This document shows positions 1 through 42,288 of a stretch of 42,288 nucleotides of DNA, piece by piece (within the stretch, counting starts at the first letter, position 1; every line of letters begins with the position of its first letter). The notes below the pieces were generated by a model. The model made no database searches. It was given only the letters and a program-made list of their open reading frames with translations, and was not told the DNA's origin. The DNA comes from Candidatus Falkowbacteria bacterium GW2011_GWF2_43_32 (GTDB lineage Bacteria; Patescibacteriota; Patescibacteriia; Patescibacteriales; UBA12465), in contig LCGL01000004.1 in NCBI GenBank assembly GCA_000999715.1, forward strand, positions 1 through 42,288, given 5' to 3'. Both the position numbers and the translations under genes were made by a program.

Positions 1-3000
1 GGCACTCAAATTTGTTGTCCGCAGGATACTTATAAAAAAGGCCGTTGCGTTGATGATAGCGGCGATTGCTTTTTAGATATACCGACTTCGGTTTTTGAAT
101 GGAGCTTTAGTACCGGCTTCGGAACTTCCACGCCCAACCCTTATGCTTACAGTTGCGCCGGGTTGTCGGATTATTACGGTTCTTGTCAAACCGGTTCCGC
201 TTGTCCCAATGTGCCGGGAAACTGTTCTCCTTATGCCGGCGGCGGCGAAAAAATTGTTGCCGTTTGCGATTTCAGTTGTGGCACTTTACCGGGCTGCGGG
301 AGTTTCGGTTCGAATAATTGTTCTTATGATGCCACGATTAACAAATGCGTAAAAAACGGCGACGGATCGGAATGCGACCTCAACGAGGATTTTACTTATG
401 AACTTAACAATTTGACGGTGGACACCGTCAAAACCTGCAACGCGAACGGCCAATGGGAAATTGCGACCGACGCTTCTTGTCCCGTTGATTGGGTGAGAAC
501 GGTCGGCGATAAATGTATTGATCCGAATTCCAGTTGTTCTCTTTGTTCTCTTGATTTTAAATGTGAAAAAATAAGTCCGACCGACAGCCGGGGAAGTTGT
601 GTCAGCGCCGCCGTGTGTCCGAGCGGAGCGACTTGTCGCGATAATCCGGTGGCCGGCGAAGCGGACAGTTGTGTTATCGCCGATACCGCGACTTGCGATT
701 GTTGCTGTACTATTGGGCAAGATACTCGTGACTGTTGTGCGCCTCTCACTTGCGAAGGAACTTGCGGGGCCGATACCGGTAAAACTTCCGGGGCGACCTT
801 GGGAAGATGTGGCGGTTGCGCCTCGGCCGGAGATACTCCCGCCGAACGCGATGCCGCTTGCAATTGTTCCGGACACACCGGCCAATATTGCGATATTAAT
901 AATCCGGCTTTTCCCGATGGCGTTTGCAGTGATTGCTCCGGTTTGAGTCAGGACAGCTGTGAAGATCACAGCGGCGCTTGTTGTTTTGATTCCCGAAATA
1001 CCGCGGCCGGAGACGATGATGTCTGTCGCGGCGGCTTGGCGATACTGGGCGGCGCCGATAACGGTTACTGCGCTTATTACAATTGTTCGGTCACCAACCC
1101 GACGGAATGTGCCGCCGATGTTCCCGCTAAAACCGGTGACTATACCAATCTCGATCGCTGTAAGCAAAAGTGCGCCGATCTTAATTCTTGTTCCAATTAT
1201 AAAACTTTAGCCGATTGCCAAACGGACAGTCGGTGTTGCTTTGACACTAAAAATACGGAAACCGGCGACGATGACGTTTGCAGTAATGGCGTGCCTATTG
1301 CCGATGGCGCCGATAGCGGTTATTGCGCCTATTATAATTGTTCGGAAGACAATCCGTCGGAAGATAATCCGAATGCTTGTGCTTTGGACGCCCCTTTTCG
1401 GTATGGAGCCTATAATAATGTTGAGTCTTGCGAGCGTTATTGCGACACTCCTCCTTCCGGTCAGGGCCTATCTTGCGCCGGAGAAACCGCTTCGCTGTGT
1501 TCGATTGACAGCTGTAATTTTCCGGGATTTGATTGTTTCTCTGCGGACGGCGATTTGGGAACGGTGGCTACCGGTTGTGGCACTTGTTGTTGCGATCCGC
1601 AGGCCGCCGTTGACTCCTGCTCGGCGATGGATCCGAATTTGGAATGTTTAGCCGACAAAGGTTCCTGTTCCGGCGCCGGTCGCGGTTTATGTTGCGGTTG
1701 TTCTCAGGACACGGAATGCGGATCGCCGGCGACTGTCGGCTGCGGTCTCGATACTTGTTGCGAAGCGCGTCCGGAAATAACCGACACTTTGCCGGAGCGC
1801 TCGGCTACCGGCGTTTGTCGCAATGCGGTCGTTAAAGTGAATTTCAATCAATTGATGGATCTGACCAGTTTTACCAATAATGTTTTATTGTTGGAGGAAC
1901 GCAATTACGGTGACGGCGTTTGTCCGACCGGCACCTTTATCGTTGACGCCGAGATGACGGATAATTTGGCATTGGCGAACGAAGCGACTTGGTGGTCAAA
2001 ATTAACCGGACGTATAGGAGGGAAACTGAAAAATTTATCTCGCCGTTTAGATAACCCGGTTTTGGCCGATGTGCCTGATCCGAGTAAATTATATTGCGCC
2101 GTACCGGGCACCGTTTCCGGAGAAAACGATAATCAATCCAGCGCTTTAATATTCGCTCCGAAAAAAATCTTGGCGCCGGCTACCAATTATTATTTAATAG
2201 TTTTGGGCGACACGGAGTTAAATAGCCAAACCGGCGTTTTAAGTTTGTCATCTGTCGGTTTCAACGGCTGGGGCTATTGGGACGCGGCGGCCAAAGAGGG
2301 CGTCGGCGCTTATGTGGAAGGCAAGGCGATTGAATTCAACGGCCAGGATTATGTAAACTCGCATATTATTAAATTTTCCACCTTATCGGGCGACGGTCCG
2401 ACTTCGGGCATTTGCGCCATCGATCATGTTTCCGCTTATCCGACGTCTTATCTTTTTAAAACTTCCGAGAACAGCTTGGATGAAAATGACGTCAATCCCG
2501 GTGACGCCAGTTTTGATACCCAAGCCGATAAAGATAAAGTCTTTGCGGCTTGGGCGTATAGCGATCATGATCAGATTTTGCAACCGGTTACCGGTTATTT
2601 CTGGGATTGGGATTTTTCTTTAAGCAATTCGGAGGTGGCCACCATAGCTACGGGAGACACGGTTCGCGGCTTGCCCGACAACAAAATTTTGGTGACCGCC
2701 AAAACCGGCGTGACCGACGCGGAAGCGGAGATCGTGGCCACGATTAATATGGATCGCTTTTTAAGTTCAAGTTGTGCCAGTGGAGCTTGCTCCTGCCAAG
2801 GCAGTGATTGTTTCAACAGTTGTTGTAACGTTTACAGCGGCGGTGACGGCTTCAATGAATCCAGCAGTCTTTATGTCTTTCTTTGTGATAATCCTTGGCC
2901 ACCCGTCAGTCCGACCGGGATTTGGTCGCCTTGGGTAGACACTTGCGAAGGCTCGCTCGGCGCCGATTGCGCCAATTATAATTATAAATTTTATTATTGC

Positions 3001-3837
3001 CGCGATGCCGGTGGTGCGGGCACCTTGGATGATTTGCCGGCAATTGTTAATGAAGCGGTTATTCGCGGTCTGAGCGCCAATTTGATTTGCAGTTCCGACA
3101 ATAGCCCTTGCTCTGCCAGCGGTGACGCTTGCGGTTTGGACAAAACGGGCGACGGCATTCCCGACGGGCTATGTATTTGGAACGTTTTGAAAGAATCTTA
3201 TTTTTTCCGAGAAGCGATTTTATCGGCCGGAGAAATAATCAGCGCCGTCGATCAGAAAAATGACGGACAAGTTAAGGTTACTTGGCGTTCCAATGCCGAA
3301 TCCGTCGGCTCTTATAAGATTTATTATTTGCCGTCCGGACAAGGAACGATGTTAACCAAAGAAGTTTTGCCGAGTGAAGCCTGCACTTTATCAAGAAAGA
3401 TTTATAACTGTGAAACCGTAGTGACGAATTTAATCAACGACTCTCTTTATGTTTTCAAGATGAGCGTCATTTCGGTCAATAAAACGGAAAGTGATTTGTC
3501 CGGCGAGGTCAGCGCGACACCGACCGATCAATTGGCGCCGCAGGCTCCGACGAATCTGAGTGCTAATTTGGTTGGTGAACAATTGACCGTTTCTTGGCGA
3601 GCGAATACCGACGATACCGTTTACTATCGTTTACGCCACGGTCTGTCTCCTTTAAAATATGGCGAGTCTTTTGATTCTCCGGCGCAAGCGACGCAATTGG
3701 TATTTTCCTCTGTGGAGGCGTCGCAATTTTTTACGGCCGGCCGGCATTATTTGGTTTTGACGGCCCTGGATGACAGCGATAACGAAAGTGCGCCGTCGAG
3801 AGAGATAAATTTTTTGGTTCTGGCCGAGCCCCAATAG
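1..3837 (+). CDS. Giant cysteine-rich secreted/surface protein, 5'-truncated by the window edge, with a C-terminal Ig-like and two FN3-like domains
   Basis: Frame 1 is open from nt 1 (GTQICCPQDTYKKGRC...), so the TTG at 163 in the ORF track is not the true start. By hand count there are about 70 Cys in the first ~560 listed residues, with CC/CCC clusters. An SbsA-Ig-like stretch reads PEITDTLPERSATGVCRNAVVKVNFNQLMDLTSF. Two FN3-like stretches read VKVTWRSNAESVGSYKIYYLP and LTVSWRANTDDTVYYRLRHG. Confidence 0.85.
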   Translation, partial: GTQICCPQDTYKKGRCVDDSGDCFLDIPTSVFEWSFSTGFGTSTPNPYAYSCAGLSDYYGSCQTGSACPNVPGNCSPYAGGGEKIVAVCDFSCGTLPGCGSFGSNNCSYDATINKCVKNGDGSECDLNEDFTYELNNLTVDTVKTCNANGQWEIATDASCPVDWVRTVGDKCIDPNSSCSLCSLDFKCEKISPTDSRGSCVSAAVCPSGATCRDNPVAGEADSCVIADTATCDCCCTIGQDTRDCCAPLTCEGTCGADTGKTSGATLGRCGGCASAGDTPAERDAACNCSGHTGQYCDINNPAFPDGVCSDCSGLSQDSCEDHSGACCFDSRNTAAGDDDVCRGGLAILGGADNGYCAYYNCSVTNPTECAADVPAKTGDYTNLDRCKQKCADLNSCSNYKTLADCQTDSRCCFDTKNTETGDDDVCSNGVPIADGADSGYCAYYNCSEDNPSEDNPNACALDAPFRYGAYNNVESCERYCDTPPSGQGLSCAGETASLCSIDSCNFPGFDCFSADGDLGTVATGCGTCCCDPQAAVDSCSAMDPNLECLADKGSCSGAGRGLCCGCSQDTECGSPATVGCGLDTCCEARPEITDTLPERSATGVCRNAVVKVNFNQLMDLTSFTNNVLLLEERNYGDGVCPTGTFIVDAEMTDNLALANEATWWSKLTGRIGGKLKNLSRRLDNPVLADVPDPSKLYCAVPGTVSGENDNQSSALIFAPKKILAPATNYYLIVLGDTELNSQTGVLSLSSVGFNGWGYWDAAAKEGVGAYVEGKAIEFNGQDYVNSHIIKFSTLSGDGPTSGICAIDHVSAYPTSYLFKTSENSLDENDVNPGDASFDTQADKDKVFAAWAYSDHDQILQPVTGYFWDWDFSLSNSEVATIATGDTVRGLPDNKILVTAKTGVTDAEAEIVATINMDRFLSSSCASGACSCQGSDCFNSCCNVYSGGDGFNESSSLYVFLCDNPWPPVSPTGIWSPWVDTCEGSLGADCANYNYKFYYCRDAGGAGTLDDLPAIVNEAVIRGLSANLICSSDNSPCSASGDACGLDKTGDGIPDGLCIWNVLKESYFFREAILSAGEIISAVDQKNDGQVKVTWRSNAESVGSYKIYYLPSGQGTMLTKEVLPSEACTLSRKIYNCETVVTNLINDSLYVFKMSVISVNKTESDLSGEVSATPTDQLAPQAPTNLSANLVGEQLTVSWRANTDDTVYYRLRHGLSPLKYGESFDSPAQATQLVFSSVEASQFFTAGRHYLVLTALDDSDNESAPSREINFLVLAEPQ
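979..1344 (+). repeat. Tandem duplicated Cys-rich module inside the giant ORF, period 255 nt (85 aa)
   Basis: CCFDSRNTAAGDDDVCRGGLAILGGADNGYCAYYNCS (979-1089) matches CCFDTKNTETGDDDVCSNGVPIADGADSGYCAYYNCS (1234-1344). The Cys spacing is identical in both copies. Confidence 0.8.
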
Positions 3838-3858
3838 TAGCAGTAATCAATTATTTAT

Positions 3859-6800
3859 ATGATAAAGAAAGTTAAATTTAATTTAATTCCGGTTATCATC
3901 GGTATTTTTTGGTTTCTATCGGCCTTATCTTCAGCGGCGGCCACGGCGGATAGCGCCGATGCTATCGCGGTGCGCGTTGTTCCCAATCCGGAACACTACA
4001 GTATCGGCCGTTGGTATGCCAGTCAGGGATTTTCCGGGTCGCCGCAAGCACTGGTGGTTGACGGGTATGAAGCGATTCGGGACGGACGTACGGTTTATGT
4101 CAATGCCGCCAATATCGATCCGAATACAAAAACTATTTATACGAATATTTATTTGATTTCTTATAATCAAGATCCGGCGCCCAATACCGTCGATATTTTG
4201 GGGCAAATCGTTTCTCACTGGAAATTTAACAGTAATTTGGAGGAAGGTAGCGGAGCCAAGCCTACTTGTTCTATTTCTTCGGTCAGTTGTACCGGCGATA
4301 CGGACTGCGGTGCGGAACAGATTTGCGGTACCGCAGCCGCCGGTATCGCCTCCAGTTCTTGTTTGTTAAAAACTTCGAAAAATTGTTTGGTGGACAGCGA
4401 TTGTCCGACCAATTTTTTCTGCGATAGCGTTAAAGCCAAAATTACCCGCGACGTTAAACGGCTCGGTCAGCTGGAGGATTTAAAGGAATTGTTATTCAAT
4501 TTTAAAAATGTCAACAATCATTATCCTTTATTGACTGCCGGGACCTATCTTCCCGGTAACAGCGTCTCGGTTTGGCCCAGCTGGTCGCAAGCTTTGTTGT
4601 CGGACTTGAACGCCAAACAAAATTTTATCGATCCCATTAATCGTCTTGGCGCTTGTTCCGGTTATGATTCCAAAACTTGTTGGAACGAAAATACGCGTCG
4701 TTTCGTTAACGCGCCTAGCGCCGCCAACTTGGCTTTGCCGACCGGCAGTTACGCATTCGCTTATTCCGTAGACGCCAATGGTTCTCAGTATAATTTATGC
4801 GGTGTTTTGGAGAGTCGCGAAGCGGCTTTAAATTATCGTTTTTCGCCTAACGATCCGGCCGGTTCGGCTTGTGTCACGGCCACCGGGATTACCAGCGACG
4901 GTCAAGCCGCCAATACGGCGCCGCAATTGGTCGACAAACTTTTGGTGGGCGAAGCGGCCCGGGAGTTTAACGGTTTTATCAAGGTTAAAGATGTCGAAAA
5001 TAATTCTTTATCTTGGACCATTACCAAAAGCGGCAGTTGGTCGGGTTGGCAGGGCGGGCCGGTTTTGCAAGATACCAGCAATCCCGATCAGAAAAAAATT
5101 TATGCCACCAAGACCGGCAATCCCGGAACTTATAATTTACAGTTGACCGTCTCCGATAATCAGGGAGGAGTATTGACTACTTCTACGCCCATAACCATTC
5201 TCGGATTGGCTCCGTTCGTTGAAGCGGAAAATGTGGAGTACGTCCTTAATCCCCAGGAGCCTTTTAATTACAGCTTTTTCTTTAGCGGTAGTAATCAGAG
5301 CGTTCCTCAGAATTCTTATACCGTTACCCCAACGGCCGGCCCCTTTAATTTATTGACGGCGCCCAGCATATCCAAAGTATTTTCTGTCGCCGGCGAAAAT
5401 CGTTATAAGGTAGAATATCGCGGCTTGATTTCCACGACCGCGGCGTTAACCACCGAATTTTATCAGGATACGGATTTTGCTTATCAAATTAAAGTGAATA
5501 ACAACTATCGCGCTTCCACCACCAAAAATTTTTCCATCAAAATCAAAGTAAATAATCCGTCATTGAATTTTAATTGTTCCGAAGCCGCCCGTCTTAATCA
5601 GCCTTACGTTTGCGAAATTGGCCCCACTAAACAGGGCGACGATTTAATCACTTATTCCTCTCCGAGCGGTTTGCCGCCCGGCTTAAGTTTGGTTGATGAC
5701 GCATCGGTAAAGTTTTTGCGAGGAGTGCCGACCGCCAAAACGCCCGGTCGGACAATATCCATTAAAGCCAAAAATCAATACGGCGCCTCCACTACCAAGG
5801 AATTTATTCTCAAGGTCAATACTTTTTGCGGCGATGGTATTAAGCAGTTAAATACGGAGGGCGGCGGCGGTATCTATAATGATGGCGATGAAGATTGCGA
5901 TATTAATAGTGGCGTGGCCGGTACGGTAGGCGATAGCAATGTTGCCAAACAATATGGTTGTCAAACGGTGGATGCCGACACCCCCAATCCGATTCCCAAT
6001 AATAATTACTGCGTTTTCAAATCGCCGCTGGAAGGGGGCGGGTATTGCGGCGACGGCTATTGCCAATGTCTAGCTAATCCGAAAACCGGAGCCTGCACCT
6101 GGGAGAATTGCAAGAATTGCAATACGGATTGTGCGAGCTGTACCGCGACGATAGCCTCATATGCCAAAGAAGAACAGGTAGCTTATTTTAATGGCAATCA
6201 GATATATAAAACCGGTAAAAGCGGTGTTTTGGGCGAGGCTAATGTGACGATTGCCAATGGTGATAATGTTTTTGCTTTTTGGGCGCATACCTTGTCCGCC
6301 TCCAATTATGGCTTGGCTTTTCGTTTGTTGTTAGGCCCGAAGAACGCCCCTTATGATGTGGTTGATTCTTCCAACTTTGCGTTGAAATGTGCCGTCGATC
6401 CTGAACATACTTTCGATACCGCCGACGGATTGTCCGGATCGGATTATGATCCGGCCAATGAACTTGTCAGAAGCAATTATAATTGGACACAGGTTGATTT
6501 TCCGGAATCGACCGATTTCGCTTCGTCCACCTTAACGGACAAACTCAGTGTCTTGCCGAAAATTACAGTGACTACCGGTAAAGTGACCGGTAGCCTGCCT
6601 TACGCCTGGCACCCGAACTCTAGTCAATTGGGTTTATATTGTCGCCTAAATTATTATTATGATTATGACCAGCTTGGTCGGTGCCGGCCGGCCTGCGAAG
6701 GCAAGGAATGCGGTCCGGACGGTTGCGGCAACACTTGCGGCCCGGCTTGCTCTGTCCGTTATCCTGCATATACGGCGGCTTATACGCAGTGTAAGGCCAG

Positions 6801-7329
6801 CACAGATTATCTTTGCGTTTGTACGCCGAGTTGTGTCGGTAAATGCGTCGGCGAAGGCGACGGCTGCGGCGGGACTTGCCCCATCAACAGTACAGGGACA
6901 AATAACGTTTGTTCTTCCAGCTCTGAAGTAAAAACCTGTTGGAGTGTTTTAGGTTGGCCGTCCGGAAGTTATACCGGGGACGCGCCCTGTAACGACACTT
7001 GTTCCGGCTATGATACTTCTCAGTGTCAACCTGATATGAGTTATTGGTATAAGGTGCCGGAGTCGGAAGAAAGTCATTTAATTGCCGGTGTAACGGAGTG
7101 TGCGGTTAAGTTTGATGTTGATGCAAACAATCGAATTCTTTGTCGGCATTTTCCTTCTCCGGTTACCGCTACGGCCCAATGGTTTAAGGGGGTAATTACT
7201 GAGCCTGATACTGTCAAAATTTGTTCAGTTCCGGGATGTTCTGAAATGGTCAATCCTAATAAATGTCGCTGGACATCTATACCAGAGCCTAATTGGACCG
7301 GTTATTGTTACGTCCACAAGACTTGGTGA
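3859..7329 (+). CDS. Giant cysteine-rich surface protein with an N-terminal signal/anchor, an Ig-like (He_PIG-type) domain and CGDG-type Cys-rich repeats
   Basis: ATG start. N-terminal hydrophobic segment LIPVIIGIFWFLSALSSAAA. Ig-like segment PYVCEIGPTKQGDDLITYSSPSGLPPGLSL...GVPTAKTPG. Repeats FCGDGIKQ...DGDEDCD and GGYCGDGYCQ resemble the Myxococcus-type Cys-rich repeat. The C-terminal segment CEGKECGPDGCGNTCGPAC...CVGEGDGCGGTCP is Cys/Gly-rich. Confidence 0.85.
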   Translation: MIKKVKFNLIPVIIGIFWFLSALSSAAATADSADAIAVRVVPNPEHYSIGRWYASQGFSGSPQALVVDGYEAIRDGRTVYVNAANIDPNTKTIYTNIYLISYNQDPAPNTVDILGQIVSHWKFNSNLEEGSGAKPTCSISSVSCTGDTDCGAEQICGTAAAGIASSSCLLKTSKNCLVDSDCPTNFFCDSVKAKITRDVKRLGQLEDLKELLFNFKNVNNHYPLLTAGTYLPGNSVSVWPSWSQALLSDLNAKQNFIDPINRLGACSGYDSKTCWNENTRRFVNAPSAANLALPTGSYAFAYSVDANGSQYNLCGVLESREAALNYRFSPNDPAGSACVTATGITSDGQAANTAPQLVDKLLVGEAAREFNGFIKVKDVENNSLSWTITKSGSWSGWQGGPVLQDTSNPDQKKIYATKTGNPGTYNLQLTVSDNQGGVLTTSTPITILGLAPFVEAENVEYVLNPQEPFNYSFFFSGSNQSVPQNSYTVTPTAGPFNLLTAPSISKVFSVAGENRYKVEYRGLISTTAALTTEFYQDTDFAYQIKVNNNYRASTTKNFSIKIKVNNPSLNFNCSEAARLNQPYVCEIGPTKQGDDLITYSSPSGLPPGLSLVDDASVKFLRGVPTAKTPGRTISIKAKNQYGASTTKEFILKVNTFCGDGIKQLNTEGGGGIYNDGDEDCDINSGVAGTVGDSNVAKQYGCQTVDADTPNPIPNNNYCVFKSPLEGGGYCGDGYCQCLANPKTGACTWENCKNCNTDCASCTATIASYAKEEQVAYFNGNQIYKTGKSGVLGEANVTIANGDNVFAFWAHTLSASNYGLAFRLLLGPKNAPYDVVDSSNFALKCAVDPEHTFDTADGLSGSDYDPANELVRSNYNWTQVDFPESTDFASSTLTDKLSVLPKITVTTGKVTGSLPYAWHPNSSQLGLYCRLNYYYDYDQLGRCRPACEGKECGPDGCGNTCGPACSVRYPAYTAAYTQCKASTDYLCVCTPSCVGKCVGEGDGCGGTCPINSTGTNNVCSSSSEVKTCWSVLGWPSGSYTGDAPCNDTCSGYDTSQCQPDMSYWYKVPESEESHLIAGVTECAVKFDVDANNRILCRHFPSPVTATAQWFKGVITEPDTVKICSVPGCSEMVNPNKCRWTSIPEPNWTGYCYVHKTW

Positions 7330-7366
7330 TGAAACAATCAGAAATGAGAAATTTTAAATAAACTTT

Positions 7367-7687
7367 ATGATAAAAAGTAAAAAAATGATTATTATGCTGA
7401 TTGTGTCGGTCGCGATTATCGCGGCGATCATTGTTTTGATAATCATTAACGCTAAAAAAGATATTTTATCTCCCGGTGTTCCGATTATGGAAATTGCGCC
7501 CGACATTTTGGTTGACGCGGAGAAAGAAAAATTGGGCGTGCCGCTGGAAACGGAAATTCAGGCTTTGAAACGCGGCGAGAGCGGAGAAGTGTTGATTTAT
7601 AAAACGATCGAAAGCGAAGAAGATTTAGTCGGCAATCCGGCGGCGATTAAACCCATCAGTCCCAATCAGGGAGAAAATGTTGAATAA
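7367..7687 (+). CDS. Small single-pass membrane protein (hypothetical)
   Basis: ATG start. N-terminal TM segment MIIMLIVSVAIIAAIIVLIII followed by a soluble acidic tail. Same strand as the neighbouring surface genes and closely spaced with them. Confidence 0.5.
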   Translation: MIKSKKMIIMLIVSVAIIAAIIVLIIINAKKDILSPGVPIMEIAPDILVDAEKEKLGVPLETEIQALKRGESGEVLIYKTIESEEDLVGNPAAIKPISPNQGENVE

Positions 7688-7748
7688 AGCTGGTCAAAAG
7701 TTTCATTATTCGTTATAATTTAGATATTAGAAAATTTAGTGAAAAAAT

Positions 7749-8528
7749 ATGTTTAATGATTTGAACAACGCCAACGATCAAGCTCGTCAACAGGTAGACG
7801 ATATTTTTGCCGAAACCGACAAAACGGCAGAAAACAATATCGCCGCCGTCTCGCCGTCGCCGACGGCCGCGCCCGCGGCCGGAGCGGAGATTGAAACGCA
7901 AAAAATCGGCCTGAATGCCGGTGAAGAAAGCGCCGAAGAGTCTGCGGAAACCGCCGGCGCCAACAAATGGTTTAAAATCGTTTTGATTCTAATCGTAACC
8001 GCCATCGTGGTGTTGGGCGGTTATTTGGTCTACAGTAAATTTTTCGTTGCCGCTGAGGTGGTTCCGGAAGTTAAAGCGCCGGTGGTCGCGACGACACCGT
8101 CAACGGTTGTAGTCGAAGAATCCGGGTCTTTTGTCACTCCGACCGGCGAAGGATCGGCCTTGGATACGGAGGATAGTTTATTGGCGGATAGCGAGGAAGA
8201 AGTGATTCCGGAAATTCCTGGCGTTAATGATTCGGAGACCGCAGACGAAGTGCCGGAAGAAACCGTTCCGGTTGTTTTGGTTGATTCCGACAGCGACGGT
8301 TTGAATGATGCCGAAGAAAAAATCGCCGGCACCAATATTAATGTCATTGATACCGATAATGACGGCTTGAGCGATTACGAAGAAGTGAAAATTTATCTTA
8401 CCAATCCTCTTAATTCCGATTCGGACGGCGACGGTTACACGGATGGTGAGGAAGTGAAGGCCGGATATAATCCGAAGGGCGACGGTAAGCTGGCGGATAT
8501 AGTGGCCGATGAGACCGTAACGCCGTAA
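7749..8528 (+). CDS. Single-pass membrane protein with thrombospondin-type-3-like Ca-binding DxDxDG repeats
   Basis: The layout is a cytoplasmic tail, a TM segment (FKIVLILIVTAIVVLGGYLVY), a low-complexity linker, then the repeats. The repeat region reads VDSDSDGLNDAEE...DTDNDGLSDYEE...NSDSDGDGYTDGEE. Confidence 0.75.
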   Translation: MFNDLNNANDQARQQVDDIFAETDKTAENNIAAVSPSPTAAPAAGAEIETQKIGLNAGEESAEESAETAGANKWFKIVLILIVTAIVVLGGYLVYSKFFVAAEVVPEVKAPVVATTPSTVVVEESGSFVTPTGEGSALDTEDSLLADSEEEVIPEIPGVNDSETADEVPEETVPVVLVDSDSDGLNDAEEKIAGTNINVIDTDNDGLSDYEEVKIYLTNPLNSDSDGDGYTDGEEVKAGYNPKGDGKLADIVADETVTP

Positions 8529-8540
8529 AAAATCGTTTTT

Positions 8541-8735
8541 ATGTTAAATATTCCTCGCGATAAACCACGTACGCGGCCGGGCGTCTTGACTGACAATTCC
8601 AAGACCCAGCCGCGTTTGTCTTTAAGCCTCCATACCATGCCGCAGACGGCGGACAATCATTTTAAAAAATGGTTGATTTTGGGTTTATTGGTCTTCGGTT
8701 TGATGGTAATTATCGCTATTTTATTAGTGTGGTAA
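8541..8735 (+). CDS. Possible small tail-anchored membrane protein; an alternative start is ATG 8637, giving 32 aa
   Basis: C-terminal hydrophobic segment WLILGLLVFGLMVIIAILLVW. No recognisable motif. Short. Confidence 0.25.
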   Translation: MLNIPRDKPRTRPGVLTDNSKTQPRLSLSLHTMPQTADNHFKKWLILGLLVFGLMVIIAILLVW

Positions 8736-8741
8736 ATTTTT

Positions 8742-9797
8742 ATGTTTTCTAAAGACAAAAACAACTCGGCGGCATCGGATAATAATCAAGATTCTGCGAT
8801 TGTTGAACAAGATTTGATTGTCCATAATATGCCCAATGCCGGAGCTTGGAACGAACAAGCGGCCGGTTCGTCGGCTGTCGCCGCTTCTAATTTCGGAAAT
8901 GGCATTGACGCCAAGAAAAATTTTAAAACCGTCGGCTTGGTGATAATCGGCGTGGGAGCGGTTTTTATCGTCGGTTTAGCTTATTTGGCTTATCAATTTA
9001 TTATTGCGCCGGTAATCGGGCGCAATGAACCGGTGGCCATTGCGCCGGCGGTCATTGAAGAAATTTCTCCCGCGGCCGAGCTGTTGATTTCGGAAACGCC
9101 GGCAGTCACCGCGACCGCCACCGAATTGTCAACCGTTACGCCGACAACATTGGATCTGACCGATGTCGCTTCTTCGTCCGTTGACGGCGAAGCGGCGGGA
9201 GAGATAACGATGAACGAAGAATTTGTCGGACAAGGCGAAAGTCGTTTTCCGCCGCCGACAGATTCCGATAACGACGGTTTGTATGACGAAGAAGAAGAAA
9301 TTTTGGGCATCAGCGGCGCGACCGTGGATTTCGACGGCGATGGTTACGACGATTTGGCGGAGATCAACAACGGTTATGATCCGGCCGGACCCGGACGGCT
9401 GGAAGCCAACATTTATTTAGCCAAACACATTGACGCGCTTGTCGGTTACGAGATGTTATATCCGAAAGATTGGCCGTTGCAATCCGCCGCCGGAGGTCTG
9501 GCCGTTATTTTTAACGCTCCGGACGATTCTTTAATGCAGATTTCCGTTCAAGAAAATACCGATAAAGTCGGCATTCTTAATTGGTACCAAAATTATTTTC
9601 CGACCGCCGTCGTCGGTTATGACGATTTAGAAAATACGGATAGCTGGGAGGGTGTCATGGGCGAAGACGGCTTGAATTTTTATTTGACCGATCAACAGCG
9701 TGCTAATATTTTTGTCATTTCTTATATTCCGGTCGCCGATCGTTTCGCCTATCTTAATATTTTTCGCTTGCTGATCGATTCTTTAACGATAAAATAG
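8742..9797 (+). CDS. Single-pass membrane protein with DxDxDG (TSP3-like) repeats and a C-terminal globular domain
   Basis: Same layout as 7749-8528: a tail, a TM segment (TVGLVIIGVGAVFIVGLAYLAYQFII), a linker, then DSDNDGLYDEEE...DFDGDGYDDLAEINNGYDPAGPG, followed by a domain of about 130 aa. Confidence 0.75.
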   Translation: MFSKDKNNSAASDNNQDSAIVEQDLIVHNMPNAGAWNEQAAGSSAVAASNFGNGIDAKKNFKTVGLVIIGVGAVFIVGLAYLAYQFIIAPVIGRNEPVAIAPAVIEEISPAAELLISETPAVTATATELSTVTPTTLDLTDVASSSVDGEAAGEITMNEEFVGQGESRFPPPTDSDNDGLYDEEEEILGISGATVDFDGDGYDDLAEINNGYDPAGPGRLEANIYLAKHIDALVGYEMLYPKDWPLQSAAGGLAVIFNAPDDSLMQISVQENTDKVGILNWYQNYFPTAVVGYDDLENTDSWEGVMGEDGLNFYLTDQQRANIFVISYIPVADRFAYLNIFRLLIDSLTIK

Positions 9798-9832
9798 TTT
9801 TAGCCAAATGCTTGTCGTGCCCGTTTTAAAAA

Positions 9833-9860
9833 CCCCTCGCCGTTTGGCGAGGGGTTTTTG
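9833..9860. terminator. Bidirectional intrinsic terminator between the converging surface operon and clpP
   Basis: CCCCTCGCC-GTTT-GGCGAGGGG forms a 9-bp GC-rich stem (9833-9854). It is flanked by an upstream A-tract and a downstream T-tract. Confidence 0.85.
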
Positions 9861-10439
9861 CTATTGGCCGATTATTTTATCGATGATGCCGTACTTTTGC
9901 GCTTCGGCGGCACTCATGAAGCGATCGCGATCGCTATCCTGTTCGACGGTGGCGACCTTTTGTCCGGTATGAAACGCCAAAATTTTGTTCATTTTATCTT
10001 TTGTTTTCAAAATATGTTCGGCGCGGATTTTAACGTCCGAAGCTTGCCCTTCCGCTCCGCCCATCACTTGATGAATCAAAATTTCGCTGTTCGGCAAAGC
10101 GAATCTCTTGCCTTTTTTGCCGGCGGCCAGCAACACGGAGGCCATGGAAGCGGCCAAACCGACGCAAATTGTAGACACGTCCGATTTGATATATTGCATC
10201 GTGTCATAGATAGCCAGACCGGCGCTGACCGAACCGCCCGGAGAATTGATGTAAAATTTTATATCGGCGTCTTTATTTTCTGCGTCTAAAAATAAAAATT
10301 GGGCGATAACGATATTGGCGACATGATCGTCAATCGGTTCGCCTAAGAAAATAATGCGATCTTTCAGCAGGCGGGAATAGATATCGTAAGCACGCTCTAT
10401 TTGGCCGTCTTTTTCAATGACTGTAGGTATTAGGGGCAT
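9861..10439 (-). CDS. clpP: ATP-dependent Clp protease proteolytic subunit
   Basis: Full-length ClpP-like sequence: [37 protein letters not shown] (catalytic Ser), ILIHQ (His), DRDRFMSA (Asp). Confidence 0.97.
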
Positions 10440-10596
10440 ATTCTTGTTGATTAATTATTATAGAATGTAAAATAATTATAGAAGAAAACGGGCGAATTGT
10501 AAAGATTTAATGAAAATTATTATTTATGTCTATTTTGTTAATTTTTGTCAAGATGATTAATAATTCGGACGGCCCATCTTTATCAACCGTTTTGCC

Positions 10597-10625
10597 TTGA
10601 TTTTTATTTTCATTTATCCTAATAT
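10597..10625 (+). promoter_or_regulatory. Sigma70-like promoter upstream of secD
   Basis: TTGATT (10597-10602), a 17-nt spacer, then TAATAT (10620-10625). It lies about 60 nt upstream of the secD ATG. Confidence 0.5.
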
Positions 10626-10684
10626 GAAACCAGATTTGAATACAGATTTTAATTTGCGTTTATTTTGCTTTTAATCATTTTTTT

Positions 10685-12253
10685 ATGTCACTCATCCAAA
10701 AATTCTCAAAATTGTCGTCTCGAGCCAAAGCCGGGTGGATTGTCGCCGTCATTGTCATTTTTACCGTCATGGTCGGTTTGGCGACCGCCGGAGATGTTTA
10801 TAATAATTTTGCCCGAAATTTAGCCGTGAAAACGAATAATATCGTGGTTTTGCCGTCAGTCAAAGTTTTGCCTTTCGGTCTGGGCTTGGACTTGCAGGGC
10901 GGCGCGCATTTAGTTTATCAAGCCGATGTTACCAATATTCCCGAAGCGGACCGAGCCAGCGCGATGGAATCGGCTCGCGATATCGTGGAACGACGCGTCA
11001 ATACTTTTGGCGTCAGCGAACCGGTGGTGCAGGTTAATAAGGGCGTAAACGGTGAATATCGGATTATTGCCGAATTAGCGGGTATTAAGGATGTGGATGA
11101 GGCTATCAAGCTTATCGGTGAAACGCCGATTTTAGAATTTAAGGAACAGGGCGGAGAAATTCCGGTTCAAGAAGTATCGACCGACGCTTCTTCTGCGGCC
11201 ACGGTTGATTTGAATTTGGATGCCGGTTGGAAAAATACGGAATTGACGGGCAAATATTTAAAACGATCTGCCGTGCAATTCAACCCCAACGACGGTACGC
11301 CGGAAGTGTCTTTGCAGTTTGATGCCGAAGGGGCCAAATTATTTGAAGATATTACCGCGCGCAATCTCGGTCAGCCGGTAGCCATTTTTTTAGACGGTTA
11401 CATAATCAGCGCTCCGACGGTTAACGATAAGATTACCGGCGGAGAGGCGGTAATTTCCGGTCAATTCAGCGTTGATGAAGCCAAATTGCTCGTTAAAAGA
11501 TTGAATTCCGGAGCTTTGCCCGTGCCCATTTCTTTGGTCGCGCAAAAAACCATGGAAGCCAGCCTCGGCTCCCGATCCATCGATAATAGTTTGTTGGCCG
11601 GCTTAATCGGCTTGCTGTTGGTTTCTTTGTTCATGATTTTATACTATCGATTACCGGGCTTGTTGTCCGTACTTTCTTTGGCTGTTTACGGCTTAACGGT
11701 GTTGGCGATTTTTAAAGCTTTGCCGCTTTGGCTGGCTTTAGTTTTAATCATTGTCATGATCGGTTTGATATTTTACACTTTTAACGAATTGAAGATATTC
11801 AATGGCGGCTTGGCCATGCTATTTGCGATTATCGGTTTGCTGTTATTCTTTTACGCCGTCAAAACAATTACCCTGACTTTGTCCGGTATCGCCGGACTCA
11901 TCCTGTCCATCGGCATGGCGGTGGATGCCAATATTTTGATTTTTGCCAGAATTAGCGAGGAGCTAAAAGCCGGTAAACAAGTGCGTCAGGCGGTTGATGA
12001 CGGCTTTAAGCGCGCTTGGCCGTCAATTCGGGACGGCAACATTTCTACGATTATTACCTGTTTTATTTTGATGTTTTTCGGTACCTCCACGGTCCAGGGT
12101 TTCGGAACGACTTTGTTTATCGGTGTCTCCGTTTCCTTATTCAGCGCCATCGTGATTACGCGCACTTTATTTATACTTATTTTGGGCGATTGGTTGGAGA
12201 AGCGCACTTGGCTTCTGAATGTGCGTCGGCCAAAAGTTGAAGTAAACAGATAA
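10685..12253 (+). CDS. secD: Protein translocase subunit SecD
   Basis: N-terminal TM segment, GLDLQGGAHLVYQAD, a periplasmic domain, and a C-terminal 5-6 TM block containing GMAVDANILIFARI. Confidence 0.95.
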   Translation: MSLIQKFSKLSSRAKAGWIVAVIVIFTVMVGLATAGDVYNNFARNLAVKTNNIVVLPSVKVLPFGLGLDLQGGAHLVYQADVTNIPEADRASAMESARDIVERRVNTFGVSEPVVQVNKGVNGEYRIIAELAGIKDVDEAIKLIGETPILEFKEQGGEIPVQEVSTDASSAATVDLNLDAGWKNTELTGKYLKRSAVQFNPNDGTPEVSLQFDAEGAKLFEDITARNLGQPVAIFLDGYIISAPTVNDKITGGEAVISGQFSVDEAKLLVKRLNSGALPVPISLVAQKTMEASLGSRSIDNSLLAGLIGLLLVSLFMILYYRLPGLLSVLSLAVYGLTVLAIFKALPLWLALVLIIVMIGLIFYTFNELKIFNGGLAMLFAIIGLLLFFYAVKTITLTLSGIAGLILSIGMAVDANILIFARISEELKAGKQVRQAVDDGFKRAWPSIRDGNISTIITCFILMFFGTSTVQGFGTTLFIGVSVSLFSAIVITRTLFILILGDWLEKRTWLLNVRRPKVEVNR

Positions 12254-12264
12254 TTAATAAAAAT

Positions 12265-13173
12265 ATGATTTATCGGACAATCCATAACAGAAGAATTTTT
12301 TTATCGCTATCCACTTTGGCCGTGATTGCCTCTATCGGCGCTCTTTTCTTCTGGGGCCTGAATTTCGGTATTGATTTCACCGGCGGCAGTCTGTTGGAAG
12401 TCAATTTTCAAGGTTATCAGCCTAGCGTGTTGGAAATTCAAGACAGTCTGAAAGAAACCGGACTTAATAATCTGGTGATTCAACCGACCGAAAATTCCGT
12501 AATTTTACGTTTTAAAGACAGCACGGAAGAAACGCACCAGGCGATAGTAAAAAGTTTGCAGGGCTTGGCCGACGGTCAAGAAGGCGCTTCCTTTAAAGAA
12601 TTGCAATTTGATTCCGTCGGTCCGTCAATCGGTCAAGAGTTGAAAAGTAAATCTTTTAATGCGACGGTGATTGTGTTAATAATGATTATCGTTTATATTT
12701 CCATCGGTTTTCGTAAAGTGTCCAAGCCGGTCGCTTCCTGGAAATACGGCGTCGCCGCCATTATCGCTTTGATACATGATATTGTAATAACTCTCGGCGT
12801 TTTTTCCGTTTTGGGGCATTTTTACGGGACGGAAATCAATACCTCTTTTATTGCCGCGATTTTGACGGTTTTAGGCTACAGTATCAACGATACGATTATT
12901 GTCTTTGACCGCATTCGCGAGAATTTGCCGAAGAGCCAAGAGGATTTTGAAAATACCGTTAATCGCAGTGTTAATCAAACTATGGCCCGTTCCATCAACA
13001 CTTCCTTTTCTTCGGTGCTGGCTTTATTGGCGGTGCTGTTTTTCGGTGGAGCGACCATTAAAGATTTTGCCTTGGTTTTGGTGGTCGGCATTTTGATCGG
13101 CACTTACAGTTCAATTTTTATTGCCAGTCCGGTCTTGGTGATTTGGGATAAATTGAGTCGTAAACGTCAATAA
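12265..13173 (+). CDS. secF: Protein translocase subunit SecF
   Basis: GIDFTGGSLLEV, then a 5-TM block with GYSINDTIIVFDRIREN. Lies immediately after secD. Confidence 0.95.
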   Translation: MIYRTIHNRRIFLSLSTLAVIASIGALFFWGLNFGIDFTGGSLLEVNFQGYQPSVLEIQDSLKETGLNNLVIQPTENSVILRFKDSTEETHQAIVKSLQGLADGQEGASFKELQFDSVGPSIGQELKSKSFNATVIVLIMIIVYISIGFRKVSKPVASWKYGVAAIIALIHDIVITLGVFSVLGHFYGTEINTSFIAAILTVLGYSINDTIIVFDRIRENLPKSQEDFENTVNRSVNQTMARSINTSFSSVLALLAVLFFGGATIKDFALVLVVGILIGTYSSIFIASPVLVIWDKLSRKRQ

Positions 13174-13207
13174 ACGCTTCGGTCGATTGTGAAAATTTTT
13201 AATCCTG

Positions 13208-13233
13208 AAAACCCCGATTGTTCGGGGTTTTTT
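13208..13233 (+). terminator. Intrinsic terminator after secF
   Basis: AAAACCCCG-ATTGTT-CGGGGTTTTTT. Confidence 0.8.
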
Positions 13234-13292
13234 GATTTTTTAGACCGCTTCTTCCCCTGTCGGAAACCGATTTAATTTGATATAATTAATAT

Positions 13293-15584
13293 ATGAAATT
13301 AAAAAAATTGTTCGCCAATTTATCAGGTTGTCGGAGCTTGGATTTTTTAATGGAAGGAATCTATTTGGCGATAATTTTTTTGATACCGCTCTGGTTTGCT
13401 TATTTTTTTCCGACTTACAATATTTTTGAGTTGAATAAAATCGGTTTGTTTAAAATCTTGGTTTGGTTGTTCTTGTTGCTGACGATTTTAAAAGCGGTTT
13501 TTTATCCGGTTTTTCCGGCGGTTAAACCGGCGGTTTTTTTCAAGAAATATTGGTTGTTACCGACGATTTTTATTGTCGGTTTGAGCCTGACTTTAATCGG
13601 CTCGCCTAATCCGATGCTCAGTTTTTACGGTACCATGGAGCGTCAGCAGGGTTTGTCCAGCTATTTGTTTTATTTTTTATGGTTTGTTCTGCTTAGTTTG
13701 AATATTTCGCTGGGTGGCGATAGTCGGCAAAAGATAAAAAGAATCGTCATCACGGTGATCGCTTCAGCTTCCGTGGTGGCCGCTTACGGTATTTTGCAAA
13801 TTTTGAATATTGATTTTTTGTCTTGGCCCGAGCCGCCGTATTTGACGCACCGAACGCTTTCTTCTTTCGGTCAACCTAATTTTTTAGCCTCTTGGTTGTT
13901 ATTGGTGATACCGGTGAGCTGGGGTTTATTTTATGAGAGCCGGAAATTGATGGTCAAATTTTTGTATTTTTTAGCCGGCACCGTGCAATTAATTTGTTTG
14001 TTTTTAACCAGCAGTCGGGGCGGCTTGGTGGCCCTGTTCATAACGATTTTTTTGTTTTTATTTTATTTTTTGTTTTCTTCCGCTTGGCCGCGCGTCAAAA
14101 AATATGTCACCGGATTCTTATTTTTGGCGGTGATCGCCGTGGCCGTTCTATTGTCAAACGCCGCCCTGCCGAATCGCTGGGGGAGCTTATTGGAATATAA
14201 TTCCGGCAGTGTCGGCGCACGCGTCAATTTTTATTTGGCCGCCGCCGCCGCCATTAAGCATCGCCCCCTGCTCGGTTATGGATTGGAAAATAGCGGCGAA
14301 GTTTTTATACGTTATTATGAGCCGGATTGGGGAGTTTATGGCGAAGTCGGACAATCCAGCGATCGCGCCCATAATTTGGTCTTGGACATTTTGTTGACGA
14401 CCGGTGCCGTCGGGTTGATTTTATTCGTAATTTTATATTATTTTTTCTTTTCTCTGGCTAGAGCCAATATTCGTCAGCGGAAAAACCCGATTTTAACTTT
14501 GGCCTTATCGGGAGGCGTCTTGGCTTATTTACTGTCGCTGTTATTTAGTTTTGCCATTGTGAGCAGTGAAGTATATTTTTGGCTATTTTTAGCTTTATTG
14601 GTCGCAATTAATTTTGACCCGTCGGTTCGAGACGATAATCAAAATCGACGCTTGGTCGCCGGCGGTCGGCGGTGGCCAATAATTGTTGTTTTGTTGTTCG
14701 TTGTTTTGACGGTGAACGGTATTGCCAGGGAAATCAGAGTATTGATTGCCGATCATTATTTCAATAAGTTATATTTCATTTCTCCTCAGGACAATTACTT
14801 GTTGGCCGCGGAATTTTATGATCGCCTGCGAGCGCAAAAAACTAATCCGATCAATCAAGAATCTTATAATCGTATTTGGGGAGAGATTCTTTGCGGTTCT
14901 TATTCGTCGATTGATGATTCGGCGACAAAAATGGCCATTGAACAAAAATTGGCGGAATTGGATCAATCTTTGTCTGCCGCCAGATTTAAAAATGTTTTGG
15001 TCAAGGCGCGCATCAATCATGTTTTGGGTAATTTTACCGTCGCGCGCGACCAATTGTCTCAACTGATTGCCCTGAGCCCGCATTGGCCGTTTATTTATTT
15101 GGCCGCCGGCAGAATGGAAACGACGGCCGGAGATTTTAAGCAAGCCTTGGTGGCTTATCATCTGGCGGCCCTTAATTTGCCGATCACGGCTGACGGGCGC
15201 TTGAACGATCAACATCGTCGCATTGTTCGCAATTATCAATATTTTATTAATTATAAAATCGCCGATATTCATGCCGGTGTCGGCAATTGGCCGGCGGCGG
15301 GTCGGTATTATCAAGCGGCCTATCAAAGCAATTCAAATGATTTCACCTTGTTAAAAAAAATTGCCGACACTTATTATCATCGCGGCGATTTGCCAACGGC
15401 GATGAAATATAACCGTCATGGCGCGGTGCGCAATCCGACCGATTATAATTGGCCCTTGGCTTTGGCGGCGCTGGCCTATGAAAGCGGCGATTTGGAAATG
15501 GCGCAGGAATATTTGACGCAGGCGCTGGAGTTGGCGCCGGACAATGAAGAATTGCGAAGCTTACAAAATCAATATCGGCCTTAG
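13293..15584 (+). CDS. Polytopic Wzy_C (O-antigen ligase / O-oligosaccharyltransferase-like) membrane protein fused to C-terminal TPR repeats
   Basis: About 12 hydrophobic segments. Wzy_C-type motifs TSSRGGLVALFI and DRAHNLVLDILLTTGAVGL. The C-terminal ~280 aa carry TPR-like repeats (YYQAAYQSNSND..., ADTYYHRGDLPTAMKYN..., LAYESGDLEMAQEYLTQALELAPDN). Confidence 0.75.
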   Translation: MKLKKLFANLSGCRSLDFLMEGIYLAIIFLIPLWFAYFFPTYNIFELNKIGLFKILVWLFLLLTILKAVFYPVFPAVKPAVFFKKYWLLPTIFIVGLSLTLIGSPNPMLSFYGTMERQQGLSSYLFYFLWFVLLSLNISLGGDSRQKIKRIVITVIASASVVAAYGILQILNIDFLSWPEPPYLTHRTLSSFGQPNFLASWLLLVIPVSWGLFYESRKLMVKFLYFLAGTVQLICLFLTSSRGGLVALFITIFLFLFYFLFSSAWPRVKKYVTGFLFLAVIAVAVLLSNAALPNRWGSLLEYNSGSVGARVNFYLAAAAAIKHRPLLGYGLENSGEVFIRYYEPDWGVYGEVGQSSDRAHNLVLDILLTTGAVGLILFVILYYFFFSLARANIRQRKNPILTLALSGGVLAYLLSLLFSFAIVSSEVYFWLFLALLVAINFDPSVRDDNQNRRLVAGGRRWPIIVVLLFVVLTVNGIAREIRVLIADHYFNKLYFISPQDNYLLAAEFYDRLRAQKTNPINQESYNRIWGEILCGSYSSIDDSATKMAIEQKLAELDQSLSAARFKNVLVKARINHVLGNFTVARDQLSQLIALSPHWPFIYLAAGRMETTAGDFKQALVAYHLAALNLPITADGRLNDQHRRIVRNYQYFINYKIADIHAGVGNWPAAGRYYQAAYQSNSNDFTLLKKIADTYYHRGDLPTAMKYNRHGAVRNPTDYNWPLALAALAYESGDLEMAQEYLTQALELAPDNEELRSLQNQYRP

Positions 15585-15613
15585 ATATTTTAATCGTTTA
15601 ATTTATTCGTTTT

Positions 15614-16396
15614 ATGTTTATCGCTTATTTTTCCCCCTTGTTCATTTGGTCGACGGTTTTTATTTTCGGTTTGATTATCGGCAGTTTTTTAAATTGTTTG
15701 ATTTGGCGTTTGCATAAAAAAGAAACTTTGGGCGGGCGCTCTTATTGTCCGCATTGTCGTCAAACAATCGCCTGGCATGATAATCTTCCCGTGCTGAGCT
15801 TTATTTTTTTACGGGGTCGCTGTCGCACTTGTCGCGCCAAGATTTCTTGGCAGTATCCGCTCGTGGAGTTGGCGACGGCGATTTTGTTTTTATTGACCTG
15901 GCAAATGAATTCAGTCCAACCCGATTTTTATCTTTTGTTGGCGCGCGATTGGCTGTTGATTGTTACTTTGATCGTTGTTTTTGTTTATGATTGGCGTTGG
16001 CAATTGATTCCTTTGACCGTGGTTTGGCCCTTGGGCATAGCGATTTTCATTTTGAATCTATTGCTCGGATTTTTTTGGTTGGATGTTTTATTTTTCGCTG
16101 TGGCGGCGGCCGGCTTTTTCTGGCTGCAATATTTGATTACCCGACGGAAAGGATTGGGAGAAGGAGATATTTGGTTGGGCGCTTTTTTGGGGCTGTCTTT
16201 CCCCGGAACGGCCGATTTATTGTTGATCATGGTTTTATCCTATAGTCTCGGTGCGATTGTCGGTTTGACTCTGATTTCCCGACAAAGAAAAAAGTGGCAA
16301 TCGCAGATTGCCCTCGGCCCCTTCTTGGCCTTAGGGGCCGTTATTACTCTAATTTGGGGAGAGCGATTGATCGCTTGGTATTTGGGGTTTTTTTAG
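15614..16396 (+). CDS. pilD: Prepilin peptidase / N-methyltransferase (peptidase A24)
   Basis: Zn-binding CPHCRQ...CRTCRAK, the segment WHDNLPVLSFIFLRGRC, and catalytic Asp motifs VYDWRWQLIP and GEGDIWLGAFLG. Confidence 0.93.
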   Translation: MFIAYFSPLFIWSTVFIFGLIIGSFLNCLIWRLHKKETLGGRSYCPHCRQTIAWHDNLPVLSFIFLRGRCRTCRAKISWQYPLVELATAILFLLTWQMNSVQPDFYLLLARDWLLIVTLIVVFVYDWRWQLIPLTVVWPLGIAIFILNLLLGFFWLDVLFFAVAAAGFFWLQYLITRRKGLGEGDIWLGAFLGLSFPGTADLLLIMVLSYSLGAIVGLTLISRQRKKWQSQIALGPFLALGAVITLIWGERLIAWYLGFF

Positions 16397-16453
16397 GATG
16401 TTTCAGCGTTGCCGTCAAAAGTCGCCGGGCAATTGTTAAATTTCAATAAATTT

Positions 16454-16461
16454 TGTATAAT
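16454..16461 (+). promoter_or_regulatory. Extended -10 element (TGTATAAT) upstream of ftsA
   Basis: TGTATAAT lies about 40 nt upstream of ATG 16501. The TTG at 16453 that the ORF track uses as a start lies within/adjacent to this element. Confidence 0.45.
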
Positions 16462-16500
16462 ACAGTTAGTGATTATTTATCGTCGTTTTATTATGTTTTT

Positions 16501-17757
16501 ATGAAAGATAATGTCATCGCCGGATTAGATATCGGTTCCACCTCCATCCGTTTGGTTATCGGTCAAAAAATTGCCGGGCCGACCGGTGAAGAATTGCAGA
16601 TTATCGGCGCGGTCTCCGGGCCGACAGCCGGCGTTAATCGCGGTATCGTCAATAGCATTGAGGAGACGACTTCTTCCATTTCGGCTGTTTTGGAAAAGGC
16701 GGAGCGTTTGGTGGGCGTACCGATTTCTCGCGTTTGGGTCAGTATTAACGATCCGCATATAAAATGCGAGCGCTCCAAGGGCGTGGTGGCGGTCGGGCGC
16801 AGTGACGGAGAAATCAATGATAATGATGTTAATCGGGCCATTGAAGCGGCTCGGGCGCTGGCCGTACCGGTCAATTATGAAATTTTGCATGTTATTCCGA
16901 TTAAATTTGGCGTGGACAATCAAAGCGATGTCAAAGATCCGATTGGCATGAACGGCATCAGATTGGAAGTGGAAACTTTGATTATTCAAGGCTTGAGTAC
17001 GCAGATTAAAAATTTGACTAAAGCGATTTATCGCACCGGACTGGAGATAGAGGATTTGATTATCGCGCCGTTAGCGGCGGCGGAAGCGGTATTGAGCATG
17101 AAACAGAAAGAGCTGGGCGTCGCTTTGGTTAATTTGGGTTCGTCCACGACTTCGTTGGCGATTTATGAAGAGCGTAATCTGATTCATACGGCGGTTTTGG
17201 CCATTGGCGCCGAACATATCACCGCCGATATTGCGATCGGCTTGCGTTGTCCGATTAATTTGGCGGAAAGAATCAAGCGGGAACACGGGACGGCCGTTCT
17301 GGGCGATTTGAGCAAGAAAGACGAAGTGGACGTCAGTTATTTGGTTAAAGAAGAAGAAGTCAACGACGATATCAGTTTGATTTCTCGTAAATATGTCGCG
17401 GAAATAATCAATGCGCGCGTGGAGGAAATTTTTGAAAAAGTTGATAATGAATTTAAAAAGATAGATCGTTCGGGAATGTTGCCGGCGGGAGTCATTTTTG
17501 TCGGCGGCGGCGCCGAGCTGGTCGGTTTAGTGGACGCGGCCAAGAAAAAATTACGTTTGCCGGCGGCTCTGGGCGTGGCCAAAAATATTAACGTTGTCAT
17601 TGATAAAGTAAAGAATCCGGAATTTTTAACCGCTCTCGGTTTGGTATTATGGGGGCTCGGTTCCGGCTCGGAAAGCGTGAGTAACAATAAATTTAAAAAA
17701 CTGGGTGGACTTTTGGATAAAGTGGAGGGTCTTTGGAACAAGATCATGCCCAAATAA
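16501..17757 (+). CDS. ftsA: Cell division protein FtsA
   Basis: [21 protein letters not shown], and [26 protein letters not shown]. Length and position directly upstream of ftsZ fit FtsA. ATG 16501 is preferred over TTG 16453. Confidence 0.93.
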
Positions 17758-17771
17758 TTTTTAATAATTCT

Positions 17772-18956
17772 ATGGCGGAAATAAAACCGGAAATTGAAAC
17801 TTTTGCAAAAATCAAAGTGGTGGGCGTGGGCGGCGGCGGCGGCAGTGCCATCAACCGTATGGTTTCCAGCGGCATTAAAGGCGTGGGCTTTGTGGCTATC
17901 AATACCGATGTCCAGGCGCTTCACTTCAACAAGGCCAATGAAAAAATTCATATCGGTAAAACCGTTACCAAGGGTTTGGGCGCGGGCATGAATCCGGATT
18001 TAGGCAAAGGAGCGGCCGAGGAATCGCAAAATGAAATTAAAGAGGCTTTGAAAGGCTGTGATATGGTTTTTGTCACTTGCGGTTTGGGCGGCGGCACCGG
18101 TTCCGGCGCTTCGCCGATTATCGCGCAAATCGCCAAAGAGTTGGGAGCCTTAACCGTGGCGGTGGTCACTAAACCGTTTATGTTTGAGGGCGGTCAGCGG
18201 CAAAATATCGCCGAACGTGCCTATACTGAATTGGCCGATAAAGTCGATACCATTATTACTATTTCTAATGATAAATTATTGCAGGTAATCGATAAGAAAA
18301 CTTCGTTATTGGAGGCGTTCAAAATTGCCGATGATGTTTTACGGCAAGGAGTACAGGGCATTGCCGAGATTATTACCGTGCCGGGCATTATCAATGCCGA
18401 TTTTGCCGACGTGAAAGCGGTGATGTCTAATGCCGGATCGGCTTTGATGGGTATCGGCCAGGCCAGCGGTGAAAACAAAGCGGTGGAAGCGGCTAAAATC
18501 GCCATTAACTCCAATTTATTGGATATGTCCATTGACGGCGCGCGAGGAATTGTCTTTACGGTAACCGGCGGACCGGATTTGAGCATGACCGAAGTCAGCG
18601 AAGCGGCTAAAGTTATTACTTCGGCGGCCGATGAAGACGCTAAAATCATTTTTGGCGCGGTAATTGACGAAAAGATGAAGGATCAAATCAAGATTACGGT
18701 GGTCGCCACCGGCTTTGAGGGGCGCACTAAGAGCTCCGGCAGTGAAATCTCCAAGGCTTATACCCCTAACGCTTTTATTAAGAACAATGATAAAGAAGAT
18801 AACGAGCCGAAGAGCGAAGATACGCATAATAAAGGCAAATTCTCGGTGTTTAAAAGCATTCCTTTTAAGCCGGCTCTAGAAAAGAAAGCCGAAAAATTAC
18901 TTGAAGAAGATGATGATTTGAGCGTGCCGGCGTTTATTCGTAAGAAAATGGGCTAG
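17772..18956 (+). CDS. ftsZ: Cell division GTPase FtsZ
   Basis: [17 protein letters not shown], the tubulin signature [12 protein letters not shown], and the C-terminal peptide [16 protein letters not shown] 17772 is preferred over the upstream alternative start that overlaps ftsA. Confidence 0.97.
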
Positions 18957-19002
18957 TTTGGCAGTGAAAGATCGCCGGGACAAGCAAAATAAACAGTTTA
19001 TA

Positions 19003-19032
19003 AATTCCGTGCCGGACGCACGGAATTTTTTT
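19003..19032 (+). terminator. Intrinsic terminator after ftsZ
   Basis: AATTCCGTGC-CGGAC-GCACGGAATT forms a 10-bp stem followed by a T-run. Confidence 0.85.
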
Positions 19033-19111
19033 AAAATTTTTTAAATTTGATTTTTGAAAATTCTGTGGATAACTTGAAAATTTGTATGTATTTTTTTAAA
19101 AATTAGCTAAA

Positions 19112-19140
19112 TTGACTGGCAGGTAAAAATTTGTTAAAAT
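19112..19140 (+). promoter_or_regulatory. Sigma70-like promoter of the nrdR-nrdD-nrdG unit
   Basis: TTGACT (19112-19117), a 17-nt spacer containing TG at 19132-19133, then TAAAAT (19135-19140). Confidence 0.6.
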
Positions 19141-19148
19141 AATAGTAA

Positions 19149-19197
19149 TTACAACATTTAGTGGTTCCTTCTTTTGAAAGGCCACAAAATATAGGGT
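19149..19197 (+). promoter_or_regulatory. Tandem NrdR boxes just downstream of the -10
   Basis: Box 2, CCACAAAATATAGGGT (19182-19197), matches 13/16 positions of the remembered consensus acaCwAtATaTwGtgt. Box 1, TTACAACATTTAGTGG (19149-19164), is weaker at about 10/16. The two centres are about 33 bp apart (three helical turns), the arrangement described for NrdR regulons. Confidence 0.55.
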
Positions 19198-19218
19198 TTT
19201 TGCAAGCGCTTTGATAAT

Positions 19219-19686
19219 ATGAAATGTCCCATTTGCTATTTTTTAGACACTAAAGTCGTTGATTCCCGGGTGGCACCGGACGGCTTATCTATTCGTCGTC
19301 GCCGAGAGTGCCTAAAATGCGGCTTTCGCTTTTCAACTTACGAAGAAATTGAATTATTAGACCTGGTTATTGTCAAACGAGATAGTCGTCGCGAATCGTA
19401 TAGCCGGGATAAAATGGTTAACGGTTTGAAGAAGGCTTGTGAAAAAAGACCGATTACCGAAGATCGCTTTAAAAAATTGATCCATTCCATTGAACGCGAT
19501 TTACAGCGACTTAATAAAACGGAAATCACTTCCAGTCAAGTCGGTCAGGCCGTGATGAAGAATTTAAAAAAAGTTGACCCGATTGCCTATATTCGTTATG
19601 CCTCGGTTTATGAATCTTTTAAAGATGCGCATGAATTCAGGAAGGAGTTGAATAAGCTGATTAAAGAAAAAAAAGAAAAAGTTTAA
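19219..19686 (+). CDS. nrdR: Transcriptional repressor NrdR (Zn ribbon plus ATP-cone)
   Basis: MKCPICYFLDTKVVDSR...RRRRECLKCGFRFSTYE, followed by an ATP-cone. Confidence 0.97.
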   Translation: MKCPICYFLDTKVVDSRVAPDGLSIRRRRECLKCGFRFSTYEEIELLDLVIVKRDSRRESYSRDKMVNGLKKACEKRPITEDRFKKLIHSIERDLQRLNKTEITSSQVGQAVMKNLKKVDPIAYIRYASVYESFKDAHEFRKELNKLIKEKKEKV

Positions 19687-19707
19687 TATATTTATCCTAG
19701 AGTCTTT

Positions 19708-21759
19708 ATGTCAGAAATTATCAGCCAAATAGTCAAGCGGTCCGGTGAAATCGTTGAATTTAATCAAGCGAAAATTGCTAATGCCATTCATCGAGCGGCT
19801 TTGGCCGCGGAAGTGGACGATCATCATTTGGCTAAAAAATTGGCCGATCAGGTGGTTATGAAGATCAATAAAAAATTCCACAAGAACAGCATTTTGGCCG
19901 TGGAAGAAATTCAGGATGTGGTGGAAGAGGTGTTGATCGAGAACAAATTAATCAGCATCGCCAAAGCTTATATTTTGTATCGGGAACAGCATCGTCAATT
20001 GCGCGATATCAATAAAGCGACTTCGGACGATAAGTTAATGGAAGATTATTTGGGGCGGGCGGATTGGCGCTTGAAGGAAAACAGCAACATGAGTTTTTCG
20101 GTGCAAGGCCTGAATAATTACGTGGCCTCTTCAATCTCCGCTCGTTATTGGTTGAACAAAATGTATCCGGAGAATATTCGCCAGGCGCATATCAACGGCG
20201 ATTTTCATATTCATGATTTAGGTTTGTTGGCGCCGTATTGTTGCGGTTGGGATTTAAAAGATTTATTGATACGCGGGTTTCGGGGGGTTGATGAAAAAGT
20301 GCAGAGCAATCCGCCGAAACATTTTAGAAGCGCGCTGGGCCAGATTGTTAATTTTTTCTATACGATGCAAGGCGAAGCGGCCGGGGCGCAAGCCTTTTCC
20401 AATTTTGATACCTATCTGGCGCCTTTTATTCGTTATGATGATTTGAGTTTTAAAGAGGTTAAACAGGGTTTGCAGGAGTTCATGTTCAATATTAACGTAC
20501 CGACCAGAGTCGGCTTTCAAACGCCGTTCACCAATATCACTTTGGACGTCACTCCTTCTCCGTTGACCGGAGAAGAAAATGTCATTATCGGCGGTGAAGT
20601 TCGTCCGGAAAAATATAAAGATTTTCAACAAGAAATGGACACTTTTAACGCCGCTTTTGCCGAAGTGATGCTTGACGGCGATTCCACCGGGCGGGTATTC
20701 GGTTTTCCGATTCCGACTTATAGTATAGATAAGGAATTTGATTGGGACCGAGAATCGTTGAAATCCGTTTGGGAAATGACGGCCAAATACGGTATTCCTT
20801 ATTTTTCCAATTTTGTGAATTCCGATATGCAACGCGATGATGCCCGATCCATGTGTTGTCGCCTGCGTTTGGATAACAGGGAATTGAGAAAACGCGGCGG
20901 CGGACTGTTCGGCGCCAATCCCTTAACCGGTTCGCTTGGCGTTGTAACTATTAATCTTGCTCGTATTGGTTATTTGTCAAAAAATAAAGAAGAATTTTTG
21001 GAAAGAGTGACCAAGTTAATGGAATTGGCCAAAGAGAGCCTGGAAATAAAACGTAAAATAATTGAAAAATTCACTGAAGACCGTTTGTATCCTTACTCCA
21101 TGTTTTACTTGAATGGCATCAAAGAACACTTCGGGTCTTATTGGAAAAATCATTTTTCCACTATCGGCATTAATGGCATGAACGAGGCGGTGCTTAATTT
21201 GATGGGTAAAGATTTGTCTACCGCGGAAGGTCATACTTTTGCCGCCGGCATTCTGGATTTCATGCGTGATAAATTGATGGATTTTCAAAATGAAACCAAC
21301 AGTTTATATAATTTGGAAGCCACCCCGGGCGAAGGTTGTACATATCGTTTTGCCAAGAAAGATCAACAGCTTTATCCGGGAATTATTTCCGCCAATACCG
21401 AGGCGGTTAAAGGCGGCGCCGATCCTTATTATACCAATTCCACCCATTTGCACGTTAATTTCACCGATGATATTTTTTCCGCCCTTGACCTGCAAGACGA
21501 TTTGCAAACTAAATATACCGGCGGAACGGTATTGCACGGTTATTTGGGAGAACGCTTGCCTAACGGCGCGGCCGCTAAAAAACTGGTCAAGAAAATCGTG
21601 GATAATTATCGTTTGCCGTATTTTACGATTACTCCCACTTTTTCTATTTGCCCCAAGCATGGTTATTTGGCCGGTGAACATAAATATTGTCCGAAGTGCG
21701 ACGAGGAGATCGGTTATCAGGAAAAGCAAGAAACCAGCGTCAGCGAAGCGGTCGTTTAA
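19708..21759 (+). CDS. nrdD: Anaerobic (class III) ribonucleoside-triphosphate reductase NrdD that ends before the glycyl-radical segment
   Basis: N-terminal ATP-cone (IVKRSGEIVEFNQAKIANAIH), ARSMCCRLRLD, and the C-terminal Zn site CPKH...CPKC. The ORF stops (TAA 21757-21759) 16 codons after CPKC and lacks any RxxGY-type glycyl-radical motif. Confidence 0.93.
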   Translation: MSEIISQIVKRSGEIVEFNQAKIANAIHRAALAAEVDDHHLAKKLADQVVMKINKKFHKNSILAVEEIQDVVEEVLIENKLISIAKAYILYREQHRQLRDINKATSDDKLMEDYLGRADWRLKENSNMSFSVQGLNNYVASSISARYWLNKMYPENIRQAHINGDFHIHDLGLLAPYCCGWDLKDLLIRGFRGVDEKVQSNPPKHFRSALGQIVNFFYTMQGEAAGAQAFSNFDTYLAPFIRYDDLSFKEVKQGLQEFMFNINVPTRVGFQTPFTNITLDVTPSPLTGEENVIIGGEVRPEKYKDFQQEMDTFNAAFAEVMLDGDSTGRVFGFPIPTYSIDKEFDWDRESLKSVWEMTAKYGIPYFSNFVNSDMQRDDARSMCCRLRLDNRELRKRGGGLFGANPLTGSLGVVTINLARIGYLSKNKEEFLERVTKLMELAKESLEIKRKIIEKFTEDRLYPYSMFYLNGIKEHFGSYWKNHFSTIGINGMNEAVLNLMGKDLSTAEGHTFAAGILDFMRDKLMDFQNETNSLYNLEATPGEGCTYRFAKKDQQLYPGIISANTEAVKGGADPYYTNSTHLHVNFTDDIFSALDLQDDLQTKYTGGTVLHGYLGERLPNGAAAKKLVKKIVDNYRLPYFTITPTFSICPKHGYLAGEHKYCPKCDEEIGYQEKQETSVSEAVV

Positions 21760-21797
21760 TTCATTTTTGAATTTATTAATTTATTTAATTCAAACAT

Positions 21798-21935
21798 ATG
21801 AGCCCTATTCAAACTCAGAGGCAGGAATGCATTGTTTATAGCCGCGTAGTCGGTTGGTTAACTCCGGTAAAAAGCTATAATCCCGGCAAGGCTTCGGAAT
21901 ATAAAGATCGCAAAACTTTTAAGGTTTTGTCTTAA
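21798..21935 (+). CDS. Stand-alone 45-aa ORF encoding the NrdD glycyl-radical C-terminal segment; not in the supplied ORF track
   Basis: My translation is MSPIQTQRQECIVYSRVVGWLTPVKSYNPGKASEYKDRKTFKVLS. The YSRVVG[YW]..PV...N.GK..E[YF]KDRK..F pattern is the canonical NrdD C-terminus. The ORF is in frame 3, whereas nrdD is in frame 1. It ends 9 nt before nrdG. Confidence 0.75.
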   Translation: MSPIQTQRQECIVYSRVVGWLTPVKSYNPGKASEYKDRKTFKVLS

Positions 21936-21944
21936 AATCCGTTT

Positions 21945-22670
21945 ATGGTTATCGGCGGCCTGGAAAAGCTGACATTATTGGATTATCCCGAACATTTGGC
22001 GGCCATAATCTTCACCCAAGGGTGCAATTTTCGCTGTCATTATTGTTATAACCCCCTGCTTGTTCTGCCCCGCGAGGGAAAGAACGAAAAAAATAAAAAA
22101 GAAAAAGATCCGTCAAACATTTTGCTTGAAGATCTTTTTCTTTTTTTAGAGGAAAGATTCGGGCGTTTGGAGGGAGTAGTCGTTACCGGCGGCGAGCCGA
22201 CTTTGCATCCCGATTTGCCTGACTTTATCAAACGCATCAAGGCTATCGGTTATCTTGTGAAGTTGGATACCAACGGCACCAATCCGGACATGTTGGCGGG
22301 ACTTATTAAAGACGGCTTGATTGACTATATTGCCATGGATATCAAAGCGCCTCTAAACAGATATGAAGAAATTGTCAGCGCTTCGGTTAACTGTAAAAAT
22401 CTTGAAAAAAGTGTTAAGATTATAATGGATAGCGGTTTACCCTACGAATTTAGGACGACCGTGGTTCCCGGGCTATTGGCGGCGGATGATTTTGAAGCTA
22501 TGGGCCAACTGATCAAAGGCGCCAAAAAGTGGTATTTGCAAAATTTTAAATCCGACACCGATTTGGTGGATGGCGAGTTTCGAGAGAAATCCGGTTATAC
22601 CGCCAAGGAGATGGCGAAATTCGCCGCTATCGGAAAAAAATATGTTTCTCTGTGCGAAGTGCGCGGATAA
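21945..22670 (+). CDS. nrdG: Anaerobic ribonucleotide reductase activating protein (radical SAM)
   Basis: GCNFRCHYCYNP (CxxxCxxC) and VVTGGEPTL. It carries a Lys/Glu-rich insertion, PREGKNEKNKKEKDPS. Confidence 0.9.
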   Translation: MVIGGLEKLTLLDYPEHLAAIIFTQGCNFRCHYCYNPLLVLPREGKNEKNKKEKDPSNILLEDLFLFLEERFGRLEGVVVTGGEPTLHPDLPDFIKRIKAIGYLVKLDTNGTNPDMLAGLIKDGLIDYIAMDIKAPLNRYEEIVSASVNCKNLEKSVKIIMDSGLPYEFRTTVVPGLLAADDFEAMGQLIKGAKKWYLQNFKSDTDLVDGEFREKSGYTAKEMAKFAAIGKKYVSLCEVRG

Positions 22671-22681
22671 TTTGAAAAAAT

Positions 22682-22921
22682 ATGGCGGAGACTGATAAAA
22701 CCGAGGGGGAAAAATTAGAGAGCTTATTGCGAGACAATCTTGAGAGCACCGCCAAGATTCTTAAGGATATTCGGTTTATCAAGAAGTCTCTTCGTTGGCA
22801 AAGAATTTGGAGTGTCTTTCGTTTTTTATTGATTGTAGTGCCGATTATTTTGGGATTTATCTATTTGCCGCCCCTTATTAAAGAGACGCTGGAAACTTAT
22901 CGGAATCTTTTAATCAGATAG
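22682..22921 (+). CDS. Small single-pass membrane protein (hypothetical)
   Basis: ATG start. An amphipathic N-terminus followed by the TM segment VFRFLLIVVPIILGFIYLPPL. Tightly packed between nrdG and the ATPase. Confidence 0.5.
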   Translation: MAETDKTEGEKLESLLRDNLESTAKILKDIRFIKKSLRWQRIWSVFRFLLIVVPIILGFIYLPPLIKETLETYRNLLIR

Positions 22922-22949
22922 ATGAAGAGTAAGGAGGGGCACTATTTTT

Positions 22950-24830
22950 ATGCAAGATATCGCTCTTTTCGCGCAAACAACCTATCGTAACGAATTTAAA
23001 AAATTCGGCATTAAAACCGACGATCGCCGTCGGCATATGTATTTGATTGGGAAAACCGGCATGGGCAAGTCCACGATTTTGGAAAATATGATCGTGGACG
23101 ACATTCGCGCCGGTCACGGCGTGGCCGTGGTTGATCCGCATGGCGATTTGGCCGAAAAAATAATTAAATTTATTCCCGACGAGAGAATTGAAGATGTGGT
23201 TTATTTTAATCCCGCGGATATTAATTTTCCGATCGCTTTCAATGTCGTGGAACAAGTTGAGCCGCATCTGCGCCATTTGGTCGCCTCCGGCTTAATCGGC
23301 GTTTTTCAAAAATTATGGGCGGATTCCTGGGGGCCTCGGTTGGAATATATTTTACGCAATGCGATTTTGGCGATTTTGGATTTTCCCGGCTCCACTATTT
23401 TGGGAGTCGTTCGCATGTTGTCCGATAAAAACTATCGCAAGCGCGTCGTCGCCAATATTAAGGATCCGGTGGTCAAAGCTTTTTGGGAAAAAGAATTCTC
23501 CGGTTATGCCGACAAGTTCGCTTCCGAGGCGGTTTCTCCCATTCAAAATAAGGTTGGCCAATTCTTATCCAGTTCTTTGATGAGAAACATCATCGGTCAA
23601 GTTAAATCGTCCATTGATATTCGGGATATCATGGATAAAGGCAGAATCTTGATTATGAATTTGTCCAAGGGGCGCATTGGCGAGGACAATTCCGCTTTGT
23701 TGGGAGCGATGATGATTACCAAAATTCAGTTGGCGGCCATGAGCCGGGTGGATGTCCCGGAAGCGGAGCGGAAAGACTTTTTTCTTTATATTGACGAGTT
23801 TCAAAATTTTTCTACCGACAGTTTCGCCAATATTTTGTCGGAAGCGCGCAAATATCGTTTGAGCTTGATATTGGCACATCAATATGTCGAACAATTGAGC
23901 GAGAAGGTCAAACCGGCCGTTTTCGGCAACGTCGGGACGATGGTGGTTTTTCGGGTCGGCGCGGCCGACGCGGAAGAGTTGGTCAGAGAATTCACGCCGA
24001 CTTTTACGGAAGAAGATATCGTTAATTTGCCGAAATATGAAATGTATTTGAAATTGATGATTGACGGCATTTCTTCTTCGCCTTTTTCCGCTCGCGGTCT
24101 GCCGCCTTTAAGTGAGGCGGAAATAACCGGCAATGCCGATAAAGTGGTTAATTATTCTCGGGATAAATACGCTTCTGTCAGAGAAGCCGTAGAAGAGAAG
24201 ATTATGCGTTGGCATGAAAATTACGGTGAAGATTTGGGGGCGGTGGCGCCGGTTGCGTTGAATGACAGAAAACCGGTCTCAGCCGTTTCCGCCGGATTGA
24301 AGTCTGTATCGCCAATGACAGCTAAGTCGCCCGTCATTAAGCCGGTCGTCATTAAGCCGACGGCAGTTCAATCGTCCGCAGTGCCGTCTTTTGCGCAATC
24401 GTCTGTGGTCAAACGTCTTGCGGCGACCCGTCCTGCGGTTAAGAGCGGTTATGACGCCGTTTGCACCAGTTGCGGTCAAGCTACAACGACTGTTTTTGTT
24501 CCGGACGGCCTTCGTCCGGTTTATTGTCGGGAATGTTTGACTAAAAAAAAAGAGGAAAAACGCCTAGAGCTTGAAGAGCGTCGTTTGGCCAAGGAGAAAG
24601 AAAAAAAGGTTTTGCAAGCCAGCTTGGCCGCGCAAGAAGTGCCGACAATTTCTCTTAATGAATTAAAAAACGTCAAACCGGTTGATTGGCGCGGACGGGA
24701 AATTAAAACCAGACCGCCGGTTCCGGAAAGTTATTCGGCGCTGAAAGATGATTATGAAGAAAAAGGTGCGTCAGCCGAACAGGAATTGTTTGAAGGAAAA
24801 GATGTCGTTATTACGGATAATGAATTTTAA
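22950..24830 (+). CDS. Soluble FtsK/HerA/T4-coupling-protein-like P-loop ATPase fused to a C-terminal CxxC-x17-CxxC zinc ribbon and a Lys/Glu-rich tail
   Basis: SD AAGGAGGGG lies upstream. Walker A is GKTGMGKST and Walker B is FFLYIDEFQNF. LILAHQYVEQL resembles the TraD/VirD4 C-terminal motif. There is no N-terminal TM segment. The zinc ribbon CTSCGQATTTVFVPDGLRPVYCREC has exactly 17 residues between the pairs (nt 24462-24536). Confidence 0.8.
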   Translation: MQDIALFAQTTYRNEFKKFGIKTDDRRRHMYLIGKTGMGKSTILENMIVDDIRAGHGVAVVDPHGDLAEKIIKFIPDERIEDVVYFNPADINFPIAFNVVEQVEPHLRHLVASGLIGVFQKLWADSWGPRLEYILRNAILAILDFPGSTILGVVRMLSDKNYRKRVVANIKDPVVKAFWEKEFSGYADKFASEAVSPIQNKVGQFLSSSLMRNIIGQVKSSIDIRDIMDKGRILIMNLSKGRIGEDNSALLGAMMITKIQLAAMSRVDVPEAERKDFFLYIDEFQNFSTDSFANILSEARKYRLSLILAHQYVEQLSEKVKPAVFGNVGTMVVFRVGAADAEELVREFTPTFTEEDIVNLPKYEMYLKLMIDGISSSPFSARGLPPLSEAEITGNADKVVNYSRDKYASVREAVEEKIMRWHENYGEDLGAVAPVALNDRKPVSAVSAGLKSVSPMTAKSPVIKPVVIKPTAVQSSAVPSFAQSSVVKRLAATRPAVKSGYDAVCTSCGQATTTVFVPDGLRPVYCRECLTKKKEEKRLELEERRLAKEKEKKVLQASLAAQEVPTISLNELKNVKPVDWRGREIKTRPPVPESYSALKDDYEEKGASAEQELFEGKDVVITDNEF

Positions 24831-24876
24831 TCGTATTGCGAACAATAAATTTTGCTTATTATAGATTTTTATAACT

Positions 24877-25449
24877 ATGTATTTATTTTTTGACACGGAA
24901 ACAACCGGATTGCCCCGCAATTATCAAGCGCCGCTTGATGATTTTTTAAATTGGCCGAGAATCGTTCAAATCGCTTGGAGTTTATATGACGCCGACGGCC
25001 ATCATTGGGAAAGTCAAAATTATATTATCAAACCGAACGGTTTTGTCATTCCGCCGGAAGCCACTAAAATTCATCGGATTTCCCAAGAACGCGCGGTGCA
25101 GGAGGGGGTGGAACTACGGCGTGCTTTGGAGCATTTTTCCGCCGACGTGGCGAGTGCCGCTTATATCGTGGCGCATAATATAGATTTTGACGAAAAAATT
25201 GTCGGCGCCGAGCTTTTGCGGGAAAAGATGGATAATAAATTACCGACGGCCGAAAAAATTTGTACGATGAAAACGACTGCCGGGATAGTCAAGATTCCCA
25301 AAATGTCCGGCGGCTATAAATGGCCGAATTTGACCGAATTGTATTTTCATTTGTTTCGGACCAAATTTCCCGAAGCGCATGACGCTGTTTTTGACGTCAA
25401 AGCTTGCGCTCAATGCTTTTTTGAGCTAAAAAGTAAGGGTCAGATTTAA
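24877..25449 (+). CDS. DEDDh 3'-5' exonuclease (DnaQ/epsilon-like, stand-alone)
   Basis: ExoI is FFDTETTGLP, ExoII is VAHNIDFDEKIV, and ExoIII is AHDAVFDVKA. Confidence 0.88.
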   Translation: MYLFFDTETTGLPRNYQAPLDDFLNWPRIVQIAWSLYDADGHHWESQNYIIKPNGFVIPPEATKIHRISQERAVQEGVELRRALEHFSADVASAAYIVAHNIDFDEKIVGAELLREKMDNKLPTAEKICTMKTTAGIVKIPKMSGGYKWPNLTELYFHLFRTKFPEAHDAVFDVKACAQCFFELKSKGQI

Positions 25450-25472
25450 CTGAAAAATAGCGATATTTGAAT

Positions 25473-27080
25473 ATGGATCAAAATCCGGAAAAACAAGTTG
25501 ATTTTTTGAAGGTGAGCCGCGCAACCGAATTGAGCGGCCGTGATTATAAAATTTATCGAATATTAGAGGTATTTCCTGGGTTATTCTCTCTTTTGACCAT
25601 CGTAATTTTAGTGGCCTTATCTTATTTAAAGCCGGTTTTGGTAGCTTACTTCATCGTCGCGTTTGACGTTTATTGGTTATTATTAGTCATTTACATGGCT
25701 ATTTTTTTAATCAGTTCTTATCGTAAATTAAAAAAAGGCCTGCGAACAAACTGGCGGGAGAAAACGGAGACTTTACGACCGGATATGTCAACCGCGGAAG
25801 TGGCGACGGATTCTTTGACCAAACAGGGTTTATCTTGGCAAGATGTTCGGCAGTTGATAGTTTTGCCGACTTTCAAAGAAAGCACGGAGATCATCAGAGA
25901 ATGTTTGACGGGCTTGCTTAATGACGGTTTTCCGCCCGATAAAATGATTGTCGCTTTGACCATTGAAGAGCGTGGCGATGCCGCGGAGGCGCGACGGAAA
26001 GCGGATTTGTTGCAAGCGGAGTTCGGCCCCAAATTCGGACGATTTTTGGCGACTCTTCACCCCGACGGTTTATCGGGGGAAATGAAAGTCAAAGGCGCCA
26101 ATCAAGCTTGGGCGGCCAAAGTGGTCAAAGAGACGATAATCGATCGGGAAAATTTGGATTATGACAAAATTTTAGTCAGCGTTTTCGATATTGATACCGT
26201 GGTTGTGCCCGGTTATTTTTTTGCTTTGACTTATAAATTTCTGACGGTTTTCGATCCTTATCATGCCAGTTATCAACCGGTGCCGGTTTATCATAACAAT
26301 ATTTGGAAGGCACCTTTTTTCTCGCGCATCGTCGCTTCTTCCAATACTTTTTGGCAGATGATTATGCAAATTCGGCAAGAAAGCCTGGTGACTTATTCTT
26401 CTCATTCCATGACTTGGCGGGCGCTGGAAGAAATCGGCTTTTGGTCGACAACCAACGTGTCGGAAGACGCCAGAATTTTTTGGCATTGCTTGATGCATTA
26501 TAACGGACATTATCGCGTCGAACCGATTCATTTTGAAGTTTCTATGGACGTGACCGTTGATCAAGGTCTGTTAAGAACGGCCAAAAATTTATATAAACAG
26601 CAACGGCGTTGGGCCTGGGGAGCGGAAAATATTCCCTATTTGTTGTTTAATGCCGCCAAGCGTTGGAAAAATGAGCAGTTTGACAGACGAGGAGTCGTCA
26701 GCCATATTTTGATTCAAATTTACGGTTTTCATGCTTGGGCGACGAACGCCTTGATTGTCGCGGTTATCGGTTGGTTACCGATGTTTTTAGGTGGTGACCG
26801 TTTTAATTCTACCGTTTTGTCCGGCAATTTACCGGCGATTACTCAGACTTTGATGAGCGTTGCGATGATTGGGTTGGTTTTATCGGCCGTGGTGTCCGCC
26901 TTGTTGTTGCCGAAAAGACCGAAAAAATATAAATTTTGGAAAAATCTTTTTATGACTTTAGAATGGGTTTTCGTGCCGGTGGCCATTGTAATTTTTGGCG
27001 CGATTCCTTGTTTGGAGGCACAGATTCGGCTGATGTTCGGTAAATATATGGGCTTTTGGGTAACACCGAAGATTCGTTAG
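25473..27080 (+). CDS. Membrane-embedded processive family-2 glycosyltransferase (cellulose/chitin/PNAG-synthase-like)
   Basis: Two N-terminal TM segments. Motifs VLPTFKES, FDIDTV, SEDARIFW and QQRRWAWG (QxxRW). A C-terminal TM bundle. ATG 25473 is preferred over TTG 25467. Confidence 0.8.
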   Translation: MDQNPEKQVDFLKVSRATELSGRDYKIYRILEVFPGLFSLLTIVILVALSYLKPVLVAYFIVAFDVYWLLLVIYMAIFLISSYRKLKKGLRTNWREKTETLRPDMSTAEVATDSLTKQGLSWQDVRQLIVLPTFKESTEIIRECLTGLLNDGFPPDKMIVALTIEERGDAAEARRKADLLQAEFGPKFGRFLATLHPDGLSGEMKVKGANQAWAAKVVKETIIDRENLDYDKILVSVFDIDTVVVPGYFFALTYKFLTVFDPYHASYQPVPVYHNNIWKAPFFSRIVASSNTFWQMIMQIRQESLVTYSSHSMTWRALEEIGFWSTTNVSEDARIFWHCLMHYNGHYRVEPIHFEVSMDVTVDQGLLRTAKNLYKQQRRWAWGAENIPYLLFNAAKRWKNEQFDRRGVVSHILIQIYGFHAWATNALIVAVIGWLPMFLGGDRFNSTVLSGNLPAITQTLMSVAMIGLVLSAVVSALLLPKRPKKYKFWKNLFMTLEWVFVPVAIVIFGAIPCLEAQIRLMFGKYMGFWVTPKIR

Positions 27081-27124
27081 CGATTAATGTAAAAATTACG
27101 GCCGATCTGTGATATAATAGTCTA

Positions 27125-27553
27125 ATGACGAAGTCTAAAAAAAATCATCGTTCTCGCAACGAAGAATTTTTATCTCAACCGCATAGTTTTTTTTATCGCT
27201 TGATTTCCAGCCAGCGGTTTTTGGCGATTATCGGGTTGGTGTTTTTGGTGATTGTTATTTTTCCTCTGGCTCGAGCGTATAATCAGCGTCGTTTGGTGGA
27301 AAGAGAAATCACCGACGTTAAAAAACAGATCAGCGATTTTGAAAATCAGAATCAGGAATTGAAAGAGCTGGTGGAATATTTACAATCCGATCAGGCGCTG
27401 GAAGAACAGGCTCGCTTGAATTTGAATTTAAAAAAACCCGGTGAAGAAGTTATCATCATCGAGAACAAGGGCGCCGGCGTCGCGACCGTCGATTCCTCCG
27501 TCGACGAATCGATCGGAAATTTAATCAAATGGTGGCGTTATTTTTTTAATTAG
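27125..27553 (+). CDS. ftsB: Septum formation initiator (FtsB/DivIC family)
   Basis: A single TM segment (FLAIIGLVFLVIVIFPL), then a coiled coil, then QSDQALEEQARLNLNLKKPGEEVIII, the typical FtsB/DivIC signature. Confidence 0.85.
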   Translation: MTKSKKNHRSRNEEFLSQPHSFFYRLISSQRFLAIIGLVFLVIVIFPLARAYNQRRLVEREITDVKKQISDFENQNQELKELVEYLQSDQALEEQARLNLNLKKPGEEVIIIENKGAGVATVDSSVDESIGNLIKWWRYFFN

Positions 27554-27586
27554 GGTTCTTTGTATCAAGCTATTTGACCAAAGTGA

Positions 27587-27662
27587 TGGAGCCGAGAAGG
27601 GGATTCGGACCCCTGACCTACGCGTTACGAATGCGTTGCTCTACCAGCTGAGCTATCTCGGC
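27587..27662 (-). tRNA. tRNA-Thr (anticodon CGU), CCA encoded
   Basis: The reverse complement folds as GCCGAGA/TCTCGGC (acceptor), GCTC/GAGC (D stem), anticodon loop TTCGTAA, and T arm AGGGG-TCCGAAT-CCCCT. The discriminator is T and CCA follows. Confidence 0.9.
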
Positions 27663-27673
27663 AATAGTGTCTG

Positions 27674-27745
27674 AGCGGGTGAGCGGAATCGAACCGCCCT
27701 TCTCAGCTTGGGAAGCTGATGTAATAGCCGCTATACGACACCCGC
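27674..27745 (-). tRNA. tRNA-Gly (anticodon CCC), no encoded CCA
   Basis: Acceptor GCGGGTG/CACCCGC, anticodon arm TCAGC-TTCCCAA-GCTGA, T arm GGCGG-TTCGATT-CCGCT, discriminator T. Confidence 0.9.
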
Positions 27746-27768
27746 GCTCGAATGTTAATAATAGGTAT

Positions 27769-27798
27769 ATTATAGAATTAATAAACAGTTTTAGTCAA
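27769..27798 (-). promoter_or_regulatory. Sigma70-like promoter for the tRNA-Gly/tRNA-Thr unit
   Basis: On the minus strand: TTGACT (27793-27798), an 18-nt spacer, then TATAAT (27769-27774). This lies about 24 nt upstream of the tRNA-Gly 5' end. Confidence 0.6.
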
Positions 27799-27808
27799 TC
27801 AAACCTTT

Positions 27809-29296
27809 ATGAAGCTACAATTTAAAAAACATTTTTGGTTATTGGGGATTTTTTTGTTTTTGGCGCCTTTCGGGGCCGATGCCGCCGCGGAATTGAAAAT
27901 TGATTATCAGGCGGCCGCTTTTACGGCGCCGGTCAGTTTGGAAATAAACTCCAGCGTTGACGATACCGCCTTGCCTTGGGAGTGGCATCCTTTATCGCCG
28001 GTTTACAATTATTCTTTTAAAACCGGAGGTTTTTACGATCCGAGCCGTCCGTTAACGTTAAAAATTTATTATGCCGAAGATAACCATGATTTGAAACAAA
28101 TTTTTTCTTACGATTTCATGGCGAAAGTTTGGCGACCCTTGTTGACTCATGATTTCCCCCGGGAAAAATATGTGGTTGCGGAAACCGACGCCACTTCCGG
28201 ACGTTTGATTTTATTGTCCGATCCTGCGGTGATGACCGTGGGCCGAGCCAGTTGGTATAAATTTAAGAACGGCCTGTTTGCCGCTTCGCCCGATTTTGCC
28301 AAGGGGACGATTTTACGCGTTCATAATCTTGATAACGATCGTTTTGTGGATGTCACCGTCAATGACTGGGGGCCGGAACGGGATAAATTCCCCGATCGGG
28401 TGATTGATTTGGATTATGTGGCCTTTCAGAAAATCGCTTCGCCGTCTGCCGGTGTGGCCGCGGTCAAAATAGAACCCTTAAAGACGGTTGTGCCGGCAAT
28501 CAAACAAGTTGCGCCGCAGATTACCGATGAATTGAATATTACCGCTTCTTCCGCGGTTATCATGTTGGAAAAAGACAACCAAGTTCTTTGGGGAAAAAAT
28601 GAAAAATCGGTTTCTCCTTTGGCCAGTTTGACGAAGTTGGTGGCGGTCAAAGTTTTTTTGGATACGCGGCCGACTTTGAATCAAGTAGTCAGCTATAAAT
28701 ATCAGGATGAAAAATATAATTATGAATATTGCAAACCTTGGGAGTCGGCGCGCCTAAAAGTCAGCGAAGGCGAGACCATGACCTTGGAAGATTTGTTATA
28801 CAGCGCTTTGGTCGGGTCGGCCAATAACGCCGTGGAAACTTTGGTTCGTTCCAGCGGTTTGAGCCGCGGCGCTTTTATCGCCAAAATGAATGAAACGGTT
28901 AAAAATTGGGGCGCCGTTAATACTCGTTTTGTGGAACCGACCGGCTTGTCGCCCGATAATGTGAGTTCTCCTCTTGATTATGCTATAATAACTAAAGAAG
29001 TTTTTAACAATCCTTTGATTAAAAAAATAAGCACCACGCTTCGTTATACGTTTAAAACCGTCAATACCAAAAAGAGCCATACCTTAACGAATACGAATAA
29101 GTTGTTAAAAACAAACACTTATGATCTGATCGGTTCGAAGACCGGATATTTGGATGAGGCCGGTTATTGTTTGATGACCAGAATAAAGACATCGGCCGGG
29201 AATTTAATCGCCGTCAACTTGGGTTCAACGAGCAAGGAAAACAATTTCTTGGATAATGAAAATTTGCTTCGTTACGGTTTGCATTTGTTAAAATAA
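27809..29296 (+). CDS. Secreted fusion of an RlpA-like double-psi beta-barrel domain and an S11 D-alanyl-D-alanine carboxypeptidase
   Basis: Signal peptide WLLGIFLFLAPFGADA. DPBB segment GRASWYKFKNGLFAAS...ILRVHNLDNDRFVDVTVNDWGP...VIDLDYVAF. S11 motifs ASLTK (SxxK), GSANN (SxN) and KTGY (KTG). Confidence 0.85.
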   Translation: MKLQFKKHFWLLGIFLFLAPFGADAAAELKIDYQAAAFTAPVSLEINSSVDDTALPWEWHPLSPVYNYSFKTGGFYDPSRPLTLKIYYAEDNHDLKQIFSYDFMAKVWRPLLTHDFPREKYVVAETDATSGRLILLSDPAVMTVGRASWYKFKNGLFAASPDFAKGTILRVHNLDNDRFVDVTVNDWGPERDKFPDRVIDLDYVAFQKIASPSAGVAAVKIEPLKTVVPAIKQVAPQITDELNITASSAVIMLEKDNQVLWGKNEKSVSPLASLTKLVAVKVFLDTRPTLNQVVSYKYQDEKYNYEYCKPWESARLKVSEGETMTLEDLLYSALVGSANNAVETLVRSSGLSRGAFIAKMNETVKNWGAVNTRFVEPTGLSPDNVSSPLDYAIITKEVFNNPLIKKISTTLRYTFKTVNTKKSHTLTNTNKLLKTNTYDLIGSKTGYLDEAGYCLMTRIKTSAGNLIAVNLGSTSKENNFLDNENLLRYGLHLLK

Positions 29297-29305
29297 GCCA
29301 CGCAT

Positions 29306-29986
29306 ATGATCAAAATCTCCGGGGTTTCCAAAGCCTACGGCAATAAAATAAAAGTATTGGATAACGTCGACCTGACCATCAAGCCGGGCGAGTTTGTTTC
29401 TATTGTCGGTCAATCCGGCGCCGGCAAAACGACATTGGTGCGCTTGTTAATCGGTGAGGAATGGGCAGACGAAGGACGGGTTATGGTCGGCGATTGGGAT
29501 ATAACGAAAATCAGTAAACGCGAAGTGCCTTTTTTGCGTCGGCAAATCGGCGTAATTTTTCAGGATTTTAAATTATTGCCCAAGAAAACTTTGGAAGAAA
29601 ATGTTTCTTTCGCTTTGGAAGTATCCGGCGGCGCGCCGGAGAAAATCAAGAAGATCGTGCCCAGCGTTTTGAAAATCGTCGGCTTGGAAGATAAAAAACG
29701 GCGTTATCCGCATGAAGTGTCGGGAGGCGAAAAACAAAGAGCGGCCATTGCCCGCGCTTTGGTGCATCAACCGAAAATCTTGTTGGCCGACGAGCCGACC
29801 GGTAATTTGGACGCGATCAACGCTCAGGAAATTATCGATCTTTTATTGCGAATCAATAAATTCGGCACGACCGTTATCTTGGTCACTCATAACAAAGAAG
29901 TCGTCAATCGTTTAAATAAACGCGTAATCACCATGGATCAAGGCTTGGTTATCAGCGATCAAGAGCGCGGTAAATACATCCTCTAA
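29306..29986 (+). CDS. ftsE: Cell division ATP-binding protein FtsE
   Basis: Walker A is GQSGAGKTT, the ABC signature is VSGGEKQRAAIARAL, and Walker B is ILLADEPT. It is followed 1 nt later by ftsX. Confidence 0.93.
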   Translation: MIKISGVSKAYGNKIKVLDNVDLTIKPGEFVSIVGQSGAGKTTLVRLLIGEEWADEGRVMVGDWDITKISKREVPFLRRQIGVIFQDFKLLPKKTLEENVSFALEVSGGAPEKIKKIVPSVLKIVGLEDKKRRYPHEVSGGEKQRAAIARALVHQPKILLADEPTGNLDAINAQEIIDLLLRINKFGTTVILVTHNKEVVNRLNKRVITMDQGLVISDQERGKYIL

Positions 29987-29987
29987 T

Positions 29988-30896
29988 ATGCTATCTTTAT
30001 ATCGAATTATCAAATTCAGTTTTCAAGATATTGTACGCAACGGTTGGTTGACCGTTGCCACCATCACCATTCTCTTGCTGGCTTTGTTTTCCATCAATAC
30101 TTTGGTGACGGTGCGTTTGATCAGCGACAGCGCCGTCGCGGCGATTAAAGAGAAGATAGACATCAGTCTATATTTGAAACCGGAGACGCCGGAGAGCGAA
30201 ATTATGGCCTTGAAAGCCAAATTGACCAATTCCGATAAGATTAAGAGCGTTACTTATGTTTCCAAAGCCAGCGCCTTGGAATCTTTTCGGGTCAGATATC
30301 AGAATAACCAAGAAATTTTGGCGGCTTTGAAAGAATTGGGGCGTAATCCTCTTTCGCCCAATCTGACCATTATTCCCAAGGACTTCAATGAAGCGGACCT
30401 TTTGATTAACGAATTGAAAATGATTGACAACCCGATTATTGAATCGCGCGATTTTACGGATAACTCGATTATTCTCGCCAAAATAAACAACGTGACCGCG
30501 CGAGTCAACGAAGTCGGCTTGTTTATCATCTCCATTTTTATTTTAATCAGTTTGTTGGTTGTTTATAACACGATTCGCGTTGCCATTTATACGCATCGCC
30601 AGGAAATAGAAATTATGCGGTTGGTCGGCGCTTCCCATACCTTTATTTATATGCCTTATTTGTTTTCCGCTTTTATCTATTCTTTATTGAGCGTCTTAAT
30701 CATAATTTCCGTCTTTTATCCGTTTTTAACCATCCTACAGCCCTATTTAGAAGTTTTTTTCATGGGTTATAATGTCAATATTCTCGCTTATTTTGTAGAT
30801 AATTTCTTATTCATTTTCGGTCTGCAATTTTTGGTGGTTCTGGTGATTAACGCTTTAGCCAGTTTATTCGCGGTACGCAAATACGCGCGGATTTAA
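29988..30896 (+). CDS. ftsX: Cell division permease-like protein FtsX
   Basis: N-terminal TM segment, an extracellular domain of about 130 aa, and a C-terminal 3-TM block. Its position after ftsE fits FtsX. Confidence 0.9.
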   Translation: MLSLYRIIKFSFQDIVRNGWLTVATITILLLALFSINTLVTVRLISDSAVAAIKEKIDISLYLKPETPESEIMALKAKLTNSDKIKSVTYVSKASALESFRVRYQNNQEILAALKELGRNPLSPNLTIIPKDFNEADLLINELKMIDNPIIESRDFTDNSIILAKINNVTARVNEVGLFIISIFILISLLVVYNTIRVAIYTHRQEIEIMRLVGASHTFIYMPYLFSAFIYSLLSVLIIISVFYPFLTILQPYLEVFFMGYNVNILAYFVDNFLFIFGLQFLVVLVINALASLFAVRKYARI

Positions 30897-30931
30897 AAGA
30901 ATCGCCGGCAGACAAGTTTAATCGTAATCAT

Positions 30932-31303
30932 ATGAAACTTGAAACCTATCACAATTTGTCTCAGGGATTGGATCGGCAATCGGAATATAAGTTGGAAAAC
31001 GCCGACATTTTGTTGGCCGAAGAAATGGAGCTGGTGAAAGAGCAAATCACCGCGTTGACCGCCGATATCAAAAGCAAGGATTGGGCGGCGGTATTGGATA
31101 CTTTAACCTTGTTAAACATGCCGGCGCTTAAGCAGTTAGATGACGCGAGCGGCGCTAATTTGCGCAAAGCGCTTAGTCAAATCAATCGTCAGCTGGTTAA
31201 TATTACAGATGAGGATAATCCTCGCTTGAGCATTGATATTAAGGAATATGCCGATAAAATCAAAGATATTTTAACTGATAGTTTTTCCGCCCCTTGTTGT
31301 TGA
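30932..31303 (+). CDS. Hypothetical helical protein ending in ...SAPCC
   Basis: ATG start. Coding-like composition. No motif recognised. Confidence 0.5.
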   Translation: MKLETYHNLSQGLDRQSEYKLENADILLAEEMELVKEQITALTADIKSKDWAAVLDTLTLLNMPALKQLDDASGANLRKALSQINRQLVNITDEDNPRLSIDIKEYADKIKDILTDSFSAPCC

Positions 31304-31332
31304 TTGACATTCAGGCGTTTTTTTCATAATAT
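31304..31332 (+). promoter_or_regulatory. Sigma70-like promoter for tRNA-Gln
   Basis: TTGACA (31304-31309), a 17-nt spacer, then TAATAT (31327-31332). Confidence 0.55.
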
Positions 31333-31358
31333 CCTCTTGATGAGGATTTTTGATATTT

Positions 31359-31429
31359 TGCGGGATCGTCTAACGGTAGGACCGCGGCCTTTGAAGCCGT
31401 TTATCCTGGTTCGAATCCAGGTCCCGCAG
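31359..31429 (+). tRNA. tRNA-Gln (anticodon UUG)
   Basis: Acceptor TGCGGGA/TCCCGCA with U1:A72 and discriminator G73, as is typical for bacterial tRNA-Gln. Anticodon arm GCGGC-CTTTGAA-GCCGT. T arm CCTGG-TTCGAAT-CCAGG. Confidence 0.9.
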
Positions 31430-31440
31430 CTAAAACAAAA

Positions 31441-31463
31441 GACAGCCGTTCGGCTGTCTTTTA
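31441..31463 (+). terminator. Intrinsic terminator after tRNA-Gln
   Basis: GACAGCC-GTTC-GGCTGTC followed by TTTT. Confidence 0.8.
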
Positions 31464-31585
31464 GGTTGATTACCGAGATTGCCAAATTTGAACAGATATT
31501 TTTTAATTTGACTATTTTTTCGGACAGTGGTTAAATGATGTAAATTGAAAATTCGGTATTTTAACAATTTAAAATTAGTATAATC

Positions 31586-33013
31586 ATGAAAACAGCAATT
31601 AATTTTGATTCTGATTCCGAGATTCTTAGTCCCGGAAGTGCAATTTCGCCGATTGATGGACGATACCATCAAAGGACTAAAGAGCTTTCGGCTTGTTTCA
31701 GCGAGAAAGCGTTAATGAAATTCAGGCTAATGATTGAAGTTGAATATTTAATCGTTTTATCTTCGATCGCCGGAGTAGTCCGGCCGCTCACGGTGCGGGA
31801 ACATTCTTTTTTACGCGGGTTTTATAAGGAATTTTCCGATGTAACTTTTTTAAGGATTAAAAACATCGAAAAAGAGACCAATCATGACGTGAATGCCGTA
31901 CAGCGTTATTTTATGGAAACCCTGAAGAGCAGTTTCCTGGGCCGCTTATCGGGCTTTGTTCATCTCGGTTTGACTTCCGAAGATATTAATAATCTGGCTT
32001 TTGCGCTTATGTTGCGTGCGGGAACGGATGTTTTAATTAATCGATATGAGTTGGTGGCCCGCGTGATAAAAGATTCATTAGTTAAACCGTATCAGTTAAC
32101 TCCGTTACTGGCGCGTACACATGGACAACCGGCTTCGCCGACGACCGTTGCTTGGGAAATGAATGTTTTTGTTGCCAGACTGGAAGAAGCAATTGCCGAT
32201 TTGAAAAATTTTAGCTTGTCCGTAAAATTCGGGGGTGCGACCGGCGGTCATAACGCCTTGAATGCCGCTTATCCGAAGGTTAATTGGCGAAATTTTTCAA
32301 GGAAATTTATTAAACATTTAAACGGTTTCGATCAGGTTAAACAGCCGTTGATGCAATTTCGCTATAATCAGTATACCACTCAAATTGAACCGCATGACAC
32401 TTACGCCAAGTTATTTGATATTATCAAGCGGGCCAATACAATATTGATTGATTATACTCGCGACATGTGGTTGTATATTTCTTTGGAAGTGTTTGCCCAA
32501 AAGACTGTTGAAAAAGAGGACGGATCAAGCGCTATGCCCAATAAAGTCAATCCGATTGACTTTGAGAATGCGGAAGGAAATTTAGGCATAGCCAATGCTT
32601 TGTTTAATTTTTTTGCGGCGGAGTTGCCCGTTTCCCGTTTACAACGTCATCTTACCGACTCGACGATAATTCGTAATTTCGGTCCGGCTTATGCGCATAC
32701 TTTGGTAGGTTTAAAATCTGTCAGCAAAGGATTGAGCAAAGTGTCGGTTAACACCAAACACATTCAACAAGAATTGGAAGCACATTGGAACGTTTTGGCG
32801 GAAGCTTATCAAACAATTTTGAGGCGCGCCGGAGTGAACGACGGCTACGATCTTTTGAAAGCGATAACTCGCGGTCAAGAGGTTAGCAAAGAAAATCTTC
32901 ATGATTTTATCGATCGCCTGGCTATTGAAAAGAATTTATCTGCCAGTTTAGTCATTGAGCTAAAAGCACTCACCCCTCATAATTATATAGGGGATAGGTC
33001 TATCGATGTTTAG
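31586..33013 (+). CDS. purB: Adenylosuccinate lyase
   Basis: ISPIDGRYHQRT at the N-terminus and the fumarate-lyase signature SSAMPNKVNPIDFENAEGN. The length fits the E. coli-type PurB. Confidence 0.92.
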   Translation: MKTAINFDSDSEILSPGSAISPIDGRYHQRTKELSACFSEKALMKFRLMIEVEYLIVLSSIAGVVRPLTVREHSFLRGFYKEFSDVTFLRIKNIEKETNHDVNAVQRYFMETLKSSFLGRLSGFVHLGLTSEDINNLAFALMLRAGTDVLINRYELVARVIKDSLVKPYQLTPLLARTHGQPASPTTVAWEMNVFVARLEEAIADLKNFSLSVKFGGATGGHNALNAAYPKVNWRNFSRKFIKHLNGFDQVKQPLMQFRYNQYTTQIEPHDTYAKLFDIIKRANTILIDYTRDMWLYISLEVFAQKTVEKEDGSSAMPNKVNPIDFENAEGNLGIANALFNFFAAELPVSRLQRHLTDSTIIRNFGPAYAHTLVGLKSVSKGLSKVSVNTKHIQQELEAHWNVLAEAYQTILRRAGVNDGYDLLKAITRGQEVSKENLHDFIDRLAIEKNLSASLVIELKALTPHNYIGDRSIDV

Positions 33014-33030
33014 TATTTTATAGCTTTAAC

Positions 33031-33058
33031 AAACCGTTGAATTTACCAACGGTTTTTT
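33031..33058 (+). terminator. Intrinsic terminator after purB
   Basis: AAACCGTTG-AATTTAC-CAACGGTTTTTT. Confidence 0.8.
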
Positions 33059-33100
33059 GTTATCTATTTACACATAACAATATTTATGATATGTTATTTT

Positions 33101-33120
33101 AATGCTTTTAAAAAAGCATT
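33101..33120. promoter_or_regulatory. 20-bp palindrome (candidate operator) upstream of the orphan gene
   Basis: AATGCTTTT-AA-AAAAGCATT has perfect 9-bp arms. It lies about 65 nt upstream of ATG 33186. Confidence 0.35.
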
Positions 33121-33185
33121 TAACCCAATTCTGCCGGGAAGTGCAGAAAAGTATTATTAACAATTTGTAAAAATAGGAGGTTATT

Positions 33186-33866
33186 ATGGCCACTAAACAA
33201 CAAATTCCTGTCGTTGCCGCTCGGCTGACAGAATTTCAGGAAGGTTTTGAAGTATTGTCTATTGAAGATGCTCAATGGGCTATCATGAACGGCAAGGAGG
33301 CGGTCTCATTGAGTGCCAGGGCAATTGCCAATCGCTCTAAACCCGTTGCCCCGGCGGACAAAACTATTCTTAGCGCAGTCATCGCCGCCCGCACCGTTCC
33401 CGCTACGACCGAAAAGTTTGTCGCTCAGGATAAATTTAAAGTGGATACGGGCAAAGAAGCGAAAGTGAAAATCTCTTATCTCGAAGATGACTTTAAACGC
33501 GAGTTTCTCGGTAAAGTTGAAGGTCCTTTTGCCGGTAGCATAATCTGTGGGCGGAAACTGGAAAAAAAATCAGTGGATGGTCCGATTCTACAGGAACTGG
33601 GCGGTAATGAAACAGCCGAAACGACATTAACTGAAATGTACGCCGCCATGGCAGCTCAGCCTAATGGCGAAGACGGTTGCCTGCTCAACAACGGTCGGGC
33701 AAATATTTTTTATATAAAGAATATTACCGGTACGCTTCGCGCCGTGCGCGTTTACTGGCTCGGTGTTGGCTGGTTCGTGCGTGCGAGCTCGGTCGAGAAT
33801 CCGCTCGAGTGGGGCGCCGGCTTTCGGGTTTTCTCCCGCAATTCCTTGGTACCTCAGGCCGCTTAA
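33186..33866 (+). CDS. Hypothetical 226-aa protein of unknown function with atypical codon usage
   Basis: A strong SD (AGGAGG, 33175-33180) lies 5 nt upstream of the ATG. No signal peptide or TM segment. The C-terminal segment RAVRVYWLGVGWFVRASSVENPLEWGAGFRVFSRNS loosely recalls the R.A....NP......GFRV tail of FGE/C-type-lectin folds. Codon choice (CTC, CTG, CAG, TAC, GAGCTC, CTCGAG) differs from the neighbours. Confidence 0.7.
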   Translation: MATKQQIPVVAARLTEFQEGFEVLSIEDAQWAIMNGKEAVSLSARAIANRSKPVAPADKTILSAVIAARTVPATTEKFVAQDKFKVDTGKEAKVKISYLEDDFKREFLGKVEGPFAGSIICGRKLEKKSVDGPILQELGGNETAETTLTEMYAAMAAQPNGEDGCLLNNGRANIFYIKNITGTLRAVRVYWLGVGWFVRASSVENPLEWGAGFRVFSRNSLVPQAA

Positions 33867-33967
33867 TTTTGTTCCTTGGGTCCTTGGGACCTTAACTTTT
33901 TCAATGGCCCTTTCAATTTTCTTCGGAAATGCGAAAGGGTCTTTTTATTTTCTGTTGTCCAAACAAA

Positions 33968-33999
33968 AAGCCGCTTTTTGGGCGGCTTGATTTTTTTTG
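33968..33999. terminator. Bidirectional intrinsic terminator between converging genes
   Basis: AAGCCGC-TTTTTGG-GCGGCTT has an A-run upstream and a T8 run downstream. Confidence 0.75.
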
Positions 34000-34013
34000 A
34001 CCATTAAACTTGA

Positions 34014-34250
34014 TTAATAAACGACGCTTTTTTTTGAAGAAATTTCTTCGTGAATTTCATTTACCAGTTCTTTGAATACCGAGAGCAATTCTTGATCCGA
34101 AAACCTGTCATCTTCTACGTCAACGTAATCTCTGATTATTTCCAGCAAATCATCATCGTCTAAGTTGGCTCGGGGGTTTTCTTCCATTGCTTCTGCTACG
34201 ATATTTTTTAAAAGAAGCCTGGTAATTGCATTTTTTTTATTTTCGTCCAT
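34014..34250 (-). CDS. Small hyper-acidic protein (hypothetical)
   Basis: 78 aa, of which about 21 are D/E (DDDDLLEIIRDYVDVEDDRFSDQE). It has its own promoter and a shared terminator. Confidence 0.6.
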   Translation of the reverse strand: MDENKKNAITRLLLKNIVAEAMEENPRANLDDDDLLEIIRDYVDVEDDRFSDQELLSVFKELVNEIHEEISSKKSVVY

Positions 34251-34296
34251 TTTTAATTATTTAGTTGTTAATACTACAAGGCGCTTAATGTAAAAT

Positions 34297-34325
34297 ATGT
34301 TAATACATCGGTCTTTATTTGTCAA
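34297..34325 (-). promoter_or_regulatory. Sigma70-like promoter for the acidic mini-protein
   Basis: On the minus strand: TTGACA (34320-34325), a 17-nt spacer, then TAACAT (34297-34302). Confidence 0.5.
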
Positions 34326-34357
34326 GTCCCTAAAATTACTATGATATTAGGGGATAT

Positions 34358-35203
34358 TTAATCCGATTTAGATATTTTCAACAGTCGGTGAAATTGTCGC
34401 GCTTTCCTGACGGCGCTTTCCAAAGGAACTAATATCTCCGTTATCAGACGAGAATCGGGACTTAAACCGATTTTTGTCGCCGCTTTTCTGGCTTGGCGGC
34501 AAAGTTGCCGGATGTTTTCGGATATTTCCCCGGCCGCTTGAGTGGCGAAGAGCAAGTCGGCAATTTCCGATTTTTGATGCAAATCCAAATTAAGGTGCCG
34601 CTCGGCCGCCGCTCGCAAAACCAAAACATTGGCGGCAGTAATCCGGCCGTCGGTTAAATCTTCTCGCCAATTGCGCGCGTCGTCGGATAGTTGTTTGGCG
34701 GCACAAGCGGCGCGAAAGAAATTAACGGTTTGTTGTGCTTCCGGGCTGTTAACGGAATAGCCTAAAACGGACAACATCGCCAGGGGTCCCAGTCCGAGAG
34801 GTAGAGACTTGCGAGCCGGATTTTTTAAATCGGAAAAATCCGGCAGATTTTTGGAATAATTTATTTTGCCGTTATCGACGGTTATTTTATTTTGAAGAAT
34901 TTCCCGGCGATTGCAGTTATCCAAATCTTTCAGCCAACGATTGAATAAGAGATAAAAATCCGCGCGCAAATTGAGACGATAGTAGCTGTCCAAAAAACGG
35001 CGGTAATAGTCGTTGCCGCGCGGCAATCTTTCTGGTCGTCCGTCGCCATCCAAAAAATCGTCATAAATATTAAGCGCTCGCCATAAGTAAAGATTGGCGC
35101 GATTGAGTTTGGCTATCAGTCGGGGTGTTATGAGACGACGCTGATGCCAGGGCAGGGCGGCGGCAAACCATTCGGGCCAAAAATAAGCTTTTTCACGAGG
35201 CAT
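34358..35203 (-). CDS. Squalene/phytoene-synthase-like (class 1 isoprenoid-synthase fold) protein, divergent
   Basis: LYLWRALNIYDDFLD contains a DDxxD motif in an LY.W.R..DD..D context. QLSDDARNWREDLTDGR aligns position by position with the CrtB-type QLTNIARDIVDDAHAGR, although the first Asp is replaced by Asn. The length of 281 aa fits the family. The start overlaps the end of the kinase gene. Confidence 0.45.
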   Translation of the reverse strand: MPREKAYFWPEWFAAALPWHQRRLITPRLIAKLNRANLYLWRALNIYDDFLDGDGRPERLPRGNDYYRRFLDSYYRLNLRADFYLLFNRWLKDLDNCNRREILQNKITVDNGKINYSKNLPDFSDLKNPARKSLPLGLGPLAMLSVLGYSVNSPEAQQTVNFFRAACAAKQLSDDARNWREDLTDGRITAANVLVLRAAAERHLNLDLHQKSEIADLLFATQAAGEISENIRQLCRQARKAATKIGLSPDSRLITEILVPLESAVRKARQFHRLLKISKSD

Positions 35204-36629
35204 GATAGAGAGGCAAAGAGATAATAAATTTTGTTCCGTCGCCCGGATGACTGTCTACGGTAATTTCACCGGCGAAACATTTTTCAATAATATTTTTACT
35301 GGAGGATAATCCGAGCCCCAGGCCGCCGGCATTATTGTTGGTAAAATTATTTTTTGTGCTGAAAAACGGTTCAAAAATTTTGGCAACATTTTCCGGCGAG
35401 ATGCCGTGGCCTTGGTCGCTGATGGTGATAAAAACCTGATCAGCGGTCGGCTCCAATTTAATTTCTACTTCTTTATCGGTTGGCCATTCCTGTTGTTCTG
35501 TACACTGTTTGGCCCGGCGGTCGCCGATTTCGCTGGCTTCAATGGCGTTAGCCAAGAGATTGGTGATGACTTGTCCGAATTTGACGGCCTCGCCGTAGAG
35601 TTGAACTTCCGTTTTTGGCCGGAAAATAATTTTAACCGCGGCGCGTCGCGCTTTATAAGCCAAGATTTGGATGATTTGGTGTATTTCCTCGTTAGCCGAA
35701 AAAGAACTTGTCTGACTTTCGCGTTGGATTTGTTTTTTGATGCTGGCAATCAAATCTTCCATTTTGTGCGTCGCCAAAATAGCTTGACTGAGATAAGATT
35801 TTGCGCCCAGAATTTCGTTTTTTCCTTGATCTTTGATTTGTTCCAGATTTAAAGAGATGGCCGTCAGGGGATTGATCAAATCGTGAAAGATACCCGAAGA
35901 CAGGCGGCCGAATTCGGCCAAGTGATACAGCTGACCGATTTTCTCCGTTTCCGCTTGGCGCAATTCTTTGGTTTTTTCTATGACCTTGATTTCCAGCGAA
36001 TCTCGTTCTTGGCGCAAGTCCGCTTCGCTCTGCCTGGCTCTTTTGAGCGCTTTTTCTATTCCCCGGGAGAATAGCCAGGCGATGATGGCGATGATCAGAA
36101 AAAGAATCGTGTAAGCAATAGCGTCCCCCAATTCGTGCGGTTCTTTGCGCCAGTAGCCGTTGACGACAACGGTGCCGTCGGTTTGCCAACGGGTCAGAAT
36201 AATCAGAAAAAGATTGATTGCGGCCGTGCTAATTAAAACCAAGTTAGAGCCGATCAGCACGCCGGATAAAGTAATGATCAAAACGGCCAACAACAGAGCC
36301 GCCGGTAAATCCGCGCCCCAGGCGATGAAAGAATACAGCATCGGTAGGGCATAAACGACAACAAGCAACCAAGCGGCGATTTTTATTCGGCCTTTTCGGG
36401 ACAGTCGCAATAAAAAAATAAAAAATAATAAGATTGATAGAGTATAAATGATCGGTAAACCGCGGTCTTGCGGTTGTTTGATTAAATCTATAAGACGAAT
36501 AACGTTCAGGACGGCAAAACCGACGATTGAAAACCATAACAGAATGTTGAGAATCAATTCTCGTCGCCTTAAATCTTCGTCGGGATGGCGCGGTTGAATC
36601 AGGGTTTTGATTTTTTGTTTTAAGGTCAT
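35193..36629 (-). CDS. Sensor histidine kinase with a ~6-TM N-terminal sensor and no large extracytoplasmic domain
   Basis: H-box SSGIFHDLINPLTAI, N-box ITNLLANAIEA, G1 ISDQGHGI, G2 GGLGLGLS. Start chosen at ATG 36629 (MTLKQKIKTL...). The 529-aa version in the ORF track adds a basic, non-coding-looking extension. Confidence 0.9.
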   Translation of the reverse strand: MTLKQKIKTLIQPRHPDEDLRRRELILNILLWFSIVGFAVLNVIRLIDLIKQPQDRGLPIIYTLSILLFFIFLLRLSRKGRIKIAAWLLVVVYALPMLYSFIAWGADLPAALLLAVLIITLSGVLIGSNLVLISTAAINLFLIILTRWQTDGTVVVNGYWRKEPHELGDAIAYTILFLIIAIIAWLFSRGIEKALKRARQSEADLRQERDSLEIKVIEKTKELRQAETEKIGQLYHLAEFGRLSSGIFHDLINPLTAISLNLEQIKDQGKNEILGAKSYLSQAILATHKMEDLIASIKKQIQRESQTSSFSANEEIHQIIQILAYKARRAAVKIIFRPKTEVQLYGEAVKFGQVITNLLANAIEASEIGDRRAKQCTEQQEWPTDKEVEIKLEPTADQVFITISDQGHGISPENVAKIFEPFFSTKNNFTNNNAGGLGLGLSSSKNIIEKCFAGEITVDSHPGDGTKFIISLPLYHAS

Positions 36630-36659
36630 AGTGTTTATAAAAATTCGCTTATCGTCAAG

Positions 36660-36694
36660 ATAAACAAAACACTTCTTAAATTTTAAGAAGTGTT
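36660..36694 (-). terminator. Strong hairpin plus U-tract about 35 nt upstream of the kinase start (terminator/attenuator)
   Basis: On the minus strand: AACACTTCTTAA-AAT-TTAAGAAGTGTT, a perfect 12-bp stem, followed by TTTTGTTTAT. Confidence 0.6.
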
Positions 36695-36702
36695 GAGGGC
36701 GC

Positions 36703-36816
36703 TTAGTCGCGCCAGGGAGTTCCGGGATTGAGCGCCGTCGCGAGAATGGCCGCCAATAATTTTGTCGTTTCCGGGCGGGCAAGATTTTTTTCGTCTTTTT
36801 TAGGATTTGTCGCCAT
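36703..36816 (-). CDS. Possible 37-codon ORF in the RR-HK spacer
   Basis: My translation is MATNPKKDEKNLARPETTKLLAAILATALNPGTPWRD. It lies between an extended -10 (TGCTATAAT, 36934-36942, minus strand) and the 12-bp hairpin. No SD was seen. Confidence 0.2.
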   Translation of the reverse strand: MATNPKKDEKNLARPETTKLLAAILATALNPGTPWRD

Positions 36817-36950
36817 AAAATAGAAAATTAGATTATTGTTCGGGCAATATCGACCTGATGACGGCCGGGAAATATCGACAATATCATTTGGTCGTTTCGC
36901 CGAATTATTTCCCCGCCATCTATTGCCGATATGATTATAGCAAAAGGGAA

Positions 36951-36978
36951 ATAAATAAAATTTAAAATTTTTCTAAAG
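36951..36978. repeat. 28-bp direct repeat, copy A (3' flank of the response-regulator gene)
   Basis: ATAAATAAAATTTAAAATTTTTCTAAAG matches copy B at 37970-37997 in 26 of 28 positions. Confidence 0.6.
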
Positions 36979-36997
36979 TTTTTCTTTATTTTTTTCA

Positions 36998-37669
36998 TCA
37001 TTTTCGATCGTCAATTTTATAACCGCGGTTGGAAACCGTAAAAATTAATTGTTTGTTGCCGGTTTCCAGTTTTTTTCTCAAATTCATGATATGAACTTCA
37101 ATCGTATTGGAGAAGGGGTCGGCGTTTTCATCCCAAACATGTTCCATAATTTCTTGGCGCGGCAAAATACGCCCCTGATTTCTCAATAGATATTCCAACA
37201 GAGAGAATTCTTTGGAGGGCAAAATAATACGTCGTCCGTTTTTCGTGACCACAAATTTATCGGGATCCAATTCTAAATCTTGAAATTTTAGAACGTTACC
37301 TTGCCAATTTCGGGGCCGACGCGAGATGGCTTTGATTCTGGCCAACAATTCCGAAAAAGCGAAAGGTTTGGCCAGGTAATCGTCCACTCCCAGGGTCAGC
37401 AAATCAACTTTGTCGGATAGTTCGGAGCGAACGGTGAGCATGAGAATCGGCACGCTTAAGCCTTCGGTCCGAATTTTTTGGACGATTTCCCGTCCGTCCA
37501 ATTGCGGCAGATTATAATCCATGACAATCAACCGGTATTCGTTGGTGCGAGCCAAAAAATAACCGCGCTCGCCGTCCGAGGCGATATCCACGGCATAGCC
37601 CGCATTTTTTAAAGCCGTGGCCAGAGAACGAACAATGTTGTCGTCATCCTCAATCAATAAAAGTCGCAT
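36998..37669 (-). CDS. OmpR-family response regulator (receiver plus winged helix)
   Basis: MRLLLIEDDDNIV, the acceptor region LIVMDYNLPQLDG, LAKPF, and the wHTH segment IEVHIMNLRKKL...SNRGYKI. Confidence 0.95.
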   Translation of the reverse strand: MRLLLIEDDDNIVRSLATALKNAGYAVDIASDGERGYFLARTNEYRLIVMDYNLPQLDGREIVQKIRTEGLSVPILMLTVRSELSDKVDLLTLGVDDYLAKPFAFSELLARIKAISRRPRNWQGNVLKFQDLELDPDKFVVTKNGRRIILPSKEFSLLEYLLRNQGRILPRQEIMEHVWDENADPFSNTIEVHIMNLRKKLETGNKQLIFTVSNRGYKIDDRK

Positions 37670-37732
37670 ATTTTTATAAGATATTTTCCGATTTTATTTT
37701 AGCGCATATTTCTCGGTAAAACAATTAATTAT

Positions 37733-37762
37733 CCCCGCTTCTTGTTTTATTAAGAAGCGGGG
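37733..37762 (-). terminator. 11-bp perfect hairpin downstream of the small Cys-rich ORF
   Basis: CCCCGCTTCTT-GTTTTATT-AAGAAGCGGGG. On the minus strand the trailing sequence is only moderately U-rich. Confidence 0.5.
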
Positions 37763-37768
37763 ACGAGG

Positions 37769-37939
37769 TTACGGAAGCAGAACATCTTCCGGTTGGTAGC
37801 GGCCGTAAGGATTGGGCGAACAATAAGGACATTGTTGATCGCCGATACGGCAGAGGGTAAGATAGCCGAGTTTGCTTTTATGGCGGCAGTCTCCTCTTTT
37901 AAAGCAACGATGCTTCTGACAAGTTTTACTTAAGCTCAT
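37769..37939 (-). CDS. Possible 56-aa basic Cys-rich protein; not in the supplied ORF track
   Basis: My translation is MSLSKTCQKHRCFKRGDCRHKSKLGYLTLCRIGDQQCPYCSPNPYGRYQPEDVLLP, with 6 Cys including CPYC. The stop is followed 6 nt later by the 11-bp hairpin. No clear SD. Confidence 0.35.
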   Translation of the reverse strand: MSLSKTCQKHRCFKRGDCRHKSKLGYLTLCRIGDQQCPYCSPNPYGRYQPEDVLLP

Positions 37940-37969
37940 AGTTTTTATTCTTATTGTAGACTATGACCG

Positions 37970-37997
37970 ATAAATAAAATTTAAATTTTTTTTAAAG
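37970..37997. repeat. 28-bp direct repeat, copy B
   Basis: ATAAATAAAATTTAAATTTTTTTTAAAG. See copy A at 36951-36978. Confidence 0.6.
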
Positions 37998-38112
37998 AAA
38001 AAATAAAGATAAATTTTTTGGCTAATTATCAAGGAATTATATTTTTTTTGGTTGCCTTTCCCGGTAATCCGCGATAAGATATAAGCAGTCTTTAATTGGC
38101 TGAGCCTTAATT

Positions 38113-40218
38113 ATGAGCGCTAATTTTTTTAAAAATACCAAGAAAAATAGAATCGGCGGCGCTTTGCGCGACGAACACGAAGACCCTTTTGCCATCAAAG
38201 AGGGTAAATTTCGTTTTGGTCAGTTGAAAGATTCTTTTTATTATACCGATTGGACCGAACAATCGTTTTTGGCCGACGCCGGACGCAAGGGAATGGTCAG
38301 TCGTTCTTTTGATTTGGACAAATTAAAATATTTTATTTTTGTCGCTTTGATCGCTTTACTGCTTTTGTTGGGGCGCGCTTTTTGGTTGCAGGTGGTGAAA
38401 AATGATTATTATAGTTCTTTGTCCGAAAGTAATCGGCGGCGAGCCGAAGTGATTGAACCCAAGCGCGGTATTATTTATGCTGCCGATTTGCGACCCTTGG
38501 TGCGCAACACCGCCAATTTCGTTTTATATTTCCGGCCGATTGATTTGCCTAAAGACGAATTGATTCGAGACAATCTTCTGCGTCAAATCAGCCGCATTTT
38601 GGAGGGAGAGCCGGCTTTGAACGATGATATTTTTTTGACGGTCGCCGACGAATCGGCGGCGATGTCCATCAATGTCGTCCCCGATAACGCCACCTTTCAT
38701 GAATTGAAAGAAGCTTTATCCAAAATAAAGCTCGGTTCCCTGGAATCGTATCAGCCTTTGTTTGCCGCCGCCAATATTGATTATGACAAGGCGATGTTGA
38801 TTACGTTGAAATTGCCTAATTGGCCGGGCGTTTTCTTGTCCACCAAAATTCGTCGAGAATATCTTTTGCCGACTTCGGCCTCCAGTTCCGTTGTTTTGGG
38901 CGAAAGCAGTTTGGCGCATATCTTGGGATATACGGGTAAAATTGCCGCCGAAGAAATGGAATTTTTGGGCCGGGAATATTCTTTGATTGATTATGTCGGC
39001 AAAACCGGACTTGAATATTCATATGAAAAAGAATTGAAGGGTCGGGCCGGACAGAAAAATTTGGAAGTGGATGCCTTGGGCCGACAGAAAAAAATTTTAA
39101 ACGAATCGGTGGCGATAAACGGTTATAATTTGCAATTGTCTCTTGATTTGGACCTTCAACAAAAAACCGAAGAAGTGGTCCAAGCTTATTTGCGTCAGGC
39201 TAATTTGAAGCGCGCATCGGTTATCATTATTAATCCCAATAATGGCGCCGTCTTGGCTTTAGTCAGTTTGCCGGCCTATAATAATAATCTTTTCGCGCGC
39301 GGCATCAGCCAGGAAGAATATAATCAATTTTTGGACGATCCCGACCGACCTTTGTTTAATCGAGCGATAAATGGCGAGTTTCCTTCCGGTTCCACCATCA
39401 AACCTTTATTTGCCGCCGCGGCCTTGCAAGAAAAAATCATTACCGAAACAACCAGTTTTTTAAGCACCGGCGGCTTGCGTTTGGGGGAGTGGTTTTTTCC
39501 GGACTGGAAAGCGGGCGGGCACGGCATCACCGACGTGCGACAGGCGCTGGCTCAATCGGTTAATACCTTTTTCTATTATATCGGTGGCGGTTATCAAAAT
39601 TTCCAAGGTTTGGGCGTGAGCGGTTTGGTAAAATATTCCCGATTTTTCGGTTTGGGCGAGTCCAGCGGTTTGGATTTGCCCGGCGAACGAGCCGGCTTTG
39701 TGCCAACGATTGCCTGGAAAGAACAAGTGAAAGACGAGCCCTGGTATATCGGAGACACTTATCATTTCGCCATCGGTCAGGGCGACGTTTTGGTGACGCC
39801 GTTGCAAGTAGCCAATTATACGGTGGCGATTGCCAACGGCGGGACTTTGTATGGGCCGCATTTGGTCGCCAAGATTTTAAACGAAGATAACGAAACGGTG
39901 GAGGAAATCGCTCCGCGCGTGATTAACTCCGGTTTTATTGATCAGCATAATTTACAAATCGTACGCGAAGGTTTGCGTCAGACTGTAACACGGGGAAGCG
40001 CGCAATCTTTGCAAACGGTGCCGGTGGCGGTGGCCGGCAAAACCGGTACGGCACAATGGTCCACGAAAAAGAGTCCTCACGCTTGGTTCACCGGGTTTGC
40101 TCCTTATGATAATCCGGAAGTGGCGATTACCGTTCTGGTGGAAGAGGGCGTGGAAGGCAGTACGATGGCCGTGCCGATAGCCAGAGATATTTTAACTTGG
40201 TATTTTCGCAATCGATAA
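38113..40218 (+). CDS. Class B penicillin-binding protein (PBP2/FtsI-type transpeptidase)
   Basis: N-terminal TM anchor, a dimerisation domain, and the transpeptidase motifs SGSTIKP (SxxK), QSVN (SxN) and GKTGTA (KTG). Confidence 0.92.
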   Translation: MSANFFKNTKKNRIGGALRDEHEDPFAIKEGKFRFGQLKDSFYYTDWTEQSFLADAGRKGMVSRSFDLDKLKYFIFVALIALLLLLGRAFWLQVVKNDYYSSLSESNRRRAEVIEPKRGIIYAADLRPLVRNTANFVLYFRPIDLPKDELIRDNLLRQISRILEGEPALNDDIFLTVADESAAMSINVVPDNATFHELKEALSKIKLGSLESYQPLFAAANIDYDKAMLITLKLPNWPGVFLSTKIRREYLLPTSASSSVVLGESSLAHILGYTGKIAAEEMEFLGREYSLIDYVGKTGLEYSYEKELKGRAGQKNLEVDALGRQKKILNESVAINGYNLQLSLDLDLQQKTEEVVQAYLRQANLKRASVIIINPNNGAVLALVSLPAYNNNLFARGISQEEYNQFLDDPDRPLFNRAINGEFPSGSTIKPLFAAAALQEKIITETTSFLSTGGLRLGEWFFPDWKAGGHGITDVRQALAQSVNTFFYYIGGGYQNFQGLGVSGLVKYSRFFGLGESSGLDLPGERAGFVPTIAWKEQVKDEPWYIGDTYHFAIGQGDVLVTPLQVANYTVAIANGGTLYGPHLVAKILNEDNETVEEIAPRVINSGFIDQHNLQIVREGLRQTVTRGSAQSLQTVPVAVAGKTGTAQWSTKKSPHAWFTGFAPYDNPEVAITVLVEEGVEGSTMAVPIARDILTWYFRNR

Positions 40219-40244
40219 CATTAAAAATTAATTTTATAATTTTT

Positions 40245-40723
40245 ATGCCTCTTTATTTACATTTATCCATTCATTTCTGTGCCGCCGTTATCAGCGGCTA
40301 TATTGTCGGCCGATATTTCCGGCGCCCCGGATTGGGTGTTATTGCCGGAATTTTGGGCGGATTTTTAATAGATCTTGATCATGTTCTGGAATATTTTCTG
40401 GTCTTCGGACCGCAGTTCAATCTCTGGATGTTCTTTAATGGCCGACAATTTCTGGTCAGCGATCAGATTCGCCTGTTTTTTCACGCTTGGGAATATGCCA
40501 TCATATTTTTGGCTCTGGCGGCCATACTTTATCGGCGCAAAAAGGCGGTGCCTTTGTTTTTGCCGGTTTAGTACATCTGGCTTCCGATTGTTTGATCAAC
40601 AATTATCCGCCACGCAACTATTCTTTTATTTATCGCGCCAATCGCAATTTCAAAGCCGTCGAACTATTGAGTCCCGCGCAGTATCATGAATATTTGACCG
40701 ATCGCCGTAAAGTGGGGCTTTAG
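40245..40723 (+). pseudogene. Membrane-bound metal-dependent hydrolase-like (YdjM/DUF457-like) gene interrupted by a -1 frame change near 40539-40544
   Basis: Frame 3 gives MPLYLHLSIHF...GGFLIDLDHVLEYF...ILYRRKKAVPLFLPV*, with the stop at 40571. Frame 2 continues from the same point as ...KGGAFVFAGLVHLASDCLINNYPP... to 40723. The switch point coincides with CAAAAAGG. Confidence 0.45.
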
Positions 40724-40751
40724 CGGATTTTTAGCGAAATTTTTAAGGTAA

Positions 40752-40778
40752 TTAGCACTCTCTTGACGGGAGTGCTAA
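40752..40778. promoter_or_regulatory. CIRCE operator (HrcA binding site), perfect consensus
   Basis: TTAGCACTC-N9-GAGTGCTAA reads exactly, with spacer TCTTGACGG. Confidence 0.95.
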
Positions 40779-40791
40779 GTTTGTTTATAAT
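40763..40791 (+). promoter_or_regulatory. Near-consensus sigma70 promoter embedded in CIRCE
   Basis: TTGACG (40763-40768, inside the CIRCE spacer), a 17-nt spacer, then TATAAT (40786-40791). Confidence 0.8.
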
Positions 40792-40996
40792 AGAATTAGA
40801 TTAATCAACGCCAGGTTTCGCGAAGCGAAACTGACACGTTATTATAGACTACGAGGTAAGAAAATAATGTTTTGGAGCGCATATGATTTCGTAGAGAAAA
40901 ATTTAGACGCGCAGTGGATAAATTTTTCCACAGAAATCATCTAAGCGAAGAAACATTTATTTTTTACCGAGTCAGAGTGAGAGTAATGTAGAATAT

Positions 40997-41689
40997 ATGC
41001 TGTCCGATCGCAAAAAATTCCTGTTGGAAACAATCATCAAAGAGTATGTCAAAACCGCTACGCCGGTTTCTTCCGGTATGTTGGTGGAGAAATATAAACT
41101 GGCTGTCTCGCCGGCGACGGTGCGCAATGAAATGATGGAATTGGAAGAAGAGGGTTATATTCATCAGCCGCATACTTCGGCCGGGCGTTTGCCGACCGGG
41201 TTGGCGTATGAATCTTTTTGGCAGGATTTGTTGACGATAAAAAAGAGAAAAGAATTGAAAGAAGCGGAGATAAAAATTTTGGAAAATTTATTCAAGCGCG
41301 AAGAGGCGGCCTATAAGCAGACCGCCAAGACAATTGCCGAATTGGCGAACGGCGCGGTATTTTGGGCTTTTCATAAAAACGATTTGTATTATACCGGCTT
41401 GGCCAATTTATTCGTGCAACCGGAATTTAAGCAAGTCAATGCCGTTTGCGATATGTCCGGCATCATTGATCGCTTGGAAGAAATTATTGACGATATTTTT
41501 GAAGGACTGAAAGAGGGCGAGCAAGCGATGATCGGCCCCAAAAATCCTTTCGGCAATTTTTTGAGCACGGTATTGGTAAAATACAAGGACAAGGGCCGGA
41601 GCGGTTTATTCGGAATTATCGGGCCGATGCGGATGGATTACGGCCGTAATTTGGCCTTAGTGGAATTTATTAAAAATAAGTTTGCTTAA
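40997..41689 (+). CDS. hrcA: Heat-inducible transcription repressor HrcA (short form, 230 aa)
   Basis: PVSSGMLVEKY...SPATVRNEMMELEEEGYIHQPHTSAGRLPT is the hallmark HrcA N-terminal wHTH. The protein is roughly 100 aa shorter than the HrcA proteins I recall. Confidence 0.88.
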   Translation: MLSDRKKFLLETIIKEYVKTATPVSSGMLVEKYKLAVSPATVRNEMMELEEEGYIHQPHTSAGRLPTGLAYESFWQDLLTIKKRKELKEAEIKILENLFKREEAAYKQTAKTIAELANGAVFWAFHKNDLYYTGLANLFVQPEFKQVNAVCDMSGIIDRLEEIIDDIFEGLKEGEQAMIGPKNPFGNFLSTVLVKYKDKGRSGLFGIIGPMRMDYGRNLALVEFIKNKFA

Positions 41690-41690
41690 G

Positions 41691-41804
41691 GACTTTAAAA
41701 ATTATGTTTTTTTCGCTCAGGATTTTTTCTGTGGCAAAAATTAATTTCATTAATTTTTGCTGGACGAAAAAATATTCGCTCCTTAAAACATAATTTTCAA
41801 AGTC
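41691..41804. repeat. Nested inverted-repeat element between hrcA and the NUDIX gene
   Basis: The outer arm GACTTTAAAAATTATGTTTT (41691-41710) pairs with AAAACATAATTTTCAAAGTC (41785-41804) at 19 of 20 positions. The central perfect hairpin is GCAAAAATTAAT-TTC-ATTAATTTTTGC (41734-41760). Confidence 0.75.
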
Positions 41805-41815
41805 TATAAATGTTT

Positions 41816-42288
41816 ATGAATGAAGAAATAAAAGCGCACCCTGAAGCGGTCGTCGGACCGATAATTTACAATGAAAAAGGGGAAATTTTATTGATTAAGA
41901 ATCCAAAATTTGGAGATTTTTGGACTATTCCCGGCGGACATATTGAGTTGGATGAACCGGCGGAAGAGGCTTTGAAGCGGGAAATTATGGAAGAAACCGG
42001 TTTGGAATTAAAAAATATCGAACCGATTGGTTTTACGGAAGGAATAAATCCGGAATTTTTTCATAAAAAAAAGCATTTTATTTATTTGAATTATTTGGCG
42101 GAACTGGCCGGAGGAGAAATGACGAAAAGCGAAGAAATGACCGAATATCTTTGGATTGCGCCGGAAAAAACGGGCGATTTGAAAATAAGCGAATCGGTTA
42201 GACCCTTGATTGATATTTATTTGGAAAAAAAGAAGAATGACGCGATCTGCCAGCCGGCGGACTGGGAACACAAGTACAAGCGTGCTTT
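41816..42288 (+). CDS. NUDIX hydrolase, 3'-truncated by the window edge; not in the supplied ORF track
   Basis: Frame 2 is open from ATG 41810/41816 to the end of the window. The Nudix box reads GGHIELDEPAEEALKREIMEETGLEL (Gx5Ex7REUxEExGU). Confidence 0.85.
   Translation, partial: MNEEIKAHPEAVVGPIIYNEKGEILLIKNPKFGDFWTIPGGHIELDEPAEEALKREIMEETGLELKNIEPIGFTEGINPEFFHKKKHFIYLNYLAELAGGEMTKSEEMTEYLWIAPEKTGDLKISESVRPLIDIYLEKKKNDAICQPADWEHKYKRA

Follow-up and report, generated by a model that had tools for sequence, protein, structure and literature searches.

We identified in Candidatus Falkowbacteria bacterium GW2011_GWF2_43_32 a locus that, with a probability we put at about 0.8, codes for a two-polypeptide class III (anaerobic) ribonucleotide reductase, whose glycyl radical would be carried by a trans-acting subunit. 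The sequence examined, hereafter the window, is the whole stretch of 42,288 nucleotides at positions 1-42,288 of contig LCGL01000004.1 (assembly GCA_000999715.1). Its large nrdD ORF is devoid of the glycyl-radical motif RVxG[YFW], as the initial annotation of this DNA had claimed, and the motif is found instead on a separate 45-aa ORF. The two genes are separate, conserved and under selection. The radical carrier has a conserved gene of its own, and some phages have copies of the small gene alone; it is thus probable that the carrier acts as a detachable subunit, and we infer that the two pieces assemble, that NrdG activates them and that the resulting enzyme is active. The initial annotation had weighed an enzyme in two pieces, its radical domain acting in trans, against recoding and against a damaged or misassembled gene; it is the first of these that profile searches, relatives, selection, gene order, phage copies and an AF2 model of the fused pair support.

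The two coding pieces and their intervening spacer

The features of the locus are collected in the table below. The nrdR gene holds the same position in the relatives, and the match upstream of it is a possible operon promoter, proposed from its agreement with the consensus. The activase encoded by nrdG reaches 204 bits with the TIGR02495 NrdG2 profile, whose cut-off is 131. On re-checking of the ORF coordinates, the layout reported earlier was reproduced: nrdD terminates at the TAA at 21757-21759; the small ORF, its quoted sequence exact, runs from the ATG at 21798 to the TAA at 21933-21935, 38 nt 3′ of nrdD and in a different frame (+2 relative to it); and nrdG, starting at 21945, begins 9 nt further 3′. 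One distance has to be amended, in that the stop lies 19 codons past the last Cys of CPKC rather than 16 codons from the zinc site.

Features of the split nrdD locus (positions in the window)
Feature	Position	Strand	Basis or details
Best sigma-70-like promoter match	19112..19140	+	Upstream of nrdR; TTGACT-17-TAAAAT, 10/12 matches, TG extension
nrdR, transcriptional repressor of RNR genes, 155 aa	19219..19686	+	Zn_ribbon_NrdR E 3e-20, ATP-cone E 3e-18
nrdD large subunit, 683 aa: ATP-cone, catalytic barrel, zinc ribbon; no glycyl-radical loop	19708..21759	+	
Finger-loop motif M382-C383-C384 (SMCCR)	20851..20859	+	Sequence and alignments
Zinc-ribbon motif C648-P-K-H-x10-C661-P-K-C664	21649..21699	+	Sequence, comparison with intact relatives
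19-residue large-subunit tail and TAA stop, not conserved	21700..21759	+	Tails of relatives
AT-rich spacer, 38 nt, stops in all frames	21760..21797	.	ORF, promoter and Rfam scans
Glycyl-radical small subunit gene, 45 aa	21798..21935	+	Profile match, homologues, selection
Gly19 codon, predicted radical glycine	21852..21854	+	Profile alignment
nrdG, radical-SAM activase, 241 aa	21945..22670	+	TIGR02495 NrdG2 E 1.3e-60; Radical_SAM Pfam match

Profile search and alignment show a large ORF of full length whose catalytic residues are invariant: it covers positions 1-529 of the 562 of the Pfam NRDD profile (PF13597; E 6e-183) and positions 3-654 of the 684 of NCBIfam NF006126 (1029 bits vs. a cut-off of 548), its residues 7-96 forming the ATP-cone domain. 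The SMCCR finger loop (residues 381-385), whose motif class is described in PMC9669993, is the expected site of the thiyl radical on the basis of its sequence; C384 is invariant and M382 and C383 are at least 90% conserved in two alignments. A YCCGW motif occupies residues 176-180, and its beta-A cysteine C178 is likewise at least 90% conserved in a sequence-level test. The zinc motif C-x2-[H/C]...C-x2-C, represented here by CPKH-x10-CPKC (residues 648-664), is also present in intact relatives, and thus the zinc site is complete within the large subunit. Past CPKC the protein ends in the tail DEEIGYQEKQETSVSEAVV; the corresponding tails of the relatives span ~7-50 residues and lack conservation. 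An intermolecular zinc clasp through Cys11 of the small subunit was considered and rejected, since intact relatives already have C-x2-H...C-x2-C and show T, C, A or S at the equivalent position, which is Ala in locus L087.

The small ORF fills NRDD positions 530-562 of 562 (E 6e-7; 28.9 bits, above the cut-off of 26.2) and NF006126 positions 649-683 of 684, so that both profiles split cleanly between the two ORFs, and its identification as a canonical NrdD C-terminus stands. NRDD is its sole Pfam match at E <= 0.1, the PFL-type Gly_radical profile PF01228 giving none. The predicted radical glycine, G19, falls in the profile alignment on the YMRIVGYL glycine of T. maritima NrdD (chain residues 616-645) and on the RITGYL glycine of P. 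copri NrdD (Gly711, PMC11226230). PDB sequences were matched by the profile search, and not by a phmmer search with the 45-aa peptide. The Gly hairpin reads ECIVYSRVVGWLTPV and the C-terminal helix NPGKASEYKDRKTF. Homologues of the small subunit fall into at least 122 clusters at 90% identity, each of 41-65 aa. Residues R8, C11, Y14, S15, R16, V17, G19, P23, N28, K31, E34 and R38 are invariant. The first 10 residues, MSPIQTQRQE, are conserved too, with conservation across the relatives starting right at the Met of the small ORF. A pN/pS of 0.17 (pS 0.79; 82 distinct sequences) indicates that this ORF is under purifying selection. A Shine-Dalgarno site precedes only 3 of 31 genes of this genome, and its absence at the small ORF is therefore normal for the genome. 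Such small ORFs are already found in public annotation, where they stand uninterpreted.

In intact NrdD proteins the zinc-ribbon CPxC and the (E/I)VYSR motif are only 4-6 residues apart; in place of this link, the locus has the 19-residue tail, a stop, the 38-nt spacer and a new start that adds 10 residues. AF2, supplied with a covalent fusion of both window proteins and an 80-row alignment of database proteins, returned a model with an overall pLDDT of 92.1 that seats small-subunit residues 8-45 (the Gly hairpin and helix; pLDDT 89-95) in the barrel, as in intact NrdD, and that Foldseek matches to the NrdD structures 8p23, 9dca, 4coj and 1h79 with probability 1.00. Junction residues ~671-690 alone drop to ~60, and in this model the break falls in a disordered linker. 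As the modeled chain is a covalent fusion, partly guided by intact homologues, it speaks for compatibility only and not for binding; the fused sequence run without an alignment yielded a pLDDT of 34.

The frame of the small ORF is closed by a TAA at 21786-21788, and hence no single frameshift links the two ORFs. Scans of the 38-nt spacer returned no ORF, promoter, terminator or Rfam match, the Rfam scan of the window finding three tRNAs and nothing else. The spacers of the relatives range from 11 to 201 nt without sequence conservation, and the small ORF is distributed over the frames relative to nrdD as 35/23/24. TATAAT is enriched in these spacers, though the window's own spacer has no promoter match. 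Two further candidates for the gap were discarded: a split intein, given flanks of just 19 aa and 10 aa and the lack of an intein Pfam match on either ORF, and an intron, given a gap of 38 nt and no Rfam match.

Relatives, gene order and phage-borne copies

The search of relatives for the same split recovered it in 85 of the 85 related loci that cover the region; these come mostly from Falkowbacteria/Patescibacteria MAGs and represent independent assemblies from many projects. In all 85, the nrdD adjacent to the small gene is without a Gly domain. The split clade extends down to 74% nrdD identity, with saturated synonymous sites, and no fused gene that would signal a reversion was seen among the 85 loci. 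More broadly, ~72 of the 150 nearest NrdD clusters at 50% identity end just past the zinc motif and ~67 are intact, with the reservation that contig ends may have cut some of the "truncated" representatives down to gene fragments. According to a rough NJ tree, the split may have arisen independently several times. The nrdD genes of relatives are rich in inteins, their products reaching 800-1900 aa with LAGLIDADG or Intein_splicing matches.

The order of the genes is itself variable. The arrangement nrdD-Gly-nrdG of the window (Gly being the small gene) gives way to nrdD-nrdG-Gly in L093, to nrdD-DUF7487-nrdG-Gly in L090 and to nrdD-thyX-Gly in L087, where the small gene is interrupted by a group I intron, as it also is in L088; in L092 (P0239) the small ORF was absent among the called neighbors. 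With such variation in order, the small gene needs independent translation, and from this, together with the onset of conservation at the ATG, we infer that both ORFs are separately translated. The small gene additionally occurs by itself in phages: on 21 of 22 IMG/VR contigs it adjoins tail-fiber, endolysin, terminase or portal genes, and no NrdD or NrdG was detected around it on these phage-like contigs (within ±4 to 10 kb, with most neighborhoods checked over ±4 kb).

Proposed mechanism and competing explanations

In the two-subunit enzyme that we propose, the 683-aa large subunit would supply the ATP-cone, the zinc ribbon and a barrel that contains the Cys finger loop, and the 45-aa small subunit, made from its own ATG, would supply the glycyl-radical hairpin and a short C-terminal helix. 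NrdG would abstract the hydrogen of Gly19, the hairpin would next dock non-covalently in the barrel beside Cys384, and nucleotide reduction would then run as in single-chain NrdD. Glycyl-radical enzymes are cut by oxygen at the radical Gly. We tentatively suggest that the split turns an oxygen-labile radical carrier into a cheap and exchangeable part: oxygen damage would cost just one 45-aa peptide, which would then be replaced, and phages bearing the small gene alone could resupply the host enzyme. A more explicit version of this idea, equally speculative, is that the peptide is a diffusible, consumable cofactor, which is charged by NrdG off the enzyme, plugs in, is destroyed by oxygen in the large subunit's stead and is swapped for a fresh copy, with phages of these bacteria bearing the small gene alone so that the reductase of their host stays charged while they infect it.

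A serious contender for the reason behind the split, even if we stop short of favoring it, is a neutral "genes in pieces" history, in which nrdD was once split by a mobile element (an intron, intein or homing-endonuclease gene) that had inserted after the zinc ribbon and before the Gly loop and was later lost, leaving a break that the enzyme tolerates and that brings no adaptive benefit. The enzyme would work by the same mechanism under this history and under the two-subunit reading; only the reason for the split differs. Pointing in this direction are the inteins that fill the nrdD genes of relatives, the group I intron inside the small gene of L087/L088, the extra DUF7487 ORF between nrdD and nrdG in L090, the several origins suggested by the tree, and the precedents of the Aeh1 nrdA-a/nrdA-b pair cut by mobE (PMC3045599) and of fragmented phage nrdD genes (PMC3653736, PMC12880540). 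Against it, the split persists in a large and old clade (the 74% identity, saturated synonymous sites and 0/85 reversions noted above), and phages with the small gene alone are hard to explain if the piece is valueless by itself.

The remaining explanations question the two-subunit enzyme as such. That ribosomes bypass or frameshift over the gap in the manner of T4 gene 60, yielding one polypeptide, is vanishingly improbable: all that speaks for it is the coincidence of a GTT before the stop (21754-21756) with an in-frame GTT at 21834-21836, and the spacer has stops in all three frames, and the MSPIQTQRQE segment that a hop would skip is conserved. Recoding, one of the options originally raised, is in effect excluded by the variation of the spacers in length, sequence and frame, with relative frames evenly spread, and by the permuted gene order, which places the small gene after nrdG or thyX in other lineages, in addition to its orphan phage copies. 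That the gene is a pseudogene or was broken by an indel or assembly error, which had also been considered, has nothing to recommend it except the interrupted look of the gene; recurrence of the same architecture in every related genome examined, a pN/pS for the small ORF that speaks of purifying selection, and a full-length large ORF with intact catalytic residues leave it a negligible chance. Somewhat less far-fetched, but still improbable, is that the small protein is not catalytic and serves as a decoy or regulator of NrdG or as a spare part for another, intact glycyl-radical enzyme encoded elsewhere in the genome, with the large ORF being inactive or drawing on a different radical source. 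The orphan phage copies do imply that the peptide can be useful without a linked nrdD, and our view of the genome is limited to 42 kb, so that a further RNR or an unsplit nrdD may lie outside it; on the other hand, the large subunit keeps all the catalytic, allosteric and zinc motifs of NrdD conserved yet lacks any radical source within itself, the match of the small ORF is to the NrdD C-terminus only and not to PF01228, and nrdD, the small gene and nrdG keep tight synteny in the 85 loci.

Significance and relation to known systems

In all characterized glycyl-radical enzymes that we know of, the radical glycine lies on the large catalytic chain, and GrcA/YfiD and T4 Y06I, both devoted to PFL repair, are to our knowledge the only trans-acting radical pieces. 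The present locus appears, from its sequence, to represent a natural class III RNR with its radical loop as a separate 5-kDa gene product, widespread in Patescibacteria. If the diffusible-cofactor proposal were true, the "spare part" principle would be met for the first time outside pyruvate formate-lyase, and a glycyl-radical enzyme with the radical normally on a separate small subunit would be a first as well. If functional, the split enzyme would also offer a simple system for studying how a glycine buried inside the mature barrel becomes accessible to the activase and how anaerobes cope with oxygen cleavage at the radical site. On the practical side, such nrdD genes would count as defective in RNR surveys with a filter for length or for the C-terminal Gly motif, and a 45-codon ORF can be missed or mislabeled by gene callers.

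The initial annotation knew of no prior split NrdD of this kind. This holds in part: a stand-alone NrdD glycyl-radical subunit has no published description in the literature that we searched, but splits of phage nrdD by introns, inteins or homing endonucleases had already been reported (PMC3653736, PMC12880540). The nrdD genes of T4 (with its intron), Lactococcus phage 949, Aeromonas phage phiAS4 and the Jug phages are likewise in pieces; in phiAS4 two fragments lie 41 nt of non-coding DNA apart (PMC3653736), and in the Jug phages no RNA splicing was seen where the 230-aa fragment meets the 91-aa one (PMC12880540). Most of these breaks are mended by RNA or protein splicing or are of unknown status, and none has been described as a conserved autonomous glycyl-radical subunit.

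Another parallel is the nrdA-a/nrdA-b pair of the Aeromonas phage Aeh1, which is split by mobE and whose two polypeptides assemble into a working RNR (PMC3045599). Both there and, by our proposal, in the locus studied here, one RNR catalytic subunit is built from two separately translated ORFs. The Aeh1 case, however, concerns a class I enzyme of a phage, in a single lineage, with a homing-endonuclease gene in the gap, whereas the present one concerns a class III enzyme of cellular Patescibacteria, is widespread and detaches specifically the radical-bearing piece; no homing-endonuclease gene occurs in its gap, which is a 38-nt spacer without an ORF here and 11-201 nt long in the relatives. With the single-chain NrdD proteins of phage T4, E. 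coli, T. maritima, P. copri and S. thermophilus, the split version shares the fold, ATP-cone, barrel, finger loop, zinc ribbon, RVVG[YW] radical loop and NrdG partner, and differs in that the Gly motif, borne there on the same polypeptide, is here on a second ORF.

Close analogs are E. coli GrcA/YfiD and phage T4 Y06I, each a small, separately encoded protein with a glycyl-radical loop that acts in trans on a large barrel protein lacking a working loop, as we propose for the small subunit here. The separate piece, once modified by the activase, makes cleaved PFL active again; it is the radical-SAM activase of the parent enzyme that activates GrcA, and there is a phage-encoded version too; only these two PFL spare parts have been validated, and parts for other glycyl-radical enzymes are described as an open possibility (PMC8683613). 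The small gene described here resembles them in being phage-borne as well, in its case as orphan copies on phage-like contigs. GrcA, though, is a homologue of ~14 kDa of the PFL C-terminus (PF01228), whereas the present protein, of 5 kDa, has its homology with that of NrdD (PF13597 only). Moreover, GrcA repairs an enzyme that normally has a Gly domain of its own, whereas the partner nrdD of our system never encodes a Gly loop (85 of 85 adjacent genes); hence, the small protein would be a regular subunit of its enzyme rather than a repair part.

The split locus and its two products

The window sequence bears out a split nrdD with a separate 45-codon radical ORF, as described in the initial annotation, the sole correction being that the large ORF ends 19 rather than 16 codons past the CPKC. 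The reading frame of the small ORF is closed by a TAA at 21786-21788, and a simple frameshift therefore cannot join it to the large ORF.

Layout of the nrdR-nrdD-nrdG region and the genes following it in the window
Feature	Position	Remarks
nrdR	19219-19686	first gene of operon-like array
nrdD large ORF	19708-21759	683 codons; TAA at 21757
nrdD/small-ORF spacer		38 nt; AT-rich; stops in all three frames
Small ORF	21798-21935	45 codons
nrdG	21945-22670	clear TIGR02495 member (NCBIfam)
Predicted membrane ORF	22682-22921	79 aa; downstream of nrdG
TraG/TrwB-like ATPase	22950-24830	626 aa; C-terminal zinc-finger domain; follows the 79-aa ORF

The two ORFs following nrdG hold their position in the related loci L001-L005, so that conservation of the neighborhood extends beyond the RNR genes; the Pfam matches behind the TraG/TrwB-like and zinc-finger assignments are on the relatives' products. 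All but three genes of the window (GC 44%) are on the + strand, and its three tRNAs are Thr-CGT, Gly-CCC and Gln-TTG. That the small ORF has no Shine-Dalgarno-like motif is no objection to its translation, because only 3 of the 31 predicted window genes have one; the typical context is "(A/C/T)AT ATG", and upstream of most starts the sequence is A/T-rich and ends in "AT" or "TT".

Each ORF takes its own part of the curated profiles, and the parts hardly overlap: positions 1-529 of Pfam NRDD fall on the large ORF and 530-562 on the small ORF, the latter match (E 6e-7) exceeding the gathering score, and NCBIfam NF006126 is likewise divided into positions 3-654 and 649-683. In an alignment with a profile built from homologues of the small ORF, small-ORF residues 14-42 fall on T. 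maritima NrdD 616-645 (YMRIVGYLVPV...) and on P. copri NrdD 712-738; therefore, Gly19 corresponds to the radical glycine. By every test of sequence and fold but one, the large ORF is a NrdD: its Gly motif, a defining feature, lies off the chain.

Alignment against intact NrdDs, a step proposed in the initial annotation, locates the break: the link between CPxC and (E/I)VYSRVVGY, only 4-6 residues long in intact relatives, is replaced in the split forms by a variable tail, a stop, a spacer and a new N-terminus. We modeled the two window proteins with AlphaFold2, fused end to end, using an alignment of 80 rows that comprised both intact and truncated relatives. The resulting model, a covalent fusion informed by intact homologues, reached a pLDDT of 92.1 and a pTM of 0.87 (pLDDT 34 without the alignment) and matches solved NrdD structures. 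Its junction at about 671-690 (the last 13 large-ORF and first 7 small-ORF residues) has a pLDDT of about 60, beside hairpin strands 695-700 and 703-706 around Gly702 (i.e., Gly19) and a helix at 712-720 with pLDDT 89-95; this points to a break in a predicted disordered surface linker, where cutting the chain would leave the fold undisturbed. We considered, and dropped, the possibility that Cys11 of the small subunit takes part in a zinc clasp, because the large subunit alone supplies the whole zinc site (C, H/C, C, C) and the site is the same in intact enzymes.

In several relatives (among L007-L086; e.g., L071, L077, L070 and L085), cysteine pairs or clusters end the tails of both subunits (..NSECC / ..ENSCC, ..DDNCGC, ..GGGCGSCGCDK, ..ENCNC), and the window's own tails have none. 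These paired tails could tether the two subunits through redox chemistry or a metal, or could serve as a reductant shuttle.

Conservation and selection of the split

At least 122 clusters at 90% identity match the 45-aa query, all of 41-65 aa and 63-98% identity and many on long contigs; the 120 best matches of a profile search are solely 43-69-aa proteins. Some homologues are already annotated as "anaerobic ribonucleoside-triphosphate reductase" or "hypothetical protein" by NCBI/JGI. On the contigs of two of them, nrdR, nrdD (683 or 684 aa), the small ORF and nrdG come in the same order as in the window and are followed by an ORF of 89-92 aa and then a TraG/TrwB-like gene. When one genome was scanned per GTDB species with the large ORF as query, 245 relatives were recovered, the best 80 of which (74-88% identity) are mostly from Falkowbacteria or Patescibacteria MAGs. 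Many species-representative MAGs with the Patescibacteria-type operon (L008, L013-L018 and others) are titled "uncultured Gammaproteobacteria bacterium", which looks like a placeholder or mislabel.

The search of related genomes likewise proposed in the initial annotation found the split in all 85 loci covering the region (L084 included; L034, cut by a contig end, left out). The relatives' large ORF stops about 7-50 residues past the CPKC (TAA in 67, TAG in 14 and TGA in 1 loci), their spacers measure 11-201 nt (median 77.5) without conservation, and the small ORF lies in frame 0, 1 or 2 relative to nrdD in 35, 23 and 24 loci, respectively. Amino-acid conservation begins exactly at the small-ORF Met (consensus MsPiqtqRqECiVYSRVVGWlTPvknyNpGKasEykDRkTf). 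Across 82 distinct nucleotide sequences the small ORF has a pN/pS of 0.17 at a pS of 0.79, with synonymous sites near saturation. Thus, the split is real, conserved and under selection.

These observations dispose of the two other options raised at the outset, a misassembled or damaged gene and expression by recoding. Assembly error is ruled out by the recurrence of the split in 85 loci together with the low pN/pS, and a pseudogene by that same ratio near synonymous saturation and by the conserved architecture. Frameshifting is excluded because it would have to accommodate all three relative frames and spacers of widely differing length, and ribosomal bypass is excluded by unconserved spacers in conjunction with conservation that starts only at the small-ORF Met.

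TATAAT occurs in 51 of the 83 distinct nrdD/small-ORF spacers from L001-L086, against 19.8 ± 3.7 expected under a first-order Markov model, a statistic inflated by kinship of the sequences; the motif tends to lie either 6-21 nt or 53-62 nt from the ATG. In many relatives, the hexamer may mark an internal promoter serving the small gene and nrdG. The window spacer offers near matches only (TATTAAT, TATTTAAT, at 21774-21789).

Rearranged and phage-borne forms

The survey was widened by a full HMMER scan in which the large ORF was searched against 1.84 billion representative proteins. Among the best 150 NrdD clusters at 50% identity, about 72 end some 0-44 residues after the zinc motif without a Gly motif (some possibly being fragments) and about 67 are intact; among the latter, 8 carry a glutaredoxin/NrdH-like domain C-terminal to the intact Gly loop and 2 are NrdD-NrdG fusions (P0172, P0218). 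In a rough NJ tree built from 80 barrel sequences, the window lineage falls within one split clade, sister to intact enzymes, and at least four further clades contain other truncated forms, with 12 state changes by parsimony, which suggests that split nrdD genes arose repeatedly.

We looked up the loci of five truncated representatives for gene order. In L089, nrdD is followed after 90 nt by a 60-aa Gly ORF; in L093, the order is nrdD (with a LAGLIDADG intein), nrdG and a 46-aa Gly ORF; in L090, it is nrdD, DUF7487, nrdG and a 61-aa Gly ORF, in a MazG/DnaB context; and in L087 and L088, nrdD and thyX precede a Gly ORF interrupted by an insert of about 200 nt immediately downstream of its radical Gly codon, beyond which it resumes as (Y)LRPVSQWNNGKKQEFKKRKTFKEK. 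In L092, the small ORF was not found among the called neighbors. The permuted orders (L093, L090, L087/L088) imply that the small protein must be made on its own.

Several further features accompany these genes. Inteins heavily invade the family (P0121-P0270), giving products of 800-1879 aa with 2-4 matched stretches. The insert at 6453-6665 of L087 (equivalent site in L088) matches the group I intron model RF00028 end to end (29.6 bits, E 1e-5, below the gathering score), its 5' exon ending in U and the intron in G. The 353-aa DUF7487 ORF of L090 (4616-5677), in its phage-like context, may exemplify the inserted genes through which such splits arise. In one sub-lineage (P0127, P0129, P0130, P0134, P0142, P0247, L089), C-P-Y-P-H stands in place of the zinc motif's second half, and a conserved ..TEE(D/E)L(E/N)(R/K)(F/Y)G.. 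extension lies between it and the stop; per L089, this sub-lineage too has a separate Gly ORF, of 60 aa.

The small-ORF profile also matches 22 IMG/VR contigs, only one of which (L107) has the full nrdD-small ORF-nrdG set. By tblastn, the small ORF but neither NrdD nor NrdG was found in the fetched flanks of the other 21 or in four ±10 kb loci around the database protein P0115, and none of the 21 is within the best 80 of 461 NrdD-bearing viral contigs. The neighbors are a collagen-like tail fibre/Phage_cement_2 protein, a Laminin_G_3 protein, tail-fibre PHROGs and, often directly downstream, an Amidase_2 or Peptidase_M23 endolysin, with terminase and portal genes within 10 kb. Hence, these phages carry just the radical-bearing piece, paralleling T4 Y06I, the phage version of GrcA; the orphans argue that the peptide acts in trans and that supplying it pays off. 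The orphan ORFs (L094-L115, L197-L200) encode 43-50 aa, some sitting among small early-type ORFs near terminase/portal genes.

Proposed mechanism and comparison with known systems

We infer, as with every functional claim made here, that the locus encodes a functional two-subunit enzyme, with a probability of roughly 0.8. The two cistrons would be translated separately and NrdG would generate the radical on Gly19 of the small subunit, whose hairpin would then occupy the barrel beside the SMCCR finger loop, with catalysis following by the canonical route. Such action of NrdG is plausible because the NrdD glycyl-radical domain is intrinsically mobile, being undetectable in cryo-EM maps of the P. 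copri enzyme on dATP binding (PMC11226230), and because activation of GrcA takes place on the free small protein (PMC8683613).

The reason for the persistence of the split is less certain. It is possible, if somewhat short of an even chance, that its origin was purely neutral, with the split being a scar that is tolerated, left by the mobile elements with which these genes are infested (inteins, a group I intron and inserted ORFs). Still more tentatively, the small subunit might be adaptive as a cheap, replaceable radical carrier after oxygen cleavage, with which the phage orphans are consistent. The two explanations are mutually compatible.

Our full-text literature search found no published description of this architecture, which is unmentioned in a 2026 review of glycyl-radical enzymes and in RNR phylogeny papers. 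The genes-in-pieces nrdA of phage Aeh1 (PMC3045599) is similarly arranged, but here an endonuclease gene is absent from the gap. Fragmented nrdD genes are known in phages (PMC3653736), as is one nrdD junction without splicing in Jug phages (PMC12880540); none of these was interpreted as an autonomous radical subunit. A split NrdD with a separate radical piece is of clear relevance to specialists in RNRs and radical enzymes. Just two spare parts, both for PFL, have been validated, and others may exist (Andorfer et al., PMC8683613). By analogy, the small protein would work like GrcA/YfiD; however, it lacks homology to PF01228 and does not belong to that family, and its partner gene, unlike that of GrcA, has no Gly domain of its own.
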